Below, piece by piece: positions 1-64,000 of a DNA stretch of 64,000 bases. Position 1 is the first letter of the stretch; each line of letters starts with the position of its first letter. Both the position numbers and the translations under genes were made by a program. The stretch is from contig DASRSV010000022.1 in NCBI GenBank assembly GCA_035656255.1, forward strand, positions 16,630 to 80,629, read 5' to 3'. Origin of the DNA: Thermoplasmata archaeon (GTDB lineage Archaea; Thermoplasmatota; Thermoplasmata; Lutacidiplasmatales; UBA184). Under the pieces are notes generated by a model. It was not told the DNA's origin and made no database searches. It saw only the letters and a list, made by a program, of their open reading frames with translations.

Positions 1-1962
1 GTCTTCGGTGCGGTCTTCGGCGGCCCTGTCGGGGCCGGGGTCGGCTGCGTGGCGGTCGGCCTCGCCACGGCAATCGCCTTCTACATGGGGACGCGGATGA
101 GCGCCCAGGACTCCCTGAACCAGCAGGCCGTCGCCTGGCTCCGGGCCGAGATCTCCGTCGTCGGGAACTGCGCGAACACCACGGGGGGCTTCCTCGGCAA
201 CGCCCTTCAGCTCCTCAACTTCACACAGGACTACTTCGACTCGCGCGCCGACTCGGCCGCTGTCGACCAGCTCGGGAACTCGACGTTCAACGTGCTCCTC
301 GACGAGACGCAATCCGGGACGGCCGTCCAGGCGATGGACGTTCAGTGGGCGGCCGCGCAGTCGGCGGCCCAGTGTCAGGCGGCGTTCCAGTCGTGGTACG
401 TCGCGAACTTCGGGCCGAACGGTCGCTTCAGTTCGGTCCCGTCGCCCAGTATCGACCTCGTCACGCTTGTGAGCACGACCGACTCCTACAACCCGACCTC
501 AGTCCCGCAGTGGGCGGGAGCTGACGTCGAGGGGCTGGGAACGTCCAGCAACCAGTACGTCTACCTCGCTCACGGGACGATCACCGTCGTCAATCACTGC
601 GTGACCACCTGCAACGGGAACAACTTCGTCTTCAACGCCTGGCCCGTCGGTGGAGGTCCTCCAATCCGACTCTGGGGTTGCACCGCGTCGAACACGACCT
701 GCTGGCCGTCCCCCGCAGTCTTCGCGGGTCCGAGCGGGATCTACAATGTCACGCCGACGTCGGGACCGTTCACCGCGAACTTCCTCTTCTACGGCGGCGC
801 GGACATCCAGACCGCTTCCAACGGCGGACAGTGGGTCGCGTGGACCGCCGAGACGGGGAACGTCACGGGCGGCAACTACCATGAGGGGACCATCGTCAGC
901 GCGGCCGCCAACGCACAGACCACCAACTCCGTCCCGTTCTACGGTAACGCCTCCTGGAACCCGGTCTACCCAAACCGGCTCCTGATCCGGTCCGCCCAGG
1001 CGGCTCAGACCTACTGGGCGTTTCTGAAGGGGCTCGGCTTCTCGAGCGCAAGCCAGATCCCGGCGGACTGCGTCATCCCATACCCGAACGAGGTGCTCCC
1101 GCCGACCGTCGACCTCCAGGGGCTCTCCATCTCGGAGTATCAGAGCCTCTTCTACGGCTGGCTCACCGGTCTCGCGACGTTCTTCAACACCACGCTCAAC
1201 TCGACGAACTTCTGCGGGACTCAGGGCCACCGGCAGTTCCAGATCGGCAACGACTCGTACTGGCCGCTGTTCGTCAATGTCACCCTCAGCGTCTACATCC
1301 CGAACGCGACCCTCTACCCCAGCGAGACCTACGGGAACGTCTCCTCCTGGGCGTACACCCACGTCCAGGCGCTCGTCACCCCGCTACTCGCGACCATCCG
1401 CTTCCCAATCGGGCAGCCGTTCAACATCCCCGAGAACGACCCGGTATCGGTTTTCCTGCCCCAACGCGGAGTGTGGCTGAACCTCTACGGGAACGGAACC
1501 AACGTCTCGCTACCGAACCCGATCTGCGCCACCGGGTGCGGGCTCGCCTCCACCAGCTCGGCAGGCCGGGCCGCCGCGGCCGTCCAGCCGCTCGCGTCGA
1601 AGCCTCCCGGCGATGCGGTCTACCTCTACTCGTGCATCATCGGCGGGGTCCCGGCCGCGAACTGCACGGTCGTGACCCAAACGATCAACCAGACGATCCT
1701 CTACCAGAACGCCTCGTGCCAGCCGTCGTGCGGACCGGGCGGAGGGGCGGGGTTCACCTTCACCCTGCCGAACCCGTTCGCTTGGCTGGCCAATGCCTTC
1801 TGCGCCCTGCTCGGACCGCTACTCGGGCCGAACTGCGTCGGCGACCTTTCGCTGCTCTTCGAGGTTGTCTTCGTTCTCGTCGTGGTCCTGGTCGTCGTCT
1901 ACGTCGTCAACGCGCTCTGGCCTCGCCGCGGAAGCTCGCGGGAGACGGGGAGAGGAGGATGA
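1..1962 (+). CDS. Large Cys-rich secreted/membrane-anchored protein, putative viral spike (5'-truncated)
   Basis: Frame is open from base 1 (VFGAVFGGPVGAGVGCVAVGLATAIAFY). Many N-x-S/T sequons and cysteines, C-terminal TM helix (LLFEVVFVLVVVLVVVYVV) followed by a basic tail. Confidence 0.7.
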   Translation, partial: VFGAVFGGPVGAGVGCVAVGLATAIAFYMGTRMSAQDSLNQQAVAWLRAEISVVGNCANTTGGFLGNALQLLNFTQDYFDSRADSAAVDQLGNSTFNVLLDETQSGTAVQAMDVQWAAAQSAAQCQAAFQSWYVANFGPNGRFSSVPSPSIDLVTLVSTTDSYNPTSVPQWAGADVEGLGTSSNQYVYLAHGTITVVNHCVTTCNGNNFVFNAWPVGGGPPIRLWGCTASNTTCWPSPAVFAGPSGIYNVTPTSGPFTANFLFYGGADIQTASNGGQWVAWTAETGNVTGGNYHEGTIVSAAANAQTTNSVPFYGNASWNPVYPNRLLIRSAQAAQTYWAFLKGLGFSSASQIPADCVIPYPNEVLPPTVDLQGLSISEYQSLFYGWLTGLATFFNTTLNSTNFCGTQGHRQFQIGNDSYWPLFVNVTLSVYIPNATLYPSETYGNVSSWAYTHVQALVTPLLATIRFPIGQPFNIPENDPVSVFLPQRGVWLNLYGNGTNVSLPNPICATGCGLASTSSAGRAAAAVQPLASKPPGDAVYLYSCIIGGVPAANCTVVTQTINQTILYQNASCQPSCGPGGGAGFTFTLPNPFAWLANAFCALLGPLLGPNCVGDLSLLFEVVFVLVVVLVVVYVVNALWPRRGSSRETGRGG

Positions 1963-1965
1963 ACG

Positions 1966-2256
1966 GTGGACGCCTTGGACGTTCTCACCGCGCTCTCCCC
2001 GTTCGCGGTCTACCTCGCGTTCGCCGTGATCCTCCTTCTCCTGTACCTCGAGGCCCGGAACGCGTGGAGCCGCGTGGGCACGACGAACCGGAGATCGTGG
2101 GCGGGATCTGTTGGAGTCCTCGTCGTCCTCGCGGTGCTCGCCCTCTTCCTCCTCGGCGAGGGCTGGGAGTGGCTCGGTGGGCTCATCCTGGCGGCCGTGG
2201 TACTGATCGGGATCGGTTGGGCCCTCGCCGCGACCTACCGCCGAAGGCGAGAGTAG
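1966..2256 (+). CDS. Small multi-TM membrane protein (96 aa), putative virion membrane protein
   Basis: GGAGG 7 nt before the GTG start, three hydrophobic segments, basic C-terminus. Confidence 0.75.
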   Translation: MDALDVLTALSPFAVYLAFAVILLLLYLEARNAWSRVGTTNRRSWAGSVGVLVVLAVLALFLLGEGWEWLGGLILAAVVLIGIGWALAATYRRRRE

Positions 2257-2259
2257 GCC

Positions 2260-2400
2260 GTGGTCCGGCGCAAGGGCGGGAGAACTCCGCGGAGTGGCCT
2301 CACCCTCCGCGGCTGGGACCTCGTCATCGAGGCGACGGTGATCGTCACGAGCACGGTGATCGCCGCGCTGATCCTCGTGTGGATCGGGGTGGGCCGTTGA
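2260..2400 (+). CDS. 46-aa single-TM protein (below ORF-track cutoff)
   Basis: GTG 3 nt after the previous stop. MVRRKGGRTPRSGLTLRGWDLVIEATVIVTSTVIAALILVWIGVGR: basic N-terminus plus one hydrophobic helix. Confidence 0.55.
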   Translation: MVRRKGGRTPRSGLTLRGWDLVIEATVIVTSTVIAALILVWIGVGR

Positions 2401-2452
2401 TGCCCCGAGCCCCGCGAGCTCACGATCGTTCTCTTCGAGAACGAGGTGAACC

Positions 2453-2764
2453 ATGAACCGGAAGGTAAGAGAGCGCCTCTGGACGAGCCGAGAGTCGACC
2501 GAGCGACGTTGTGGCGGAGTTGGAGCGGCGGCGGATTGGACCCGCCGGACCGGCCTTCAGCGTGACCGCCGAGGGCTGTCCACGGGCCACGCGGCGGTCC
2601 TGATCCTCGGGCTCGTGACCATCGTCGCGGGACTCTACTTCCTCGTCGCCTTCGGGACGATCTTCACGGGACCCGCGATCGCCGTCCCGGTCATCGGGCT
2701 CATCCTGGTCATTGTCGGGCTATCGGAGACCTGGATCGGCGAAGGTCGCCGGGCCCGCGGCTAA
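2453..2764 (+). CDS. Small 2-TM hairpin membrane protein (103 aa)
   Basis: GAGGTG RBS before ATG, basic N-terminus, two hydrophobic helices. Confidence 0.7.
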   Translation: MNRKVRERLWTSRESTERRCGGVGAAADWTRRTGLQRDRRGLSTGHAAVLILGLVTIVAGLYFLVAFGTIFTGPAIAVPVIGLILVIVGLSETWIGEGRRARG

Positions 2765-2787
2765 GCTCGAGGTAGGAGGCGACCACG

Positions 2788-3135
2788 ATGGCGCGCCGTC
2801 GACGGCTCTACTCCCCCGAGAGCCGGCAGGAGTTCGAACAGCGCTACGAAGCCGAGGGCTACTCGAAGGAGCGGGCCGACCGAATCTTCGGAGCCACCGT
2901 CGGGAAGGTCGCCGCGGAGCAGGCGGCTGAGCGACCTGGCGGCGTCAAGGTCGAGCAGGTGAAGGGCCACGTTGCCTACTTCGACCGCGGCACCCGGTTC
3001 CGCGTCCGACCCCACAGCGCTCGGATCCATTCACACGCCCACCCGCACGCTCGGAGGCACCACTGGGGACCCTGCGACGGCGAGTGCCGTAGCGGTCGTC
3101 GCGCTCACCTCCACGGGCGCCGGAGGCATGCTTGA
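2788..3135 (+). CDS. Basic Arg/His-rich protein (115 aa), putative nucleic-acid-binding protein
   Basis: AGGAGG RBS. The C-terminus is rich in His and Arg with two Cys. Its stop overlaps the next start. Confidence 0.7.
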   Translation: MARRRRLYSPESRQEFEQRYEAEGYSKERADRIFGATVGKVAAEQAAERPGGVKVEQVKGHVAYFDRGTRFRVRPHSARIHSHAHPHARRHHWGPCDGECRSGRRAHLHGRRRHA

Positions 3136-4655
3136 AACCCGCCAGCGCGGTCCTCGCAGCTTCGCTGACCCTTCTGCTCGCCTTCGGCTCCGTAGGCTCC
3201 GCCGAAGGCACGCTTGCGGTCGGCGGCAAGCCCGTCCTGCCGGGAGCGTGGGGGCTACCCTACGGGCAGGGAAGCTCCCCGGGCGGACCGGCCGTCTTCA
3301 ACGACGGGGACTTGGTCTACGACACCACGATCCAGTTCTACGTCCTCAATTCAGAGTCGCAGGTCCAGTCCCTGACAATCAGCCTAGAGCAGTTCGATCC
3401 GGGAACGATGACTCGGTACGTCAACGAGACCCAGGGGAACACCACCGCACTGGTCCCGGTCCAGTTCGACGTGCGCGAGGACGCTCAGTGGTCCAACGTC
3501 ACGGCGACCCTCGCGCCCGGCGGTCTGACCGTTATTCAGGTGCCGGTCCCAGCCGCCTCGTCCGCGCACCACATCGAGCTTCGTGCGGGGAGCGCGGTCT
3601 GGGAACTCCTGCACCTGACCCCGACCGGGAGCTCGCTCGCCGGGCTCTACTCGACCTGGGGGCTGGACGGCGTTCTCCTCCTCGAGGCGGCGGTCACCGC
3701 CGTCGTTTTCCTTGGATTCGCCGCCGCGGCCCGGGGGTTCGCGAAGCGAATCTATCGCCCCCCGAAGGTACCGATCTGGTGGCCCGCGGGGTGGATCATC
3801 GTCCCGCTCGGGTTCTTCTTCGCCGAGTACGTTCCCACGAACCAGTTCCTCGGCGCCCTCAGCCCCTTCCTCTACCCGGTCTTCTTCGGCGTAGCGGCGT
3901 TTCCCTACCTGCCCCGCCTCTGGAAGGAGTTCGAGTGGGCCGAGTTCAACGGCTTCCAGGCCCGCTCGTCGGTCGAGGCAGAGATCCCGAAGGCTGTATT
4001 GCCGGTGGTACGGACGAGGGAGGGACTTCGGTGTGCCCCCGAAACCTGGCGGGAGGCCGTCTACACGTTGTTCGGTGTGCCGCTCCCTCCAGTCCAGATG
4101 GACCGCGTGTCGTCCGCCGGTATCGAACTAAAGGTCGCACCGTCGGGTCTTCCCGCCACCTGCCCGCTGGCGCCCTGGTACGCCTCGGACGTCGATCTCG
4201 TCTACTGGTACGACGCACGAACGGGGTTGTCGAGGACCCGGCACCGGCTCCGATTGTTCCGGGAGGCACCCACCCCAGCGCCCGGGCGCGGGTCCGCCGA
4301 GCGACCACCCACGGAGGCGAAGATCCCTCGACGTTGGTCGCCCCATGTGGATACGGGACGCTTGACGGGCTCTTTCCCTCCGCTACGGGAGATCGCCGAG
4401 TACATGGCCGGAGTACGGGCGGTCGAGCAGGAGGCGTTGGATCACGAGGTCGATCGTCTCCTGGTCGCGCGACTGCGAGGGGATGTCCTCCGGCGGCAGC
4501 GGGAGGCCTCGACCGAACTGCTCGACGCCGCCCTGGAGTCGATCTACGCTGCCGCCTCGCCGTCCACCCGGGACGAGATCGAACGGACGATCCGCGAGGC
4601 GCGGAAGGGGGGTGAACCGATTGGCGGGCAAGCCGTTGCGAGGAGCGGTGACTGA
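3132..4655 (+). CDS. Membrane protein (507 aa) with signal peptide, extracellular domain, central TM helices and cytoplasmic helical tail
   Basis: GGAGG before a TTG that overlaps the upstream TGA. MKPASAVLAASLTLLLAFGS signal-like N-terminus, hydrophobic segments mid-protein. Confidence 0.75.
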   Translation: MKPASAVLAASLTLLLAFGSVGSAEGTLAVGGKPVLPGAWGLPYGQGSSPGGPAVFNDGDLVYDTTIQFYVLNSESQVQSLTISLEQFDPGTMTRYVNETQGNTTALVPVQFDVREDAQWSNVTATLAPGGLTVIQVPVPAASSAHHIELRAGSAVWELLHLTPTGSSLAGLYSTWGLDGVLLLEAAVTAVVFLGFAAAARGFAKRIYRPPKVPIWWPAGWIIVPLGFFFAEYVPTNQFLGALSPFLYPVFFGVAAFPYLPRLWKEFEWAEFNGFQARSSVEAEIPKAVLPVVRTREGLRCAPETWREAVYTLFGVPLPPVQMDRVSSAGIELKVAPSGLPATCPLAPWYASDVDLVYWYDARTGLSRTRHRLRLFREAPTPAPGRGSAERPPTEAKIPRRWSPHVDTGRLTGSFPPLREIAEYMAGVRAVEQEALDHEVDRLLVARLRGDVLRRQREASTELLDAALESIYAAASPSTRDEIERTIREARKGGEPIGGQAVARSGD

Positions 4656-5223
4656 CGCGCGCGTCCGGGTCTGGGCTCGCGCACTCGAGGCGTTACGCTC
4701 GGCGCGCTCGCAGATGCAGGAGCGTGACGAGCGAATCCGGGAGCTCGAGCGGAGACTCGACCGCCTGGAGAGGGAAGCGGGCCGTTCCGTGGACCTGAAA
4801 GTTACGACGACGGCTTTGGAGGGAGGGCTGGGCAACCGGCCGGCCACCGACGCGTACCGGAACCGGCAGATCGCCGGGTTCATGGCGAGCGTGAACGACC
4901 TCGGTCTCGTCTCGCGGAAGTTCGGGACGGAGGCGGCGCGGGTCGCGGTCCAGACCGGGGTCCGGGCGAACCTGGCGATGCTCTATGCGACCGCGCCGGC
5001 CTCGGTGGAGGAGGGGCGGCGCCGCGACCTCCTGCGCGTCCTGTTCTCTAGTCCTGCCGCGGCAGCGATCCTCGCGGGCTCGGAGGAGCGGCACGAGCGG
5101 TTCCGCCACGACGTGATCACCGCGGCGCTGAACGCCGGGGTCGAGACCTCCACGTGGGAGCTCGTCCGGAGGTCGGTGGAGCGCGAGGAATGGGCGACGA
5201 GCTCCACAGACGCCAACCGATAG
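4648..5223 (+). CDS. Coiled-coil hypothetical protein (~191 aa)
   Basis: GAGGAG RBS before GTG 4648, overlapping the upstream gene end (start moved from 4483). Heptad-like stretch ERDERIRELERRLDRLERE. Confidence 0.65.
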   Translation: MTDARVRVWARALEALRSARSQMQERDERIRELERRLDRLEREAGRSVDLKVTTTALEGGLGNRPATDAYRNRQIAGFMASVNDLGLVSRKFGTEAARVAVQTGVRANLAMLYATAPASVEEGRRRDLLRVLFSSPAAAAILAGSEERHERFRHDVITAALNAGVETSTWELVRRSVEREEWATSSTDANR

Positions 5224-6044
5224 GACCGCTCCGCTGGCTCTACGGACCCCCGCCCGACCCGCCGGGGCCGACGCCAGACGAGGTCCGTCGCCACTGGGTC
5301 GCCTACCTCCGTGACCGTGTGGAGAACCACTGGGACAACATGGTCCTCCTTGACGGGATGAGGGGGTCCGGAAAGTCGACTCTCGCCTATCAGCTCGCCA
5401 CGGCCGTCGACCGGACGTTTCGCCCCGGGGACATGGAGTGGCGTATCTGTGGGTCCCCGGAGACCCTGAGCGCCGCCGTCGAACGGGCGACGGTGGGACA
5501 GGTGGTGGTGTTCGACGAGGCGATGATGGGGTTCCGAGGCGTGGACTTCATGAAGCGCCCGTTCCAGGAGCTGGTCTCGATCTTCACGGTGAATCGGTTC
5601 CGAGGCGGCACGTTCCTGGTCCTGTCGCCGTCGATCCACCGGCTGGGAGCCTTCTTCCGAGACGACATCGCGGACGTCTGGATCGCCATTCCGGTCCGGT
5701 CCCGGGGACGGGCGTTCGTCCACCTGAGGACGCCGGGGATCCGTTACGAGTACGGCGAGAAGAAGCCGATCTGGACGAAGGAGTCCCTGTTCAATCCACT
5801 GGAGTGGGGCGAGTCCCGGGGACCCGGTTGGGAGGAGTTCGACCGCATTTCCCGCGGCCGGAAGCTGGAGGTGATCCGGGAGTCGTCGGAACGACTGCGG
5901 AGGACTCGGAGTCCCCGCACTTCTCGCGTACCCGTGGTCTGCCCCCACTGCGGGCACAGCTGGCGAGCGTTACCGGCCCGCCTGTCCCGACAGTGTCCCT
6001 CATGTCTTCGACGATTCAGAATCAGAAATGGAGGACCGGATTAA
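5190..6044 (+). CDS. P-loop NTPase with C-terminal Zn ribbon, putative viral packaging/extrusion ATPase
   Basis: Walker A GMRGSGKST, Walker B VVVFDEA, downstream NRFRGG..LSP element, C-terminal CPHC...CPSC. Start moved to ATG 5190. Confidence 0.8.
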   Translation: MGDELHRRQPIGPLRWLYGPPPDPPGPTPDEVRRHWVAYLRDRVENHWDNMVLLDGMRGSGKSTLAYQLATAVDRTFRPGDMEWRICGSPETLSAAVERATVGQVVVFDEAMMGFRGVDFMKRPFQELVSIFTVNRFRGGTFLVLSPSIHRLGAFFRDDIADVWIAIPVRSRGRAFVHLRTPGIRYEYGEKKPIWTKESLFNPLEWGESRGPGWEEFDRISRGRKLEVIRESSERLRRTRSPRTSRVPVVCPHCGHSWRALPARLSRQCPSCLRRFRIRNGGPD

Positions 6045-6153
6045 CATCACCCTTGGGGCTCCGGGGTTGTCCCGGCAGCGTCTCTGACCCCACAGGGTGG
6101 CGCCAGGAGGCGGCCTGCGACAATCACACGGCCGGCAGTATCACCCGGACCTG

Positions 6154-6615
6154 TTACGGCGGTAGCGGATGCCGTTCGAGCAGCAGTCGACCGTGGAGGT
6201 TCGTCGCGGTGAGCACCTCCCCTTCCGTGACGCTCAGGACTAGGATTTCCCCGAGGGCGAGCTTGTGCGGCAGCACGGCAGCGGGAGTCCGCGCGCCAGA
6301 ATCGGGGGACGCGGGCACAGGTGCCGCCGCCACAGAGCGAGAGGTTCCAACTCTGACCGCCCGGGTCGGTCCTGAAATCCGGTACATCTTTTCATGACCG
6401 GACCTCATCGCAATGATGGCTCCGCTGCGGACGAGTAACCGGAGTGCGTGATACACCGAGTTCGGGTGGAACTTTCGTTGGCTCGCCTTCGCGATCCGCT
6501 TCGCGATGTCGGAGGTCGCGAGGCGGGCGCCCGAGCCCACGGACCGCAGCTCGGCCAGGATCCACTTCTGCGCACCACGGGGATCGGACCGGGACTTACT
6601 TCGCTTGGCCGCCAT
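6154..6615 (-). CDS. Winged-helix DNA-binding protein
   Basis: ILAEL...LATSDIAKRI...NSVYHALRLLVRSGAI...KMYRI fits a wHTH pattern. Start moved to MAAKR at 6615. Confidence 0.7.
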   Translation of the reverse strand: MAAKRSKSRSDPRGAQKWILAELRSVGSGARLATSDIAKRIAKASQRKFHPNSVYHALRLLVRSGAIIAMRSGHEKMYRISGPTRAVRVGTSRSVAAAPVPASPDSGARTPAAVLPHKLALGEILVLSVTEGEVLTATNLHGRLLLERHPLPP

Positions 6616-6879
6616 CGAGTCACGGAGTCGATTCCTGACGTAAATGTATCCGGTAGTCTCCTGCGATGCCGGAGCGTCCACAATGGTCTCGGCTCATGCT
6701 GAAGATCGGAAGGCGAGTACTCCGCATGCTCCAAGGAGTACGAGCCGACACCGGCCGGTAGAGAGCGGATGGGTCGCTGCTGTAGGCCCAGAACCAGGGA
6801 GGCTCGGGCCAGCGATGTTCAGCGAACGGAACCCGAATTGATCCGTCCAGTCGCGTGACCGAGATCCCGGCTTAGGGCC

Positions 6880-7116
6880 CTACGCGGTTCCGGGTGATAG
6901 CAGGTTCTTCGCCTTGAGTTCAGAACGGTGATCAGCGCAGACAGTCACAACGATGGGGCCGCCGACCACTTCCGGGCCGAGCGGGCGGTAGTTGGGGCCC
7001 GGCCGTACGCTCACCGGATTTATCGCCCCACCGCAGACATCGGATTCCGGTCCGTCTTGGCCGGCAACTGAAAAGGCGTGGGTCACTTGACATTGGGCGG
7101 TCACCGCGCCGGGCAT
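6880..7116 (-). CDS. Small Cys/His-containing hypothetical protein (78 aa)
   Basis: ATG start, three Cys plus CADH, no recognised family. Confidence 0.4.
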   Translation of the reverse strand: MPGAVTAQCQVTHAFSVAGQDGPESDVCGGAINPVSVRPGPNYRPLGPEVVGGPIVVTVCADHRSELKAKNLLSPGTA

Positions 7117-8241
7117 ACTTGGCCGCTAGGGTTCGGGCAATATAGCTTTGGAGCGACGGCTCTGGGAAGTCGCCGGTTGGGGCATGATCAAGGTCCGGGG
7201 CCTCCCTATCGCCTAGGCACCGGTATCCTTTTCCATCCGCTCGTCGTCTCGCTTCAGGCGCTGATTTCTGGCAGGGCGCTCGACGCATCGGAGCTAGAAG
7301 CAACTAAGTCCAACCTCGCCGGTTGGCGGCCGTCGGGAGGCAGAGCAACGCCAGGAACTGAGACTGAGCCCTGGAGTGGGCACCTTGAGGCGTTCGTCGT
7401 TCTGGCCGCAGCAGTCGTTCTCGCGGCGCTGCTTCAGCTCGTCGTATTTCTTCCACCGGGGTCCGTGTCTTGGCACTGGACGATCGGCGTGATTGCGGTC
7501 GGGTTCGGCCTCGTCGCGTTCATCTTCCTCGGAGGCTGGGACTGGGCCGCGGGACGCCTGGAAGAGTGGTCGATCCGTCGCCACATTCGCAAGCATCCGG
7601 ATCTAGTGAACGATCTGATTTCCCTGCTCGATCAACACGGGCAGGTGTTCGGATCCGGGAACTGGTTCCTGAACTCGGGCAACTCAGTGATGCAGAATTG
7701 GCTCGCGGCGAGCCTTCAGAACCCCTGCCCATTCACCCCGCAGCAGAAGGAGTCTGGGAACCAGGCCCACGCCCAACTCATGGCTTGGTCGAACGCCTCA
7801 GTCTACTGGTCCTACCTCAAGTCCGTCCTTGAGTGGCGGATCAAGCACCGGGCGTTCGTCGACTCCTACGAGTTTTACTGGGCTGCCAAAATGGTAGGCG
7901 TCGAAATCTCGAGGGGGTTGCTGAGCGCGTCAAACTTCGTCAACGCGATCCGCAATGCCGGTGTCGACAGGCTCCCCAACTACAATTCGGACAGATGGGA
8001 CGACTTCCGTAACCGTGCCGATGAGGTGGTCCGGCTCGCTCACGAAATCAATCGGCGGGGCGAACTGGAACTGGGCCTGAAACTGGATCTGAACTTCCAG
8101 TTCGTTCCTCCGCTTTACCCTCGACCGGGCGACCCTCCCCCTACGGCAGCGCCGCGGATGGGAGAAGTTCAACCCCCGGTTGAGTCCCCAGCATCGGCGC
8201 CGCCACCGACACCCACCGCCACCGGCCAGTCTGCCCGATAA
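7078..8241 (+). CDS. Hypothetical 2-TM membrane protein with soluble C-terminal domain (start uncertain)
   Basis: Two clear TM helices (AFVVLAAAVVLAALLQLVVFL; WTIGVIAVGFGLVAFIFLGGW), a protein-like C-terminal domain and a Pro-rich tail. The first ~90 codons may be non-coding. Confidence 0.65.
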   Translation: MGHLTLGGHRAGHTWPLGFGQYSFGATALGSRRLGHDQGPGPPYRLGTGILFHPLVVSLQALISGRALDASELEATKSNLAGWRPSGGRATPGTETEPWSGHLEAFVVLAAAVVLAALLQLVVFLPPGSVSWHWTIGVIAVGFGLVAFIFLGGWDWAAGRLEEWSIRRHIRKHPDLVNDLISLLDQHGQVFGSGNWFLNSGNSVMQNWLAASLQNPCPFTPQQKESGNQAHAQLMAWSNASVYWSYLKSVLEWRIKHRAFVDSYEFYWAAKMVGVEISRGLLSASNFVNAIRNAGVDRLPNYNSDRWDDFRNRADEVVRLAHEINRRGELELGLKLDLNFQFVPPLYPRPGDPPPTAAPRMGEVQPPVESPASAPPPTPTATGQSAR

Positions 8242-8699
8242 CAGCGTCTGGTTTGGAGATGCGCAGACAGCCCGGTAGAAACCGAAGCGGGTCAGGGTGT
8301 GTATGACCCCTCGGCCAAAACCGACTCTTTACCTTAGGAGTGGGGTAGTTGCACACCCGTGAAGTCCGGCGTGGGAGATGCCCCCCTCAGATAGGCGCCG
8401 AGTGTACCTCGACGAGCTTACTCAACCGACCTGACATCGAATCGAACTTGAACCGCGGCGCAATGCCCCGGCCTGCTCGCCTGAAGACTGAAGTGGCCAG
8501 CGGCGAGCCCAACCGATCCCTCTGACACCGCCTTGAGAGGAGGCCGAATGGAGCTTCGTCGCCCGGAGGCGTGACCTAAGCCCGCCCCTCGAATCCAATG
8601 CCGCGCGCTCGACCCATGCCGTGGGGGGGTGCTCGAAAGGCTGATTTCATACCCGACCGGGCCGCAGTTCTCTAATCCGTCGAGCTGAATTCGTAGGGC

Positions 8700-9206
8700 G
8701 TGATGCCAACCGGCCCTTTGGTCTTCCTCGCTTATCGAATCGACAATGGCGGCGAATGCGATCTCCTCTCGCAGAAGCTGAAAGTGGACCTTCGAGCTCG
8801 TGTTGTCACGGTACACCGCGGGGCGGATCGCTCCCCCGCCGGCGAGTTGATCGAGGACCATGTGTTCCCAGAAATCGAGCGGAGCGACGGCGTGATGATC
8901 CTATGGTCAGAGCCGGCTCGGACGTCTGCATGGGTGAATGCCGAGTACCGCTATGCCCAGAGGATTGGGCGACGAATTTGTCTTGTCCAGTTCCCCGGGA
9001 TTGATCCACCCGACGATTGGCCCCCCGGGCTCAAGCGGGTAAAGCTACGAGGAGTGACTTTCTCCTCGCCCACCCTGGACGGAGGGATTCGATTCTCAAC
9101 GACCGGACCCGCTTACGAAGAAATGCTTGCCGAGTTGGTGGAGTTCGCCCACCGGGCCATGTCGTTCAAGCGAGGGGTAGAACTTCCCCCTTGGCTCAGC
9201 ACCTGA
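8700..9206 (+). CDS. Stand-alone TIR-domain protein
   Basis: VFLAY (cf. VFISY) at the N-terminus, VMILWS, and SAWVNAEYRYA with the conserved TIR catalytic Glu. Confidence 0.8.
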   Translation: MMPTGPLVFLAYRIDNGGECDLLSQKLKVDLRARVVTVHRGADRSPAGELIEDHVFPEIERSDGVMILWSEPARTSAWVNAEYRYAQRIGRRICLVQFPGIDPPDDWPPGLKRVKLRGVTFSSPTLDGGIRFSTTGPAYEEMLAELVEFAHRAMSFKRGVELPPWLST

Positions 9207-9330
9207 ACGATTCGGAGCGTGTCGCGCGCCTTTGCGTACGCTGTAATCGATCCGGGATTCGCGGAATCGGACCGGAGGAGCGCGCGTGAACACAAGTCGG
9301 TTAAGCCAAGGTCCCCCTACAGGCTCCTGA

Positions 9331-10572
9331 ATGCCGAAGAAAGCGGATGCGAAAGGGAGCGCGCTCATAGACTCTCTTCGCCGTTGGGTCACGGCCAAAC
9401 ACGGCACCGCGCCCCTAGAGAGTGCGACTGCGATTCCGGGCGCAAACGGCTCCGATCACCCCTTCATCATCACGTCAGTTCCAATCGCTGACCTGAGGTT
9501 CGAGGACCATCAGTACAACCCGCGCCACCCGAGTCTCGGGCGCGTGAACGAGCTGCGCGCGTCGGTGCACCAACTCGGGCTCCTGTCCCCACTTACCTGC
9601 GCGTACGTCGCAGGCGGAACTGAGGAGGTCGTCCTCATCGATGGACGCCATCGATTCGACGCGCTTCGCGCTCTGTCCGCAGAAGACAAGGAATGGGCGA
9701 AACGAGCGCGTGTGGATCTGAAGGTCTACTACGGCCTGACTAAGAGCGACCTCTTCCAACTCGCCACCTACCTGAACCGAACCCGGAAATCACTCGCCAA
9801 GGGAGAGTACTACAAGGTCGTCGTTCACATTTTCGAGGAGAAGAAGAAGGAGTTGGAGGCGCTGGACGGCAGGCCCCGAACTGAGAAGGAAGTTTTCCAT
9901 GCGGTCAGTTCCCATACCATCTCCGATAGAGATTTCGATCTCTCCATCGGCCGGATCGTCGGAATGGTTGCGTTCGATGAGGAGGAGGATGAAGCATGGT
10001 ATCCCATGGTGGGAACTCGCCAACAGGAACGTATCCGTGGACCACCGTCCCTGAGCGGCTACTGCCCCCTGACCGCCGGGAATCTTGCAGCCTTCCTCGC
10101 CTATCTGTGCAACCCCAAGCCGTACCCCGACAAAGGAGCGCTACGAGACACGGAAATCGGGAATGTCCTACATCTCGGCGCGATATTCCGAAAGCTGATC
10201 ATCGACAAGCCGGTCAAGTCCTATGAGACGGCTACAGGAACCAGCATCGCATGCAAACACTGGTGCCTCGTTGCATTCGGTAGCCTGCTCCACGAGAGCA
10301 GACTGTTCGCTCCGCAGGTACGAGCGGGGAGGTCCCCCTTAGCTGAGGCCGAGCCAGCCTGGGACCGCTTCACGAAGGTGATTGCCGAATACCGCGAAAT
10401 AATGGACGCGCAGGCCGCAATCGTCCGCAGGTACAAGAGCACCGACGAGCCCGGTTTTCTGAAAGACGCCTGGAGCTATCAAACCCAACGCGACCAGGTC
10501 AAGATACCTATGCAGAAGGCGTTCAAAGAACGCGGCATCTCCGACCTTGCCCGGGCGGTTTCCGCCAAATGA
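9331..10572 (+). CDS. ParB/Srx-fold N-terminal domain protein (DGQHR/DndB-like)
   Basis: YNPR, ELRASV..LGLLSPL, VLIDGRHRFDAL and KVYYGL...LATYLNRTRKSL. A TTAAG element lies ~28 nt upstream. Confidence 0.75.
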   Translation: MPKKADAKGSALIDSLRRWVTAKHGTAPLESATAIPGANGSDHPFIITSVPIADLRFEDHQYNPRHPSLGRVNELRASVHQLGLLSPLTCAYVAGGTEEVVLIDGRHRFDALRALSAEDKEWAKRARVDLKVYYGLTKSDLFQLATYLNRTRKSLAKGEYYKVVVHIFEEKKKELEALDGRPRTEKEVFHAVSSHTISDRDFDLSIGRIVGMVAFDEEEDEAWYPMVGTRQQERIRGPPSLSGYCPLTAGNLAAFLAYLCNPKPYPDKGALRDTEIGNVLHLGAIFRKLIIDKPVKSYETATGTSIACKHWCLVAFGSLLHESRLFAPQVRAGRSPLAEAEPAWDRFTKVIAEYREIMDAQAAIVRRYKSTDEPGFLKDAWSYQTQRDQVKIPMQKAFKERGISDLARAVSAK

Positions 10573-11897
10573 CCTCAGATCAAGGCGCACTGCTCGATTG
10601 CCTCGGTGTGCCGCCTAGTCATTCCGATCAAGTTCTTGGAGCATGGGCGCCTTCCAACCCCACCCTTCGAATGCGTTCGATGCTCGAACGTCTCGGGCCC
10701 GAGGCATCGGACCCTAGCTGGCCAGTCGGCCAGTCGCAGGATCGACTTCTGAAGTGGGGACTCTACTCGCCCTTACAGCTCGTCGCCCAGCAATGCGGAG
10801 CCGCCGCGCGTCCCACAATGGAATCCGACTTTCCTTTCTTATTCGGGTTCATGGGGTTGGTTACGCAGGGCCTGATTCATTTTCGGAAGCCCAAACCCCC
10901 CTCGGGAGCTTGGCCCCCCAAGGATCGCAAGGAGGCTCGTCGTTATTCCGCGCTCTATCAATCGGTCTTCCGACTTCGGGAACAACGAGAAGAGCGGGAG
11001 CCGCTGTCTCTCGAGGTCAGGTTGCCGCTCATCACAGATCCCTCACCGCTTCTGCCGCTAAAGAGGTTCGCGCAAGTCGTTGGGCGGGGGGTCGGCGTGG
11101 CAAACGGAGATCGGTTATCGGCACCAACTTCCCCTTCGGCACAGGCCGTCAAATTATTCCGTAACCACGAGGGGACGCCGAGTAATCGGCTCTACCGGCT
11201 TGACTCGGAATACGAGTACATTAGCCCAAAGGACTTGTCGTTAACCTTGCGACGGGACGGGCTGCTCACTCTGGCTTCCAGGTACAACCCGCTGCTCGAT
11301 TTCTACGATGGGGGGTGGCATGTCGTCGATATGGAGGGTGGGCGTCGGGCCATAGATCGACTCTTATCCGCGCGCTTCGGTGGCACTCAGATCGATTCAG
11401 ACCTGCCGAAGTTTCTGCTCAGGCTTGCTTACCACATGGCGACCCATTGGCACGGCGGGATACTCGCGGTGGTTGATGAAAAAGCCGCGGAGAAGCGCCT
11501 TCACCCGGCTCTGCCGGAGTCCAGGGCCATGACACTGCTCATCCGGAAGGCAGCGGGCGCGAAGACGAAGGAATTCCGGATCACCGACGTCGACAAGCCA
11601 GTGGACCCGGACCTGCCCCACAAGCCAAGCTGGGGGCTTGGACGCTTGTTCCTCACCCTCGCGATACAGGATGGCGCCGTGCTCTTTGCGCCGGACGGTC
11701 GGTTCTTGTCTGCCTCTCGATTCGTCGCCGACAACGACCAAAACATAGGCAGTGGTGGAGCGGGTGCCAGGGCCGCCCTCGCCTTGTCCAAGTGTGGGTT
11801 GGCGATCAAGATTAGCGCAGACGGCGCGATCAAGGTATTCGCTCGCGCCGAGAACGGCAGGCTTCTCGTGCCCGCAGCTGGTCTCCGGATTCGATAG
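10569..11897 (+). CDS. Protein with C-terminal DisA_N/diadenylate-cyclase-like domain and uncharacterised N-terminal region
   Basis: HGGILAVV, IQDGAVLF (DGA motif) and GAGARAALALS..LAIKISADGAIKVF matching the DAC fold. The RHR motif is degenerate. ATGA overlap with the ParB-like gene. Confidence 0.7.
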   Translation: MTSDQGALLDCLGVPPSHSDQVLGAWAPSNPTLRMRSMLERLGPEASDPSWPVGQSQDRLLKWGLYSPLQLVAQQCGAAARPTMESDFPFLFGFMGLVTQGLIHFRKPKPPSGAWPPKDRKEARRYSALYQSVFRLREQREEREPLSLEVRLPLITDPSPLLPLKRFAQVVGRGVGVANGDRLSAPTSPSAQAVKLFRNHEGTPSNRLYRLDSEYEYISPKDLSLTLRRDGLLTLASRYNPLLDFYDGGWHVVDMEGGRRAIDRLLSARFGGTQIDSDLPKFLLRLAYHMATHWHGGILAVVDEKAAEKRLHPALPESRAMTLLIRKAAGAKTKEFRITDVDKPVDPDLPHKPSWGLGRLFLTLAIQDGAVLFAPDGRFLSASRFVADNDQNIGSGGAGARAALALSKCGLAIKISADGAIKVFARAENGRLLVPAAGLRIR

Positions 11898-11900
11898 GCT

Positions 11901-13640
11901 CTAGGACGCGGCGAAGCTGCGGCAAATGTCATGTGGCTCGTCGACGATCCGCGCGTCGAACCCCTCGACAACCGGCCCGAATGTCGCGCCGTAAAGACGG
12001 GGCTGAAGGTACGCAACGATTCTCCGATAGTGCTTTCCGATGACGCCGAGAACGGTCGCGGTCCGGATTCGGAGGAACTCTGTGTGGCGTGGGTGAATGG
12101 CGTTGGTCAACGGGAAGTCATATCCCATGATCGCGGGGTTGCCCTCGTGGTCCCAATGGACGGGGCCGTAAAGCCCGCTCAACGTGATCCGATCGAAGTC
12201 GTCGCCTTCCACCCACCCTTCGGATTCCAGATGAGAGAGGATCCTGCGGTGGACTTTGCTTCGGGCGTACGGTCGGGAGCGCGAGCAGGGTAGCAAGAGC
12301 AATGCGGCCTCGGCGCATGGCTCAAACCCCTTGAGCGGAAACGCGTACTCCTTCGGTACAACAGATCCCTTGGTGGCCGCGGGGACTTGAGCAGAGGCGT
12401 GCGGCGCCGCTAGCCCGAGTGCAACTCTGGTCCGCCACCACGAGAGGTTGTGGAGAGCCAGAGCGGCCCAAACATCGGATCGATTGACTCGCCTCTCACC
12501 AATCATGAGGGGACGATAGGGAGGTCGCGTCAGGAGCTCGACGACGTTCTCCCTCCCAACTCCCATCAGGAGCGTGCATCCCGGGCAAGAACATCCAGAG
12601 TCTTCGCTCGGGTCGAAGTCGCGATAGTTGCCGATCCGATGATCAAAGACACGCTTTCGGAACGCCGCCTGAACATAGGTCGAGTTGTCGAACGATAGGG
12701 GCCGACAATCTGGGTGTCGCCTGACTAGTTCCCCAACCACGGCCTCTCCAACACCGAAGAGATGCAGAGGGGTGTTGTCGGCGGTTGTCCGCGCCATCCA
12801 GGAGAGTACTGCCTCGCAGTTCTGGAGGATGCGTTGCGGCTCCCTTGACAGAGGAACCTGACTCCCGAGTGCAATCCCGAGAGCCGGCGAGGAAAACGCG
12901 CCGACGGGTAGGGCGTCTTCAAGCGATCGGGCGCACCACGTGACTTCCTCCGCGGACCTGCCGTGGACCGCCAAGTACGCAGTCGGGGTACTGTTCGATC
13001 CGATCACCGCACTGGCCAGCCATGCCGAGTTACGCACGCTGGCAATGATGTGGCGCCGCGCCTGTCTCGGGCTGGCCCCGCGCGGGATAGGTGAGTCGAG
13101 GCTTGCGATTCGCGACGGACCAAACTTGAGTTGCATTTCGAGGACACTCTCTGGGGAGAGATCCATGCCCCACGGGGAAAGGTCGATTTTGTCCCCGTGA
13201 AGAATTTGAAACCCACCACTATCCAGGAAGACATCTCCGGACGGCCCCAGAAGTTCCTCGAGTTCCCGTTGGATTCGCACGCCACCGTACCACGGCGCGA
13301 ACCACGCCTCCCACGCTCGGTCGCTGAGTTCGTAGGCCGTGAAGTGCAGTGCTTGGACCATGAGGCGAGGCGGCCCATCGACTCCCCTCAGCCCGGCTTT
13401 GATGGCTTTCCAGACGCCGCCGTTCCTCGTGAGTCCGGGTGGCCCTGTGAGCAGGTGGACAACGGGGAAGAAGGATACCGGGCCCCCGCCTTCCTGCATG
13501 GGGGGGGATGAGAGGGCCACCGTTTGAGCGCTTCTGTCTCGCGGCGGGGCGAGCGAGGGTTTCCCCGGGCCGCTAGATTGGGCGACTGTCCCGTGGGAGT
13601 GCGCTCTGTCAAACTCAATCGGCCGGGACTGGGACCTCAT
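11901..13640 (-). CDS. tRNA-guanine transglycosylase (TGT/DpdA)-like enzyme fused to a C-terminal DUF5591/ArcS-like domain
   Basis: VFLDSGGFQ, HLFGVG, SFDNSTY, Zn motif CSCPGC...HNL, C-terminal LLLLPCSRSRPYARSKVH. Start is probably ATG 13640 or 13499 rather than 13898. Confidence 0.8.
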   Translation of the reverse strand: MRSQSRPIEFDRAHSHGTVAQSSGPGKPSLAPPRDRSAQTVALSSPPMQEGGGPVSFFPVVHLLTGPPGLTRNGGVWKAIKAGLRGVDGPPRLMVQALHFTAYELSDRAWEAWFAPWYGGVRIQRELEELLGPSGDVFLDSGGFQILHGDKIDLSPWGMDLSPESVLEMQLKFGPSRIASLDSPIPRGASPRQARRHIIASVRNSAWLASAVIGSNSTPTAYLAVHGRSAEEVTWCARSLEDALPVGAFSSPALGIALGSQVPLSREPQRILQNCEAVLSWMARTTADNTPLHLFGVGEAVVGELVRRHPDCRPLSFDNSTYVQAAFRKRVFDHRIGNYRDFDPSEDSGCSCPGCTLLMGVGRENVVELLTRPPYRPLMIGERRVNRSDVWAALALHNLSWWRTRVALGLAAPHASAQVPAATKGSVVPKEYAFPLKGFEPCAEAALLLLPCSRSRPYARSKVHRRILSHLESEGWVEGDDFDRITLSGLYGPVHWDHEGNPAIMGYDFPLTNAIHPRHTEFLRIRTATVLGVIGKHYRRIVAYLQPRLYGATFGPVVEGFDARIVDEPHDICRSFAAS

Positions 13641-13711
13641 AGTCAGCCTTTCGAGCACGACCCTCCGGCCTCGGGGCGGGCCTGGCGCACGATTTGACAG
13701 GGGGAGTTTGC

Positions 13712-13942
13712 TCACGGAGTTGTGGCGGACCGCCAACCCCACGAGTAGGCCAGCCGCTGGAGAAACCACAGGGTCGAGAACCCGGGAACGAGCCGAAGCG
13801 GGATTCGATTGGACTGGAATCCTCGAAGCTCCGCCCAGTAATCCCGTAAGAGGGCCCCAGGCGTCAGGGGTCCCGGAATCATGGAGGCGGAGTGCCACTC
13901 TGCAGCCTGCCCGTCCGTCCGGTCGACCTGAAGATATGTCAT
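13712..13942 (-). CDS. 76-aa hypothetical protein coupled to the glycosyltransferase
   Basis: ATG overlaps the GT stop (ATGA). MTYLQVDRTDG...FSTLWFLQRLAYSWGWRSATTP. Confidence 0.45.
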   Translation of the reverse strand: MTYLQVDRTDGQAAEWHSASMIPGPLTPGALLRDYWAELRGFQSNRIPLRLVPGFSTLWFLQRLAYSWGWRSATTP

Positions 13943-14655
13943 GACGGTTCTACCGGGCCGAAGATTCGGTCCGTCGCCTGTCGACAGCCCCGTCCGTAGT
14001 TGCGGAAGGTCCGCAAGAAGTCCAACACGCCGGGCCGGAATTCGTGCCGCACGAGCGCGTCGGGGACGTACTTGAACGTCCATCCCGCGCGGCGAAGCCG
14101 TATGCTCAGGGCAACGTCCTCCCCGCCGGGAGTCGGGATCGAGCCGTCGAACCCCCCCACGGCGAGCGCCTCACGACGAGAGTAGGCGCAGTTGGCGGTC
14201 ACGAGGTAGAGCATCGATGGCGGAGGCTCAAGGATTCGGTAGTACGCGTAGTACCGAGAGATCCAATCGATATCGGTGGGGAGGACCCGCCCCCCGGCGC
14301 CGACGATTCGGCGGGAGGTGTCGATGGGGCTGATCAAGGACCCCAACCAGTCGGGATCCACGATGCAATCGTCGTCCGCGAAGGCTACAATGTCCGCCGA
14401 GGTGGACTCCATACCTAAGTTGCGCCCGTGGCCAGGACCTGTGCCGTCGGTCTGCGAGACGATCACCGGATCGAATGAGTGGGGGGCGGCACCCCATTCT
14501 CGGAGAAACTCCGGAGTGGAGTCCCGCGATCGGCCATCCACGACGACTACCTCGTCCGGGCGGAGGCCTCGGAGCCGGTCGACAGACCCGAGGAGTCGTT
14601 CGAGCCGGATTTGTCGATCCCTAGTGGGAATCACTAGCGCGACGCTCCGCGTCAT
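13939..14655 (-). CDS. Family 2 (GT-A) glycosyltransferase
   Basis: VALVIPTRDR, VVVVDGRSRD, RNLG, FADDDC (DxD), GGFD, EDVAL. ATG 14655 overlaps the epimerase stop. Confidence 0.9.
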   Translation of the reverse strand: MTRSVALVIPTRDRQIRLERLLGSVDRLRGLRPDEVVVVDGRSRDSTPEFLREWGAAPHSFDPVIVSQTDGTGPGHGRNLGMESTSADIVAFADDDCIVDPDWLGSLISPIDTSRRIVGAGGRVLPTDIDWISRYYAYYRILEPPPSMLYLVTANCAYSRREALAVGGFDGSIPTPGGEDVALSIRLRRAGWTFKYVPDALVRHEFRPGVLDFLRTFRNYGRGCRQATDRIFGPVEPS

Positions 14656-15578
14656 CCCGATGGGTGCCCCCGCATCCACAGGATCGTTCGCTCGAGGCCC
14701 TCCTCCAAATCGACGCGGGGCTGGTACCCGAACGCCTCCTTCGCCTTCGAGATGTCCAGCCAAGTCCGGAGCCCCTCCTCCCCCCGTCGATACTTCCACG
14801 AGGGGTCGAACTCGACCCTTCCCGACCCGACCTTCCGCACCACCGAATTGCCAAGGTCGAGAATCGAAAGTTCCCTGCCGCTCGCGATGTTGAACGTCCC
14901 CGAGGCACCCGCGTCAAGCGCCATTCGAACGCCGTCTACGAAGTTCGTGACGAAGTTCAGGTCACGCGTGGGGTGGCCCCCAAGGACAGGTTCGGCGGGG
15001 AATAGGAGGGGCTCGTTGCGAAGTGCGCGGCGGACGAATTTGGCGACGACCTGGGCCTTAGGGTCGCTGCGAGGACCGTACCCCATGCCGCTCCGGACGA
15101 TCAGGGCCTTGCTGCCAAAGGCGCTCCGGACCAGCACCTCTGCCGCGGCCTTCGACGCCGCGTACGGGGACTGGGGGTTCGGTAAGACGGTTTCCGGGGT
15201 GGGATAGGCAACCGCCGGACCGTACACGGTTTCGGATGATGCATAGAGGAATGTCCTGAGGTCACCTCCGAGTTGGAGCGCGGCTTGGATCAGGTTGATC
15301 GTGGCGACGACGTTGTCCCGGTAGGTCCCGATCGGATCTTCGAACGAAGGCTCGACGCGCGCTTGCGCCGCGAGATGAACTATCACCTCGGGGGAGATCC
15401 GGCGGACCAGGCTGCTGAGCCCGTCGGGGTTGCAGAGGTCTGCCAGATGGTAGACGACGCCGTCGACGCGTTCGAGGGGCGGACGCCGATCCACCCCGTG
15501 GAGCTTATCGCGCCCTGAGCGGGCCTCGAGGAACGAAGTGCCGATGAAGCCCGAACAACCCGTGAGCAGAATCTTCAA
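14652..15578 (-). CDS. NAD-dependent NDP-sugar epimerase/dehydratase (extended SDR)
   Basis: ILLTGCSGFIG, HLAAQARV, ASSETVYG, PYAASK, YGPR, RDLNFV. Confidence 0.92.
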   Translation of the reverse strand: MKILLTGCSGFIGTSFLEARSGRDKLHGVDRRPPLERVDGVVYHLADLCNPDGLSSLVRRISPEVIVHLAAQARVEPSFEDPIGTYRDNVVATINLIQAALQLGGDLRTFLYASSETVYGPAVAYPTPETVLPNPQSPYAASKAAAEVLVRSAFGSKALIVRSGMGYGPRSDPKAQVVAKFVRRALRNEPLLFPAEPVLGGHPTRDLNFVTNFVDGVRMALDAGASGTFNIASGRELSILDLGNSVVRKVGSGRVEFDPSWKYRRGEEGLRTWLDISKAKEAFGYQPRVDLEEGLERTILWMRGHPSG

Positions 15579-15622
15579 CGCCGCAGCCCCTCCCAGTCCC
15601 TCGGGAGGGTGTTCCCCAATTT

Positions 15623-16270
15623 CTACCCCGCTGAGGCCTCGGCGCTCTCATCGGCCATCTGTAGGGTGCCCCCCGAAGGGTGGACCGATTGGTCCCGCCT
15701 TAGCACCGAGCGAACGGCTCCCAGTTTGAGGTTCATTTTCTGGGAGATCATTCGAAGGCTCTCGCCTCCGGCTCGGCGGGCTTGGACCTCCCTCGCAATA
15801 CGCTCCGGGATTCTCCGAGGTGCCCCAAACTTCTTGCCCAGCGCGCGAGCCCGCGCCACGCCCGCTTGGGTTCGTTCGAGGATGAGCTCGCGCTCGAATT
15901 CTGCCAGGGCTGCGAGCATGTTCCGCTGCAGACGACCGCTTGGGGTGGAGGTGTCGATTCCCTGGTCGATGACAATCACGCGGGCTCCTGCCGCCTCAGC
16001 GTCGTCCCAGAACCGCAGGATCATACCCAACGAGCGGCCTAGCCGGTCCATCTTGGAAACTACGATCGTATCGAACTCGCCCGAGGCGAGCCGCTCCCGA
16101 AGTCGATCAAGCTCCGGTCGGTTGTCCCGGATGCCTGAGATTCCGTCGTCCCGAAAGACCGCGACATCCGGCCAGCCTCTCGCCTGGCAGTAGGCGGTGA
16201 GCTGACCGACTTGGGCCTCCGTCGACTGTTCCTTGGTCGAGACGCGAGCGTAGATCGCGACCCGAGTCAT
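15623..16270 (-). CDS. Serine recombinase (resolvase/invertase family) with C-terminal HTH
   Basis: AIYARVSTKEQ, SG..DNRPEL, SKMDRLGRS, LAALAEFERELILERTQAG. ATG 16270 overlaps the MTase stop. Confidence 0.93.
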   Translation of the reverse strand: MTRVAIYARVSTKEQSTEAQVGQLTAYCQARGWPDVAVFRDDGISGIRDNRPELDRLRERLASGEFDTIVVSKMDRLGRSLGMILRFWDDAEAAGARVIVIDQGIDTSTPSGRLQRNMLAALAEFERELILERTQAGVARARALGKKFGAPRRIPERIAREVQARRAGGESLRMISQKMNLKLGAVRSVLRRDQSVHPSGGTLQMADESAEASAG

Positions 16271-17643
16271 GCTGGGGCCTCTTCCCGCGTTGCAACGTCG
16301 GCGACCCCGGCGGCCGAGCGGTGGCGAGAGAGAATCACGTAGTCGGGGTTGAGTTCGATACCGACGGATCTGCGGCCTAGTCGGCGCGCGACCGCGAGGA
16401 CGGTACCGCTTCCCGCGAAGGGGTCGAGAACGAGGCAAGGGACGGTGCCGGTGGTCTCACAGGAGCAGCGTTTGCGGAACCCCAAGTCAACCCGCCGGTA
16501 GCTCCCATCGTGCCACCCGGGGGCGTTGGCGACGGGGGCGCGGCCCGACACCAGCGGAGCCTCGAGTTTCTGCGCGTGGCCGATGGCGCCCCCAACGGCC
16601 CGGACTTCCCTCGACCAGGGAGTCCCGCACTTGGCGCACGCCCCGCGCTCGGAGGTTCCCGCCAGGATGCAGAGCTCGGGGAGCTTCTCCGGGAACGTGG
16701 CGAAGTGGGCCGCCCGGTAGGGCTGGGTCGGGATCCACCAGACCGACCGGAGGTTGCGACCTGAGGGGGTCGTGTTTCGCAACATTGGGAATCGCCGAAA
16801 GTCCCCCTCGGGATGCTTCGAGTGGGAGCCGCGATTATCGGTTGGGTTTGGTAGATGATGTCGGAGCCTTTGGAGCGTGCTCTCCTGAAGGGGCTCGCGG
16901 ACCGCGTACGTGTCGTAGAAGTAGCGTCTCGACTTCGTGAGAAGGAAGACCGAGTCGTGGGCCCGGGTGGGCCGATCCTTGACCGCCTCCGGCATCGGAT
17001 TCGGCTTCGCCCAAACACAATCGGACCTAAGCCACCAGCCCCGGCGTTGCAGCTCGAAAGCGACTCGCCAAGGAATCCCCACGAGATCCTTCGGCTTCAG
17101 TCCGGGCGCCCGCTTGTCGATCCGACCGGCCTGTTCGGCCCCCGTGTGGTTCCGGTTGGATAGCGTCGAGGCCTTCCATCGCTTCTCGCCGGTGAGTCCA
17201 GATGGGTGGGTGGCATAGGTATCGCCGAGGTTCAGCCAGAGCGTCCCGTCGGGCCGCAAGACCCGGCGGACTTCGTCGAAGACGCCCGCGAGATGCTCCA
17301 CGAATCCTTCGGGGGTGGGCTCCAAGCCGAGCTGGCCGAGCCACCCTCCGCACTTCCGGCAGGTTGAACCGCCCTGCGAAGCGTCGTAAGGGTCGCTCTC
17401 ACTTGGCCGAGCGGGCCCACCGTTTGTGCCATCCGCATCGCGCTGGCGCTGCGGCTGCGCCAGCTCCCATTCGTGGTTACAAGCCGCCAGTCCGCCCCAT
17501 CTGATCGGTCGGAGCCCGTAGTCTCGAAGTCCCCAGTACGGGGGGGACGTGACAATGCAGTGGATCGAGTCGTGCGGGAGGCAGCGCAGGATGTCCAGAA
17601 CGTCCCCCTCGAGGATGACCGGAGTCGGGTCATCCGGGATCAC
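16267..17643 (-). CDS. Site-specific DNA methyltransferase (N4-C/N6-A, beta-type motif order), copy 2
   Basis: VTSPPYWGLRDY N-terminal and DPFAGSGT C-terminal. GGAGG before GTG 17643, which overlaps the upstream stop. Confidence 0.92.
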   Translation of the reverse strand: MIPDDPTPVILEGDVLDILRCLPHDSIHCIVTSPPYWGLRDYGLRPIRWGGLAACNHEWELAQPQRQRDADGTNGGPARPSESDPYDASQGGSTCRKCGGWLGQLGLEPTPEGFVEHLAGVFDEVRRVLRPDGTLWLNLGDTYATHPSGLTGEKRWKASTLSNRNHTGAEQAGRIDKRAPGLKPKDLVGIPWRVAFELQRRGWWLRSDCVWAKPNPMPEAVKDRPTRAHDSVFLLTKSRRYFYDTYAVREPLQESTLQRLRHHLPNPTDNRGSHSKHPEGDFRRFPMLRNTTPSGRNLRSVWWIPTQPYRAAHFATFPEKLPELCILAGTSERGACAKCGTPWSREVRAVGGAIGHAQKLEAPLVSGRAPVANAPGWHDGSYRRVDLGFRKRCSCETTGTVPCLVLDPFAGSGTVLAVARRLGRRSVGIELNPDYVILSRHRSAAGVADVATREEAPA

Positions 17644-19016
17644 GCGGTTGCCTCCGCCGTATGACGGGGGATGGCAGAGGCGACGGGGAAACTCCGGAGG
17701 CGAGCCATCTCGACGTATTCCGGGTTCAGGTCGATACCGATCGACCTCCGCCCCAGCCGCCGGGCCGCCGCCAATACCGTCCCGCTCCCGGCGAAGGGAT
17801 CGAGGACGAGACACGGGACAACCCGGTCGCCCGGGCAGGCGCACCGCTTTCGGAAACCGAGGTCGATCCTTCGGTAGCTCCCGTCAAGATGACCGGGAGC
17901 CGTAATCCCCTGCACCCGACCGCGCGTGAGTGACTTGTCTGGGTACCAATCGTGCCCGATCGAACCGCCTTCGACTCGCACCTCGCGAGCCCAGGGTCTA
18001 CCGCACGAAGCGCAGGATCCGCGCTCGGAGGTTCCGGCTCGAATGCAGATGTCGGGAAGCGCCTCAGGGAACGTCGCGAAGTGAGCACCGGAGTATCCCC
18101 GGGTCGCAATCCACCAGACGGACCGGAGGTTCCGACCGCGCCCGGGCGGGAGCTCCGTGGCGACAGCCCGGGCGAGGCTCGAATTGGATCGGACGCCCGA
18201 GCCCGGGGTCGCTAGTTTACGGGCGGCCCGACCGCCCTTGGGGTGGGCTGCGCCGGAGACCGGCTCTCGGACGGCCTCGCCGTCGTAGAAGTACCGCCGC
18301 GATTTCGTGAGGATGAAGACGTACTCGTGCGAGCGGGTCGGACGATCCACGACCGATTCCGGCATCGGGTTTGGCTTCGCCCATACGCAATCGGAACGGA
18401 GCCACCAGCCCCTCCGTTGGAGCTCGAACGCGACCCTCCAAGGGATTCCTGCTAGGTCCTTCGGCTTGAGCTGGCCGTGGCGGGAAGCGCTTCTCCGCGC
18501 CCCACCCCTGCTGCGGATCTGGGAAAGGTCCCACCCAGGGGAGAACGCCTCGGCCGACGATCGGCATACCGGGCTGTCCGTGTGGAAGGTGTCGCCAAGA
18601 TTGAGCCAGAGCGTCCCGTCACGACGGAGAACTCGCCGGACCTCATCGAAGACCGCGCCGAGGTGGTCGACGTAGAGCTCGGGGGTTGGTTCCAGGCCCA
18701 GCTGTCCAAGCCAGCCGCCACATCGGACACACCCCTCCGTTGATCGGAGCTCGATGTTGGCCCCTGCATGGGCCGCCTGAACCGATCCGGGGTTCCGGAC
18801 GTCGTCGGGGGAGCGTTTTCGTCGCGGCGGGAGTTTTGCCCAACTGTGCCGGCACGACGAATCGCCGCCCCAGAGGACGGGGGGAAGACCGTAATCCCGG
18901 AGGCCCCAGTACGGAGGCGAGGTGACCACGCATTGGATTGAATCGTCGGGGAGTCGAGCGAGAACCTTCCCTACGTCGCCCTCGAGGATGGTCGGGGTAA
19001 GGTCCGTGGGGATCAC
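17640..19016 (-). CDS. Site-specific DNA methyltransferase (N4-C/N6-A, beta-type motif order), copy 1
   Basis: VTSPPYWGLRDY and DPFAGSGT. Paralog of the adjacent MTase. Confidence 0.92.
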   Translation of the reverse strand: MIPTDLTPTILEGDVGKVLARLPDDSIQCVVTSPPYWGLRDYGLPPVLWGGDSSCRHSWAKLPPRRKRSPDDVRNPGSVQAAHAGANIELRSTEGCVRCGGWLGQLGLEPTPELYVDHLGAVFDEVRRVLRRDGTLWLNLGDTFHTDSPVCRSSAEAFSPGWDLSQIRSRGGARRSASRHGQLKPKDLAGIPWRVAFELQRRGWWLRSDCVWAKPNPMPESVVDRPTRSHEYVFILTKSRRYFYDGEAVREPVSGAAHPKGGRAARKLATPGSGVRSNSSLARAVATELPPGRGRNLRSVWWIATRGYSGAHFATFPEALPDICIRAGTSERGSCASCGRPWAREVRVEGGSIGHDWYPDKSLTRGRVQGITAPGHLDGSYRRIDLGFRKRCACPGDRVVPCLVLDPFAGSGTVLAAARRLGRRSIGIDLNPEYVEMARLRSFPVASAIPRHTAEATA

Positions 19017-19282
19017 GTCGCCTCCTCAAGGTTCCGCCAGAAGCGTTCATTCCGGGCCGTACTCGCCCGCCGGATCCGGTGCTCGACGGCGACGTCACGA
19101 GCGAACTGGACTCGTGGGGCGAACTCCGCCCGCACTCGGTCCCACTCACTCCGAACGCGCCACTCCGGCTTGGTGAACTCCTCCACGACGGAGTTGAGCC
19201 GGGAAGCGTAGCCCTGAAGCAGGAGGACGACGTTTTCCAGTTCGCGGCGGCTGAGCAGCCGGAGCTCGACGGTCTCGCTCAT
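19013..19282 (-). CDS. 89-aa helical hypothetical protein
   Basis: MSETVELRLLSRRELENVVLLLQGY..., overlapping both neighbours by 4 nt. Start moved from 19789. Confidence 0.6.
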   Translation of the reverse strand: MSETVELRLLSRRELENVVLLLQGYASRLNSVVEEFTKPEWRVRSEWDRVRAEFAPRVQFARDVAVEHRIRRASTARNERFWRNLEEAT

Positions 19283-19872
19283 CCGGCGAGAGTCGCCTCC
19301 TGGTCGAGTGGTCGGCAGCCGAGGTTGCCTCGGAGGTAGTGGTAGTCGGGAACCCGAGTCGGCGGAGGGGCCGAATCGACGATGATCCACTCCTCTCCGT
19401 CGCTCCACGTTGGGCGGAGGAGACCGTTCTCGCAGAATCCGGCGATGACGTGGAGCCGTCGAGGGGGCCGGTAGCTCGGGAAGGTCTGGACGACCATCCG
19501 GTCGACCGCTGGAAACGGCGCGAGCCAGCCGAACGGGTGGGGGGCGTAGAAGACCCGCAGGGCCCGAATGGCGGCTTCGTCGACCTTGCGGGGAGCCGCA
19601 GCGCGCGCGCACACGCGCTGCCGCCAGCGGTAGGCCTCCAGCAGCTCCAAGAGCGTCGCGTCGGCGATAGGGGGCCGTCCTCCGGATCTGCCCCGGCCTC
19701 TCCCCCGACCTGAGGAGCCTACGAGGCCCCGCTGGGAGACGATCCGTTGGACGTGCCGGAACTCGGACCAAGTCCGGTCCGAGAGCCAAAGGTGGCGCTG
19801 GGAGGTGGGAGGGTGAGGGAGTTCCGGGCCCGGAACAGGGGCAGTTCCGGTACCGGAACTACCGTAGTTCAT
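19279..19872 (-). CDS. Hypothetical protein (~197 aa), possibly DNA-binding
   Basis: ATG 19872, stop overlaps the next start, basic GRGRGRG segment. No family recognised. Confidence 0.5.
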   Translation of the reverse strand: MNYGSSGTGTAPVPGPELPHPPTSQRHLWLSDRTWSEFRHVQRIVSQRGLVGSSGRGRGRGRSGGRPPIADATLLELLEAYRWRQRVCARAAAPRKVDEAAIRALRVFYAPHPFGWLAPFPAVDRMVVQTFPSYRPPRRLHVIAGFCENGLLRPTWSDGEEWIIVDSAPPPTRVPDYHYLRGNLGCRPLDQEATLAG

Positions 19873-19883
19873 GTCCCGGAACT
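19820..19883. repeat. Three tandem 18-bp palindromic units at a 23-bp period
   Basis: agttccgggcccggaaca (19820, perfect 16-bp palindromic core), agttccggtaccggaact (19843, perfect palindrome) and agttcatgtcccggaact (19866). The outer units each match the middle one at 15/18. Confidence 0.8.
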
Positions 19884-19967
19884 CGGGGGATTTAGAGAGG
19901 ATCGGGGAGCCCGGAACGGGCTCGGAGGGAGCCTTCACTGACGGAGACGACGGGCGTTGCACGAGAC

Positions 19968-20183
19968 TCACCCCGTGGCTCCCCGTGCGCGCGCGTACCC
20001 GGTGAGTCGGATTTCCACCAGTCCGGCTGCGAAGCCGTGGATCGGACAGAACGAGATGCGAAGAGTCAGATTGTGTTGGGCGTTCAGGCGACAGCGTTCG
20101 CAGACCAAGCGTGGAGCGATCAGGGCGGAGTCGGAGCTGCCCCGATCGACAAGGAAGGTAATCTCGGCGTACGGGAGGGTCAC
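19968..20183 (-). CDS. Small Zn-finger-like protein (71 aa)
   Basis: CERC...CPIH motif, first ORF of the leftward gene run. Confidence 0.55.
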   Translation of the reverse strand: MTLPYAEITFLVDRGSSDSALIAPRLVCERCRLNAQHNLTLRISFCPIHGFAAGLVEIRLTGYARARGATG

Positions 20184-20303
20184 CCGACCACCCCCGGCGA
20201 CGTTTCAAGGACCGCCCGCATGGCCCTGGTGGCGGCGGGAGTCTGGGCCTGTTCAGCCCGATTCCGAGCCGGTTTTCGGCTGGGTTCTATAAGAAAGTGG
20301 TTA

Positions 20304-20330
20304 TGGGCCCGGACGGATTCGAACCGACGA
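20304..20330 (-). repeat. Degenerate duplicate of a tRNA 3' end (att-like site)
   Basis: tgggcccggacggattcgaaccgacga matches tgggccgggacggattcgaaccgtcga at 22538 (25/27), covering the T-arm and the acceptor 3' strand only. Confidence 0.8.
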
Positions 20331-20403
20331 ATGTCTGGAACCGCGGATTCTCTGGCGTCCGCCCGGTCGATCGGAGGACGCCTCTCGCCGGGCGACCCGA
20401 CGG

Positions 20404-22260
20404 CTATCGCCTCTGACCGATCGGCTTGGGGGGGCGACGGCGAACCCAAACGACGACCAGAGCGATGCACACCGCCACGGCGACTTCGAGTGCGAGCCAG
20501 GCCAGAAGCGGCAGGCTTGCGAACACAGAAGTGTTCCCCGGTCGGACTGCTGGAGAGGCGGGAGGCGAAGGGGCCTGGGCGTGAATGACGGGTCCGGTCA
20601 CCATCGATCCCGCGACGGTGATGCTCGTCGACGAAGCGTTCCCCGAGTATCCGGCAGGGAGGGAGAAGCCGATGGAGTACGTCCCGTTCGACAGAAAGAA
20701 GACCAGCGAGTTGCTCGTTGAGCTCTTCGTCAGATTGAAGCCGGTCGAGAGGTTCGAGATGGTTACGCTCCAGTTGGAGCCCGGCGGAAGACCGAACTCG
20801 ACGAAGACGATCGGATAGGTGAGCGGCCGGAATCCCACCGCTACGATCAAATCGCTCCCGTTGATGAACGCGAGGCCGGAACTCGGAACAACATAACCCG
20901 CTACCGGGAGTACCACGTAACCGTACGTGCCGTTCGGCTCGGTGTAGGTCAGATTGCTCGTGAACGAGGTTTGGGACTCGCTCCCGATGAGGACTCCCCA
21001 ACCAGATCCGGTGGGCAGTCCGGTTTCGTGAAAGACGAGCTGATAGCTCACCCGGTGAAATACGACAGAGACGCTCGTCCCAAATCCCTCGACCGCAACT
21101 GTTCCGATGGACGGATTGGCCGTGCTCAGGTTCGATTGATAGCCAGGCGCCTCAGCGACAAAGCTGTACGTTCCGGGATGAACTGAGTATTGGATTTGCG
21201 TGCCGGTCGTGGCGGTTTTTGATCCGTTCAGCGTGATGGACCAGGGGGTCCCGGGTGGCAAGCCGCTCCGGACGAACGTAACGGGGAACCATTGGGCGCT
21301 CCAATTGATCGACGGTGTCAGGTACGCGTTCTGAACGATCTTCGTCGTGTTGTCCTGAACGAATGAGAGCACGCTCAGGTTGAACCGGTTCCACGTAGAG
21401 TTGAGCGGTTCCGTCGCGTTAAAGCCCAAGGTCTGGCCCATCGTGACCGTCATCGGGTGGTTGTGGACGGTGGCCCGGACGACGTAACCGATGCTGTGCG
21501 GCCCGTACCCGTTCGAGACGCCGGTCTTGTTGATGTACTCGAGGAGGTAGGTGATCACGTTGTACGTCCCGTTGACCCCCGACGTGATCCCCACGGCCGC
21601 ACGGACAGTCGTGCCGGAGAGGACCACCGTCTGCGCGATGGAGACGTTCCCTGGTACCTTCGAGGCGTTCTGGATGGCGTCCCAATAGACGTTCTGCGAG
21701 TACGCCTCGGTACTGCCCTCCTGGCCGATCAGCCCGTGCTGGCCGTCGAAAAAGACGGTCGGATAGCCCTGAAGATGGTAGTAGGCGCCGCGAGCGTCGG
21801 TCGTCCCGTCAGGCGGAACGTATGCCTCGAGGCAATTCGGGGGCGGCGCTGCGCATCCGTGCAACTCGGCGATGGCAACCACTGAGGGGCTTTGTTGCTG
21901 GTCGATGTTGTAGAGCGCCTGCGACTCGTCCGGACAGTAGTGGCACCAGACCCCGGTGAAGGCTTCAACGAGTACCGTCCTTGGATACGGGCCAACTGCC
22001 GCCGGACGATCCGATCGGGCGCCGTGCGTATCCGCAGGAGTGGCCTGTCGAGCGGTTACTTGGGAAGGCTGTAACACAGTACTAGCAGATCGAGGAGGAG
22101 GCGAGTAGCCCGATCGATCCGGCGTGGCCGGATTCGGAGCGTGCGACAGGTTCGCCCAAACGCCTGCCCTCGCGATCGAGGGTGTCGCGGCGCCGAGAAG
22201 GACGACCACCCCGAGGAGCGTGGCAGTCACGCCGATCCCGGCCCTTGGAACACCGGACAT
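20404..22260 (-). CDS. Surface-anchored protein with Omp28-like thioredoxin (CxxC) domain, GLPxG repeats and C-terminal TM
   Basis: Signal-like N-terminus from ATG 22260, VLVEAFTGVWCHYCP, three vxFxExGLPxGxxW repeats, TM helix followed by RRRP. Confidence 0.8.
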   Translation of the reverse strand: MSGVPRAGIGVTATLLGVVVLLGAATPSIARAGVWANLSHAPNPATPDRSGYSPPPRSASTVLQPSQVTARQATPADTHGARSDRPAAVGPYPRTVLVEAFTGVWCHYCPDESQALYNIDQQQSPSVVAIAELHGCAAPPPNCLEAYVPPDGTTDARGAYYHLQGYPTVFFDGQHGLIGQEGSTEAYSQNVYWDAIQNASKVPGNVSIAQTVVLSGTTVRAAVGITSGVNGTYNVITYLLEYINKTGVSNGYGPHSIGYVVRATVHNHPMTVTMGQTLGFNATEPLNSTWNRFNLSVLSFVQDNTTKIVQNAYLTPSINWSAQWFPVTFVRSGLPPGTPWSITLNGSKTATTGTQIQYSVHPGTYSFVAEAPGYQSNLSTANPSIGTVAVEGFGTSVSVVFHRVSYQLVFHETGLPTGSGWGVLIGSESQTSFTSNLTYTEPNGTYGYVVLPVAGYVVPSSGLAFINGSDLIVAVGFRPLTYPIVFVEFGLPPGSNWSVTISNLSTGFNLTKSSTSNSLVFFLSNGTYSIGFSLPAGYSGNASSTSITVAGSMVTGPVIHAQAPSPPASPAVRPGNTSVFASLPLLAWLALEVAVAVCIALVVVWVRRRPPKPIGQRR

Positions 22261-22537
22261 CCGACCGTGAATTCGGTCGACGCTCGGTGCGGCTAAAGAC
22301 CTCTCCAACGAAGCTGCGACGCAGCCGGCGGCACGGGTTCCATGTCCCCGTTCAACGACGCGGCGGACCGAGCCGCGCCCTCCCTCCAACGCCCTCTGAG
22401 GGCGTGAAGCTCAGCTACCGAAGTTCGCCGCTCCTCGATCTGAACTCGGAGCGCAGAATGCGACCTAGCGGTTCGAGGCCGCGGGCGGGTGAGTTACCCG
22501 TGATTTCGCGAGGCAAGAGGGCGAATATCCCTCTCGA

Positions 22538-22610
22538 TGGGCCGGGACGGATTCGAACCGTCGAGCTCCGCGTTGTAAGCGCGGCGTCCTCACCGCTAGA
22601 CCACCGGCCC
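22538..22610 (-). tRNA. tRNA-Val(TAC)
   Basis: GGGCCGG/CCGGCCC-A acceptor stem, anticodon arm CCGCG-CTTACAA-CGCGG, T-loop GGTTCGAATCC. Confidence 0.95.
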
Positions 22611-22732
22611 ATCGGCGGGACCGAGTCCGGTACAAAGTTACTGCTGGCCACCGGACTGCGTCAGACCGTGGTCCCGCCACGATGCGGCTCCCGGTCCCTC
22701 GAAGATCCCGGTCTCTCCCGAAGGAGGGACCC

Positions 22733-23356
22733 TCATGGGACGGGAGGCGAACCGGCAGGCGCCGCGGCCCGGACCCAAGGACCCCGAATCTCGGCGAGCC
22801 GTGTCCAGCCGGCCCACCGTTTCTCGAGAAGCGCGTCGACCGTCCACCGACTCGGACCGAAGGTCGCGTTGATGACGATCAGCCCGACGAACATCAGGGC
22901 GTACACCACGCCGGTCCCGGCGTCCGTCCCGCCGGAGCCGAAACTGTACGGTCCGCCGAACCCCTCGGGCACGGCCCAGATCAGGAGGCTCAGCACGATG
23001 CCTCCGGTGTAGGCGATCTTCCGGAGGAACCCGAGGACGAGGGCCGCTCCCAGCGCGAGCTCGACGATCCCCACGGTATCCACGATCGCCGCGGAGTTCG
23101 CGTTCGCCTGGGCGTACCAGAAGGAGTACCATCCCGACAGCCAGCCCGGCGCGTTCGCCCCGGCGTTCTGGACCGCGCCCGGGAAGCTCGCCACAAACCC
23201 CGACGTGAACTTGAGCGTCCCGTCGATCAGCCAGAGGACGCCGAAGACGATCGCGAGCCCGCGCTTCAGCACCGAGACGTTCCGCACGATCCACGTATCG
23301 AGCCGAACCTGAACGAACATCTTCGTCGCTCCCCTTCCGGAGGTGACGGGGGCCAC
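22733..23356 (-). CDS. DoxX/TQO-small-subunit-like membrane protein
   Basis: LAIVFGVLWLIDGTLKF, VELALGAALVLG, LIWAVPEGFGGPY. Confidence 0.75.
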   Translation of the reverse strand: MAPVTSGRGATKMFVQVRLDTWIVRNVSVLKRGLAIVFGVLWLIDGTLKFTSGFVASFPGAVQNAGANAPGWLSGWYSFWYAQANANSAAIVDTVGIVELALGAALVLGFLRKIAYTGGIVLSLLIWAVPEGFGGPYSFGSGGTDAGTGVVYALMFVGLIVINATFGPSRWTVDALLEKRWAGWTRLAEIRGPWVRAAAPAGSPPVP

Positions 23357-23439
23357 TGCCTCCTTATTCGATAGCGGGGCGCGGGCGGGGGGCGCTCGCC
23401 CCCCCGAGCAGAGCCGTCGAGGCTATCCCCCACCCACGG

Positions 23440-25311
23440 CTAGCGAGAGGAACCGACCTGAGCCGTCGGCGCGCCCGGAGTCGCGGACCCACCGGCACGA
23501 TGGCGCACGGTAACCGCGCGCCCGCGCCGGAGTTCGGTCATCAGTCGACCCGGAAGTTCCGCCTCGCCCACGGCGAACGGGGCGTTGTCGCGGACGAGCG
23601 TGACGGCGTCGCCCACGCGGATCGCCGGGTCCGCCTCCGCTACGCCCCCCACGAACAGGTCGCCCCGGAGCTCGAAACCGGGGGCGACGGTCACCGCGAG
23701 CGCCCCGGCGGAACCTGCCCGGCGGGCTCCCGGGACGGTGAGCTGGAACAGTCCGCGCTCTTCCCGCCAGGTGGCGAGATCGACGCCCCCTCCGTCCGAG
23801 AGGCGTTGGAACCACGGCCGCCCGTGCAGCCGAACCGGCGGAGCGAACAGCGACTCGGCGAACGCGCGTCCGAACTGGAAGGCAGCGACCTCACGGAGCT
23901 CCTCGAGAACCGTCGAGATCGGGCCCGGGCGTTCGGTCGAGTTCAGGGCGGGGTCGGCCCCGAGGTCCCGACGCAGGCGGTCGATCGACCCCGGGGCGGT
24001 CGGGCGGTCGCCTTCGGACGTCCATGCGGCAGCGAACTCGGTCGGGATCCCATCCGTGATGAAGCCGTACTCTTGGGCATCCAGGTGGACGACGACCCGG
24101 TCGTACCGACCGCGGTCGAGGAGGTGCCTCAGGAGGCCGACGACACGCTCGCGCTCTTCCTGAGCCCAGGTGTGGGTGACGGGAATGTCGTAGTGGCGCG
24201 CGGGGTAGACGTCCTCGAGCTCGCGCGGGACGAGCCCGAGAGGGGAAGTGACGGATACGACGTGGATGCGATGGGGAGCAGCGAGCCCCTCCCACGCCCG
24301 TGCAATAGCGCGGTGCGTTCGCGAGTTCCGGTACGGCTTCGTCCGGGAGCAGGGGACGACGAGGAGCACCTTCTTCGAAGCCGGCGGGACGTACCGCCTC
24401 CGCAGTCGGTCGATGAAGCGGGCGACCTCAGGCCGTCGATGCGACTCGGCGAACACGTAGGAGACGGGGGCGGAAGCGGTGACCGGGGTTCGTTCTTCGA
24501 GGAGGTCCGCGAGCTCTCGGTCGGCGTAGCGGAGCAGTTCGGCGAGGGCTGGCTCGGCGACCTGACGGGCTTCGGCGAGGTCGCGCAGGCGATGGTGGCT
24601 TGCCGCCGCGCGGACGAAGCCGATCTCCTGGGACATCCGGTCGACGGCGCACCGGATCCGCCCGCTCGAGCCCCCGGAGGAGCACGTCGGACACACCGCG
24701 TCGGAGAACGTCGAGGCTTCGGCGGAGATGGGACCGAGCTGGGCGTCGAGGTGGAACGCACGGAGCGCCCACGCCACGGCTTCGTGGTTCGTTACGAGGT
24801 CGACTCCGAGGTAGGCGAGCAGGGCGAGCCGATGGGGCAGCGCGACGCGGGGGATCCAGAGGAGCGGATGGGAGCCCAGACGCCGGCGGATGTCGCCGAC
24901 TGCCAGGACGAACGGCCGCCCCTCGTCGTAGAGCGCGGCCGCGTTCGCGAGGACGACCGCGTCGGGCCGGCCGGCCCGAGCATTCTCCCAGCCCGCATCG
25001 GGAAGCGGCCAATGGATCGATACGACCCCCTCGCCGACCTTCGCGGCCTCCGTCGGAGGCGCGCCGACCTCCGGCGCCGGGATCGGAAAGTCGAGCACGA
25101 ACCGGGAGCGGCCGTCGGTGAGCACGTTCTCGCGATGAAGCATCGCCCATCCGGCGGGCGAACCCGGCTCGATACCCAGCCCGGCGGAGTCGAACGGCAC
25201 TCCCTCGACCCCGCGGACCGGGAGCAGCCCCGGTGTCGCGATGCGGAACGGACCGAGGTCGGCCCGGCTTGGGGTCGAGAGTCCTTCCAGCCGCTCGACC
25301 TCCCGGGGCAT
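23440..25311 (-). CDS. arcS: Archaeosine synthase subunit alpha (TGT-paralog domain + DUF5591 + PUA)
   Basis: LVVPCSRTKPYRNSRTH, VTSPLGLVPRELE..YPA.HYDIPVT, C-terminal PUA (DPAIRVGDAV..GEAEL). Start moved to 25311. Confidence 0.88.
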   Translation of the reverse strand: MPREVERLEGLSTPSRADLGPFRIATPGLLPVRGVEGVPFDSAGLGIEPGSPAGWAMLHRENVLTDGRSRFVLDFPIPAPEVGAPPTEAAKVGEGVVSIHWPLPDAGWENARAGRPDAVVLANAAALYDEGRPFVLAVGDIRRRLGSHPLLWIPRVALPHRLALLAYLGVDLVTNHEAVAWALRAFHLDAQLGPISAEASTFSDAVCPTCSSGGSSGRIRCAVDRMSQEIGFVRAAASHHRLRDLAEARQVAEPALAELLRYADRELADLLEERTPVTASAPVSYVFAESHRRPEVARFIDRLRRRYVPPASKKVLLVVPCSRTKPYRNSRTHRAIARAWEGLAAPHRIHVVSVTSPLGLVPRELEDVYPARHYDIPVTHTWAQEERERVVGLLRHLLDRGRYDRVVVHLDAQEYGFITDGIPTEFAAAWTSEGDRPTAPGSIDRLRRDLGADPALNSTERPGPISTVLEELREVAAFQFGRAFAESLFAPPVRLHGRPWFQRLSDGGGVDLATWREERGLFQLTVPGARRAGSAGALAVTVAPGFELRGDLFVGGVAEADPAIRVGDAVTLVRDNAPFAVGEAELPGRLMTELRRGRAVTVRHRAGGSATPGAPTAQVGSSR

Positions 25312-25357
25312 GGGCCGAGGAGCAGGGGAACCGACCGTAAGCGGTTCGGCCGGCGGG

Positions 25358-25705
25358 TTACGTCTTCTCCGCGGCTTTTCGCCCCCGTCCTCGCGACGGG
25401 GCACCGGCGGGGAAGAACGCCTCCCAGGCGGTCACGAGCTGCTCGCGCCGCTCGGCGCCGGCTTCGGATCGGCCCCGCTTGCCGAACATCGGGTCGTGGG
25501 TATCCCGGACCGAGCGGAGGAACTCCCCCGGGTTCTCGCTCGCTCGCTCGAAACCGTACAGGATGAGCTGGCGCAGGAAGCTCGAACGGCCCCGCCAACC
25601 GATGCGCCGTCGGACGAGGGGGTTGAGGTGGCGCTTCGCCATGCGCCACACGTCGTTGGTGGTCCGGTAGTCGCGCGCGGAGAGTCCGATCATGACCTGC
25701 GGCAT
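25358..25705 (-). CDS. Hypothetical basic protein (115 aa)
   Basis: ATG 25705 in the ubiA-arcS gap. Protein-like composition, unlike the upstream part of the track ORF. Confidence 0.5.
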   Translation of the reverse strand: MPQVMIGLSARDYRTTNDVWRMAKRHLNPLVRRRIGWRGRSSFLRQLILYGFERASENPGEFLRSVRDTHDPMFGKRGRSEAGAERREQLVTAWEAFFPAGAPSRGRGRKAAEKT

Positions 25706-25818
25706 GGCGAGGCGAAGACCGGGGAGTCGACCATAAGATTTGGCGCAGGAACGTACCGCCAGCGTCGCGGAGAACCGCGCGTTCGCGCTCGAAGTACCCC
25801 GGAACGGGGCCCCAATCC

Positions 25819-26694
25819 TTAGAGAGACCCCGCGAACAATGACGCCGCGACCCCCGCGAGGAAACTTGCGGCGGCGACGAAGTGCAGTCGAAAAGGTCGA
25901 AGCACGTTGCGGGGACGCTGGGCGAGCGTGAGGTCCACGTACCCGGCGACGACGATCATCGGGACGACGCCGACGAGGCCGAGGGGGGCGAGCCGCGCGA
26001 GGAACACGAAGGCGACGAACAGTCCGACCGCGGTCGCATGGAAGAGCGGAAGGGCCCGGCGGGCTCTTTCGGGCCCCCACCGGGCCGGCAGCGAACGCAG
26101 CCCCGCCGCTCGGTCGGCGTCGACGTCGCCCAGGCTGTGGACCGTTTCGAACGCGGTCCCCCACGCGACGAGCGCGCCCACCGCCGTGAGGACGAACCAG
26201 GGGAGCGTGCCCGTGACCGCGATGTAGATCGCCGCCGGCGTGATCCCCTCCACCAGTCCGAGGTACGGGGTCGTGAGCGCGGTGAACCGCTTGGTGTAGC
26301 TGTAGACGAAGATCAGCGCGAGCGCGACCGGTGCGAGCGCGAGGGCGAGCAGATTCAGGAGGCCCGCGGCCACGATGAGGAGACCCCCGCTCAGGACGGC
26401 GACGGTCAGCGCGAAGGTCGGCGATAGTCGACCGCTCGGGAGCGCCCGTCCTCGGGTGCGGGGGTTGGCGGCGTCGTAGCCGCGGTCCGCCCAGCGGTTG
26501 AAGCTGTGCCCGGCGTTCCGGGCGGCAACGAACGCCACAACGATCAGGCCGGTGACCCACCACGACGGGACCCCCCGGGCGGCGGCGAGGAGGAAGGCGA
26601 CCGCGAACGGAAGGTTCAGCCCCAGATTCTGGATCTCGAGGAAGCGGCCCACCTCGGCGAGCCGCGAGGGCCGGGCGGCGGCGGGAGGTCTCAC
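25819..26694 (-). CDS. ubiA: UbiA-family prenyltransferase (4-hydroxybenzoate octaprenyltransferase/MqnP-like)
   Basis: ARNAGHSFNRWADRGYDAANPRT..RALPSG, YSYTKRFT, DVDADRAAGLRSLP. Confidence 0.9.
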   Translation of the reverse strand: MRPPAAARPSRLAEVGRFLEIQNLGLNLPFAVAFLLAAARGVPSWWVTGLIVVAFVAARNAGHSFNRWADRGYDAANPRTRGRALPSGRLSPTFALTVAVLSGGLLIVAAGLLNLLALALAPVALALIFVYSYTKRFTALTTPYLGLVEGITPAAIYIAVTGTLPWFVLTAVGALVAWGTAFETVHSLGDVDADRAAGLRSLPARWGPERARRALPLFHATAVGLFVAFVFLARLAPLGLVGVVPMIVVAGYVDLTLAQRPRNVLRPFRLHFVAAASFLAGVAASLFAGSL

Positions 26695-28175
26695 GATGCG
26701 ACGTTCGGTCCGAGGAGTCGGCGCAGGACCGGGTCGGAGCGGAGCAGGGCGTCGACCTTCGAGACGACCCCCGGATCCATCCGGATCTCCTCGGGCCATG
26801 GCCTCGGGAACCCGTCCTCGGGGCGCTTGCGGGTCGCGTCGACGCCGACCTTCCCGCCGAGGTTCGCCACCGCGTTCGAGATCGACAGCTGGTCGACCGG
26901 CCCCTGGACGAGCTCGAGATCACGCGCCGGGTCGGCCTGGAGGCCCACGCGGTAGAGGACCTCGCCGAGGTCGTGGACGTTGACGTCCTCGTCGACGACG
27001 ACGATGTAGCGGAGGAACATCAGCTGCCCCAGCCCCCAGAGGGCATGCATCACCTTTCGGGCGTGGTCGGGATACGATTTCCGGATCGCCACGATCCCGA
27101 CGTTGATGAACAGCCCCTCCATCGGGAGGTTCATGTCGGTGATCTCGGGGATGACGAGCCGGACGATCGGGAGGAACACGCGCTCGATCGCCTTGCCGAT
27201 CACGGCGTCCTCGGTGGGCGGTTTCCCCGTCACCGTCGTGAAGTAGACCGGCCGCTCCCGTCGGGTGACGCGCGTCACGTGGAACACCGGGAACGGTTCG
27301 GGAGCCGAGTAGTAGCCCGTGTGGTCGCCGAACGGGCCCTCGATATGCCGCTCGACGGGGTCGACGTATCCTTCGAGAACGACCTCCGCCTGCGCGGGCA
27401 CGTCGAGGTCCACGCTCCGTGCTTTGACGAGCTCAAGGGGAGCGTCGTTGAGGAACCCCGCGAAGACGAAGTTGGAGACCCCTTCGGGGACGGGAGCCAG
27501 GCCGGCGAGGACCGTCGCGGGGTCGCAGCCGATCGCCGCAACGACCGGCATCCGCTCGCCGCGGGCCGCCCACTTTCGGTAGTTGTTCGCCCCGACCCGA
27601 TGGACCTGGAAGTGCATCCCGAGCGTGTCGGGGCCGTACTGCTGCAGCCGGTAGACCCCCGTGTGCGGCTCGCCGGTCTCGGGGTCGCTCGTGACTACGA
27701 CCGGGAAGGTGATCGTCCGCCCGCCGTCGCCGGGCCAGCAGCGGAGGATCGGCAATCGGTCGAGGTCGACGTTCGCCTCCTCCACCTCCTGGCACGGGCC
27801 CGAACTCCGATGCTTCGGTCCGAGGTTGCGCAGCAGCTCGAGCGTGGCGAGCGTCCCCCCGAGGTCCTTGAGGGCGCCGACGACCCCGGCCGGCGGTCGA
27901 AGCCGAACGAGCCGCCCGATCTTGTCGGCGACCGAACCGAGGTCGGCCGCGCCGAGCGCGCGGGCGATCCGCCGGTGCGAGCCGAGCACGTTCGTAGCGA
28001 CCGGCATCGTCGCCCCCGGGACGTTCTCGAAGAGGAGGGCGGGTCCGTCGCGGGCGACGGCACGCTGGGTGATCTCCGTGATCTCGAGGTCCCGAGCCAC
28101 CGGGGTGCGGACGCGCAGAAGGTCGCCCGCGGACTCGAGCTCCGCGAGGAACTCTCCGAGGGCCCCGAACCCCAT
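26691..28175 (-). CDS. ubiD: UbiD-family (prFMN) decarboxylase
   Basis: GPALLFENV, LPILRCWPGDGG, EGPFGDHTGYY, KVGVDAT.K. Confidence 0.93.
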   Translation of the reverse strand: MGFGALGEFLAELESAGDLLRVRTPVARDLEITEITQRAVARDGPALLFENVPGATMPVATNVLGSHRRIARALGAADLGSVADKIGRLVRLRPPAGVVGALKDLGGTLATLELLRNLGPKHRSSGPCQEVEEANVDLDRLPILRCWPGDGGRTITFPVVVTSDPETGEPHTGVYRLQQYGPDTLGMHFQVHRVGANNYRKWAARGERMPVVAAIGCDPATVLAGLAPVPEGVSNFVFAGFLNDAPLELVKARSVDLDVPAQAEVVLEGYVDPVERHIEGPFGDHTGYYSAPEPFPVFHVTRVTRRERPVYFTTVTGKPPTEDAVIGKAIERVFLPIVRLVIPEITDMNLPMEGLFINVGIVAIRKSYPDHARKVMHALWGLGQLMFLRYIVVVDEDVNVHDLGEVLYRVGLQADPARDLELVQGPVDQLSISNAVANLGGKVGVDATRKRPEDGFPRPWPEEIRMDPGVVSKVDALLRSDPVLRRLLGPNVAS

Positions 28176-28198
28176 CTCCCTCGAGGAGCGGCGGGGCA

Positions 28199-28206
28199 TA
28201 TTTAAG
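28199..28206 (-). promoter_or_regulatory. TATA-like box of the ubiD-ubiA operon
   Basis: TTAAATAT on the - strand about 25-30 nt before ATG 28175, in otherwise very GC-rich DNA. Confidence 0.55.
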
Positions 28207-28269
28207 GCGGGGCGCGGCCCCTGTCAAGGTTCATATCGAAACCCCTGATCGCGTCCCCGATCCCGTCCG

Positions 28270-28965
28270 ATGCAGGCGGTCACGCTCGAATTCGCGACCG
28301 CCGATCTCGAGTCGATCGGGGTCGTCCCGCGGGAGGTGTTCCGGCGCGTCGAGGAGGTCGAGCTCCTCGAGACTCTCCGGCTCGAGCACGGCTGGCGGCT
28401 CCAGTTGCTGCGGGTCCGCCGACGCGGTGCGCTGCGGACCGCGGGCGAGCTCGAGCGGGATACCCGCCGCATCCGGCGCGAGTACGGGCTCGAGAGCTTC
28501 GAGCTCGTGGAGCGGCGGCCGCGGACCCGGGACTACATTCTCCTCGTTCGTCAGCGGAACGCCCCGACCTTGCGTCGGCTGCTGGACGTGGCCGGCGGCG
28601 GGGTGACGCCCGCCGCTCCGTTCCTGCTGACGCCCGAGCGCGTGGTCGCCTCCCTGCGGGGCGAGGAACGGTCTGTGCGGCGGGTACTTCGGCGCCTGAA
28701 GACCGAGGGCCTGCCGTTCCGGGTGGTCCGGACCACGCCGCGGCCGTACGCGGTCGCCCGCGAGCCCCGCACGCTCTCCCCGCGGCAGGAGACGGCGCTC
28801 GCGCGGGCTTGGACGCTGGGCTACTACGCGGTGCCGAGGCGGATCACCCTGACGCGGCTCGCGCGGGTCATCGGGGTGAGCCCACCGGCCGTCGGAAAGC
28901 TGTTGCGTCGCGCCGAAGGCCATCTCGTCGCCCGGTTCCTGGCCGGCAGTCCTCCGGTCGCGTGA
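28270..28965 (+). CDS. Bat/HTH_10-type transcription regulator
   Basis: C-terminal LSPRQETALARAWTLGYYAVPRRITLTRLA..IGVS...LLRRAE. Confidence 0.85.
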   Translation: MQAVTLEFATADLESIGVVPREVFRRVEEVELLETLRLEHGWRLQLLRVRRRGALRTAGELERDTRRIRREYGLESFELVERRPRTRDYILLVRQRNAPTLRRLLDVAGGGVTPAAPFLLTPERVVASLRGEERSVRRVLRRLKTEGLPFRVVRTTPRPYAVAREPRTLSPRQETALARAWTLGYYAVPRRITLTRLARVIGVSPPAVGKLLRRAEGHLVARFLAGSPPVA

Positions 28966-29060
28966 GCATCGGCGGCGGCGTCGCGGGCCGGCCCCACCGG
29001 CGCAACGGTGAAAGCGCCGCCCGGTCCGGACCGGCCGTGGCGGCGGCACGACGGTTGGGC

Positions 29061-29477
29061 GTGACGGTCGAGCGCATCTCGGACGGAGCCCGGCTGCCCG
29101 CCCGCGCGACCCCGGGGTCGGCGTGCTTCGACCTCCACGCGGCCGAAGCCGTCGAACTTCGCCGAGGGCGCGTCGATCTCGTACCGACCGGCGTCAAGCT
29201 CCGCGCGCCGCCCGGCACGTTCCTGGAGGTTCGCCCACGGAGCGGCCTCGCCTCCCGCGGAGTGTTGATGGTGAACGCTCCGGGAACGATCGACCGCGAC
29301 TACTCGGGGGAGGTCAAGGTGCCGCTGACGTTCCTCGGGAAGGGATCGTACGCGATCGCCGCGGGCGACCGCATCGCTCAGGTACGCCTGGCCGCCGACC
29401 ACGCCACCGAGTTCCGTTGGGGCCGGGTCCCGCCGGTCGGCGGTCGCTCTGGCGGTTTCGGCAGCACCGGGCGGTGA
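29061..29477 (+). CDS. dut: dUTP diphosphatase
   Basis: SACFDL, LVPTGV, RPRSGLA, NAPGTIDRDYSGE, GDRIAQ, RSGGFGSTG. Start uncertain. Confidence 0.92.
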   Translation: MTVERISDGARLPARATPGSACFDLHAAEAVELRRGRVDLVPTGVKLRAPPGTFLEVRPRSGLASRGVLMVNAPGTIDRDYSGEVKVPLTFLGKGSYAIAAGDRIAQVRLAADHATEFRWGRVPPVGGRSGGFGSTGR

Positions 29478-29492
29478 TCCCGCGCCGACGCC

Positions 29493-31088
29493 TCAGCCGG
29501 GCAGCTGCTGCTGGACCGTCCGCCGAGCAGCGGGTCGAAGCGACCCCTTCCGCGACTCCTCTTCGACCCGGTCCAGGATCTCGACCATCTTACGTTCCCG
29601 GGCCCGTGACGCCCGTTGCAGCACGACGTCCCGCCCCGGCGCCTGGAGAACGATCGTCCGACCGGCCCGGAACCGACCCGTTCGACCCCGCCGCTGGATG
29701 GTCCGGATGACGTCCGGCACCGGCTCGTAGAAGATCACCAGGTCGGTCGACGGGACGTCCAACCCCTCCTCCCCTACCGACGTCGCCACGAGGCAGTTCA
29801 CGGCTCCGGAACGGAACCGATCGAGCAGCTCGACCTGCTCCTTCTGCGTCATCCCGACGTCCGCTCCTCGGGAGGCCTGACCCACGAACCGGGCCGGGCG
29901 CACGGCCGGATCCCGAAGGAGGGCGAGCTCCCCGACCAGTTGCTCGGCCGTGCGCCGGAACTGCGCGAAGACGAGGACGCGCGAGAGGGGTGCGGCATGG
30001 AGCTCCTGCGAGACGATCTCGACCGTCATCGCGACCTTCGGATGCTCGAGCTCGGTGGAACCTAGTGCTGCTCGCGTGCGGACCACGTCGGGGTCGCCCA
30101 CGAACGCCCGCTGGGCGGGGGATACACGGCCGCGCTTCGGCTCTCCCTGCTCGTCGAGGAACTTCCGAAGCCCGTCGACGCTCTGGGACTCGGCGAGCTC
30201 GAGCGCGTGGAGGCCCTTCATCGCCGCGGCGTGGGCGGTGTTCACCGTCCAGAGTCTCGGGGGCACGTTCTCCCCCCGGCTTCGATACCCCTCGATCTGG
30301 CCGTGGATGGTGGCGCCGACCGCGAGGAGTTCGCGACGGGTCGCCTCGGTGGCGCCGAGGAGTCCGAAGGCGCGCAACTGCTCGGTCTGGCGACGGACCG
30401 CCGCACGGAGCAGCACCGCGAGCTGCTGCAGCTCCGCGGGTACCGGAACCTCCCGTACCTCGACGCCGATGTCGTGCACGTAGGGTCGCACGTCGGGATC
30501 CTCGGCGGTGCGAAGTTCGAAGTGCTCGATCCCCAGGTTCGCCCACACCTCCCGCACGCGCTCGAGCTGGGAACCGGGGGACGCCGTCATCGCGAGCACC
30601 CGAGCGCGCGGTCCTTCTCGATTCGCCTCGGCGATCGCGACGTAGGGGTATTCCCCCACGGCGCGGTGCGCCTCGTCGAACACGATCAACGCGAACGGGT
30701 CGAGGCGGAGCCCGCCCTGGGCGAGGTCGTTCGCGATCACCTGGGGGGTCGCGACGATCACTTGGGGCGGGTTCACGAGCGCGGCACGGCGGGCCGGAGG
30801 AATCGTCCCGGTGAGGACGACGGGTTCGGGTCCGACGAGCGCGGCCTCGATCGAGCGGGCGTGCTGCACGACGAGAGGGCGTGTCGGCGCGAGGAACAGC
30901 AGGGACCGCGTGGGGGCCCGATCCCATGTCTCGGCCATCGTTCGGAGCGCGATGGTGGTCTTGCCGAGTCCGGTCGGCAGGACTACGAGCGTGTTTCTCG
31001 CCACCGCGCTCTGGGCGATGTTGCCTTGGTAGAGGCGGTCCTCCAGAACCCCGGCTCGGATACGGGGATGCACGACGGTGTCCGCCAT
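29493..31088 (-). CDS. hef: Hef/FANCM-family SF2 helicase (helicase domain only)
   Basis: LPTGLGKT, DEAHRAVG, MTASPG, VATSVGEEGLDVP, IQRRGRTGR. Confidence 0.88.
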   Translation of the reverse strand: MADTVVHPRIRAGVLEDRLYQGNIAQSAVARNTLVVLPTGLGKTTIALRTMAETWDRAPTRSLLFLAPTRPLVVQHARSIEAALVGPEPVVLTGTIPPARRAALVNPPQVIVATPQVIANDLAQGGLRLDPFALIVFDEAHRAVGEYPYVAIAEANREGPRARVLAMTASPGSQLERVREVWANLGIEHFELRTAEDPDVRPYVHDIGVEVREVPVPAELQQLAVLLRAAVRRQTEQLRAFGLLGATEATRRELLAVGATIHGQIEGYRSRGENVPPRLWTVNTAHAAAMKGLHALELAESQSVDGLRKFLDEQGEPKRGRVSPAQRAFVGDPDVVRTRAALGSTELEHPKVAMTVEIVSQELHAAPLSRVLVFAQFRRTAEQLVGELALLRDPAVRPARFVGQASRGADVGMTQKEQVELLDRFRSGAVNCLVATSVGEEGLDVPSTDLVIFYEPVPDVIRTIQRRGRTGRFRAGRTIVLQAPGRDVVLQRASRARERKMVEILDRVEEESRKGSLRPAARRTVQQQLPG

Positions 31089-31113
31089 CGGCGCGGAGCC
31101 GAGCAGCCTCGCC

Positions 31114-31120
31114 TTAATTA
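31114..31120. promoter_or_regulatory. Candidate bidirectional TATA element
   Basis: TTAATTA is the only AT-rich patch between the divergent starts at 31088 and 31142, about 25-30 nt from each. Confidence 0.5.
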
Positions 31121-31141
31121 GGCGGGGACTGGGCACGGGCG

Positions 31142-32308
31142 TTGCTCCCGCTCCTCGTCGCCGGGGCGCTGCTCGCCTTCGGTGTCGTCGTGCTGTCGTT
31201 CCACGGTGCCGCGCTCTACTTTGCGGCGCGAATGCCCCGACTCGACCCTGAGCCTTCGGGCGACGAGCGGGCCCTGCCGACAGTCACCGCGATCGTAGCG
31301 GCCCGAAACGAGGAGGAGGATCTGCCCGGCTGCCTCGACGACCTGGCCGCCCAGCGATACCCGAACCTCGGGATCGTCGTGGTCGACGGGGCTTCGACCG
31401 ACGGGACGAGGGAAGCGGTGAAGGCCCGGTCGGACCGCGTGCGGCTCCTCGACGAGCCGCCGTTGCCCAGCGGCTGGGTTGGGAAGAATTGGGCGCTCCA
31501 CGAAGGAGCCCGGGAGAGTTCCTCCGAGTGGATCCTGTTCACGGACGCGGACGTCCGGTACGATCCCCGCGCGGTCGCGAGCACGGTCCGGTGGGCGATG
31601 CGGGAGGGCGCCGACCTCGCCTCGCTCGCGCCCCGCGTCGCGATGCGCGGATTCTGGGAGAATCTGATCCTGCCGTTCTACGTCCAGATGGTGCTGACGT
31701 ACTTCCGCGCCCCCCGCGTCAATCGCGACCGCTCGCGCGCCGCGATGGCGAACGGCCAGTACCTGCTGGTGCGCCGTTCCGCCTACGACGCCATCGGGGG
31801 GCATGCGGCGGTTCGGACGGCGGTGCTCGAAGACGTCGCCTTGGCTCGCCGATTCCGAGCGCGCGGGTTCCGTCTGCGCATCGGTTGGTCGCCCGGACTG
31901 ATCACGACGCGGATGTACCGGAGTCGACCCGAGATGTTCGAGGGCCTGCTCAAGAACGTCCACGACGAACGGTTCTCGGCGGCCCGCCAGCTGGGCTTCC
32001 TCGCTGCGCTGGTCGCGCTGTTCTGGGCGCCGTTCGCGATCCTTCCCATCGGGGTCGCGGGCGGGTCCCTCCCGGTCGCGCTGTTCGGCGCGTTCGTCGC
32101 GGGCGCGCTGCTGGCGAAGCACGTGGTCTTCACCCGCGCCGTCCGGGGCCGGGCGGTGTACGGCCTGCTCTTTCCCCTCGCTGTGGGGTACTACCTGGTC
32201 GTCGTTGCGACGTCGCTTTCGAGGGGGCTCCGGCGTCGGCCGATTGTGTGGAAAGGTCGGGAGTACGCCCTCGAGACCGACCGCGGCCGCGCGCCGCGTC
32301 ACCATTAA
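31142..32308 (+). CDS. Membrane-bound family 2 glycosyltransferase (HpnB/carotenoid GT-like)
   Basis: ARNEEE, VDGASTDGT, GWVGKNWA, FTDADV, ANGQ, LEDVALAR. Confidence 0.88.
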   Translation: MLPLLVAGALLAFGVVVLSFHGAALYFAARMPRLDPEPSGDERALPTVTAIVAARNEEEDLPGCLDDLAAQRYPNLGIVVVDGASTDGTREAVKARSDRVRLLDEPPLPSGWVGKNWALHEGARESSSEWILFTDADVRYDPRAVASTVRWAMREGADLASLAPRVAMRGFWENLILPFYVQMVLTYFRAPRVNRDRSRAAMANGQYLLVRRSAYDAIGGHAAVRTAVLEDVALARRFRARGFRLRIGWSPGLITTRMYRSRPEMFEGLLKNVHDERFSAARQLGFLAALVALFWAPFAILPIGVAGGSLPVALFGAFVAGALLAKHVVFTRAVRGRAVYGLLFPLAVGYYLVVVATSLSRGLRRRPIVWKGREYALETDRGRAPRHH

Positions 32309-32339
32309 GCGGGGGTCGACGCTCGGCGCCGCTCCGTCC

Positions 32340-33821
32340 ATGTCCGGCGACTCCTCGGTCGAGCGGTTCGGTCTCTTCGTCAACGGCGCGGAGGCGCCGG
32401 GCGGCGGTGCGGAGGAGCGTACGCTCCTCGATCCCGCGAACAATCGGCCCACGGCCCGCGTCGCGGTCGGGACGGTCGACGACGCGCGGCACGCGATGGA
32501 ATCCGCCGACGGGGCGTTCCGGGGCTCGGGTTGGGCCGACGACGACGGCAGCCGTCGGGGACGCGCGCTCTACCGGCTCGCGCGGCTCCTCGAGGATCAG
32601 GCGGACGTCTTCGCGAAGCTCGAGACGCGGAACATGGGCAAGACGCTCCGCGAGTCGCGGGGCGACATCGGGTTCGTCGTTCGGACGCTCGAGTACGTCG
32701 CGGGGCTGGCCGACAAGATCGAAGGCGAGACGATACCGGTTCCCGGCGCGCGCCTGGACTACACACTGCGCGAGCCGCTCGGGGTCACGGTCCACATCGC
32801 GCCGTGGAACTACCCGCTCCTCCTCTCGGTCCGCTCCGTCGCGCCGGCCCTCGCCGCGGGCAACGCCGTCGTGCTGAAGCCGGCGAGCCTGACCCCGCTC
32901 ACAGCCCTCCGCTTCGCACCGCTCGCGAAGGAGGCCGGCGTCCCGGACGGGATCTTCAACGTCGTCACCGGCGCCGGCGCGGACGTCGGTGAGGCGCTCG
33001 TCGCCGACGTGCGATGCCGGAGCGTCTCCTTCACCGGGAGCGGCGACGTCGGCCAGCGGATCGCCCAGTTGGCCGCGCGCCGGGTGATCCCCGTCACGCT
33101 CGAGCTCGGTGGCAAGAGCCCGGTCATCGTCCTTCCCGACGCCGACCTCGACCGGGCGGCGAAGGGGATCGGCTACGGCATCTTCGGGAACGCCGGCCAG
33201 ATGTGCTGGGCGGGCTCGCGGCTCGTCGTGCTCGAGGGCGTGCACGAACCGCTCGTCGAGAAGGTCGCCAAGATCGCCCAGGGCCTCAAGGTCGGTCCCG
33301 GTCTCGCCGACGGGGTCGAGATGGGGCCGGTCGTTTCGTCCGACCACCTCCAGCGCGTGCTCGGCTTCGTCGACGACGCCCGGAGCTCGGGCGCGCACGT
33401 CGCGAGCGGCGGGGGTCGGCTCACGGACGCCCCGCTCGCCGAAGGGAACTTCATGCAGCCGACGGTCGTCACCGACGTGCCGACCGACCACCGCGCGGCC
33501 CAGGAGGAGATCTTCGGGCCGGTGCTCTCGGTGTTCCGCGTCGCGTCCGTCGAGGAGGCGGTCCGTGTGGCGAACGCGACGCGCTACGGTCTTTTCGCCT
33601 CCGTCTGGACGCGCGACCTCGGGGCGGCGCACACCGTGGCCCGGCAGCTCGAGGCGGGGATGGTCTCCGTGAACGAGCCCCCGACGACCTTCCCGCAGTC
33701 GCCGTTCGGCGGCTACAAGGAGAGCGGGATCGGCTTCGAGCAGGGACGGCGGGTCGTGGAGCAGTACACCCGTCGCAAGAACATCATCGTGAACCTTGGG
33801 GCGCCGAAGGCCCGGAAGTAG
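32340..33821 (+). CDS. NAD-dependent aldehyde dehydrogenase
   Basis: PWNYP, KPASLTP, FTGS, LELGGKSP, GQMC, EEIFGPV, FGGYKESG. Confidence 0.95.
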   Translation: MSGDSSVERFGLFVNGAEAPGGGAEERTLLDPANNRPTARVAVGTVDDARHAMESADGAFRGSGWADDDGSRRGRALYRLARLLEDQADVFAKLETRNMGKTLRESRGDIGFVVRTLEYVAGLADKIEGETIPVPGARLDYTLREPLGVTVHIAPWNYPLLLSVRSVAPALAAGNAVVLKPASLTPLTALRFAPLAKEAGVPDGIFNVVTGAGADVGEALVADVRCRSVSFTGSGDVGQRIAQLAARRVIPVTLELGGKSPVIVLPDADLDRAAKGIGYGIFGNAGQMCWAGSRLVVLEGVHEPLVEKVAKIAQGLKVGPGLADGVEMGPVVSSDHLQRVLGFVDDARSSGAHVASGGGRLTDAPLAEGNFMQPTVVTDVPTDHRAAQEEIFGPVLSVFRVASVEEAVRVANATRYGLFASVWTRDLGAAHTVARQLEAGMVSVNEPPTTFPQSPFGGYKESGIGFEQGRRVVEQYTRRKNIIVNLGAPKARK

Positions 33822-35085
33822 CTTCGTTCCGTGGGCCCCCGGCCAGCGCCACGCGCCGGAACCGGACGTACACGGCCAGGTCGTAGCCGGACTTGAGCGC
33901 CCCGGCGATCAGGAACGGAGCGCCGAGGTATCCCGCCGCTTCCAGCGCCGACCCGGGGAACGGTCCGATGCTCTGGGCGACCCCGCGACTGCCCGCAAGC
34001 GTGGCGGCCGTCGGAGCCCGGTCGGCCGCCGGGACGAGGGCCATCGAGTACGCCTGACGGGTGGGGACGTCCATCTGGGAGAGGGACGACCGCGCCACGA
34101 GGGCCGCGAGGGCGAGCCCGAACGTCGGCATGAGCGGCACGACGGCCAGGAGCACGTTCGAGGGCAGGTGGGTCGCCACCATCGTGCGCAGCAGACCGAA
34201 CCGCCGTGCGAGCGCGCTCGCGAGGAGGAAGCTCAGCCCCGAGACCGCACCGACCACGAACAGGATCTCCCCGACGGCGGCCGCATCCGCTCCCCACGCG
34301 AGGACGAAGTAGGCGGCGATGAGCGGATTGATGACGAGGCCCCCGGCGAACGCGTCGAGACTGAAGAGCGCCGCCAGATCGAAGATCCGTCGCCGAGTGA
34401 CGGGGTCCGTGGGGGGCCGGTGCGAGGACTCCTTCGGTCGGGATACATCGCCCACGGGAGCCAGTGACGCATAGACGCCGAGCATCGCGACGGCGAGGGC
34501 GAGGTAGGCGAGCCACACCCACGCGTGGGGGGCCCCGGGAAGAAGGGGAACCGACGTCGGAGTGAGCGCCGAGGGGACCGCGACGAGCAGGGCTCCCGCG
34601 GCGCTGGCGAAGCTCGCGAACAGATTGTACCGTGCGAAGGTCTCCCCCGCGTCTCCGCCCTCGGTGAGCGAGGCGAGCATCGATTGGTCGAGGCTCGCGA
34701 GTGGACCGTTGTCGGCCGAGGCGGCGGCAACGCCACCGACCAGTACCGCGAGGAGCACGACGACCGGCTCGCTCGAGAGGTACAGGAGTGCGGCCGAAGC
34801 GACGAACAGGGCGGAGAAGAGCAGAAATCCGGAGCGGGTTCCCAGGCGTCGCGCGACCGGTCGCACGCCCACGAGGCTCGCGACCGCGGATCCGACCAGC
34901 GTGAGCGAGGTGATGACGAGGCCATCGAGCGTGGTGAAGCCAAGGTCGAATTCGAGGTACAGCAGCAGCGCGGCGCTGAGGAGCCCGTACGCGACCGCGC
35001 GGAGGGACTTCGCCAGGTAGATCTTCGCCCGTTCGGTTCCCGGCGGGGTCGGGCCCGGTTCGGGATGGAGGGGTGCCGAGTCCAC
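33784..35085 (-). CDS. MFS transporter
   Basis: About 12 hydrophobic segments, LDAFAGG, SQMDVPTRQAY. Confidence 0.85.
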   Translation of the reverse strand: MDSAPLHPEPGPTPPGTERAKIYLAKSLRAVAYGLLSAALLLYLEFDLGFTTLDGLVITSLTLVGSAVASLVGVRPVARRLGTRSGFLLFSALFVASAALLYLSSEPVVVLLAVLVGGVAAASADNGPLASLDQSMLASLTEGGDAGETFARYNLFASFASAAGALLVAVPSALTPTSVPLLPGAPHAWVWLAYLALAVAMLGVYASLAPVGDVSRPKESSHRPPTDPVTRRRIFDLAALFSLDAFAGGLVINPLIAAYFVLAWGADAAAVGEILFVVGAVSGLSFLLASALARRFGLLRTMVATHLPSNVLLAVVPLMPTFGLALAALVARSSLSQMDVPTRQAYSMALVPAADRAPTAATLAGSRGVAQSIGPFPGSALEAAGYLGAPFLIAGALKSGYDLAVYVRFRRVALAGGPRNEATSGPSAPQGSR

Positions 35086-35179
35086 CGCGGGGTGACCAAC
35101 CGCTTCGGCTATTTCGGAAGCGCGCCGCGGCGGGGTTCGTACGAAGGGAGGAAAACCGCTCCACCGGAGTCGGAGCCCC

Positions 35180-35797
35180 GTGGCGGACCCCCCCGCGCCC
35201 CCGCGCGCCGGGTGGCGGACGTGCGTCTCGTGCGGGGACGCGCTCCTTGCCGGCGACGTTCGGTGCCCGACGTGCGGCTCGGACCGGATCGTTCACGAAG
35301 GAGAGGTGGGCATGCTTCCCCGACGCACCCGATTCCGATTCCTCGCGCTCCGTAACTTCCGGGTCCTCGCGATCGTCGTTGCGATCGTCGCGGTCGGCTA
35401 CGTGCTCGTGGGCGCGGTCCTTACGGGACCGCCGACGTACGCCGACCCGCTCACCACCCGCGGCGCCCACGTGATTCCCGCGGGCAGCGTCACCTACCTC
35501 TCCGGCAACGTGACGGGGGAGGACTACATCGTGGGGAACTACTCGGTTGTCGCCCCGGCGGGGGTTTCGGTCGGGTTCCGGATCTTCAATACGACGGAGT
35601 TTGTCCAGTACCTCCACCATCAGGGCGACGCGGCGCAGTGGTCGATCACGCCCCAGACCTCCGCGCGAATCGTATGGGCCGCCCCGTACACCGACACGTT
35701 CTACCTTGTCTGGACGAGCCCGTTCCCCGTCGCGAGCGGAACGAACGTGACGGTGTTCGCCTCGACGGACTACATGTCCAACATCGTCATCGGCTAA
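35180..35797 (+). CDS. Zn-ribbon single-TM membrane protein
   Basis: CVSC...CPTC, one TM helix, beta-rich extracellular domain. Confidence 0.7.
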   Translation: MADPPAPPRAGWRTCVSCGDALLAGDVRCPTCGSDRIVHEGEVGMLPRRTRFRFLALRNFRVLAIVVAIVAVGYVLVGAVLTGPPTYADPLTTRGAHVIPAGSVTYLSGNVTGEDYIVGNYSVVAPAGVSVGFRIFNTTEFVQYLHHQGDAAQWSITPQTSARIVWAAPYTDTFYLVWTSPFPVASGTNVTVFASTDYMSNIVIG

Positions 35798-35950
35798 GCC
35801 GAAGGAACCGGGCCCCGCCCAAACGTTGAGGCCCCGGCTCGTTGGAGCCGTGTTCAGCCCGTAGCCGGCAGCGACGGCTCGCCGTCAACCCCGGGCTTTC
35901 CCGAGGCCTCCCAACCGGACTTATCGCCCCGTGGGACCTTCCGCGGACCA

Positions 35951-38506
35951 ATGCCCGGGCGCCGGATCCGGACTGGCACGGGTCCGGGTTGGGCACGCCC
36001 GGGAACCTTGGCATGCGTGGTCGCCGCGACCTCCCTGCTCCTCCTCTCCGTGGCGATCCTCCCGGCGGCGCCCGCCTCCCCCGCCCTTGCTTCCTCCCGT
36101 TCGGCGAGCTCGGCGGTCGGGCCTGAGGGCCGGGATTCCGGTCCCACCGGCGACGTTTTCGCCCGTCCCAACGGGGCTCTTTCCGGCGAGGGCCAATGGA
36201 CCCGCATCCCCGCATACAATCCCGGCTCCGCCCTCCTCGCGACCGATCCCTCGAGCGGCGATGTGCTATCGTTCGGGGGGCTCGGACCGTTCCTCGGCTA
36301 CCGTCCTTCCGGTCCGTTCAATCTGACATGGACCTTTTCCGGGGGAATGTGGCAGAATCTGACGGGAGGCCAGGCACCGCCCGTCAACCTCACCTTGGGG
36401 GCCGTCGCCTCCGACCCACCCGACCACGGGGTGCTGCTGACCGGAAGTACCGCCGCCTACGCCCCTCCGTGGGGCGCCATGGAGACGTGGCTCTACTCGG
36501 GCGGGAATTGGTCCCAGCTCCATCCCGCCGCCTCACCGACCTCCCGCTTCTGGTCGTCGATGGCGTGGGACGCCTCGACGGGCTCGATCATCCTGTTCGG
36601 TGGGACGGGACCGAACGGAGATCTGAACGACACGTGGAGCTACTCCAACGGGACGTGGACCAACCTGAGCCTGGCGATCGGCCCACCCGTTCGATCGCAC
36701 GCCCTCATCGAGTTCGACGCGGCCGACGGGTACCTCCTGCTGTTCGGCGGGCAAGGAACCCGATGTTCGTTCGGATGCACCGAGGTGGAGCTCAACGACA
36801 CTTGGGCGTTCCACGGCGGCCGGTGGAGCCAGCTCTTGTCGGGCTCGGCGCCGCCCGCGAACGCCGTCTCATCGATGGCCTCCAACCCCGGTGGGGGACC
36901 CATCCTCCTCTACACGGCGTCGTTTTCGTATCCGGGGGCCCGCGCAGAGACCTGGAGCTTCACCGGCGGAGCGTGGCGCTTTCTCCGGACCGACTGGGCT
37001 CCGTCCGCCCCGTTCGTCGCTCTCGATTGGGACCCGGAGATCCACGCGATCGTTCAGTCCACCGGCACTCCCTACGTCTACCAGTGGAATGGAACGGGGT
37101 GGAACTATGCCGGGGGCGTCCTCGGGCGCGGCGCCGCGGCGACCTACGACGCGAAGGACGGATACGTCGTCGCCTACGCGAACGTGAACTCCAGCTCGCT
37201 CCTCGACACCTATCGGTTCGACGGTCGGAACTGGTGGCGGGTCCCCGTCGCCGTCGCACCGCCGCACCGGCTCTACCCGCTCTTTGCCTACGACCCCGCC
37301 GCGGGCGGGGCCATACTCTTCGGGGGCGCGAACGCGACCAACTCCACCGCGTGCTACGGGGATGCTTGGCTGTATTCGGGGGCCCGTTGGACGATCCTCC
37401 CCGGGTCGATCGCTCCGCCGCCGCGGTGCCAGGGGGCGATCGCGTACGACGCGTCGCTCGAGGCGGTGGTCGTCTCCGGTGGGTTCCAGACCCCCTACAC
37501 CCGCCTTAACGACACGTGGGAGTACCACGACGGCGGGTGGAGCCTGATGCACACCGCCCATGCTCCGCCTGCGCTGCCGGCGGGGTCGCTGGAGACGTTG
37601 ACTCCAGACCCGCTGCACCAGTGGCTGGTGGCGTTCGATTCGGGTGAGTTCGGCCTAGCCACGCAGAAGGCCGGGAGTCAGACTTGGGAGTTCGACGGCC
37701 AAGATTGGACGCAGCTCTCCTCACCGATCACCCCGGAGCCCCGCACGGGTGAGGCGGCTGGCTTCGACCCCGCCCATGGGTACGCGCTGCTCGTTGGGGG
37801 AGTCTGTGACACATGTCCCGGTGCGGTCGGGGTCGGCATCGCGAACGACACGTGGGGTTTCGCAGGGGGGTCCTGGTTCCGCGTCCCGACGAAGGGCGGC
37901 CTCCCAGCGGTCACCGACGGATCGCTCGTCTACGACTCGGCGATCGCGGAGATGGTGCTCGCTGGAGGAGCCGTCTACTCCGACGTCGGGGGCAGTTACC
38001 AAGGAGCGGAGTTGGCGGATACCTGGCTTCTGGCCCCACCGCCACTGACGACCCACCCGGAGCCGGTACTCTTCCGGGAGAGCGGGCTCCCGCCCGACTC
38101 GGTGTGGGCGGTCAGCGTGGGGAACGCCACCGATTCGGCCAACTCGACAGTGGTGTCGTTCGGGGTGCCCAACGGCTCGTACCCCTACTCGATACCGTAC
38201 GTCGGCGACTACCGTGCCTCTCCGGCCTCTGGCTCCGTCGTCGTCGCGGGAGGGGTCACGACGGTCGGGGTCGTCTTCCATCGCGACTACACGGTACCGC
38301 TGCTGGTCGCCGGGTCGCTCGGCTCGATCGTGGCCGCGAGCGTGGTGGCCGTCTGGTACGGGCGAAAGCGACCGAAGGAGCCGCGCGACCTGCCCGGTTG
38401 GAACCCCGCACGGTATGATGTCGGAACGAGCTTCGCCCCTCGCGAACCGTTCCCCCGGCCCCCGCCAGGGTCCGACGCTCCGCCGGGGAACTACGGACCG
38501 CCCTGA
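35951..38506 (+). CDS. Kelch/beta-propeller surface protein with GLPxD repeat and C-terminal TM
   Basis: Repeated LFGG...NDTW.Y.GG.W units, signal-like N-terminus, TM near the C-terminus. Confidence 0.85.
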   Translation: MPGRRIRTGTGPGWARPGTLACVVAATSLLLLSVAILPAAPASPALASSRSASSAVGPEGRDSGPTGDVFARPNGALSGEGQWTRIPAYNPGSALLATDPSSGDVLSFGGLGPFLGYRPSGPFNLTWTFSGGMWQNLTGGQAPPVNLTLGAVASDPPDHGVLLTGSTAAYAPPWGAMETWLYSGGNWSQLHPAASPTSRFWSSMAWDASTGSIILFGGTGPNGDLNDTWSYSNGTWTNLSLAIGPPVRSHALIEFDAADGYLLLFGGQGTRCSFGCTEVELNDTWAFHGGRWSQLLSGSAPPANAVSSMASNPGGGPILLYTASFSYPGARAETWSFTGGAWRFLRTDWAPSAPFVALDWDPEIHAIVQSTGTPYVYQWNGTGWNYAGGVLGRGAAATYDAKDGYVVAYANVNSSSLLDTYRFDGRNWWRVPVAVAPPHRLYPLFAYDPAAGGAILFGGANATNSTACYGDAWLYSGARWTILPGSIAPPPRCQGAIAYDASLEAVVVSGGFQTPYTRLNDTWEYHDGGWSLMHTAHAPPALPAGSLETLTPDPLHQWLVAFDSGEFGLATQKAGSQTWEFDGQDWTQLSSPITPEPRTGEAAGFDPAHGYALLVGGVCDTCPGAVGVGIANDTWGFAGGSWFRVPTKGGLPAVTDGSLVYDSAIAEMVLAGGAVYSDVGGSYQGAELADTWLLAPPPLTTHPEPVLFRESGLPPDSVWAVSVGNATDSANSTVVSFGVPNGSYPYSIPYVGDYRASPASGSVVVAGGVTTVGVVFHRDYTVPLLVAGSLGSIVAASVVAVWYGRKRPKEPRDLPGWNPARYDVGTSFAPREPFPRPPPGSDAPPGNYGPP

Positions 38507-39177
38507 ACCGGAGAATCGGACGGCGGCGGCTCGGCGGACTCGTGCCGCGTGAGGTACTCCGGCGGGACCTGGTCGACCAGAAAGACGGTCTTCCCCGCCT
38601 GCATGATCACGAGGCCCCGGCTCCGGGCGGTCTTGGCGTCGACGGCCAGGATGACCGGTTCGGGCGTGCGCACGGAGCCGGCCGCGCGGGCGTCGGCCGC
38701 CGTTCGGGAGAGATGGACCTTCTTCCGGTCGGACGGTTTCAGTCCCACCTCCAGGACGAGCGCCGCCTCCTCGGGGGTGACCGGGAAGTAGAGCTCGTCG
38801 GGCACCTTGTCGGTCGGGAGGTCGAGGTCGACGTCGAGCGTGTGGCCGTAGGTCGCGCGGACCCGGTCGTCCTTGATCTCGTACCGGCCCTTCGGGTCGG
38901 TCTCGACGATCGCGGTCAGGTGGTGGGCGCGGAGCCAGTGGTAACCCCGGTGATGGCTCGAGATCGCCTGGACGAGCTGACCCATCTCGATCCACCCGTG
39001 CGCGTCGACCTGAAGCCCGTACTTGTCCGGGAAGTGCCGGAGGATCCCCGTCATCACCCGTCCCAGATGGTCGAGCTCCCGGTCGTTCATCAGGAACCGT
39101 CCCTGGCCGCTGCAGACCGGACAGTTCTCGGCCCGGAAGTAGCCGTGCTGCGGGCACTCCTTCAGCATGGGGGTCAC
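38491..39177 (-). CDS. kptA: RNA 2'-phosphotransferase (Tpt1/KptA)
   Basis: ILRH, DPKGRYE, RATYGHT, KKVHLS. Confidence 0.92.
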   Translation of the reverse strand: MTPMLKECPQHGYFRAENCPVCSGQGRFLMNDRELDHLGRVMTGILRHFPDKYGLQVDAHGWIEMGQLVQAISSHHRGYHWLRAHHLTAIVETDPKGRYEIKDDRVRATYGHTLDVDLDLPTDKVPDELYFPVTPEEAALVLEVGLKPSDRKKVHLSRTAADARAAGSVRTPEPVILAVDAKTARSRGLVIMQAGKTVFLVDQVPPEYLTRHESAEPPPSDSPVQGGP

Positions 39178-39190
39178 TCGGGGAGGAGGG

Positions 39191-39478
39191 TCAGTTGCGG
39201 ATCTTCTCGGCCTTCTTGTCGAAGGTCGTGAGCGCGTCGCCGTAGACGTCGGCGAGGTCCTTCAGGATCCGCTTGAGCACCTGCTGCGGCTTCTCGCCCT
39301 TCGTCTTGAGGTAGAGCGTCGGGCGGTCGAGGAGCGGATGCCCGAGGTAGTAGCGCGCCTCGACGACCTTCTCCTCAGCCTGGAGCATCTCGACGAGCGG
39401 GATGAGGAGCGTCTCCTCGCCCCGCGGGAACTCGAGGCGGAGCACGTCGTGCTCCTTCTCCACCACGCGGACGTCCAT
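39191..39478 (-). CDS. rpoL: DNA-directed RNA polymerase subunit L (Rpo11)
   Basis: GEETLL, ARYYLGHPLLDRPTLYLKT. A TATA-like TTATGAA ~30 nt upstream supports ATG 39478. Confidence 0.85.
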   Translation of the reverse strand: MDVRVVEKEHDVLRLEFPRGEETLLIPLVEMLQAEEKVVEARYYLGHPLLDRPTLYLKTKGEKPQQVLKRILKDLADVYGDALTTFDKKAEKIRN

Positions 39479-39592
39479 GGGAGGGCCGTCCACCGACGCC
39501 CCGTTCATAAGGGTGACGAGTTCGGCCGCCCGTCGGCCGGGCGCGCTTCACCATCGTTATGAGCCGCATCCCGTCGCCGGCGGCGATTCCGC

Positions 39593-40999
39593 ATGCGGGT
39601 CGCGCTCTTCGGCGGCGGGGCGCGGGAGCATGCGCTCGGCTGGGCCCTCACCCGATCGGGCGCGGAGCTCATCGTCGTCTCCTCCAACGCGAACCCGGGC
39701 CTCGACCGGATCGCCCGACGGGCGGTCCGCGCGGATCCCGCGGACGCCACCGCGGCCGTCGCCGCGGCGCAGCGCGAGCAGGTCCAGCTCGCGGTGGTCG
39801 GCTCCGAAGCGCCGCTCGCCGCCGGTGTCACGGATGCCCTCCGGGGGGCCGGTATCCCCGTCGTAGGTCCGAGCCGAGCCGCCGCCCGCATCGAGACGTC
39901 GAAGCGCTTCTGTCGGGAGCTGCTGGCGAAGCATGGGATCGACGCCCAGCCGCGGTACGCCGCGGTCTCGAAGCCCGAAGAGGTCGCTCCGGCGGTCGCA
40001 CAGTTTCCCTCGGGCTTCGTCGTCAAGCCCGTGGGGCTCACGGGCGGAAAGGGGGTCCGCGTCCAAGGCGCGGACTTCGCCACCCCTGCCGAGGGCGCGG
40101 CGTACGCGACGGAGCTCCTGAAGCGGGGCGGCGACGGGGTCGTCCTCGAGGAGAAGGTCGAAGGCGAGGAGTTCAGCCTGATGGCCCTCGTCTCGGATTC
40201 CGGCCTCTTCCCCATGCCGACCGTGCAGGACTTCAAGCGGGCGCTCGAAGGGGACCGGGGCCGGAACACCGGCGGGATGGGCTCGTACTCCCAGCGCGAC
40301 CACCTGCTGCCGTTCCTTCCGCCGGAGCAGCACGAACGCGCGGTCGACGTCCTTCGTCGTACCGTCGAGGCGCTCCGAGCCGAAGGGATGCCGTACCGCG
40401 GGTTCCTGTACGGCGGGTTCATGATGACGGCCCGCGGGCCGGTGCTGCTCGAGTTCAACGCACGGCTGGGCGACCCCGAGGCGATGAACGTGCTCGCCCT
40501 CTACGAGGAGGGGGACTTTGATGAGCTGCTCCTCGAATGTGCGAACGGTCGGATCGATCCGGATCTCGTCGCGTTCCGCCTCCGGGCGACCGTCGTGAAG
40601 TACCTCGTTCCGCCAGGGTACGGCGCCGACCCGAAGGCGGGGGGTGTCCTCACGGTCGACGAGCCCGCGATCGAGGCGACCGGGGTGCACCTCTTCTACG
40701 GCTCGGTCGAGCACGCGGGGCCGGGGCGCGTCCGCCTATCGACCTCCCGAGGCGTCGCGCTGGTCGGGGAAGCGAGCGCGATCCACGAGGCCGGACGCCG
40801 GGTCGACGAGGCGCTCAAGTTCGTCCGCGGCGACTTCTACGTCCGTCGCGACATCGGGACGAAGGAGGATCTCGCGCGACGGACCGAGCACATCCGCGCC
40901 CTGCTCGCCCCCGGGGCGAAGCCGTCACCCCTCCCGCTGAGCGTGGCTCCGGCGAACGCGCCGCCGTCGAGCGCCGGGACCGAGGCGCAGCTTCTCTAG
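39593..40999 (+). CDS. purD: Phosphoribosylamine--glycine ligase
   Basis: GGGAREHA, ETSKRF, VVKPVGLTGGKGV, QDFKRALEGDRGRNTGGMGSY, EFNARLGDPE. Confidence 0.95.
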   Translation: MRVALFGGGAREHALGWALTRSGAELIVVSSNANPGLDRIARRAVRADPADATAAVAAAQREQVQLAVVGSEAPLAAGVTDALRGAGIPVVGPSRAAARIETSKRFCRELLAKHGIDAQPRYAAVSKPEEVAPAVAQFPSGFVVKPVGLTGGKGVRVQGADFATPAEGAAYATELLKRGGDGVVLEEKVEGEEFSLMALVSDSGLFPMPTVQDFKRALEGDRGRNTGGMGSYSQRDHLLPFLPPEQHERAVDVLRRTVEALRAEGMPYRGFLYGGFMMTARGPVLLEFNARLGDPEAMNVLALYEEGDFDELLLECANGRIDPDLVAFRLRATVVKYLVPPGYGADPKAGGVLTVDEPAIEATGVHLFYGSVEHAGPGRVRLSTSRGVALVGEASAIHEAGRRVDEALKFVRGDFYVRRDIGTKEDLARRTEHIRALLAPGAKPSPLPLSVAPANAPPSSAGTEAQLL

Positions 41000-41060
41000 C
41001 GCGACGAACGTCCGCCCGCCCCCGTCATTAAATAGCGTCGTCCCGGTTTCGAACGTTCCC

Positions 41061-41372
41061 ATGTTCTGTCCGAAATGCAAGCGGCTCATGCGGCCGGATA
41101 AGGCGCAGAATCTCTGGGTCTGCTCCTCCTGCGGGACGAAGGTCGCGATGGGGCGGGGCGTCCAGGTCGGGAAGTCGAACCCGACCGGGCGCTCGATGGT
41201 CGTCATCGAGGGGGGGAAGGGCCCGACCCTCCCGACGGCGAGCGAGACGTGCCCGAAGTGCGGCAACGACACGGCGTACTGGGTCCTTCGCCAGACCCGC
41301 GGGGCGGACGAGCCCGAGACCCGGATCTTCGAGTGCACGAAGTGCGGCCACAAATGGCGGGAGTACCAGTAG
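41061..41372 (+). CDS. tfs: Transcription factor S (RpoM-like)
   Basis: MFCPKC, CPKCGN, QTRGADEPETRIFECTKCGHKWREY. Confidence 0.95.
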   Translation: MFCPKCKRLMRPDKAQNLWVCSSCGTKVAMGRGVQVGKSNPTGRSMVVIEGGKGPTLPTASETCPKCGNDTAYWVLRQTRGADEPETRIFECTKCGHKWREYQ

Positions 41373-42673
41373 CCGCGCTCCCGCGATCGCTCATCGAGGA
41401 GCTGTTCGCTCCCGGGGCGGTCGGCAAGCGGACGATGGTCCGCGGCTGGGTGCAGCGCTCGCGCTCCTCGGGAGGGATCCTGTTCGCGCTCGTGCGCGAC
41501 CGCACGGGCGTCGTCCAGGTGACGGGCCGCCGGGACCAGCTCGGGGACGAGGGGTTCGACCGCGCGGAGCACGTCCAGGTCGAAGGGCTCGTCGAGGTGA
41601 CGGGAGCCGTCGCGGACGACCGTCGGGCGCCGGGCGGTCGCGAGCTGCGGGCCGAATCCATCCGGGTGATCGACGCCGGCCAGCCGTTCCCGATCTTCGC
41701 CGACCAGACCGAGGAGTTCCGGCTGGACAAGCGGCATCTCGCGATCCGCGCGCCCGAGTCGGTCGCCCTGTTCCGGCTCAAGGCCGAGCTGCTCCGATCG
41801 CTCCGACTCTTCCTCGAGGAGGAGCAGGTGACCGAGATGACGCCGCCGATCCTCACCGGGAACGCGGCCGAGGGCGGCGCCGAAGCGTTCACGCTCGACT
41901 ACTTCGGTCGGCCGGCGTTCCTCGCCCAGACCGCGCAGTTGTACCTGGAAGCGCTCCTCTTCCCGCACGAGCGCGTCTACGCCCTCACCCCGTCGTTCCG
42001 CGCCGAGAAATCGCGGACGCCCCGGCACCTCACCGAGTACTCCCACCTGGAGGTCGAGCTCGCGTGGATCGACCTCGACGAGCTCCTCGGCTTCATCGAG
42101 CGGATGGTCGTCCGCGCGGCGCGCGACCTCGCGACGCGGCGTTCGGCCGAACTCAAGGTCCTCGACCGCGACCCGAAGGAGCTCGAGGCGTTCGAGGCGC
42201 CGTTCCCCCGCGTCACCTACGCGGAGGCGATCGCCCGGCTGCAGAAGGAGGGGTTCTCGGTCGAGTGGGGGAGCGACCTCGGCACCGCCGAGGAGCGCGC
42301 GCTCACGGTGAGCTCGCCGCAGCCGATGTTCGTGACCCACTTCCCGTACCAGATCAAGGCGTTCTACATGCGTCGGTCGCCGGACGACGCGCGGACCGTC
42401 GAGGGCGCGGACCTCCTCGGCTCCGAAGGGTACGGTGAGGTCGTCGGGGCGAGCCTGCGCGAGACGGACATCGAACGGCTCACCGAGCGGATCCGCGAGA
42501 TCGGAGCGAGCGTCGCGGACTACGAGTGGTACCTCGACCTGCGACGCCACGGCAACGTCGCCCACGGCGGGTTCGGCATCGGCATCGAGCGGCTCGTGCG
42601 GTGGTTCGCCCGCCGCGAGCACATTCGGGAAGCGACGCCGTTCCCCCGGACGCCGACGCGCGTGCTGCCGTGA
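41354..42673 (+). CDS. asnS: Asparagine--tRNA ligase (class IIb)
   Basis: OB-fold N-terminus, AQTAQLYLE, SFRAEKSRTPRHLTEY, HGGFGIGIERL. A non-discriminating AspRS is not fully excluded. Confidence 0.82.
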   Translation: MAGVPVAALPRSLIEELFAPGAVGKRTMVRGWVQRSRSSGGILFALVRDRTGVVQVTGRRDQLGDEGFDRAEHVQVEGLVEVTGAVADDRRAPGGRELRAESIRVIDAGQPFPIFADQTEEFRLDKRHLAIRAPESVALFRLKAELLRSLRLFLEEEQVTEMTPPILTGNAAEGGAEAFTLDYFGRPAFLAQTAQLYLEALLFPHERVYALTPSFRAEKSRTPRHLTEYSHLEVELAWIDLDELLGFIERMVVRAARDLATRRSAELKVLDRDPKELEAFEAPFPRVTYAEAIARLQKEGFSVEWGSDLGTAEERALTVSSPQPMFVTHFPYQIKAFYMRRSPDDARTVEGADLLGSEGYGEVVGASLRETDIERLTERIREIGASVADYEWYLDLRRHGNVAHGGFGIGIERLVRWFARREHIREATPFPRTPTRVLP

Positions 42674-42796
42674 GCGGACCCGAGCGGAGCGGTCGATCGG
42701 ACCGCGTCGCCGGGAGGGACGCGTCCGTGCCCGGCGAAAGTATTAGTTGGGTCGAACGCTCCGGAGCCTGAACCGTCGGCAGGGGCCCAAGGAGAG

Positions 42797-43333
42797 TTGG
42801 CGCAGAACAGTTCGGCCCGGCGCGAGGAGAAATCCGCCGAGCTCCCCTCCAAGCAGACGGTCGGTGCTCCCGTCGTCGTCGAACGGCTCTCCCACCCGGA
42901 CATCCCGGAGATCTGCGCGCTCTACAAGCGGGTCTGGGAGACGTTCCAGCCCGCGCTGCCCTCCGAGCTCCAGAAGTCGTGGTCGCCGAGCCCGCTCGAG
43001 TTCACGAGCTGGATGGAGGGGATCACGTTCTTCTCCGCCCGGCGCGACGGGAAGGTCGTCGGCGCGATCGGCTGCGAGATCGCCGACGGCAGTTGCCGCA
43101 TCGTCCACCTCGTCGTCGCCCCCGAAGCCCGTCGGCAGGCCGTCGGCACGGCGCTCGCGAAGGGGGCCGTCGATTGGGCGCGCCACAGCGGCACCCGAAC
43201 GGTCTGGGTCGACGCGCTCGACCGGTTCTCCGCCGCGCACGCGATGTTCCGTCGTCTCGGCTTCGCCGAGGCCGGCGTCCTCCACCGCCACCGGTGGGGC
43301 GAGGACGTCAGGCTGTACGAGCTGCTCCTGTAG
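42797..43333 (+). CDS. GNAT-family N-acetyltransferase
   Basis: LVVAPEARRQAVGTAL, AMFRRLGF. Confidence 0.85.
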   Translation: MAQNSSARREEKSAELPSKQTVGAPVVVERLSHPDIPEICALYKRVWETFQPALPSELQKSWSPSPLEFTSWMEGITFFSARRDGKVVGAIGCEIADGSCRIVHLVVAPEARRQAVGTALAKGAVDWARHSGTRTVWVDALDRFSAAHAMFRRLGFAEAGVLHRHRWGEDVRLYELLL

Positions 43334-44300
43334 ACTTCGGGCCGTCGCCGCCGGGGCCGCGGCCGGCGCGACCGCCCGGTGCGCCGTGCACCTGGGCGAG
43401 CAGGCGGAGGCGCCGGAGCGCCTCCTCGGGATGGCCCCGCACGAACTCGCGCGCCCCGCGTGCGAGCTCGGAGGCCTCGAGCTCGATCGGGAGCCCGTCG
43501 CTGCGCTCGCGCAGGAGGAACTCGCCGTACGTGGTCACGTACTGCGGCAGGCTCTGCTTGAGCCGCGCGACCGCCTCCTGCCGCACGCCGCGGAGGCGCT
43601 GCTTGAGCGGCGCGAGGCGCCCGCCGCGGAGCTCCCGCTCGAGGTCGGCGCCGACCTGGGTGGGAGGTTCGGGGGGTTCGAGGCCGAGCGCCTCCATGTC
43701 CCGGAGGAGGGAGACGAGACGCTCGAGCTCGTCGCGCGCCTGGTCGAGGTGGCGCTCCTTGAGCGTCACGACGCGGTCGACCTGCTGGAACGTCGCGAGC
43801 GCCTGACCGACGTCGCCCGCGCGGGCCGAATGGAGCACGTCCTCCATCTGGTCGCGTTCGAGACGGCCGTCGACGCTGTACGCCTCGAGGCGGGCGAGCC
43901 GCGTCTTCGTCTTGCGGTCCCACTCCTCGAGCGCGGTCACGACGCGGCGCTGGGCGAGCCGCTCGACGCCGCGCGCGACCTCGAGCCACCCCTCCGCCCC
44001 GCCCGGTTCGCGCCCGAACTCCTCGGCCCAGGGAGGCATCGACGGAAGCGTGACCCCGAGGGCGGAGGCGCCGTCGGCCCACGCCTGCAACTTCGCGACC
44101 CGGCGCACGAGCTCGTTGCTGGCCGACCCCCCCGCGGGCGGGGGCGTCGTTGGGGGATCGCTCTCCGGCGCGCCGTCGGCCGACCCGTTGTCGGGGGCGT
44201 CCGACTCGTCCTCGACGGCCGCGCCGCACGACGGGCAGCTGAGCGCTCCGTCTGGGAGCGGCTCCCCGCAGGAACGGCACCGGTCGACGGGTTCGGGCAC
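43308..44300 (-). CDS. Zn-ribbon coiled-coil hypothetical protein
   Basis: CRSCG...CPSCG N-terminus, acidic linker, long helical region. Confidence 0.7.
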   Translation of the reverse strand: MPEPVDRCRSCGEPLPDGALSCPSCGAAVEDESDAPDNGSADGAPESDPPTTPPPAGGSASNELVRRVAKLQAWADGASALGVTLPSMPPWAEEFGREPGGAEGWLEVARGVERLAQRRVVTALEEWDRKTKTRLARLEAYSVDGRLERDQMEDVLHSARAGDVGQALATFQQVDRVVTLKERHLDQARDELERLVSLLRDMEALGLEPPEPPTQVGADLERELRGGRLAPLKQRLRGVRQEAVARLKQSLPQYVTTYGEFLLRERSDGLPIELEASELARGAREFVRGHPEEALRRLRLLAQVHGAPGGRAGRGPGGDGPKSTGAARTA

Positions 44301-44319
44301 GGAACCTACCGGAGTGGTA

Positions 44320-44404
44320 TGCAGGGGGTGAGATTTGAACTCACGAACTCCTACGAGACCAGGACCTCAACCTGGCGCCTTTGACCAAGCTGGGCCACCC
44401 CTGC
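44320..44404 (-). tRNA. tRNA-Leu(GAG)
   Basis: GCAGGGG/CCCCTGC-A acceptor stem, anticodon arm CCAGG-TTGAGGT-CCTGG, long variable arm, GTTCAAATC T-loop. Confidence 0.95.
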
Positions 44405-44510
44405 AGGACCCGGCCCGCCTACGGGGCACCTCCCTTAACGGTTTGTGCGGGAATCCCGCGCGACCCCTCGGCGCGGGGCCCGGGACGAATAAGGATTTGA
44501 GCGAGGGCCG

Positions 44511-44861
44511 ATGGGAGCGGCCGTGAACGCGGGAGCCGGGCCCGGAGCGACCGTGTTCATCGGCACGAAGCCGACGATGACCTACGTCTTCCAGGTCGTC
44601 GCGCAGCTGAACAGCGGCATCGCCCCGGTCGTCGTGCGGGCGCGTGGGAACGCGATCTCCAAGGCGGTCGATGTCGCGGAGGTCGTGCGCCGACGGTTCC
44701 TCGAGGGTCAGGTCGCCGTCGGGCCGATCGCGATCGACACCGAGCGCCTCGTGAACCGCGAGGGCCGGGACGCGAACGTCTCGTCGATCGCGATCCCGAT
44801 CACCCGTACGGGGTCGGCGCCGGGCGCGTTGACGGGACCCCCGCCCCCCGCGGCACCGTAG
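44511..44861 (+). CDS. albA: DNA/RNA-binding protein Alba
   Basis: VFIGTKPTMTYV, RARGNAISKAVDVAE, NVSSIAI. Confidence 0.93.
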   Translation: MGAAVNAGAGPGATVFIGTKPTMTYVFQVVAQLNSGIAPVVVRARGNAISKAVDVAEVVRRRFLEGQVAVGPIAIDTERLVNREGRDANVSSIAIPITRTGSAPGALTGPPPPAAP

Positions 44862-46677
44862 CCGCGGGGCTCTGTCGAACCACCCACGTTCCGGCGACGA
44901 AGTCGCCGAACCGCTGGGCTTCCCGACCGGTGCCGATCGCCAGCAGGCTCGCGAGCCCGGGGATTCCGAGTCCGAGGACCAGGATGACGGCGGCCACGCC
45001 CACCCCGATCGCGACCCCCGGCGCCAGCGTCGGGGAGACGGCGATGGTCGGGTACCGGGCGAAGAGCCCGAAGAGGACCGCGGCGACCGACACCGCGTAG
45101 AGCGGCACCAGCTTCGGGATGTTCCGGACGAGCGAGCTCACGATCCCGGGCCGCGCGAGGCGACGATCCGTGACCTCGATCCGCGTGATCCGCTTGCCCA
45201 CGGTCGAGCCCCAGAGCCATTCCGCGAGGACGAAGTAGAGGAATCCGAACGTCGCGGCGCCGGTCGTGACGAGGAACAGCTCGGGACTCGTCAACGTCGA
45301 CGGGTCGGACGGGTTCGCCCAGGCGACGAACAGGGCCCAGCCGACGGCGCCGACCGCCGTGAACAACCCGAGGTCGATCGAGAACGCGCGGGCTCGGCGG
45401 CCGAACGTCGCGAACCGGGCTCGCGCGAGGACGAGCGCGACGTGGACGAGGTAACGCGCGGTCACGACCGCCCGCTGGGCGTCGCCCCGCTCTTCGGTCG
45501 GGCGCTCCGCGAGCGCGTCCAGGTTCGTCTGGTCGGCGGAGACCCACGGAGGCACGGCGATCTCCCCCCACGGCCGGGCCGGGTCGCTCGGCGGGGGAAG
45601 GCCCGCGAGGCGGCGCAGGAGCGCGACGGCCGAGCGCACCGCCGAGGCCGAGCCCGTGATCGCTTCCGAGCTCCTGCCTTCGAGGGCCGCCGCGCGCGCG
45701 CGACGCAGGGCCGCGACGGGGGTCGGTTCGGCGATCGGGCGGTCGGCATCGGCGGGGGTGCCGCGGCGGGCCAGTCGGTACACGAGATACGCGATCGGTA
45801 GCGCGATGAGCCCGGAGAGGAACACGAGGTCCCCCACGCCCCCGCCGCCGATGGCGAAGACGGTGGAGCTGCGGAGCCCGTAGAGCGGGGGCTGACGCAG
45901 AAGGTCGGCGCCGAGGAGCGTGCCGAAGGTCGTCGCCGCGTAGGCCACGGGGAGACCGGCCTCCACGGTCCAGCCGGATCTCGGGAGCGCTCGAACGAGC
46001 GGAACGGCGACCGCCCCGATGGCGCACGGGGCGGTCAGGAAGTACGGGAATCCCGAGGAGATGCCGTTCGGGTTCGGTTGGGTCGTGAGGTACGTGCCGA
46101 TGATCCCGAGGCCGGTCAAGCCGATCAGGATCGCCGCCCGGCTCCAGATTCGGCCCTGCTCCATCGCTCGGAAGCGGGCGGCGGCGAACGCGACGACCGC
46201 GGCCGCGACGAACGTCCCCGTGACGAGGAGCGCCGGGCCGGATACTGGCACAGCCGCGAGCCCGTGGAAGATGGCCAGCTGGATCACGGATGCTGGCGAC
46301 GCGAGGGGGGAGACGGCGATCGTCGCGACCGCCGAGGCGACCGCCACGACCAGAAGGAACCGACCGAGGACGGGGGTCGGGCGGTCGGTGATGCGCACCA
46401 GCGCGTAGAGGCTGACGACGACCGGGATCAGACCGCCGGTCACGTTGACGGCGAGCACGTCGGTCCGGTAGTCGAGCAGCGGGACGTCCCCCAATTGCCA
46501 GGCAAGGAGCCCGAGCGGGAGCAACAGCCAGACGACGGTCCGGCCGAAGCCGATCCGGCGCGCGAGCGCCGGCTCTTCCCAGGCGAACAGGAAGAGGAAC
46601 AGCGCGACCAGCCCCGGAACCAGGAGCGTGACTGCGTTCTGGAGCACGTCGCTTGCGAGGGTGACCGTGTCGACCAT
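44800..46677 (-). CDS. DUF1614-like membrane protein fused to an RDD domain
   Basis: LAVNVTGGLIPV, AYAATTFGTLLGADL, IGGGGVGDLVFL, then RRARAFSID...TVGKRITRIEV...QRFGD. Confidence 0.7.
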   Translation of the reverse strand: MVDTVTLASDVLQNAVTLLVPGLVALFLFLFAWEEPALARRIGFGRTVVWLLLPLGLLAWQLGDVPLLDYRTDVLAVNVTGGLIPVVVSLYALVRITDRPTPVLGRFLLVVAVASAVATIAVSPLASPASVIQLAIFHGLAAVPVSGPALLVTGTFVAAAVVAFAAARFRAMEQGRIWSRAAILIGLTGLGIIGTYLTTQPNPNGISSGFPYFLTAPCAIGAVAVPLVRALPRSGWTVEAGLPVAYAATTFGTLLGADLLRQPPLYGLRSSTVFAIGGGGVGDLVFLSGLIALPIAYLVYRLARRGTPADADRPIAEPTPVAALRRARAAALEGRSSEAITGSASAVRSAVALLRRLAGLPPPSDPARPWGEIAVPPWVSADQTNLDALAERPTEERGDAQRAVVTARYLVHVALVLARARFATFGRRARAFSIDLGLFTAVGAVGWALFVAWANPSDPSTLTSPELFLVTTGAATFGFLYFVLAEWLWGSTVGKRITRIEVTDRRLARPGIVSSLVRNIPKLVPLYAVSVAAVLFGLFARYPTIAVSPTLAPGVAIGVGVAAVILVLGLGIPGLASLLAIGTGREAQRFGDFVAGTWVVRQSPAATVPRGAGVPSTRPAPTPYG

Positions 46678-46747
46678 GCGTGCCCCCAGTGCAGGGGCCC
46701 CGCACCATCCCCCCTTTTCTTAAGGTGCGTTCCACTCGCCGGGCCGG

Positions 46748-48148
46748 ATGGCGTCGGTCCGTACCGAGAAGGACTCGCTCGGCCCTCGAGAGGTCCCGTC
46801 GGACGCCTACTACGGCATCCAAAGCCTGAGGGCGCGCGAGAACTTTCCGGTGAGCGGAGTCCGCCCGTCCCGCCACCTGATCCGGGCGTACGGGCTCCTC
46901 AAGCGGGCGGCAGCGGAAGCGAACGTCGCTCTCGGCGGCGTCGACGCGCGACGGGGCGAGGCGATCGCCGCGGCCGCCCAGGAGCTCGCGGACGGGAAGT
47001 TCGACGGCGAGGTCGTCGTCGACGTCTTCCAGGCCGGGGCCGGCACGTCGACGCACATGAACGTCAACGAGATCCTCGCGAACCGGGCGCTCGAGATCCT
47101 CGGCCGGCCAAGGGGCGCGTACGACGAGGTGAGCCCGAACGATCACCCGAACCGTGGGCAGTCGACCAACGACACCTACCCGACGGCCGCGCAGGTCGCC
47201 GTTCTCTTCGCGCTCGCCGAGCTCCGCGCCTCCGTCCAGAAGCTGACCGCAAGCCTCCGGCGGAAGGCGAAGGAGTTCGCCGAGGTCCCGAAGGCCGGCC
47301 GAACCCATCTCAAGGACGCGCTCCCCGTGACGCTCGGTCAGGAGTTCGCGGCGTACGCCTCCGCCTTGGAGCACACCCTGGATCTGCTCCCCATCATCGA
47401 GGGGACGCTCGCGGAGGTCCCGTTCGGTGGCACGGCGGTCGGAACCGGCGTCAACAGCGTGCCCGGGTTCCGTGCCCAGGCCGTGGGGCGCCTGGCGCAG
47501 CTGAGCGGACTGCCCCTCCGCGCGGCGCGGGATCCGTTCGAGACGATGCAGAGCCGGGCCCCGCTCGGGCATGCCGCGGGATGGCTGCGGGCCCTCGCGA
47601 ACGAGCTCGTCCGAATCGCGAACGACCTCCGATTGCTCTCGAGCGGCCCCGCGACCGGCCTCGACGAGATCCGGCTGCCGGAGATCCAGCCCGGCTCGTC
47701 GATCATGCCCGCGAAGGTGAACCCGTCCGCGGCGGAGTGCCTCGACATGGTCGCCTTCCATGTCATCGGCGCCGACCTCGCGACGAACCTCGCGACGCAG
47801 GCCGGGCAGCTCGAGATCAACGTGATGATGCCGCTCGCCGCCTACGAGGTGCTGTTCTCCGCCGAGATCCTCGCCCGGTACCTCCCGGTGTTCGCCACCA
47901 GCTGCGTCGACGGGATTGCCGCCAACGCCCCGACGATGCGGCGGGGGCTGCTCGACTCGACGGCGCTCGCGACAGTGCTGACCCCGCAGCTCGGCTACCT
48001 CAAGGTCTCGGAACTGATCCACGAGTCCGCACGCTCCGGTGTGCCGGTCACTGAACTGCTGGTTCGCCAGGGACTGATGACCCCGGAGCAGGTCGAAACG
48101 AAGCTCGGGCCGGCCGCGCTGCTCAAGCTCACCGACGTGGTCCCATGA
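46748..48148 (+). CDS. aspA: Aspartate ammonia-lyase / class II fumarase family enzyme
   Basis: YYGIQSLRA.ENF, QAGAGTSTHMN.NE, GQSTND, GRTHL.DA, PGSSIMPAKVNP. fumC is not excluded. Confidence 0.82.
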   Translation: MASVRTEKDSLGPREVPSDAYYGIQSLRARENFPVSGVRPSRHLIRAYGLLKRAAAEANVALGGVDARRGEAIAAAAQELADGKFDGEVVVDVFQAGAGTSTHMNVNEILANRALEILGRPRGAYDEVSPNDHPNRGQSTNDTYPTAAQVAVLFALAELRASVQKLTASLRRKAKEFAEVPKAGRTHLKDALPVTLGQEFAAYASALEHTLDLLPIIEGTLAEVPFGGTAVGTGVNSVPGFRAQAVGRLAQLSGLPLRAARDPFETMQSRAPLGHAAGWLRALANELVRIANDLRLLSSGPATGLDEIRLPEIQPGSSIMPAKVNPSAAECLDMVAFHVIGADLATNLATQAGQLEINVMMPLAAYEVLFSAEILARYLPVFATSCVDGIAANAPTMRRGLLDSTALATVLTPQLGYLKVSELIHESARSGVPVTELLVRQGLMTPEQVETKLGPAALLKLTDVVP

Positions 48149-48897
48149 CGACCCTCGAGGAGGTCGCGGCCTCGCTCGGGAGTGAGATCTCGCAGGAGTA
48201 CCGCCGCGCCGTCGAGGTGCTCGGCAAGGTCGGGCTCACCCTCTATGAGGCCCGGGCCTACATCGCCCTAGTGGCGCGCGGGGTCGGCGACCCCGCGACG
48301 CTCGCCCAGGTCGCCGGGATCCCACGGACGTCGTCGTACAAGGTCCTCGAGTCGCTCGCCCGCAAGGGGTACGCCGTGACCGCCGGCGGTAAGCCGGTCC
48401 TCTTCCGACCGAAACCCCCGCTCGATGTGGCCGAGGGGCTCAAGACCGCCATCCAGGAGGTGTTCGAGAAGCTCGCGACGCTCCACGAGATCGTCGCCGA
48501 CCACGGTGAGCCGCAGCTCGTCTACCTGCTCAGCGGTCGGGAGAAGGTCGTCGCGAAGATCGGCGAGCTCGTCGATCAATCGACGAAGACTTTCATCCTC
48601 ACGACACCGCAGCTCTCCGAGGTCCGCGACGAGATCGCGAAGAAGATCGCCTCGGCGGTCAAGCGGGGCGTCCACGTCACGTTCGTCACCGCCCCGCTCC
48701 AGAAGGTACCCGAGGGCGTCGAGCACATCGCCCTCAAGGACCTCCGCGCGACGGAGGTTCTCGCCGACGGCGAGCACGCGCTGCTCGCGGCGCCGGGGCT
48801 CGACGCCTGCGGGTTCACCGACAATCCGATCCTGACGGCACACCTGAAGCAGTTCCTCGATGTGATCCTCGAGAAGGGTTCGCAACCCGCGGCGTAA
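48145..48897 (+). CDS. TrmB-family transcriptional regulator
   Basis: GLTLYEARAYIAL, AGIPRTSSYKVLESL..KG. Confidence 0.9.
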   Translation: MTTLEEVAASLGSEISQEYRRAVEVLGKVGLTLYEARAYIALVARGVGDPATLAQVAGIPRTSSYKVLESLARKGYAVTAGGKPVLFRPKPPLDVAEGLKTAIQEVFEKLATLHEIVADHGEPQLVYLLSGREKVVAKIGELVDQSTKTFILTTPQLSEVRDEIAKKIASAVKRGVHVTFVTAPLQKVPEGVEHIALKDLRATEVLADGEHALLAAPGLDACGFTDNPILTAHLKQFLDVILEKGSQPAA

Positions 48898-48913
48898 GGA
48901 GCCGCGCCGTCCG

Positions 48914-49774
48914 ATGCGGGCCGCTCCGGTCCAGCGGGTGCGCGCCCGGCTCGAAGCGACCGTCGGCGCGACGGCGAGCGCGGCCGTCCCGCGCAGTTAC
49001 CAGCGGGTCGGGCGGGTCCTGATCGTCCAGCTCCCCGAGTCCGCCCGCCCGCACTTCCAGGCGATCGGCGAATCGTACCGCGCGGAGTTCGGAGTGGCGA
49101 CCGTCCTGCGCCGTGCCGGCCCGATGACGGGGGAGTGGAGGCTCCCCGTGACGGAGACGATCGCGGGCGACGGTGCGGAGACCGAGGTGCTGGAGCACGG
49201 GATCCGCTACCGCTTCGACGCCGCCCGCCTCATGTTCTCTCGGGGAAACCAGTCCGAGAGGAAGCGCGCGGGCGACGTGACGCGTCCCGGGGAGACGGTC
49301 GTGGACCTGTTCGCCGGGATCGGCTACTTCACTCTCCCGGCCGCGGTCATCGGGCGCGCGGCCCGGGTGATCGCCTGCGAGGGGAATCCGTTGGCGTGTT
49401 CGTACCTCGCGTCGAACGTCCGGCGGAACGGCGTGCCGGAGGTCGTGGAAGTGGTGCGCGGCGACAATCGAACCGCCCCCGTGCCGCACGGCATCGCGGA
49501 TCGGGTGTTCCTGGGTTGGCTCCCGAACTCCCTCCCTTGGGTGTCCCGCGCCCTCGAGCTCGTGCGGCGCGAGGGCGCGACGCTCCACGTCCACGTGGCG
49601 GCGCCGGCCCAGGAACCGGTCGCCGCTGCCGAGCGCGACGCGTCCATGGCGGTGGCGGCCGCGGGTGGAATCGTCGAGAGTCTCGCCGGGCGGGTCGTGA
49701 AGCCGTACGGGCCGGGGCGAACCCACGTCGTCGTCGATGTGCGGGCCCGGCCACCGAACGGGATCGGCGGCTAG
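48914..49774 (+). CDS. Trm5/TYW2-family SAM-dependent tRNA-modifying transferase
   Basis: EHGIRYRFD...MFSRGN..ER, VVDLFAGIGYFTLP, ADRVFLG. Confidence 0.85.
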   Translation: MRAAPVQRVRARLEATVGATASAAVPRSYQRVGRVLIVQLPESARPHFQAIGESYRAEFGVATVLRRAGPMTGEWRLPVTETIAGDGAETEVLEHGIRYRFDAARLMFSRGNQSERKRAGDVTRPGETVVDLFAGIGYFTLPAAVIGRAARVIACEGNPLACSYLASNVRRNGVPEVVEVVRGDNRTAPVPHGIADRVFLGWLPNSLPWVSRALELVRREGATLHVHVAAPAQEPVAAAERDASMAVAAAGGIVESLAGRVVKPYGPGRTHVVVDVRARPPNGIGG

Positions 49775-49777
49775 GCC

Positions 49778-50899
49778 TCAGGCGGCGACCGGCTTTGCCC
49801 GCAGCTTGGCGACCGCCTCGGGGAACGCTCGCGCGAACCGTTCCACCTCGGCAGGCGGGTTCGAGAACGACGCGCGGACGAATCGAGCGCCGAACTTCGG
49901 GGAGAGATAGTTCCCGGCCCGGACGAACACTCCGTGGTGCACGAGCAGCTCCTGCTGGAGCGCTTCCGGCGCGAGGCCGGTCTCCGCGATGTCGATCGCG
50001 AACATGTTCGCCTGGGAGGGGAACACCGGGAGGGACGCGCCGGGAACCTCCGCGACCGCCCGGCGGATCGTCTCCTGGTTGGCGCGCGTCGTCGCCTTGA
50101 CGGCGGGGAACCAATCCGACTTCGTCCGGAGCGCCGCGACCGCGGCGACCTGGGCGAGGACGTTCACGCCGAGGTCGTTCGTGTTGAACGGCAGCACCCG
50201 ACGAAGGAGCGCCGGCGTCGCCGCGAGCCCCCCGATCCGCATCCCCGCGAGCCCGCAGTTCTTGGCCGCCGACCAGACCGTGAGGGTTTGCTCGGGGGCG
50301 GTCCGGGCGGCGAGCTCGTGCTGGTCCGCGAAATCGCGGTAGGTGACGTCGTTCACGAGGATCAGCCCCCGATCCTTCGCGATCTCGGCGATCGCGCGGA
50401 CATCGGCCGCCGGGTAGCCGGAGCCGAGGGGGTTGAGCGGGTCGATGAGGAGGATCATCCGGGTCCGGGCGGTGATCGCCTCCTGGACCCGGTCGGGGGT
50501 GAGGCGGAACGGAGGTGCGTAGATGTCGAGGTTCCGGGTGTGGGCGCCCGCGAGCTCGACGAACTTGTGGATGATGAGGTAGCTCGGGTCGGACGCGATT
50601 ACCTCGTCACCGGGAGCGAGGAGCGCGCGCTCGAGGGCGTAGAGTCCCTCCGTTCCTCCCGCGGCGATGTGGACGCCCCAGTCGGACGGGAAGCCGAGGT
50701 CGCTCAGCACGAGCCGCTTCAATTCGGGGTCGCCCGGCGCGTACGGGTACCCCTCGTACCGCCGTTCCCGGATCGCCTCCGCGACCGCGCCCGCGATGAC
50801 CGTCGGGGGGACGAGGTGGTTGGTGTTCTGGCTCATCCAGACGACCTCCCGGCGGCGCTCGTGGGCGTAGCGGAACGCGTCGAACGGTGGGTCGGGCAT
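49778..50899 (-). CDS. PLP-dependent class I/II aminotransferase
   Basis: IDPLNPLG, NDVTY, SAAKNCGLAGMRIG. Confidence 0.88.
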   Translation of the reverse strand: MPDPPFDAFRYAHERRREVVWMSQNTNHLVPPTVIAGAVAEAIRERRYEGYPYAPGDPELKRLVLSDLGFPSDWGVHIAAGGTEGLYALERALLAPGDEVIASDPSYLIIHKFVELAGAHTRNLDIYAPPFRLTPDRVQEAITARTRMILLIDPLNPLGSGYPAADVRAIAEIAKDRGLILVNDVTYRDFADQHELAARTAPEQTLTVWSAAKNCGLAGMRIGGLAATPALLRRVLPFNTNDLGVNVLAQVAAVAALRTKSDWFPAVKATTRANQETIRRAVAEVPGASLPVFPSQANMFAIDIAETGLAPEALQQELLVHHGVFVRAGNYLSPKFGARFVRASFSNPPAEVERFARAFPEAVAKLRAKPVAA

Positions 50900-50929
50900 C
50901 TGCGGCGATCGCGGGGAGCCCGGTCGAGA

Positions 50930-51733
50930 TTAATCCATCGATGCCGGGGCTGCGGCCCCGGCCTCTCCCAGGAACGAGGTGACGATCCCCTGCGACTGGC
51001 GGACGCCGTCGACGCGGGGGAAGCCGGCGTCGCGCATGAGCTCGAGCATCCGCTCCCGGCTCGGGAGGCGGCGGAGCGATTCCGGAAGGTAGCGGAACGG
51101 ACCGGCGCTCTTCACGGCTGCGCCGAGCCAGGGGACGACGTGGTCGAAGTACGCGTGGAACATCGACCGCACCACCGCGGACGGCGGCTCGGTCGTCTCG
51201 AGCGTGAGGAGGGTTCCGCCCGGCACGAGCACCCGACGGAACTCGCGGAGCGCCTTCGGAAGATCGCTCAGGTTCCGCGCGACGAACGCCGACATCACGA
51301 GGTCGAACGAACCGGACCGGAACGGGAGGGCGAGACCGGTCGCGCGCCCGAACTGGACCTTGGACGATGCGCCCAACCGGCGGGCCCGGGCGGTCGCCCG
51401 CACGACCATCGCGCCCGTGAAGTCGATGCCGACGGCCCGGGACGCGGGCGCGTGGCGGGTCGTGAGGAGGGCGAGGTCACCGGTCCCGCAGCCGACGTCG
51501 AGCGCCCACCGGAGCGGCCGTCCGACCCGGAACCGATCGACCGCCCAGAGCGCCCGCGGCCGCCAGACGAGATCCTGCCCGAGCGTCGCGACGTGGTTGA
51601 ACCAGTCGTACTGGTGCGCGATATGGGTGAACATCGCGCGGACCTCGCGCTCGAACGTCGGCCGGGCACGGTCCGGGTACGGCGAGCCGTCGGGCGCGAG
51701 CCGAGGGGCGGTCGGCGCGGCCGGATCCGTCAC
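50930..51733 (-). CDS. ubiE: UbiE/MenG-family quinone methyltransferase
   Basis: MFTHIAHQYD..N, LDVGCGTGDL, IDFT..M, FVARN, YLPES. Confidence 0.88.
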   Translation of the reverse strand: MTDPAAPTAPRLAPDGSPYPDRARPTFEREVRAMFTHIAHQYDWFNHVATLGQDLVWRPRALWAVDRFRVGRPLRWALDVGCGTGDLALLTTRHAPASRAVGIDFTGAMVVRATARARRLGASSKVQFGRATGLALPFRSGSFDLVMSAFVARNLSDLPKALREFRRVLVPGGTLLTLETTEPPSAVVRSMFHAYFDHVVPWLGAAVKSAGPFRYLPESLRRLPSRERMLELMRDAGFPRVDGVRQSQGIVTSFLGEAGAAAPASMD

Positions 51734-51756
51734 GGCCCGACGACGCCGTCGAGGGC

Positions 51757-54189
51757 TTAATCGGCGCCCGGCGGGCCCCCGGCCAGTCGCTCCGATAGCT
51801 CGGCGAGCGGCCGGGCCAGGTCGGGCCGAGTTTCGGCGAGGCGCCGTCGTAGCTCATGGGAGAGGAGCTCCCGCGCTTCGTCGCGTCGCCCCGCGCGTTC
51901 GGCGTGGATCGCGAGGCGAAGGTCCATCTCCACGACCTGGGGGATCAGGTCCCCGCCCCGCGCCTGCTCACGAGCGAGCTCGAACAGCCGCTCGGCGTCC
52001 GCGTACTTGTGCTCCGCCTCCGCGATCATGCCGCGGATCATCGTCGTCTGCTGCGCCGCGAGGGGGTCCCCGAGGGGTTCGAGTAACGGCTGGGCGCGGT
52101 CGATCGCCTGGCGAGCGCCGAGCGGGTCGAGCGCCTCGCAGCGGATCTGCGCGAGGTTGAGGAGGCAGTAGCCGAGCCAGATCCGCGACCGGGAGCGCTC
52201 TGCCGCCTCGACGGCCCGCGTCACGTCCCGGAGCGCCTCTTCGATGTGGCCCGCGGCGTAATGGAGCAGGCTGCGGTTCATCAGGACCCGCGCGTGCGCG
52301 CTGAAATCATGCTGCGCCTCGAAGAGCTGGTCCGCCTCGTCGTAGAGCCGGAGCGCCTCGGAGCTGGGTTGGGGACCGCTCACCGTGTTCGCGAGGTCGA
52401 CGAGCGCGTGGCCGACCTCGGACGGGGTCCCGTGGGCCCGCGCGAGCGCGAGGCTCGCCCGGTGGTGCTCCTCGGCGCCCGCGACGTCCCCCTGGCGCCA
52501 GAGGGCGACCCCGAGGATGCGGTGGGCCGCCATCTGCCCCCGGACGTGGCCGAACCGCTCGAGGAGGAGGTACGCCTCCCCGGCCATCGACCGCGCCTCG
52601 ATGTACTTGGTGAGGTCCGACTTCGTCTGCGCCAGCCCGAGGATCGCGAGCGCGGTGTCGACCGGCCGGTCGCCCGACGTGCGGAGCGTCTGGACGGTCT
52701 CTTCGAGGACCGTTTCCGATTGCCGGAGGTCGCCGACCTCGTTGAGGTACCGACCGAGCTCGATCTGCAGACGGAGCTCACGCGACCCGTCGCGGTTCGG
52801 GAGCCGACGGGCACACTCGAGCGCCCGCTCGAGGTAGACGATCGCGGTGTCGTAGGCGAACGCCTGCGCGGAGTGGTCGGCGGCGCGGCGGTTGAACTCG
52901 GTCCCTTGGGCGTCGTCGCGGCCGAGGTAGAAGTGGCGAGCGAGCTCGAACACCTCGGCGACCGTCCCCCCTCCGGTCGCCTCGAGCGCGCGGGCGGCGC
53001 GGAGATGGAGGAGCCGGCGCCGGGTGTCGGTGAGGTCGGAGTAGACGTCCGCCCGCACCCGTTCGCTCGCGAACTCGTAGACCTCCTCGCCGCGCTCGCG
53101 GACGAGTCCCGTGCGGACCAGGCGGTCGAGGCTCTCGCTCAGCTGCTCCTCCTCGCCCCCCGCGGCCTTTGCGAGCGTGGGGAAGTGGAACTCCTTTCCG
53201 AGGACCGAGGCGTAGACCAGGAGGCGCCGGTCCCCCTCGGGGAGCTCGTGCACCTGCGCGCGGACGAACTGGTCGAACCCTCCGTCCGCGGTCGCGGCGA
53301 CGGACGGCGCGATCAGCGTCGAACGGACGAGGCTCGTGATGAAGAGCGGGTTCCCCTCCGTCTGGGTGTACCAGCGGAGGACGTCGCGCGCCTGCGGGTC
53401 GCGTCCGTGCTGGAGCCAGCGGACGAACTCCCGCACCTCGGGCTGGGTCAGCGGACGGAGCGTGACCACCGAGGCGGGATAGGCGCTCAACGTGACCTGG
53501 ACCCGGTCCGCCGTGCGGGCCGGAGCCTCGTCCGGCGGAACCACGGTCGCGACGATGAGGAGCCGATGGCCGGGGAGCTCCTCGATGAGCGAGGTGAGGA
53601 ACTCGTACGACGAGTCGTCCGCGAACGGGAGGTCGTCGAGGGCGATGAACACGGGCCGGTCGTTCGACCGTTCGATGAACAGGCTTGCGACGCGCCCGAG
53701 GAGCGAAGCGTAGCTCGCGTCCGACCGCTCCGTCGGCGAGGCGACCAGCGCCTGGAGCAGGCGGTCGAACTCGGCGGTGCGTCCAGCGGCGCTCGGACCT
53801 TCCTCTCGGGGCAGCTCGAGATCATCCGGCTCCTGTTCGTACGGCGCGAGGAACAGGGGGAGCGGTCCGCTGCCGTCGGCGGGCGCCGGCGTCGCGGTCG
53901 CCGGGAACGCCCGCAGGAGCATCCTCAGGACGGTGAACGGCTCGGGGACATCGGTCGGTAGCGCCCGCGCCCGGAGCACCTCGAAGCCGGCCTCCCGGGC
54001 CCGTCGCGCGACCACGTCGAGGAGCGTGCTCTTGCCGACGCCGGAGCGCCCGACGATCGCGACGAACGAGCCTTCGCCCTCGCGGGCCTTCTCGATGCGC
54101 CGGACGAGGCGTTCGAGCACCTCGCCCCGGCCGATGAACGGCCCCGTGTGACCGTCTCCTGCCGTCGGTGCACGGGTCGCTTCGGCCAC
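51757..54189 (-). CDS. AAA/STAND-like ATPase with wHTH and TPR repeats
   Basis: FIGR..L, GRSGVGKST, IALDDLPFAD, EGNPLF, ASVLGKEF, TPR-like C-terminus. Confidence 0.85.
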   Translation of the reverse strand: MAEATRAPTAGDGHTGPFIGRGEVLERLVRRIEKAREGEGSFVAIVGRSGVGKSTLLDVVARRAREAGFEVLRARALPTDVPEPFTVLRMLLRAFPATATPAPADGSGPLPLFLAPYEQEPDDLELPREEGPSAAGRTAEFDRLLQALVASPTERSDASYASLLGRVASLFIERSNDRPVFIALDDLPFADDSSYEFLTSLIEELPGHRLLIVATVVPPDEAPARTADRVQVTLSAYPASVVTLRPLTQPEVREFVRWLQHGRDPQARDVLRWYTQTEGNPLFITSLVRSTLIAPSVAATADGGFDQFVRAQVHELPEGDRRLLVYASVLGKEFHFPTLAKAAGGEEEQLSESLDRLVRTGLVRERGEEVYEFASERVRADVYSDLTDTRRRLLHLRAARALEATGGGTVAEVFELARHFYLGRDDAQGTEFNRRAADHSAQAFAYDTAIVYLERALECARRLPNRDGSRELRLQIELGRYLNEVGDLRQSETVLEETVQTLRTSGDRPVDTALAILGLAQTKSDLTKYIEARSMAGEAYLLLERFGHVRGQMAAHRILGVALWRQGDVAGAEEHHRASLALARAHGTPSEVGHALVDLANTVSGPQPSSEALRLYDEADQLFEAQHDFSAHARVLMNRSLLHYAAGHIEEALRDVTRAVEAAERSRSRIWLGYCLLNLAQIRCEALDPLGARQAIDRAQPLLEPLGDPLAAQQTTMIRGMIAEAEHKYADAERLFELAREQARGGDLIPQVVEMDLRLAIHAERAGRRDEARELLSHELRRRLAETRPDLARPLAELSERLAGGPPGAD

Positions 54190-54199
54190 GGCTCCCTCC

Positions 54200-55795
54200 T
54201 CACCCCTCCGAGGCGGGCGGGGTCGCCTTCGCGGGCCCGGCGGTGGGGTCGGGTAACCCCTCGCTCGCGAGCGTTCGCTCGAGCTCCCGGAACGCCCGGG
54301 CTCGGGCGGGTCGGTACTGGGTGAGGCGCCCGCGGCGCGCGGCTTCGAGATGCTCGCGCGCGGCGGAGAAGTTGCGGAGCTTGTAGTGAAGGCGAGCGAG
54401 CGCGAAGTGGCTGTCGGCGACCTCGGGCGGGACCCCGGCGCGCTCGGCGCGGTCGAGGGCTTCGCGGTAGGCGGCCTCGGCCTCCTCCCACTCCCCGCGA
54501 CGCTCGGCGATCAGTCCACGGTTCCGAGCGACCTGCTGCAGCCCGACGGGGTCGCCGCTCCGCTCGAGGAGACCGCGGGCCTGCTGGTTGTCGCGCTCGG
54601 CCTCTTCGGTCTGACCGACGGCGAGCCGCATCTCCACGCCGGTGAACAGCGTCCACGCGGTCCACCGGCGGTCGTGCGCCCGCTCGGCGTACTGGCGCGC
54701 CCGCTCGAGCTGCTCGAGGCCGGCCTGCGGCCGCGCGTCGCCGAGCATCGCCCCCAGGTTGTGGTAGGCGCGCGCGAGTTCGACCCAGTCGTCGACGGCC
54801 TCGAGGTGCGCGATCGCCCGGCGGTACCACGCGTCCGCCTCGGTCGCCATCTCGGGGCCGAGGGACGCGAACGCGTTCCCGATGTCCGTGCAGAGGCGGC
54901 CGAGGACGCGCTCGTCCGGCGAATCGCGGAGGAGGTCGAGCGCCGCGAGCCCTTCCTCGAGGGCCTCGCGGTATTCGCCCCGCTCGAAGTGGATCCGGCC
55001 CAGGACCCGGTGCGCCCCCGCGGCTCCGGCGAGGTCCCCCGCCCCGAGGAAGAGGGCGCGCGCCTCCTCGACGAATCGTCGGGCGGCGTCGACCGAGAGC
55101 CGCTCGCGGGCGATCTCCCCGCGGGCCAGGAGGAAGCGGGCGCGCCGGACGGCGTCGCTCGCCTCGACGCGCTCGAGCCCCTCCGCGAAGAGGCTGTCCG
55201 CCCGCTCGTCATCCCCCGTGTCGAAGTAGAGGTCGCCGAGCTCCTGGAGGAGGTCCGTGTACTCGTTCGCGTGGTCGCCCGGCAAGCTCGCGAGGTCGAT
55301 GCGGATCCGCTCGAGGTGGTTGGCGAGGAGCTCGGGGTTCCGGTCGTGCCGGGCGAGCTCAGCGCCGCGGCGATTGAACTCGTACGACTTCTCGGGGAAC
55401 TTTCCGAGGAAGTAGTGCCGGCCGAGCTCGGCGATCACTTCGGGGGAGGGGTCCGGGTCGGTCGCCTCCATCGCTTCCGCCACCTTCCGATGCAGGACGC
55501 GGAGGCGGCTCGCGGTGAGGGACTGGTAGATGCGGACGCGTTCCTCCTCATTGGCGAAGGCGAACCGGTCGCCGCCGAGACGCTCCCGAAGGAACCGACG
55601 GTGGACGAGCTGCTCGAGCCGCTCGACGACCCGCTCCTCGTCGATGCCGGTCGCCCGGGTCAGGAGCCCGAAATCGAACTCCCGGCCGATGGCACTGGCG
55701 TACGCCAAGATCCGCTCCTCCTCGGGTGAGACGTCGTGGGGGCGGTGGGCCGCGGCGGTCGACCCCTCCGGGGGCTCCGCCGCCACCGTCCCCAT
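54200..55795 (-). CDS. wHTH + TPR protein, ATPase-less paralog of the neighbour
   Basis: YASAIGREFDF...LHRKVAEAME aligns with the neighbour's YASVLGKEFHF...LHLRAARALE. No Walker motifs. Confidence 0.82.
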   Translation of the reverse strand: MGTVAAEPPEGSTAAAHRPHDVSPEEERILAYASAIGREFDFGLLTRATGIDEERVVERLEQLVHRRFLRERLGGDRFAFANEEERVRIYQSLTASRLRVLHRKVAEAMEATDPDPSPEVIAELGRHYFLGKFPEKSYEFNRRGAELARHDRNPELLANHLERIRIDLASLPGDHANEYTDLLQELGDLYFDTGDDERADSLFAEGLERVEASDAVRRARFLLARGEIARERLSVDAARRFVEEARALFLGAGDLAGAAGAHRVLGRIHFERGEYREALEEGLAALDLLRDSPDERVLGRLCTDIGNAFASLGPEMATEADAWYRRAIAHLEAVDDWVELARAYHNLGAMLGDARPQAGLEQLERARQYAERAHDRRWTAWTLFTGVEMRLAVGQTEEAERDNQQARGLLERSGDPVGLQQVARNRGLIAERRGEWEEAEAAYREALDRAERAGVPPEVADSHFALARLHYKLRNFSAAREHLEAARRGRLTQYRPARARAFRELERTLASEGLPDPTAGPAKATPPASEG

Positions 55796-55879
55796 CCTCC
55801 CTTACGAAGGGCGACCCTCGCCGTTTAAACTCGCGTCTTCGGCGAATCGTTAAGTGCGCCGACCGAAGGAAACCGTGGG

Positions 55880-56140
55880 ATGGCCGAGACCGAAACGACG
55901 ACGGCGGAGCGTCCCGCCCCGCCCCGGCCCCGCTGGTCCCTTGTCCGGCGCGTGGAGTTCTTCGGCTTCGCCGCTCTCGCCCTGCTCGGCCTGGTGTTCT
56001 ACCTCTGGTGGGGGTTCAGCTTCGGCGTCTGGATCGACAACGGGGTCTACGCGGTCGTCTCGGTACTGGTCCTGTTCGGACTCGCGGGGATGTGGCTCGT
56101 GATGCCGAACGCGCCGGTTCCCGCGCCGGACCACTCGTAG
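55880..56140 (+). CDS. Small 2-TM membrane protein
   Basis: Two hydrophobic helices, DNGVY motif. Confidence 0.65.
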   Translation: MAETETTTAERPAPPRPRWSLVRRVEFFGFAALALLGLVFYLWWGFSFGVWIDNGVYAVVSVLVLFGLAGMWLVMPNAPVPAPDHS

Positions 56141-56150
56141 CGGCCCGGTT

Positions 56151-57578
56151 TCAGATCGGCCGACCCGCGACCGCCCAGCCGACGTTCTCCGTCGTCCCAC
56201 AGGCGAGGCAGGGGCCGGGTTTCGGGAGCTCGAGGGGAAGGGGGTCCTCGGGAGTCCCGAGCAGCGCGCCGTCGTAGGTCGCTTCCACCTGGTGCCCGCA
56301 CTCCGTCGCGCCGCACCATCCAAACACCGCGAGAAGGTCGAGCCCCTTGAGGTCGGAGAGCTGGGAGACGAGCCGGAACGCCTGGCGGAACGCCACCTCG
56401 GCCCGGGCGCGAAGCTCGGCGTCGACGGACTCGAGGGCGGTCCGGACCCCCGCGACCAGGCTCTCCTTCTCGAGGGTCGACTTGCGACCGAGACGGTCGA
56501 CGGCGGTAGCGGAACCCTCCGCCGCCTCCCGGCGGCCGATCTCGAGCCTCAGGGGGACCCCCGCCGTCTCCCAGTGGTAGTACTTCGCGCCGGGACGATC
56601 GGGGTCGGCGTCGACGTGCACGCGGAGTCCGCCTTTGCGGAGCGTCTCCGCGACGCTCCGCGCGTGGGACTCCGGGTCCGGGGTCGCGCCCGCCGCGGGG
56701 ATGGGGACGATCACCACGACGAACGGAGCGACCGCCGGAGGGAACACGACGCCCTTGTCGTCGCCGTGCGCCAAGGCGACCGCGCCGATCAACCGCTCGG
56801 AGAGACCGAACGTCGTCTGGTGGACGAAGCGGGTCGTGCCGTCGGGCGCCTCGTACGAGATGCCGTACGGCCTCGAGAAGTTCTCGCGGTAATGGTGGAC
56901 GCTCCCGAGCTGCAAGGTCCGTCCTTCCCCGATGGGGATGTCGAAGGCCACGGTGTAGAACGCCCCGGGGAACTTGTCCCACTCCGGCCGCCGCAGCGCG
57001 ACGTACGGCAGGCCGAGCGACCGCGCCATCTCACGGAAGGCGGCCAGGTTCGAGCGGACGCGCGCGGTCGCCGTCGCCTCGTCGACCTGGCAGGTGTGCT
57101 CTTCGAAGAAGTGGATCTCGCGGACCCGGACGAACGGCCGGGTGGTCTTCGTCTCGTACCGGAACGTGTTGACGATCTGGTAGACGTTCAGCGGTAGGTC
57201 GCGGTGCGACCGGATCCAGAGCGCGAAGACCGGGTACATCGCGGTCTCGCTCGTCGGGCGGAGGACGAGGTTGACGTCGAGCGGGCTCTCCCCCCCGCGG
57301 GTCACCCAGTAGACTTGAGCGTCGAACCCCTTGATGTGCTCCCGTTCCTTCTGGAACTCCGTTTCCGGGATCAAGGTGGGGAACTCGACGGGCTTCGAGC
57401 CGGTCGCCTCGATCTCCCGGACCATGATGGCGTCCAGGAGCCGGCGCACCTGGAAGCCGTAGGGCGTCCAGACGTTCATCCCCTTCACGGGGTACCGCTT
57501 GTCGGTGAGGTTCGCCGCCTCGACGGCGGCCAGGTACCAATCGATCAGATTGGCCGCCTTCTTCGGTAGGTCCGCCAT
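56151..57578 (-). CDS. proS: Proline--tRNA ligase (archaeal type)
   Basis: YPVKG, LRPTSETAMY, FRYETKTTRPFVRVREI.FFE, HQTTFGLSER. Confidence 0.95.
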   Translation of the reverse strand: MADLPKKAANLIDWYLAAVEAANLTDKRYPVKGMNVWTPYGFQVRRLLDAIMVREIEATGSKPVEFPTLIPETEFQKEREHIKGFDAQVYWVTRGGESPLDVNLVLRPTSETAMYPVFALWIRSHRDLPLNVYQIVNTFRYETKTTRPFVRVREIHFFEEHTCQVDEATATARVRSNLAAFREMARSLGLPYVALRRPEWDKFPGAFYTVAFDIPIGEGRTLQLGSVHHYRENFSRPYGISYEAPDGTTRFVHQTTFGLSERLIGAVALAHGDDKGVVFPPAVAPFVVVIVPIPAAGATPDPESHARSVAETLRKGGLRVHVDADPDRPGAKYYHWETAGVPLRLEIGRREAAEGSATAVDRLGRKSTLEKESLVAGVRTALESVDAELRARAEVAFRQAFRLVSQLSDLKGLDLLAVFGWCGATECGHQVEATYDGALLGTPEDPLPLELPKPGPCLACGTTENVGWAVAGRPI

Positions 57579-57709
57579 CGCTCGCCGCCGTCGGCCCCTT
57601 CCCCCCTTAACGGTGGCGTTACGCTGGATTCCCGGCGTGCACGGGCCTGCCCGGTCGCCGCGCCACTGACAAAAGTGCTATCCCGCCCCGCCGCCTATGT
57701 TTCGCTCCC

Positions 57710-58804
57710 ATGCGCCTAGTCGTCTGCGTCGACCGTGACGACGACCTCGGCCGGAAGGCCGGCGTCGTCGGTCCCGTGATTGGTCGCGACGCCGTCCTCG
57801 CCGCGGCCATGAAGCTCGGCATCGCGGACCCCGAGGATTCCGACACGAACGCGATGCTCGCGGGGGTCCGCCTCTATGACGAGCTCAGGAAGGTCGGGGA
57901 CGACTGCGAGGTCGTCGTGCTCACCGGCTCGCCGAAGGTCGGCGTGCTCTCCGACCGCCGGGTCGGCGAGCAGTTCGACAAGGTGCTTCAGGAGATCCCC
58001 GCGCGCTCCGCCCACCTCATGAGCGACGGTGCGGAGGACGAGTTCCTCTTCCCGATCCTCGCCTCCCGGGTCAAGATCGACGGCGTCCACCGCGTCTACG
58101 TCCGGCAGGCGGCGAACCTCGAGTCGACGTACTATACCCTCGTCCGCGCGCTCAAGGACCCCAAGCTGCGCGCGAAGACGGTCCTCCCGTTCGCTCTCGT
58201 GATGCTCACGCTCGGGCTCGCCGCCGCGGCCGGGTTGATCTGGTGGGGGGTGATCGGCCTCGCGATCCTCCTCGGCGTCTACCTCATCTTTTGGACGTTC
58301 GACATCGACGAGGCGCTCATCGACTCGCTCCGCAGCGCGTCGACCGATATCCGCCAGGGGTCGGCCGCGTTCGGCTTCGGCCTCTTCGCGATCGCGCTCG
58401 TCGGCCTCGGGTTCCTCACCGGCTACAACCAGTTCGTCGGAGCGCCGAACTCCGAGCCGATCGTCCGCGTCCTCCTCTTCCTCAAGTCGGGGCTCCTCTG
58501 GTGGGGGTTCGGCGCGGGCGTCTGGGAGACCGGCCGGGCGATCCGTGCGTACCTGGTTCGGGGGCGTTTCCCGCAATCGTACCCTATCGCCACCACCTCG
58601 ATCGTCGGGATCGGGATCCTGAGCTACGGGCTGGTCTTCCTGGTGGAGTACCTCGAAGGGGTCGGGGCGGCCCCGCCGCTCTTGCTGATCGTGTCGGCGA
58701 TCATCCTCGGGCTCGCCATCGTCATCGGGGCGAACGTCCTGTTCACGTTCGTCCGGGGCCGCCGGACGTCGGGTGACGTCGGCAGCGGCGCCCCGACGAG
58801 CTGA
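57710..58804 (+). CDS. DUF373-family membrane protein
   Basis: LVVCVDRDDDLGRKAG, DPEDSDTN, SDGAEDE, VRQ..NLESTYY. Confidence 0.88.
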   Translation: MRLVVCVDRDDDLGRKAGVVGPVIGRDAVLAAAMKLGIADPEDSDTNAMLAGVRLYDELRKVGDDCEVVVLTGSPKVGVLSDRRVGEQFDKVLQEIPARSAHLMSDGAEDEFLFPILASRVKIDGVHRVYVRQAANLESTYYTLVRALKDPKLRAKTVLPFALVMLTLGLAAAAGLIWWGVIGLAILLGVYLIFWTFDIDEALIDSLRSASTDIRQGSAAFGFGLFAIALVGLGFLTGYNQFVGAPNSEPIVRVLLFLKSGLLWWGFGAGVWETGRAIRAYLVRGRFPQSYPIATTSIVGIGILSYGLVFLVEYLEGVGAAPPLLLIVSAIILGLAIVIGANVLFTFVRGRRTSGDVGSGAPTS

Positions 58805-58862
58805 GCTGTCCGATCCCGTCCCCCAGGTTGGGCGGCGACCCGCCGCCCGGTCGAATCCGGGA

Positions 58863-59312
58863 TCACCAGTCGAACGGAGACCGAAGGTCCGTCCCGTGGT
58901 CGAGGACGGACTTCAGGTTCGTGAGGAAGTACGCCCACCGCGCCGAGCATTCGGCGAAGTGCCGGGGGTCGCGGAACCCCGAGTGCCGGAGGCGCAGCAG
59001 GGTCCCGTTCCCCCTTTTCCCGACCTGGAATCGCGCGCGCGTCACGGCGGTACCGCTCTGGGGAAGGGAGTCCACCCACCGGAACGTGACGCTTCGGTCC
59101 TTCCGCAGCTCGAGGAGCCGACCCTCCATGCGATAGCCATCGAGCCAGGTGAATGCGAACGATCCACCGGACCTCGGCTCGAACTTCGCCTCCGAGAGGA
59201 ACCATCGGACGAGCTCCTTCGGGTCGGAGAGGGCGGCGAACACGCGACGGGGCGAGCTCTCGAAGAAGTACGACTGCGCTGCGACGTAGCTCTTCGGCAC
59301 GCGGGGCCCCAT
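58863..59312 (-). CDS. SRPBCC/AHSA1-domain protein
   Basis: RVFAALSDP..L.RWF, TLLRLRHSG, W..FL..LK..L. Confidence 0.85.
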   Translation of the reverse strand: MGPRVPKSYVAAQSYFFESSPRRVFAALSDPKELVRWFLSEAKFEPRSGGSFAFTWLDGYRMEGRLLELRKDRSVTFRWVDSLPQSGTAVTRARFQVGKRGNGTLLRLRHSGFRDPRHFAECSARWAYFLTNLKSVLDHGTDLRSPFDW

Positions 59313-59387
59313 CTCGACGTTCGGAGAGAGAGTGCTCCGTCGTTCCCGGGGCGGCCGGGGAGCCGACCACCGGCCGAAGGATGGACT

Positions 59388-59999
59388 TCAGACCGCCGAA
59401 CTCGGCCGAACCGCTTCGATGTCCTGTAGCGGGACCTCGAACCCCGACCGGGTTCGGAGGAGCTCCCGGGCCCCCGCGGCGCTCCCGGCCTCGGCCCAAG
59501 CGCGGCCGCCGAGGGTCGCGAGATCCTCCCAGTACGTCCAAGGGAACACGACCCACGCCCACCGGTCGCCGGGGATCTCTTCGGCACGGTACGTCGGGAC
59601 GTACTTCGAATGGCTGATGTGGAGGTAGGCGGCGCTTTCGACCCTCGCGGGACCTCGCTGCCTCACGTGGGCGACCGCGAGCTCCAGGCTCTCACCGGTG
59701 TCGGTGATGTCGTCGACGACGAGGACGTTCGAGCCCGCGACGGGGGCGCTCAGTCCCTCGGTAATCTCGGCCTTGCCGGTGGGCGTGGCGGTGACCCCCC
59801 AGTGCTGGGCGCGGAGGGCACCCATCCGTTTCACGAGCAACCGGTCGGCGAGGAGCCGCGCCGGAACCCAGCCGCCGCGGGTGAGTCCGACGATGACCTC
59901 CGGCACGCGTCCGGCCGCTCGGACCTTCGCTGCGAGGGCGTCGGCCCAGCGATCGATCTCCGCCCAGGTCGCGAGCCGACACGGGGGGAAGTCGGCCAT
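59388..59999 (-). CDS. Type I phosphoribosyltransferase (purine PRT-like)
   Basis: LTRGGWVPAR, VLVVDDITDTGES, WVVFPW. Confidence 0.9.
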   Translation of the reverse strand: MADFPPCRLATWAEIDRWADALAAKVRAAGRVPEVIVGLTRGGWVPARLLADRLLVKRMGALRAQHWGVTATPTGKAEITEGLSAPVAGSNVLVVDDITDTGESLELAVAHVRQRGPARVESAAYLHISHSKYVPTYRAEEIPGDRWAWVVFPWTYWEDLATLGGRAWAEAGSAAGARELLRTRSGFEVPLQDIEAVRPSSAV

Positions 60000-60026
60000 C
60001 GCGAGGAGAGGGGGGGGCGGGCCGTC

Positions 60027-61289
60027 CTACGGGTAGATCCCGCGGATCTTGATCGCGTCGACGACCCGCTGGATGGCGACCACGTAGGCCGCGGTCCGGT
60101 TGTGGATCTTCCGCGCCTCGGCGACCTTGTGCACCTCGGCGTACGATTGTACCATGACGCGTTCGAGGCGCTGGTTGACCTCCTCGAGGGACCAGAAGAA
60201 CCCCTGGATGTCCTGGGCCCACTCGAAGTAGCTCACCGTGACGCCGCCCGCGTTCGCGAGGATGTCCGGCAGCACGGTGATCTTCCGCTCGTAGAGGATC
60301 GTGTCCGCTTCGGGGGTGGTCGGGCCGTTCGCGGCCTCAGCGACGAGCTTCGCCTGGATCTTATCCGCGTTCTTCTGGGTGATCTGGTTCTCGAGCGCCG
60401 CCGGGATGAGCACATCGCACGGGAGTTCCAGGATCTCGGTGTTCGACACCGGCTTCGAGCCGGGGAATCCGATGACCGATCCGGTCTTCTTCTTGTGCGC
60501 CTCGACCTCGGTCGGATTGAGCCCGTTCGGGTTCGTGATACCGCCCTTCGAGTCGGAGAGCGCGATGATCTTCGCGCCGTGGTCGTGGTACAGGAGTTGC
60601 GCGGCGACGCTCCCGGCGTTGCCGAACCCTTGGATCGCGACCGTCGGGCCCTTCATGTGGATGCCCGCGTGCCCCGCCGCCTCGCGGATCACGTAGACGC
60701 AGCCGCGGCCCGTCGCCTCGCCACGGCCCTCGCTCCCGCCGAGGGAGATCGGCTTTCCGGTGACGACGCCCGGGACGCTGAACCCCTTTTGCATCGAGTA
60801 CGTGTCCATGATCCACGCCATCGTCTGGCTGTCCGTGTACACGTCCGGCGCCGGGATGTCGACCTCCGGACCGATGAGCGGGGCGATCTCGCTCGCGTAC
60901 CGCCGGGTCAGTCGCTCGAGCTCGCTCTGGCTCATGTGCTTCGGGTCGCAGACGACGCCGCCCTTGCCGCCGCCGTACGGGAGGTTCACGACGGCGCACT
61001 TCCACGTCATCCATGCCGCGAGCGCGCGCACCTCGTCGAGCGTCACCTGCGGATGGTAGCGGATTCCGCCCTTCGTCGGGCCCCGCGCCATGTTGTACTG
61101 GACGCGGTGGCCGGTGAACACTCGGTAGGAGCCGTCGTCCATACGGACCGGGAAGTTCACCGTGAGCTCGCGCTTCGGCGCCTTCAGCATCTCGCGCATG
61201 CCCCCGTTCAGGCCGAGGAGGTCGGCGACGATGTCGATCTGTTTCTTCGCGGTCTCGAACGGATTGATGACGGCAGCGTCGTTGCCCAT
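60027..61289 (-). CDS. gdhA: Glu/Leu/Phe/Val dehydrogenase (glutamate dehydrogenase)
   Basis: GPTKGGIRYH, MTWKCA, GGGKGG, PAPDV, QGFGNAG, EAANGP, NAGGVTVSYFEW. Confidence 0.93.
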   Translation of the reverse strand: MGNDAAVINPFETAKKQIDIVADLLGLNGGMREMLKAPKRELTVNFPVRMDDGSYRVFTGHRVQYNMARGPTKGGIRYHPQVTLDEVRALAAWMTWKCAVVNLPYGGGKGGVVCDPKHMSQSELERLTRRYASEIAPLIGPEVDIPAPDVYTDSQTMAWIMDTYSMQKGFSVPGVVTGKPISLGGSEGRGEATGRGCVYVIREAAGHAGIHMKGPTVAIQGFGNAGSVAAQLLYHDHGAKIIALSDSKGGITNPNGLNPTEVEAHKKKTGSVIGFPGSKPVSNTEILELPCDVLIPAALENQITQKNADKIQAKLVAEAANGPTTPEADTILYERKITVLPDILANAGGVTVSYFEWAQDIQGFFWSLEEVNQRLERVMVQSYAEVHKVAEARKIHNRTAAYVVAIQRVVDAIKIRGIYP

Positions 61290-61388
61290 CTGCTGACTCC
61301 GAGCGGGGCGGCGACCGGGCTGGCCTACTTGAATCTACCCCGCGAATTTGCCCCCTGCCGTGCGCCACCGAGGCGCGGGCGCACGTCC

Positions 61389-62153
61389 CTACGGTTCGCG
61401 CCACCGCGCGAGGGAGACGGCGCCGAGCGCAAACGCGCCGGCGCTGAGCAGGAGGACCGCGACCTCGACGAGCGGCGAGCCGAGCCACGACGGGCTCACC
61501 GTGATCCCGGACCCGATCCCGACGACCTGGTCGGAGAGGACCGCGCCCCACGTGGACGGGGCAATGAAGGCCACCCATCGATAGTCCGCATCGATCGTGG
61601 TGATCGGGTAGAACACCGGCGGGAGGACGGAGAGGGTCGAGAACGTCAGCGTCCCGATCGGCCAGATCTCGCGCAGCTGGCGGAAGAACGTGGAGATGAG
61701 GAACCCCAGGCTCGTCGCCATGAGCCAGGTGACCAGCACGACCCCGACGAGGGTGAAGAAGACGGCGACCGAGAACGGGTGGACGAGGAAGAGGATCGCG
61801 AAGAACAGCGTGAGGGCGGGGATCGTGAAGGCAAGCTCGCTCAGCGCCATCCCGAGGACATAGGAGATCGGCCGCACCGGGCTCGCGACGAACACCTGCT
61901 GGAGCTGTCGTTCGAGACGGAGGTACGCACAGTCGTTGAGCATCCCGTTGCCGGTGAACAGGGCGGTGAACATCACCCCGCCCACCACCCCGAATGCGAA
62001 GTACTGGTGCGGGGCGATGACGAAGAGGAAGAACAGGAAGCTGAACGGTGTGAGGAACACCGCCGCCGTCAGGAGCGGCTGGCGGCCGAGCGGGAGCACC
62101 CCGTTGAAGTAACAGAGACGGACGATCGCATTGAGCTGGGTGCGGAGCGTCAC
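61389..62153 (-). CDS. ABC-2 type transporter permease
   Basis: About six TM helices, SVLPPVFYP, coupled to the ATP-binding gene. Confidence 0.85.
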   Translation of the reverse strand: MTLRTQLNAIVRLCYFNGVLPLGRQPLLTAAVFLTPFSFLFFLFVIAPHQYFAFGVVGGVMFTALFTGNGMLNDCAYLRLERQLQQVFVASPVRPISYVLGMALSELAFTIPALTLFFAILFLVHPFSVAVFFTLVGVVLVTWLMATSLGFLISTFFRQLREIWPIGTLTFSTLSVLPPVFYPITTIDADYRWVAFIAPSTWGAVLSDQVVGIGSGITVSPSWLGSPLVEVAVLLLSAGAFALGAVSLARWREP

Positions 62154-63070
62154 GCCTCCTCCTCCTCGATCCCTCGGCCGACCAGCTCGAGGAACGCCTC
62201 CTCGAGCGTCACGGGCCCGGCGTTCACGGCGACCCCTCTCCGGAGCGCGACATCGGTGAGTTCGGTCGCCTCGCGACGCGTCGTGAGCAGCGTGAACCGG
62301 TCCCGGTCATGGAAGACCTTCCCGTACCGCCCCAGCTCCTCCTCCGAGAAGCCGGAGCTGAACTGGAGCCGCACCTCGCGATGGATCGTCGCCCGCAGCG
62401 CTTCCGCCGACCCACGGTAGAGGAGCCGGCCCCCCTCGATCACCGCGAGGTCCTCGCTGAGCTGCTCCGCCTCGTCCAGGTAGTGCGTCGTGAGCAGCAC
62501 CGTTGAGCCTTCGCGGGTGGCGCGACGGATCACCTCCCAGACCTGCCGGCGGGCGAACGGGTCCATCCCGAGCGTGGGTTCGTCGAGGAAGAGGAACGGC
62601 GCCCGGGTCGCGAGGATCATCGCGACGAGCGTCCGTTGCTGGATGCCGCCCGAAAGACGGAACGACGGCTCCTCGGCGAACGGACGGAGGCCCATCTGCT
62701 CGATGATCTCGGCCGTCCGCGCCCGCGCGCTTTCTCGGGCTGCACCGCGGGTCCGCAGGTACTCCTCGACGTGCTCGCGCGGCGTAAGGTGGAACCACGG
62801 GTGCCCCTCCTGCGGGACGAGCGCGATCTGCTCGCGCACCTTCCGCGGCGAGCGGACGACATCCTCGCCGAAGAGCCGGACCTCGCCCTCCGTCGGAAGG
62901 AGGAGCGTGCTGGCGATCTTGATGAAGGTCGTCTTGCCCGCGCCGTTCCGCCCGAGGAACGCGAGGAGACGGCCTTTCGCGATCTCGATCGAGACGTCCC
63001 GGAGCGCGTCTACGCGGCCGCGACGGCCGAAGTACGTCTTCGAGACGTGCCGCGCCTCGAGGGCCTCCAT
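62150..63070 (-). CDS. ABC transporter ATP-binding protein
   Basis: GRNGAGKTT, LSGG, LFLDEPTLGMD, TTHYLDEAE. Confidence 0.93.
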   Translation of the reverse strand: MEALEARHVSKTYFGRRGRVDALRDVSIEIAKGRLLAFLGRNGAGKTTFIKIASTLLLPTEGEVRLFGEDVVRSPRKVREQIALVPQEGHPWFHLTPREHVEEYLRTRGAARESARARTAEIIEQMGLRPFAEEPSFRLSGGIQQRTLVAMILATRAPFLFLDEPTLGMDPFARRQVWEVIRRATREGSTVLLTTHYLDEAEQLSEDLAVIEGGRLLYRGSAEALRATIHREVRLQFSSGFSEEELGRYGKVFHDRDRFTLLTTRREATELTDVALRRGVAVNAGPVTLEEAFLELVGRGIEEEEA

Positions 63071-63092
63071 CGCGCCCGCCAACGATGGGCGG

Positions 63093-64000
63093 TCAAAGCC
63101 GTGCCGACCGGGGCGAGGGACGCGGGCCGGCGTTCAGCGGTCGTGCCGCGAACGGCTGCCACAACGCTCGGGGGAGCGGTTCCCGCCGACCGCCGCGTTC
63201 CAGCTGCGCGCCGCGACCTCGCTCGATCGAGCCGATCACCGTGAGCGGGCAGCCGAACCGGAGCAGCGCGCGACGGGCCGGATCGAGTCGGCCGGGGGGG
63301 ACGGCGGCCAGGAGTTCGTAATCTCCGCCGAAGAAGGCGACGTCAAGATCCCGCGCCGTTCGGGGTCGACCCAGCCTCGGGGTCACCGGAAGTCGTTCGG
63401 CCGCCACGATGATCCGCACTCCGCTCGCCTCGGCCATGAGGTGGGTCGCATCGGCGACACCGTCCGAGGTGTCCATCATGGCGTCTGCGTACGGCGCGAG
63501 CGCCGGCCCCTCCCGCACCCGGGGGACCACATCGACCAGTCGACGTCGGACCGACCGCGTGGTGCCGCGCTTCGCGAGCTCGCGGTACGCCGCCCCTCCC
63601 CGGCCGACGGTCCCCGTGACCACGAGGAGGTCGCCGGGCCGGGCGCCCGAGCGGCGGACCAGGGCGTCGGTGGGGACCCACCCGAGTGCGGTCGCGGCCA
63701 CCACGGGGACCGGGGCCGGCTTCGTATCGCCGCCGACCACGTGCGCGCCGAACCGCGCGACCGTCGCCTCCGCCCCTCGCGCGACGGCACGCGGCCACCC
63801 CGGGGGTGTCCCGGGCGGTAGCAGGAGGTCGAGGAGAAGCGCGATTGGCCGGCCTCCCTTCGCCGCAATGTCGCTCAGGTTCACGCTCGCGGCGGCCGCC
63901 CCGACCGCCTCGGGCTCGGTTCCGGGGAGGAAGTGCACTCCCTCCACGAGCACGTCGCTCGTCCCGAGGAGGAGCGCGCCGGGGGGGAGCCGGAGCGCCG
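63093..64000 (-). CDS. thiL: Thiamine-monophosphate kinase (5'-truncated by the window edge)
   Basis: SDVLVEGVHF, NLSDIAAKGG, GGDT, MDTSDG, GGDYELL. Confidence 0.92.
   Translation of the reverse strand, partial: ALRLPPGALLLGTSDVLVEGVHFLPGTEPEAVGAAAASVNLSDIAAKGGRPIALLLDLLLPPGTPPGWPRAVARGAEATVARFGAHVVGGDTKPAPVPVVAATALGWVPTDALVRRSGARPGDLLVVTGTVGRGGAAYRELAKRGTTRSVRRRLVDVVPRVREGPALAPYADAMMDTSDGVADATHLMAEASGVRIIVAAERLPVTPRLGRPRTARDLDVAFFGGDYELLAAVPPGRLDPARRALLRFGCPLTVIGSIERGRGAQLERGGRREPLPRALWQPFAARPLNAGPRPSPRSARL

Follow-up and report, generated by a model that had tools for sequence, protein, structure and literature searches.

What does a glycosyltransferase modify when its gene lies, on a mobile element, just upstream of a TGT gene: the base inserted by the TGT, or something unrelated to it? 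The window examined here, a 64,000-nucleotide stretch of a Thermoplasmata archaeon genome, poses this question through three minus-strand genes, i.e., a GalE-like epimerase, a GT2, and a 76-aa ORF (the tail), which sit in an integrated-element backbone downstream of two DNA methyltransferases and a serine recombinase (Table 1). A first-pass annotation had placed the acceptor at the TGT product by analogy with QTGAL (B3GNTL1), which is indeed the eukaryotic GT2 that makes galactosyl-queuosine (PMC11755703). Our analysis leads elsewhere; on balance we lean towards the view that the three genes constitute a self-contained, horizontally mobile glycosylation cassette with a two-piece GT2.

Table 1. 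Features of the sugar cassette and its borders, in window coordinates
Feature	Position	Strand	Size and start	Remarks
Leader, recombinase stop to epimerase start	15579..15622	-		AT-rich AGAAATT box; GGGAGGGG Shine-Dalgarno-like run
GalE-like epimerase gene	15578-14652	-	308 aa, TTG start	
GT2 (GT-A, inverting) catalytic subunit gene	14655-13939	-	238 aa, ATG start	
Tail ORF (predicted basic helical-hairpin subunit)	13942-13712	-	76 aa, ATG start	
Conserved ~75-nt non-coding element	13640..13714	-		Starts at tail stop codon; boundary between sugar cassette and TGT module
Inverted copy of ~75-nt element	8570..8645	+		Far end of 5-kb TIR/ParB/DAC-like/TGT module

The genes are tightly packed. The GT2 ATG overlaps the epimerase TGA, and the tail ATG in turn overlaps the GT2 TGA, each junction reading ATGA. 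The epimerase TTG start is also used in L003, the locus whose cassette is 95-97% identical to that of the window, and the leader, as read from the sequence, is nearly identical there as well; we infer that this leader is a putative promoter region. The chain of overlaps had been described as leading into the TGT. While both ATGA junctions are as described, no overlap reaches the TGT, whose likely starts at 13640 or 13499 leave a spacer of 71-212 nt after the cassette; a conserved repeat, described below, lies in this spacer. The sole candidate for an overlap at the tail stop codon, a GTG at 13715 (GTGA overlap), was rejected as the TGT start, since homology in relatives ends at ~13660 and L003 diverges at ~13645. 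As had been stated earlier, the island holds no other glycan genes; the GT2 cluster of the host is on a different contig.

The epimerase is an NAD-dependent NDP-hexose 4-epimerase-like member of the SDR family, judging by its profile matches (Pfam Epimerase, PF01370, 136.9 bits, 9.6e-40; GDP_Man_Dehyd, 7.4e-42) and by the GxxGxxG and YxxxK motifs of its translation (GCSGFIG and YAASK). Among solved structures, it is closest to short UDP-glucose 4-epimerases of the GalE type (7ys8, 8e-37; 4zrm; 2p5u). It scores 89 bits against the NCBIfam galE equivalog (cut-off, 262) and a higher 124.5 bits against the dTDP-glucose 4,6-dehydratase model, yet below the cut-off of the latter too, and none of the NCBIfam equivalog cut-offs is reached. 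The gene stands directly upstream of the GT2 in the window, L003-L009, L014, L105, and L106. In the proposed scheme, it would supply an epimerised NDP-hexose donor.

The GT2 belongs to PF00535 (Glycos_transf_2; 70.4 bits; cut-off, 23.3). Its DDD (D94-D96) and GGED (G177, G178, E179, D180) motifs are invariant across 20 homologues; we take these, from family knowledge, to be the DxD metal/nucleotide-sugar and acidic catalytic-base motifs. Most close homologues are 230-260 aa long, and the protein is therefore not truncated. The best named family is MftF (TIGR03965, 1.1e-38), followed by EpsD, with far lower scores for AglJ (29 bits; cut-off, 325) and AglG (45 bits; cut-off, 440). Kyte-Doolittle means over 19 residues reveal no transmembrane (TM) segment in the GT2, as had been noted before (maximum, 0.67), or in the tail (maximum, 0.87), and the C-terminal TM anchor of polyprenyl-phosphate GT2s of the DPMS/GtrB/AglJ type is thus absent. 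The further step taken in the first-pass annotation, from lack of a TM segment to a soluble acceptor, is a weak argument, as many GT2s that act on lipid-linked glycans are likewise devoid of TM helices.

The 76-aa ORF had been called an orphan, with the suggestion that it might be a detached C-terminal tail of the GT2. The first description does not stand, as relatives keep the ORF separate and it shares ancestry with the C-terminal part of fused GT2s; the suggestion does. The tail is a stand-alone ORF, 76 aa long in six loci and 73-82 aa overall, that overlaps the GT2 by ATGA in 7/7 loci examined, a regularity that excludes chance, whereas in homologues of 311-377 aa it is fused to the GT2. 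It aligns to the C-termini of the fused proteins P0080 (E 4e-8), P0089 (E 1e-7), and P0191 (residues 201-252). A single-sequence search of 1.84 billion representatives returned 12 matches, seven of them stand-alone ORFs (62-82 aa) and one fused; more divergent fused tails were missed by this search, and the homology of those comes from pairwise alignment. In the AF2 model of P0080 (pLDDT 91.7, pTM 0.90), the tail region forms two helices, 275-291 and 296-319, at a pLDDT of ~95. The protein is basic (pI 9.7-11.3) and aromatic-rich, with an invariant motif of Q62, R63, A65, Y66, G69, and W70. Alignment and model thus identify the 76-aa ORF as the predicted C-terminal helical hairpin of the GT2, in detached form.

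Fused homologues, and a split point that coincides exactly with the low-confidence linker of the fused proteins, might also be expected had a once-fused gene been broken by a frameshift or an assembly error, leaving the ORF as a by-product and the GT2 as a functionless, decaying pseudogene. We consider this extremely improbable. The same split and the same ATGA recur in 7 independent assemblies at GT2 identities down to 53%; the GT2 catalytic motifs are invariant, and its length is that of its close homologues. Moreover, the 76-aa ORF is under purifying selection, with a pN/pS of 0.38-0.48 in frame and >1.18 off frame. On conservation and pN/pS together, we reject a frameshift or pseudogene origin: the split between GT2 and tail is old and conserved, not a recent frameshift. 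The transferase would thus be a two-piece inverting GT2, its GT-A domain (238 aa) and its helical hairpin (76 aa) being separate proteins, for which the two ATGA overlaps should give coupled, roughly equimolar synthesis, and we infer that the hairpin completes the acceptor side of the GT2.

Does this cassette belong with the TGT? Comparison of relatives separates the two. None of the five TGT-DUF5591 relatives (L001, L002, L116, L117, L118) has sugar genes; a TGT-DUF5591 profile yielded no relative in IMG/VR. In L001, which shares the methyltransferase-methyltransferase-recombinase backbone of the window and whose TGT is 86-90% identical (~90% by tblastn), the order runs from recombinase to repeat to TGT, without sugar genes in between. 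Conversely, L003 carries a different 464-aa gene after the repeat, in place of the TGT, and the cassette occurs without a TGT in L005, L105, L106, L107, L120, L121, and L122. A TGT-family gene accompanies only two of the ten longer cassette loci (window, L003-L005, L105-L107, L120-L122), namely the window and L004; these are not independent observations, because the methyltransferase-recombinase-cassette backbone is common to both. The L004 neighbour is, besides, of the Cap10/Cap9/Cap11 (type IV CBASS) kind, its TGT and QueC matching Cap10/Cap9-type models. Among 401 genomes of the phylum, the tail family is present in 2 and TGT-DUF5591 in 4, and both are found only in the source genome; GT and TGT are thus not co-conserved across relatives. 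From these comparisons of gene content, the cassette moves, and by implication works, independently of the adjacent TGT module, and is unlikely, therefore, to be there specifically to modify the TGT product.

The border between the two modules is itself conserved. The ~75-nt element after the tail aligns with the post-tail sequence of L003, L004, and L005; in L001, where there is no sugar cassette, its counterpart immediately follows the recombinase gene. L003 departs from the window exactly where the element ends. Its inverted copy emerged from a repeat search as a pair of 32 nt at 81% identity, for which a full-length alignment was also obtained, and the two copies share an exact 16-mer, GTGCTCGAAAGGCTGA, at 8629-8644 (+) and 13643-13658 (-). 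The element hence brackets the 5-kb TGT-DUF5591/DAC-like/ParB-like/TIR module and is a probable recombination boundary. A search of positions 8000-16500 against Rfam (E <= 0.1) gave no match, so the element is not a known RNA. No third copy of the tRNA-Val 3' fragment was found in the 17 kb to the left of the window.

These data bear directly on the proposal that, by analogy with QTGAL, the GT2 would glycosylate the 7-deazaguanine that the TGT-DUF5591 enzyme installs in DNA or another target. Several observations speak for it: (i) the cassette lies immediately upstream, on the same strand, of non-orthologous TGTs in the window and L004, an arrangement above expectation for unrelated genes, albeit on a shared backbone; (ii) the host encodes QueC, so preQ0 is available; (iii) the surroundings, two DNA methyltransferases and a recombinase, are DNA-centred; (iv) preQ0-derived bases are glycosylated in small molecules, as by HuiG in huimycin (bioRxiv 10.64898/2026.04.15.718813); and (v) the top Foldseek match, AvpGT, takes a 7-deazapurine nucleoside as its substrate (PMC11959488). 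Nonetheless, cassette and TGT module occur apart in the closest relatives, the pairings in the window and L004 are not independent, and the repeat runs between the two modules. The sole other TGT-family neighbour, that of L004, is Cap10-like and on the same element backbone, and Cap10/Cap9-type enzymes reportedly conjugate deazaguanine to protein, not nucleic acid (bioRxiv 10.1101/2025.04.06.647259).

With QTGAL, the window enzyme has GT2 membership and fold in common, with no specific similarity seen beyond these. QTGAL targets the cyclopentenediol of queuosine in tRNA, whereas the island lacks queuosine-making genes and its TGT carries an ArcS-type domain. To our knowledge, preQ0 and archaeosine-type bases bear no hydroxyl comparable to that of the cyclopentenediol used by QTGAL. 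As for AvpGT and its relatives NucGT and ScaGT (9jma, 9jn3), they give the best Foldseek E-value against the fused-homologue model (2.7e-15, 23-24% identity), yet their TM-scores of 0.58-0.63 (rmsd >8 A) fall below that of PcManGT. At the sequence level, similarity is confined to the nucleotide-binding N-terminal half, and with a profile rank of 8th the match does not stand out from many others to GT2s. These are soluble, single-domain GT2s of ~300 aa, unsplit and without a partner epimerase; AvpGT adds glucose to the 3'-OH of the 7-deazapurine nucleoside tubercidin and does not accept 2'-deoxynucleosides (PMC11959488). We thus regard a deazaguanine-bearing target as improbable, and glycosylation of the base made by the neighbouring TGT, which the first-pass annotation favoured, as equally so.

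The wider surroundings of the cassette invite a different alternative. In L106, L107, and L120, translational coupling links the GT2-tail pair to a 433-aa rSAM/SPASM gene, which a second one follows, and the same set recurs in L025, a Promethearchaeota metagenome-assembled genome; an NYN RNase adjoins the cassette genes in L025, L106, and L122. Across more distant loci, the neighbours include NYN, PIN, PD-(D/E)XK, type I R-M, and rSAM/SPASM genes, a GIY-YIG gene of the PDC-M57B/DpdC-like kind, and SLFN, RHS, Abi_C, MazG-like, and HNH genes; none of these loci is a classical glycan locus. The nearest homologues mostly lack a TGT, one half of what had been held to speak against a TGT-derived acceptor, but the other half, a place in standard surface-glycan loci, did not appear. 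A GT2-profile search of genome contigs gave little help with context, its matches being for the most part distant GT2/MftF-like genes (25-45% identity).

Such company might mean that GT2 and tail are the glycosylating part of an undescribed conflict or biosynthetic system acting on a soluble small molecule, peptide, or nucleotide, in the manner of MftF with MftC, with the window copy as reduced stand-alone cargo of defence or counter-defence. MftF is both the nearest named family and the best annotated plasmid match (30-35% identity), and it works beside the rSAM/SPASM enzyme MftC much as the relatives of the window GT2 are coupled to rSAM/SPASM genes. The adjoining NYN RNase, the defence-type neighbours (SLFN, PIN, RHS, type I R-M, Abi_C, HNH), and the TM-free GT2 and tail fit as well, as does the absence of any relative from the 2.9 million contigs of IMG/VR, searched with tail and GT2 profiles. 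The window, however, has no rSAM/SPASM or NYN partner; PADLOC-DB v2 (E <= 0.01) holds no family for epimerase, GT2, or tail; and defence islands gather unrelated cargo too, which makes neighbourhood alone weak evidence. Membership in MftF also fails on three counts. At 133.4 bits, the GT2 is well under the TIGR03965 cut-off of 280; the island has none of the rSAM, MftA/B-like, or MftD/E genes of an mftABCDE cluster; and in MftF one chain of ~470-515 aa ends in an extended hydrophobic region, whereas the window enzyme is split, TM-free, and paired with an epimerase. The tail has no similarity to the MftF C-terminus (hhalign probability, 0.5%). We rate a system of this kind as unlikely for the window, and consider a soluble acceptor, be it small molecule, peptide, or nucleotide, as in the rSAM-linked relatives, possible, if somewhat doubtful.

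Slightly ahead of this among the candidate acceptors, though with less than even odds, is a glycoconjugate on the cytoplasmic side of the membrane: either a lipid-linked glycan or part of a glycoprotein pathway of host or virion. Three observations point there: the TM-scores to GT2s with interface helices, the basic aromatic-rich tail, and fused GT2 homologues (38-40% identity) located in Wzm/Wzt export loci. The highest TM-scores of the fused-homologue AF2 model, 0.64-0.69 over 326-383 columns, are to PcManGT of Pyrobaculum calidifontis (6yv7; 0.68) and the hyaluronan synthases (7sp8, 8smp; 0.64-0.69), at sequence identities of 10-19%. These are minimal cellulose-synthase-like membrane GT2s, and the scores suggest that their interface helices have a counterpart in the tail helices. 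They have TM helices and a QxxRW motif, in contrast to the TM-free tail with its Q-R-x-A-Y-x-x-G-W. Against a membrane-side acceptor count the nucleic-acid and conflict-type neighbours of distant loci and the top Foldseek E-value to the soluble AvpGT. It is also odd for a surface-glycan function that no flippase, oligosaccharyltransferase, or second GT lies beside the cassette in any locus.

Other mobile elements carry GT2s without further glycan genes, such as GtrABC seroconversion modules and the GT-A enzymes of archaeal viruses, and the GT2 weakly matches a PHROG of GtrB-like O-antigen conversion (1.4e-6). GtrABC modules, however, comprise the GtrA flippase, GtrC, and TM helices, none of which the cassette has. 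The family has no relative in IMG/VR and is all but missing from INPHARED, in whose phages tblastn gave two weak matches only (32-34% identity).

A broader reading, which we rate a long shot, is that the split-GT2 clade, in most cases accompanied by an epimerase of its own, forms the sugar-adding part of undescribed conflict systems and would glycosylate a nucleobase-derived product made by a partner module. The partner modules in question would be the rSAM/SPASM genes with NYN, the Cap9/Cap10/Cap11-like set, and the TGT-DUF5591 module. If so, the enzyme here would place a hexose on a deazaguanine adduct written by the TGT-DUF5591 enzyme, which would be the first sugar-bearing 7-deazaguanine mark outside tRNA queuosine and a new class of nucleobase hypermodification.

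Ultimately, our analysis illustrates that a gene on a mobile element may lie next to a TGT simply through the way cassettes are put together, a caution for the growing number of proposals of glycosylated deazaguanine. While the pairing of an epimerase with a GT2 is ordinary in itself, a stable GT2 split with strict ATGA coupling provides a natural system for probing the role of C-terminal helices in acceptor choice. The clade is sporadic and mobile, and keeps company with defence-type genes and rSAM/SPASM operons, not with glycan loci; its acceptor may thus be of an unusual kind.

The sugar genes form three head-to-tail ORFs (see table), in which ATGA overlaps join the epimerase stop to the GT2 start and the GT2 stop to the start of the 76-aa ORF. 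Pfam matches were obtained for the epimerase (Epimerase, 9.6e-40) and the GT2 (Glycos_transf_2, 2.2e-19); the 76-aa product has no family match in Pfam, NCBIfam, PHROGs, or PADLOC. A serine recombinase and two N6_N4 DNA methyltransferases precede the cassette on the same strand; downstream comes a TGT carrying a fused ArcS-type DUF5591 domain, faced on the opposite strand by genes for a 442-aa protein, a ParB-like protein of 413 aa, and a TIR-like protein. The cassette region of this archaeal genome has a G+C content of 60-66% versus about 70%, and the host's own GT2 genes are clustered on another contig. A 28-nt copy of the tRNA-Val 3' end (93% identical to 22537-22564) is separated from the intact gene by 2.2 kb that include the gene for a 661-aa sequon-rich surface protein; this copy is probably an old attachment-site duplicate, and 17 kb of sequence left of the window contained no third one.

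Features of the sugar cassette, its surroundings, and loci compared from other contigs
Feature	Locus	Position	Strand	Remark
SDR epimerase, 308 aa	window	15578-14652	minus	TTG start, used likewise in the 95%-identical L003 copy
GT2, 238 aa	window	14655-13939	minus	second of three ORFs
76-aa ORF (tail)	window	13942-13712	minus	third of three ORFs
Serine recombinase	window	16438-15623	minus	invertase-like; PHROG 'DNA invertase', 5e-56
TGT-DUF5591 (ORF)	window	13898-11901	minus	downstream of cassette
~75-nt element, copy next to tail	window	13640-13714	minus	
~75-nt element, inverted copy	window	8570-8645	plus	
Copy of tRNA-Val 3' end	window	20303-20330		28 nt
tRNA-Val gene	window	22536-22611		just outside low-G+C stretch
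Host ArcS	window	23440-25404		just outside low-G+C stretch
464-aa protein	L003	5145-6539	minus	fills TGT-module slot
Cap10-like TGT to 8xMP	L004	5311-8703		after sugar cassette
GT2/tail/rSAM set	L106	8001-12070		
GT2/tail/rSAM set	L107	3373-7456		
GT2/tail/rSAM set	L120	8001-11904		
GT2/tail/rSAM set	L025	8568-14020		
DUF7664 + GIY-YIG_3 protein, 587 aa	L122	8973-10736		directly after epimerase-GT2-tail cassette
CDGSH iron-sulfur protein	L105	9181-9870		adjoins cassette
CDGSH iron-sulfur protein	L123 (Thermomicrobium roseum)	5535-6137		adjoins true mftF

The 76-aa ORF is a genuine gene, whose product is a detached tail of the GT2. A separate tail ORF of 73-82 aa, starting MT[YF], accompanies GT2s that are 53-97% identical in seven loci (the window, L003, L004, L005, L105, L106, and L107; 76 aa in six, 82 aa in L105), with the GT2-stop/tail ATGA overlap identical in all seven; further separate tails occur in L120 (73 aa) and L122 (75 aa). 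Comparing the window, L004, and L005 with one another gives a tail pN/pS of 0.38-0.48 when read in frame, against 1.18-1.75 for the two alternative frames. The tail protein is basic (pI 9.7-11.3), with an invariant Q-R-x-A-Y-x-x-G-W motif at its end. Among 1.84 billion representative proteins only 12 matched it, seven of them separate 62-82-aa ORFs and one a 253-aa GT2 fragment, matched at residues 201-252, straight after an NYGxGC motif. Moreover, the C-termini of fused 322- and 377-aa homologues align pairwise with the 76-aa protein (E 4e-8 and 1e-7), and the AlphaFold2 model of P0080, a fused homologue carrying catalytic domain and tail in a single chain (pLDDT 91.7, pTM 0.90), places a floppy linker at about 250-273 before tail helices at 275-291 and 296-319 (pLDDT about 95). 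These alignments and this model thus bear out the suggestion of the first-pass annotation that the peptide is a detached GT C-terminus, and its "orphan" label no longer applies, given the stand-alone homologues and matching fused C-termini. A broken or truncated GT2 is strongly disfavoured by the old, conserved split and by the length of most close GT2 homologues, themselves 230-260 aa; the two proteins would instead make up a two-piece enzyme. The DDD and GGED motifs of the catalytic piece are invariant. As had been noted for the GT2, there is no transmembrane-grade hydrophobic stretch, and the tail has none either (maximum 19-residue Kyte-Doolittle mean: GT2 0.67, tail 0.87).

While the proposed gene layout and both internal ATGA overlaps hold, the proposed coupling into the TGT does not. 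TGT homologues are about 530-580 aa, and alignment with L001, an 86-90%-identical relative, begins at about 13660 and continues downstream only; together, these point to a predicted TGT start at 13640 or 13499. The GTG at 13715, overlapping the tail stop, was rejected as a start on the same alignment limit. The resulting 71-212-nt spacer holds a conserved ~75-nt element that starts at the tail stop codon, comes after the tail in L003, L004, and L005, and directly follows the recombinase in L001, which lacks sugar genes. A second copy is inverted, with the core 16-mer GTGCTCGAAAGGCTGA identical at 8629-8644 and 13643-13658; the 5-kb TIR/ParB-like/442-aa/TGT block is therefore bracketed, beside an invertase-like recombinase. 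L003, whose cassette is 95-97% identical to that of the window, diverges precisely where this element ends and has a different 464-aa gene beyond that point. This repeat-flanked slot might allow inversion or exchange of cassettes. The 464-aa protein has no Pfam, NCBIfam, or PADLOC match; its C-terminal RSAYVH, an Rx4H motif, suggests a HEPN-type RNase. The TGT-DUF5591 translation keeps the TGT-type motifs FLDSGGFQ, LHLFGVG, and CSCPGC, and its DUF5591 part carries PCSRSRPYARSKVH, which presumably corresponds to the ArcS motif PCx3KPYx2Sx2H, R standing in place of K.

In the loci compared, the two modules mostly occur apart. Among five TGT-DUF5591 relatives (L001, L002, L116, L117, and L118), the ParB-like neighbour is kept in all and the 442-aa gene in four; GT2, tail, and epimerase are found in none, including L001 with its common methyltransferase-recombinase backbone. 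On the cassette side, a TGT-family neighbour is present in just two of the loci with sufficient flanking sequence (most metagenomic contigs being short), the window and L004, and these are not independent cases because they have a common methyltransferase-recombinase-cassette backbone (about 70% identity). Across 401 genomes of the host phylum, the tail family occurs in two and TGT-DUF5591 in four, both together only in this genome; five congeners have neither. Cassette and TGT module are therefore separately mobile. This, with the absence of sugar genes from all five TGT relatives, weighs against the earlier proposal that the GT2 acts on the base inserted by the TGT. A deazaguanine-bearing acceptor is thus unlikely, even though a TGT-family gene runs in the same direction as the cassette in both backbone-lineage loci that have the two (the window and L004) and glycosylated derivatives of preQ0 are known natural products (10.64898/2026.04.15.718813).

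The L004 cargo encodes, in order, a 333-aa Cap10-like TGT, an OGG-like (Cap11-like) protein, a Cap9-like QueC, a ThsB-type TIR, and an 8xMP membrane protein. PADLOC models named TGT (6e-16) and QueC (7e-34) are hit by the first and third of these, and we take both names to denote type IV CBASS ancillary genes. No CD-NTase was recognised in this stretch, whose genes resemble an accessory set of type IV CBASS joined to a pair encoding a TIR and a membrane protein. Together with OGG-like Cap11, Cap10 and Cap9 are reported to attach 7-deazaguanine to protein, not nucleic acid (2025 preprint, 10.1101/2025.04.06.647259). It is possible that TGT-family genes on these elements modify protein rather than DNA.

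In the wider cassette clade, radical-SAM partners recur. In L106, L107, and L120 (GT2 51-55% identical), the tail stop overlaps or abuts a 433-aa rSAM/SPASM gene, followed by a second rSAM/SPASM gene and a 233-237-aa protein; in L025, from a Promethearchaeota MAG (41%), the order is NYN, rSAM/SPASM, GT2, rSAM/SPASM, PD-(D/E)XK nuclease. The recurrent set comprises GT2, a 73-76-aa tail, the ~433-aa rSAM/SPASM, the 233-237-aa protein (a weak His-phosphatase match, lying between the two rSAM genes in L120), and a ~338-aa rSAM/SPASM, often with an NYN RNase and sometimes an epimerase, in archaeal MAGs, one of them from Promethearchaeota. No family or defence-system match was found for the set. NYN RNases also adjoin the cassette in L106 and L122, and other neighbours include SLFN/AlbA, PIN, RHS, type I R-M, Abi_C, MazG-like, HNH, and GIY-YIG proteins. 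The 587-aa L122 protein matches the PADLOC defence candidate PDC-M57B (1.8e-38), with a weak DpdC/YaaA-like region, near MazG-like, NYN, HNH, and HATPase_c_3 genes. No flippase, oligosaccharyltransferase, or glycan polymerase occurs in any cassette-clade locus; a classical Wzm/Wzt export locus appears only with fused homologues at 38-40% identity (L020/L023), and the GT2/tail family was absent from an IMG/VR search.

The best named family for the GT2 is MftF, yet at 133 bits it falls far under the 280-bit cut-off, and the long hydrophobic C-terminus of true MftF has no similarity to the tail; EpsD comes next, then low-scoring archaeal Agl enzymes. On annotated plasmids, the best matches are annotated mftF genes (30-35% identity). 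That a CDGSH gene lies beside both a cassette and mftF may be coincidence. Among solved structures, the epimerase comes closest to short GalE-type UDP-glucose 4-epimerases, and it falls under every NCBIfam equivalog cut-off. Foldseek ranked many GT2s within two orders of magnitude, with the best E-value for AvpGT (8th by sequence profile), a soluble GT2 that glucosylates tubercidin, a 7-deazapurine nucleoside (PMC11959488). The highest TM-scores (0.64-0.69) come from membrane GT2s that have interface helices, namely PcManGT, hyaluronan synthases, and viral synthase-like proteins. As model-based hints to the acceptor, neither is decisive.

Ultimately, the best-supported account is that of an autonomous cassette made up of an epimerase and a two-piece GT2, carried on the element's backbone beside, and not as part of, the repeat-bracketed TGT module. 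Its acceptor may, tentatively, be a membrane-face glycoconjugate; by analogy with the rSAM-linked relatives, a soluble small molecule, peptide, or nucleotide would be an only slightly less likely candidate.
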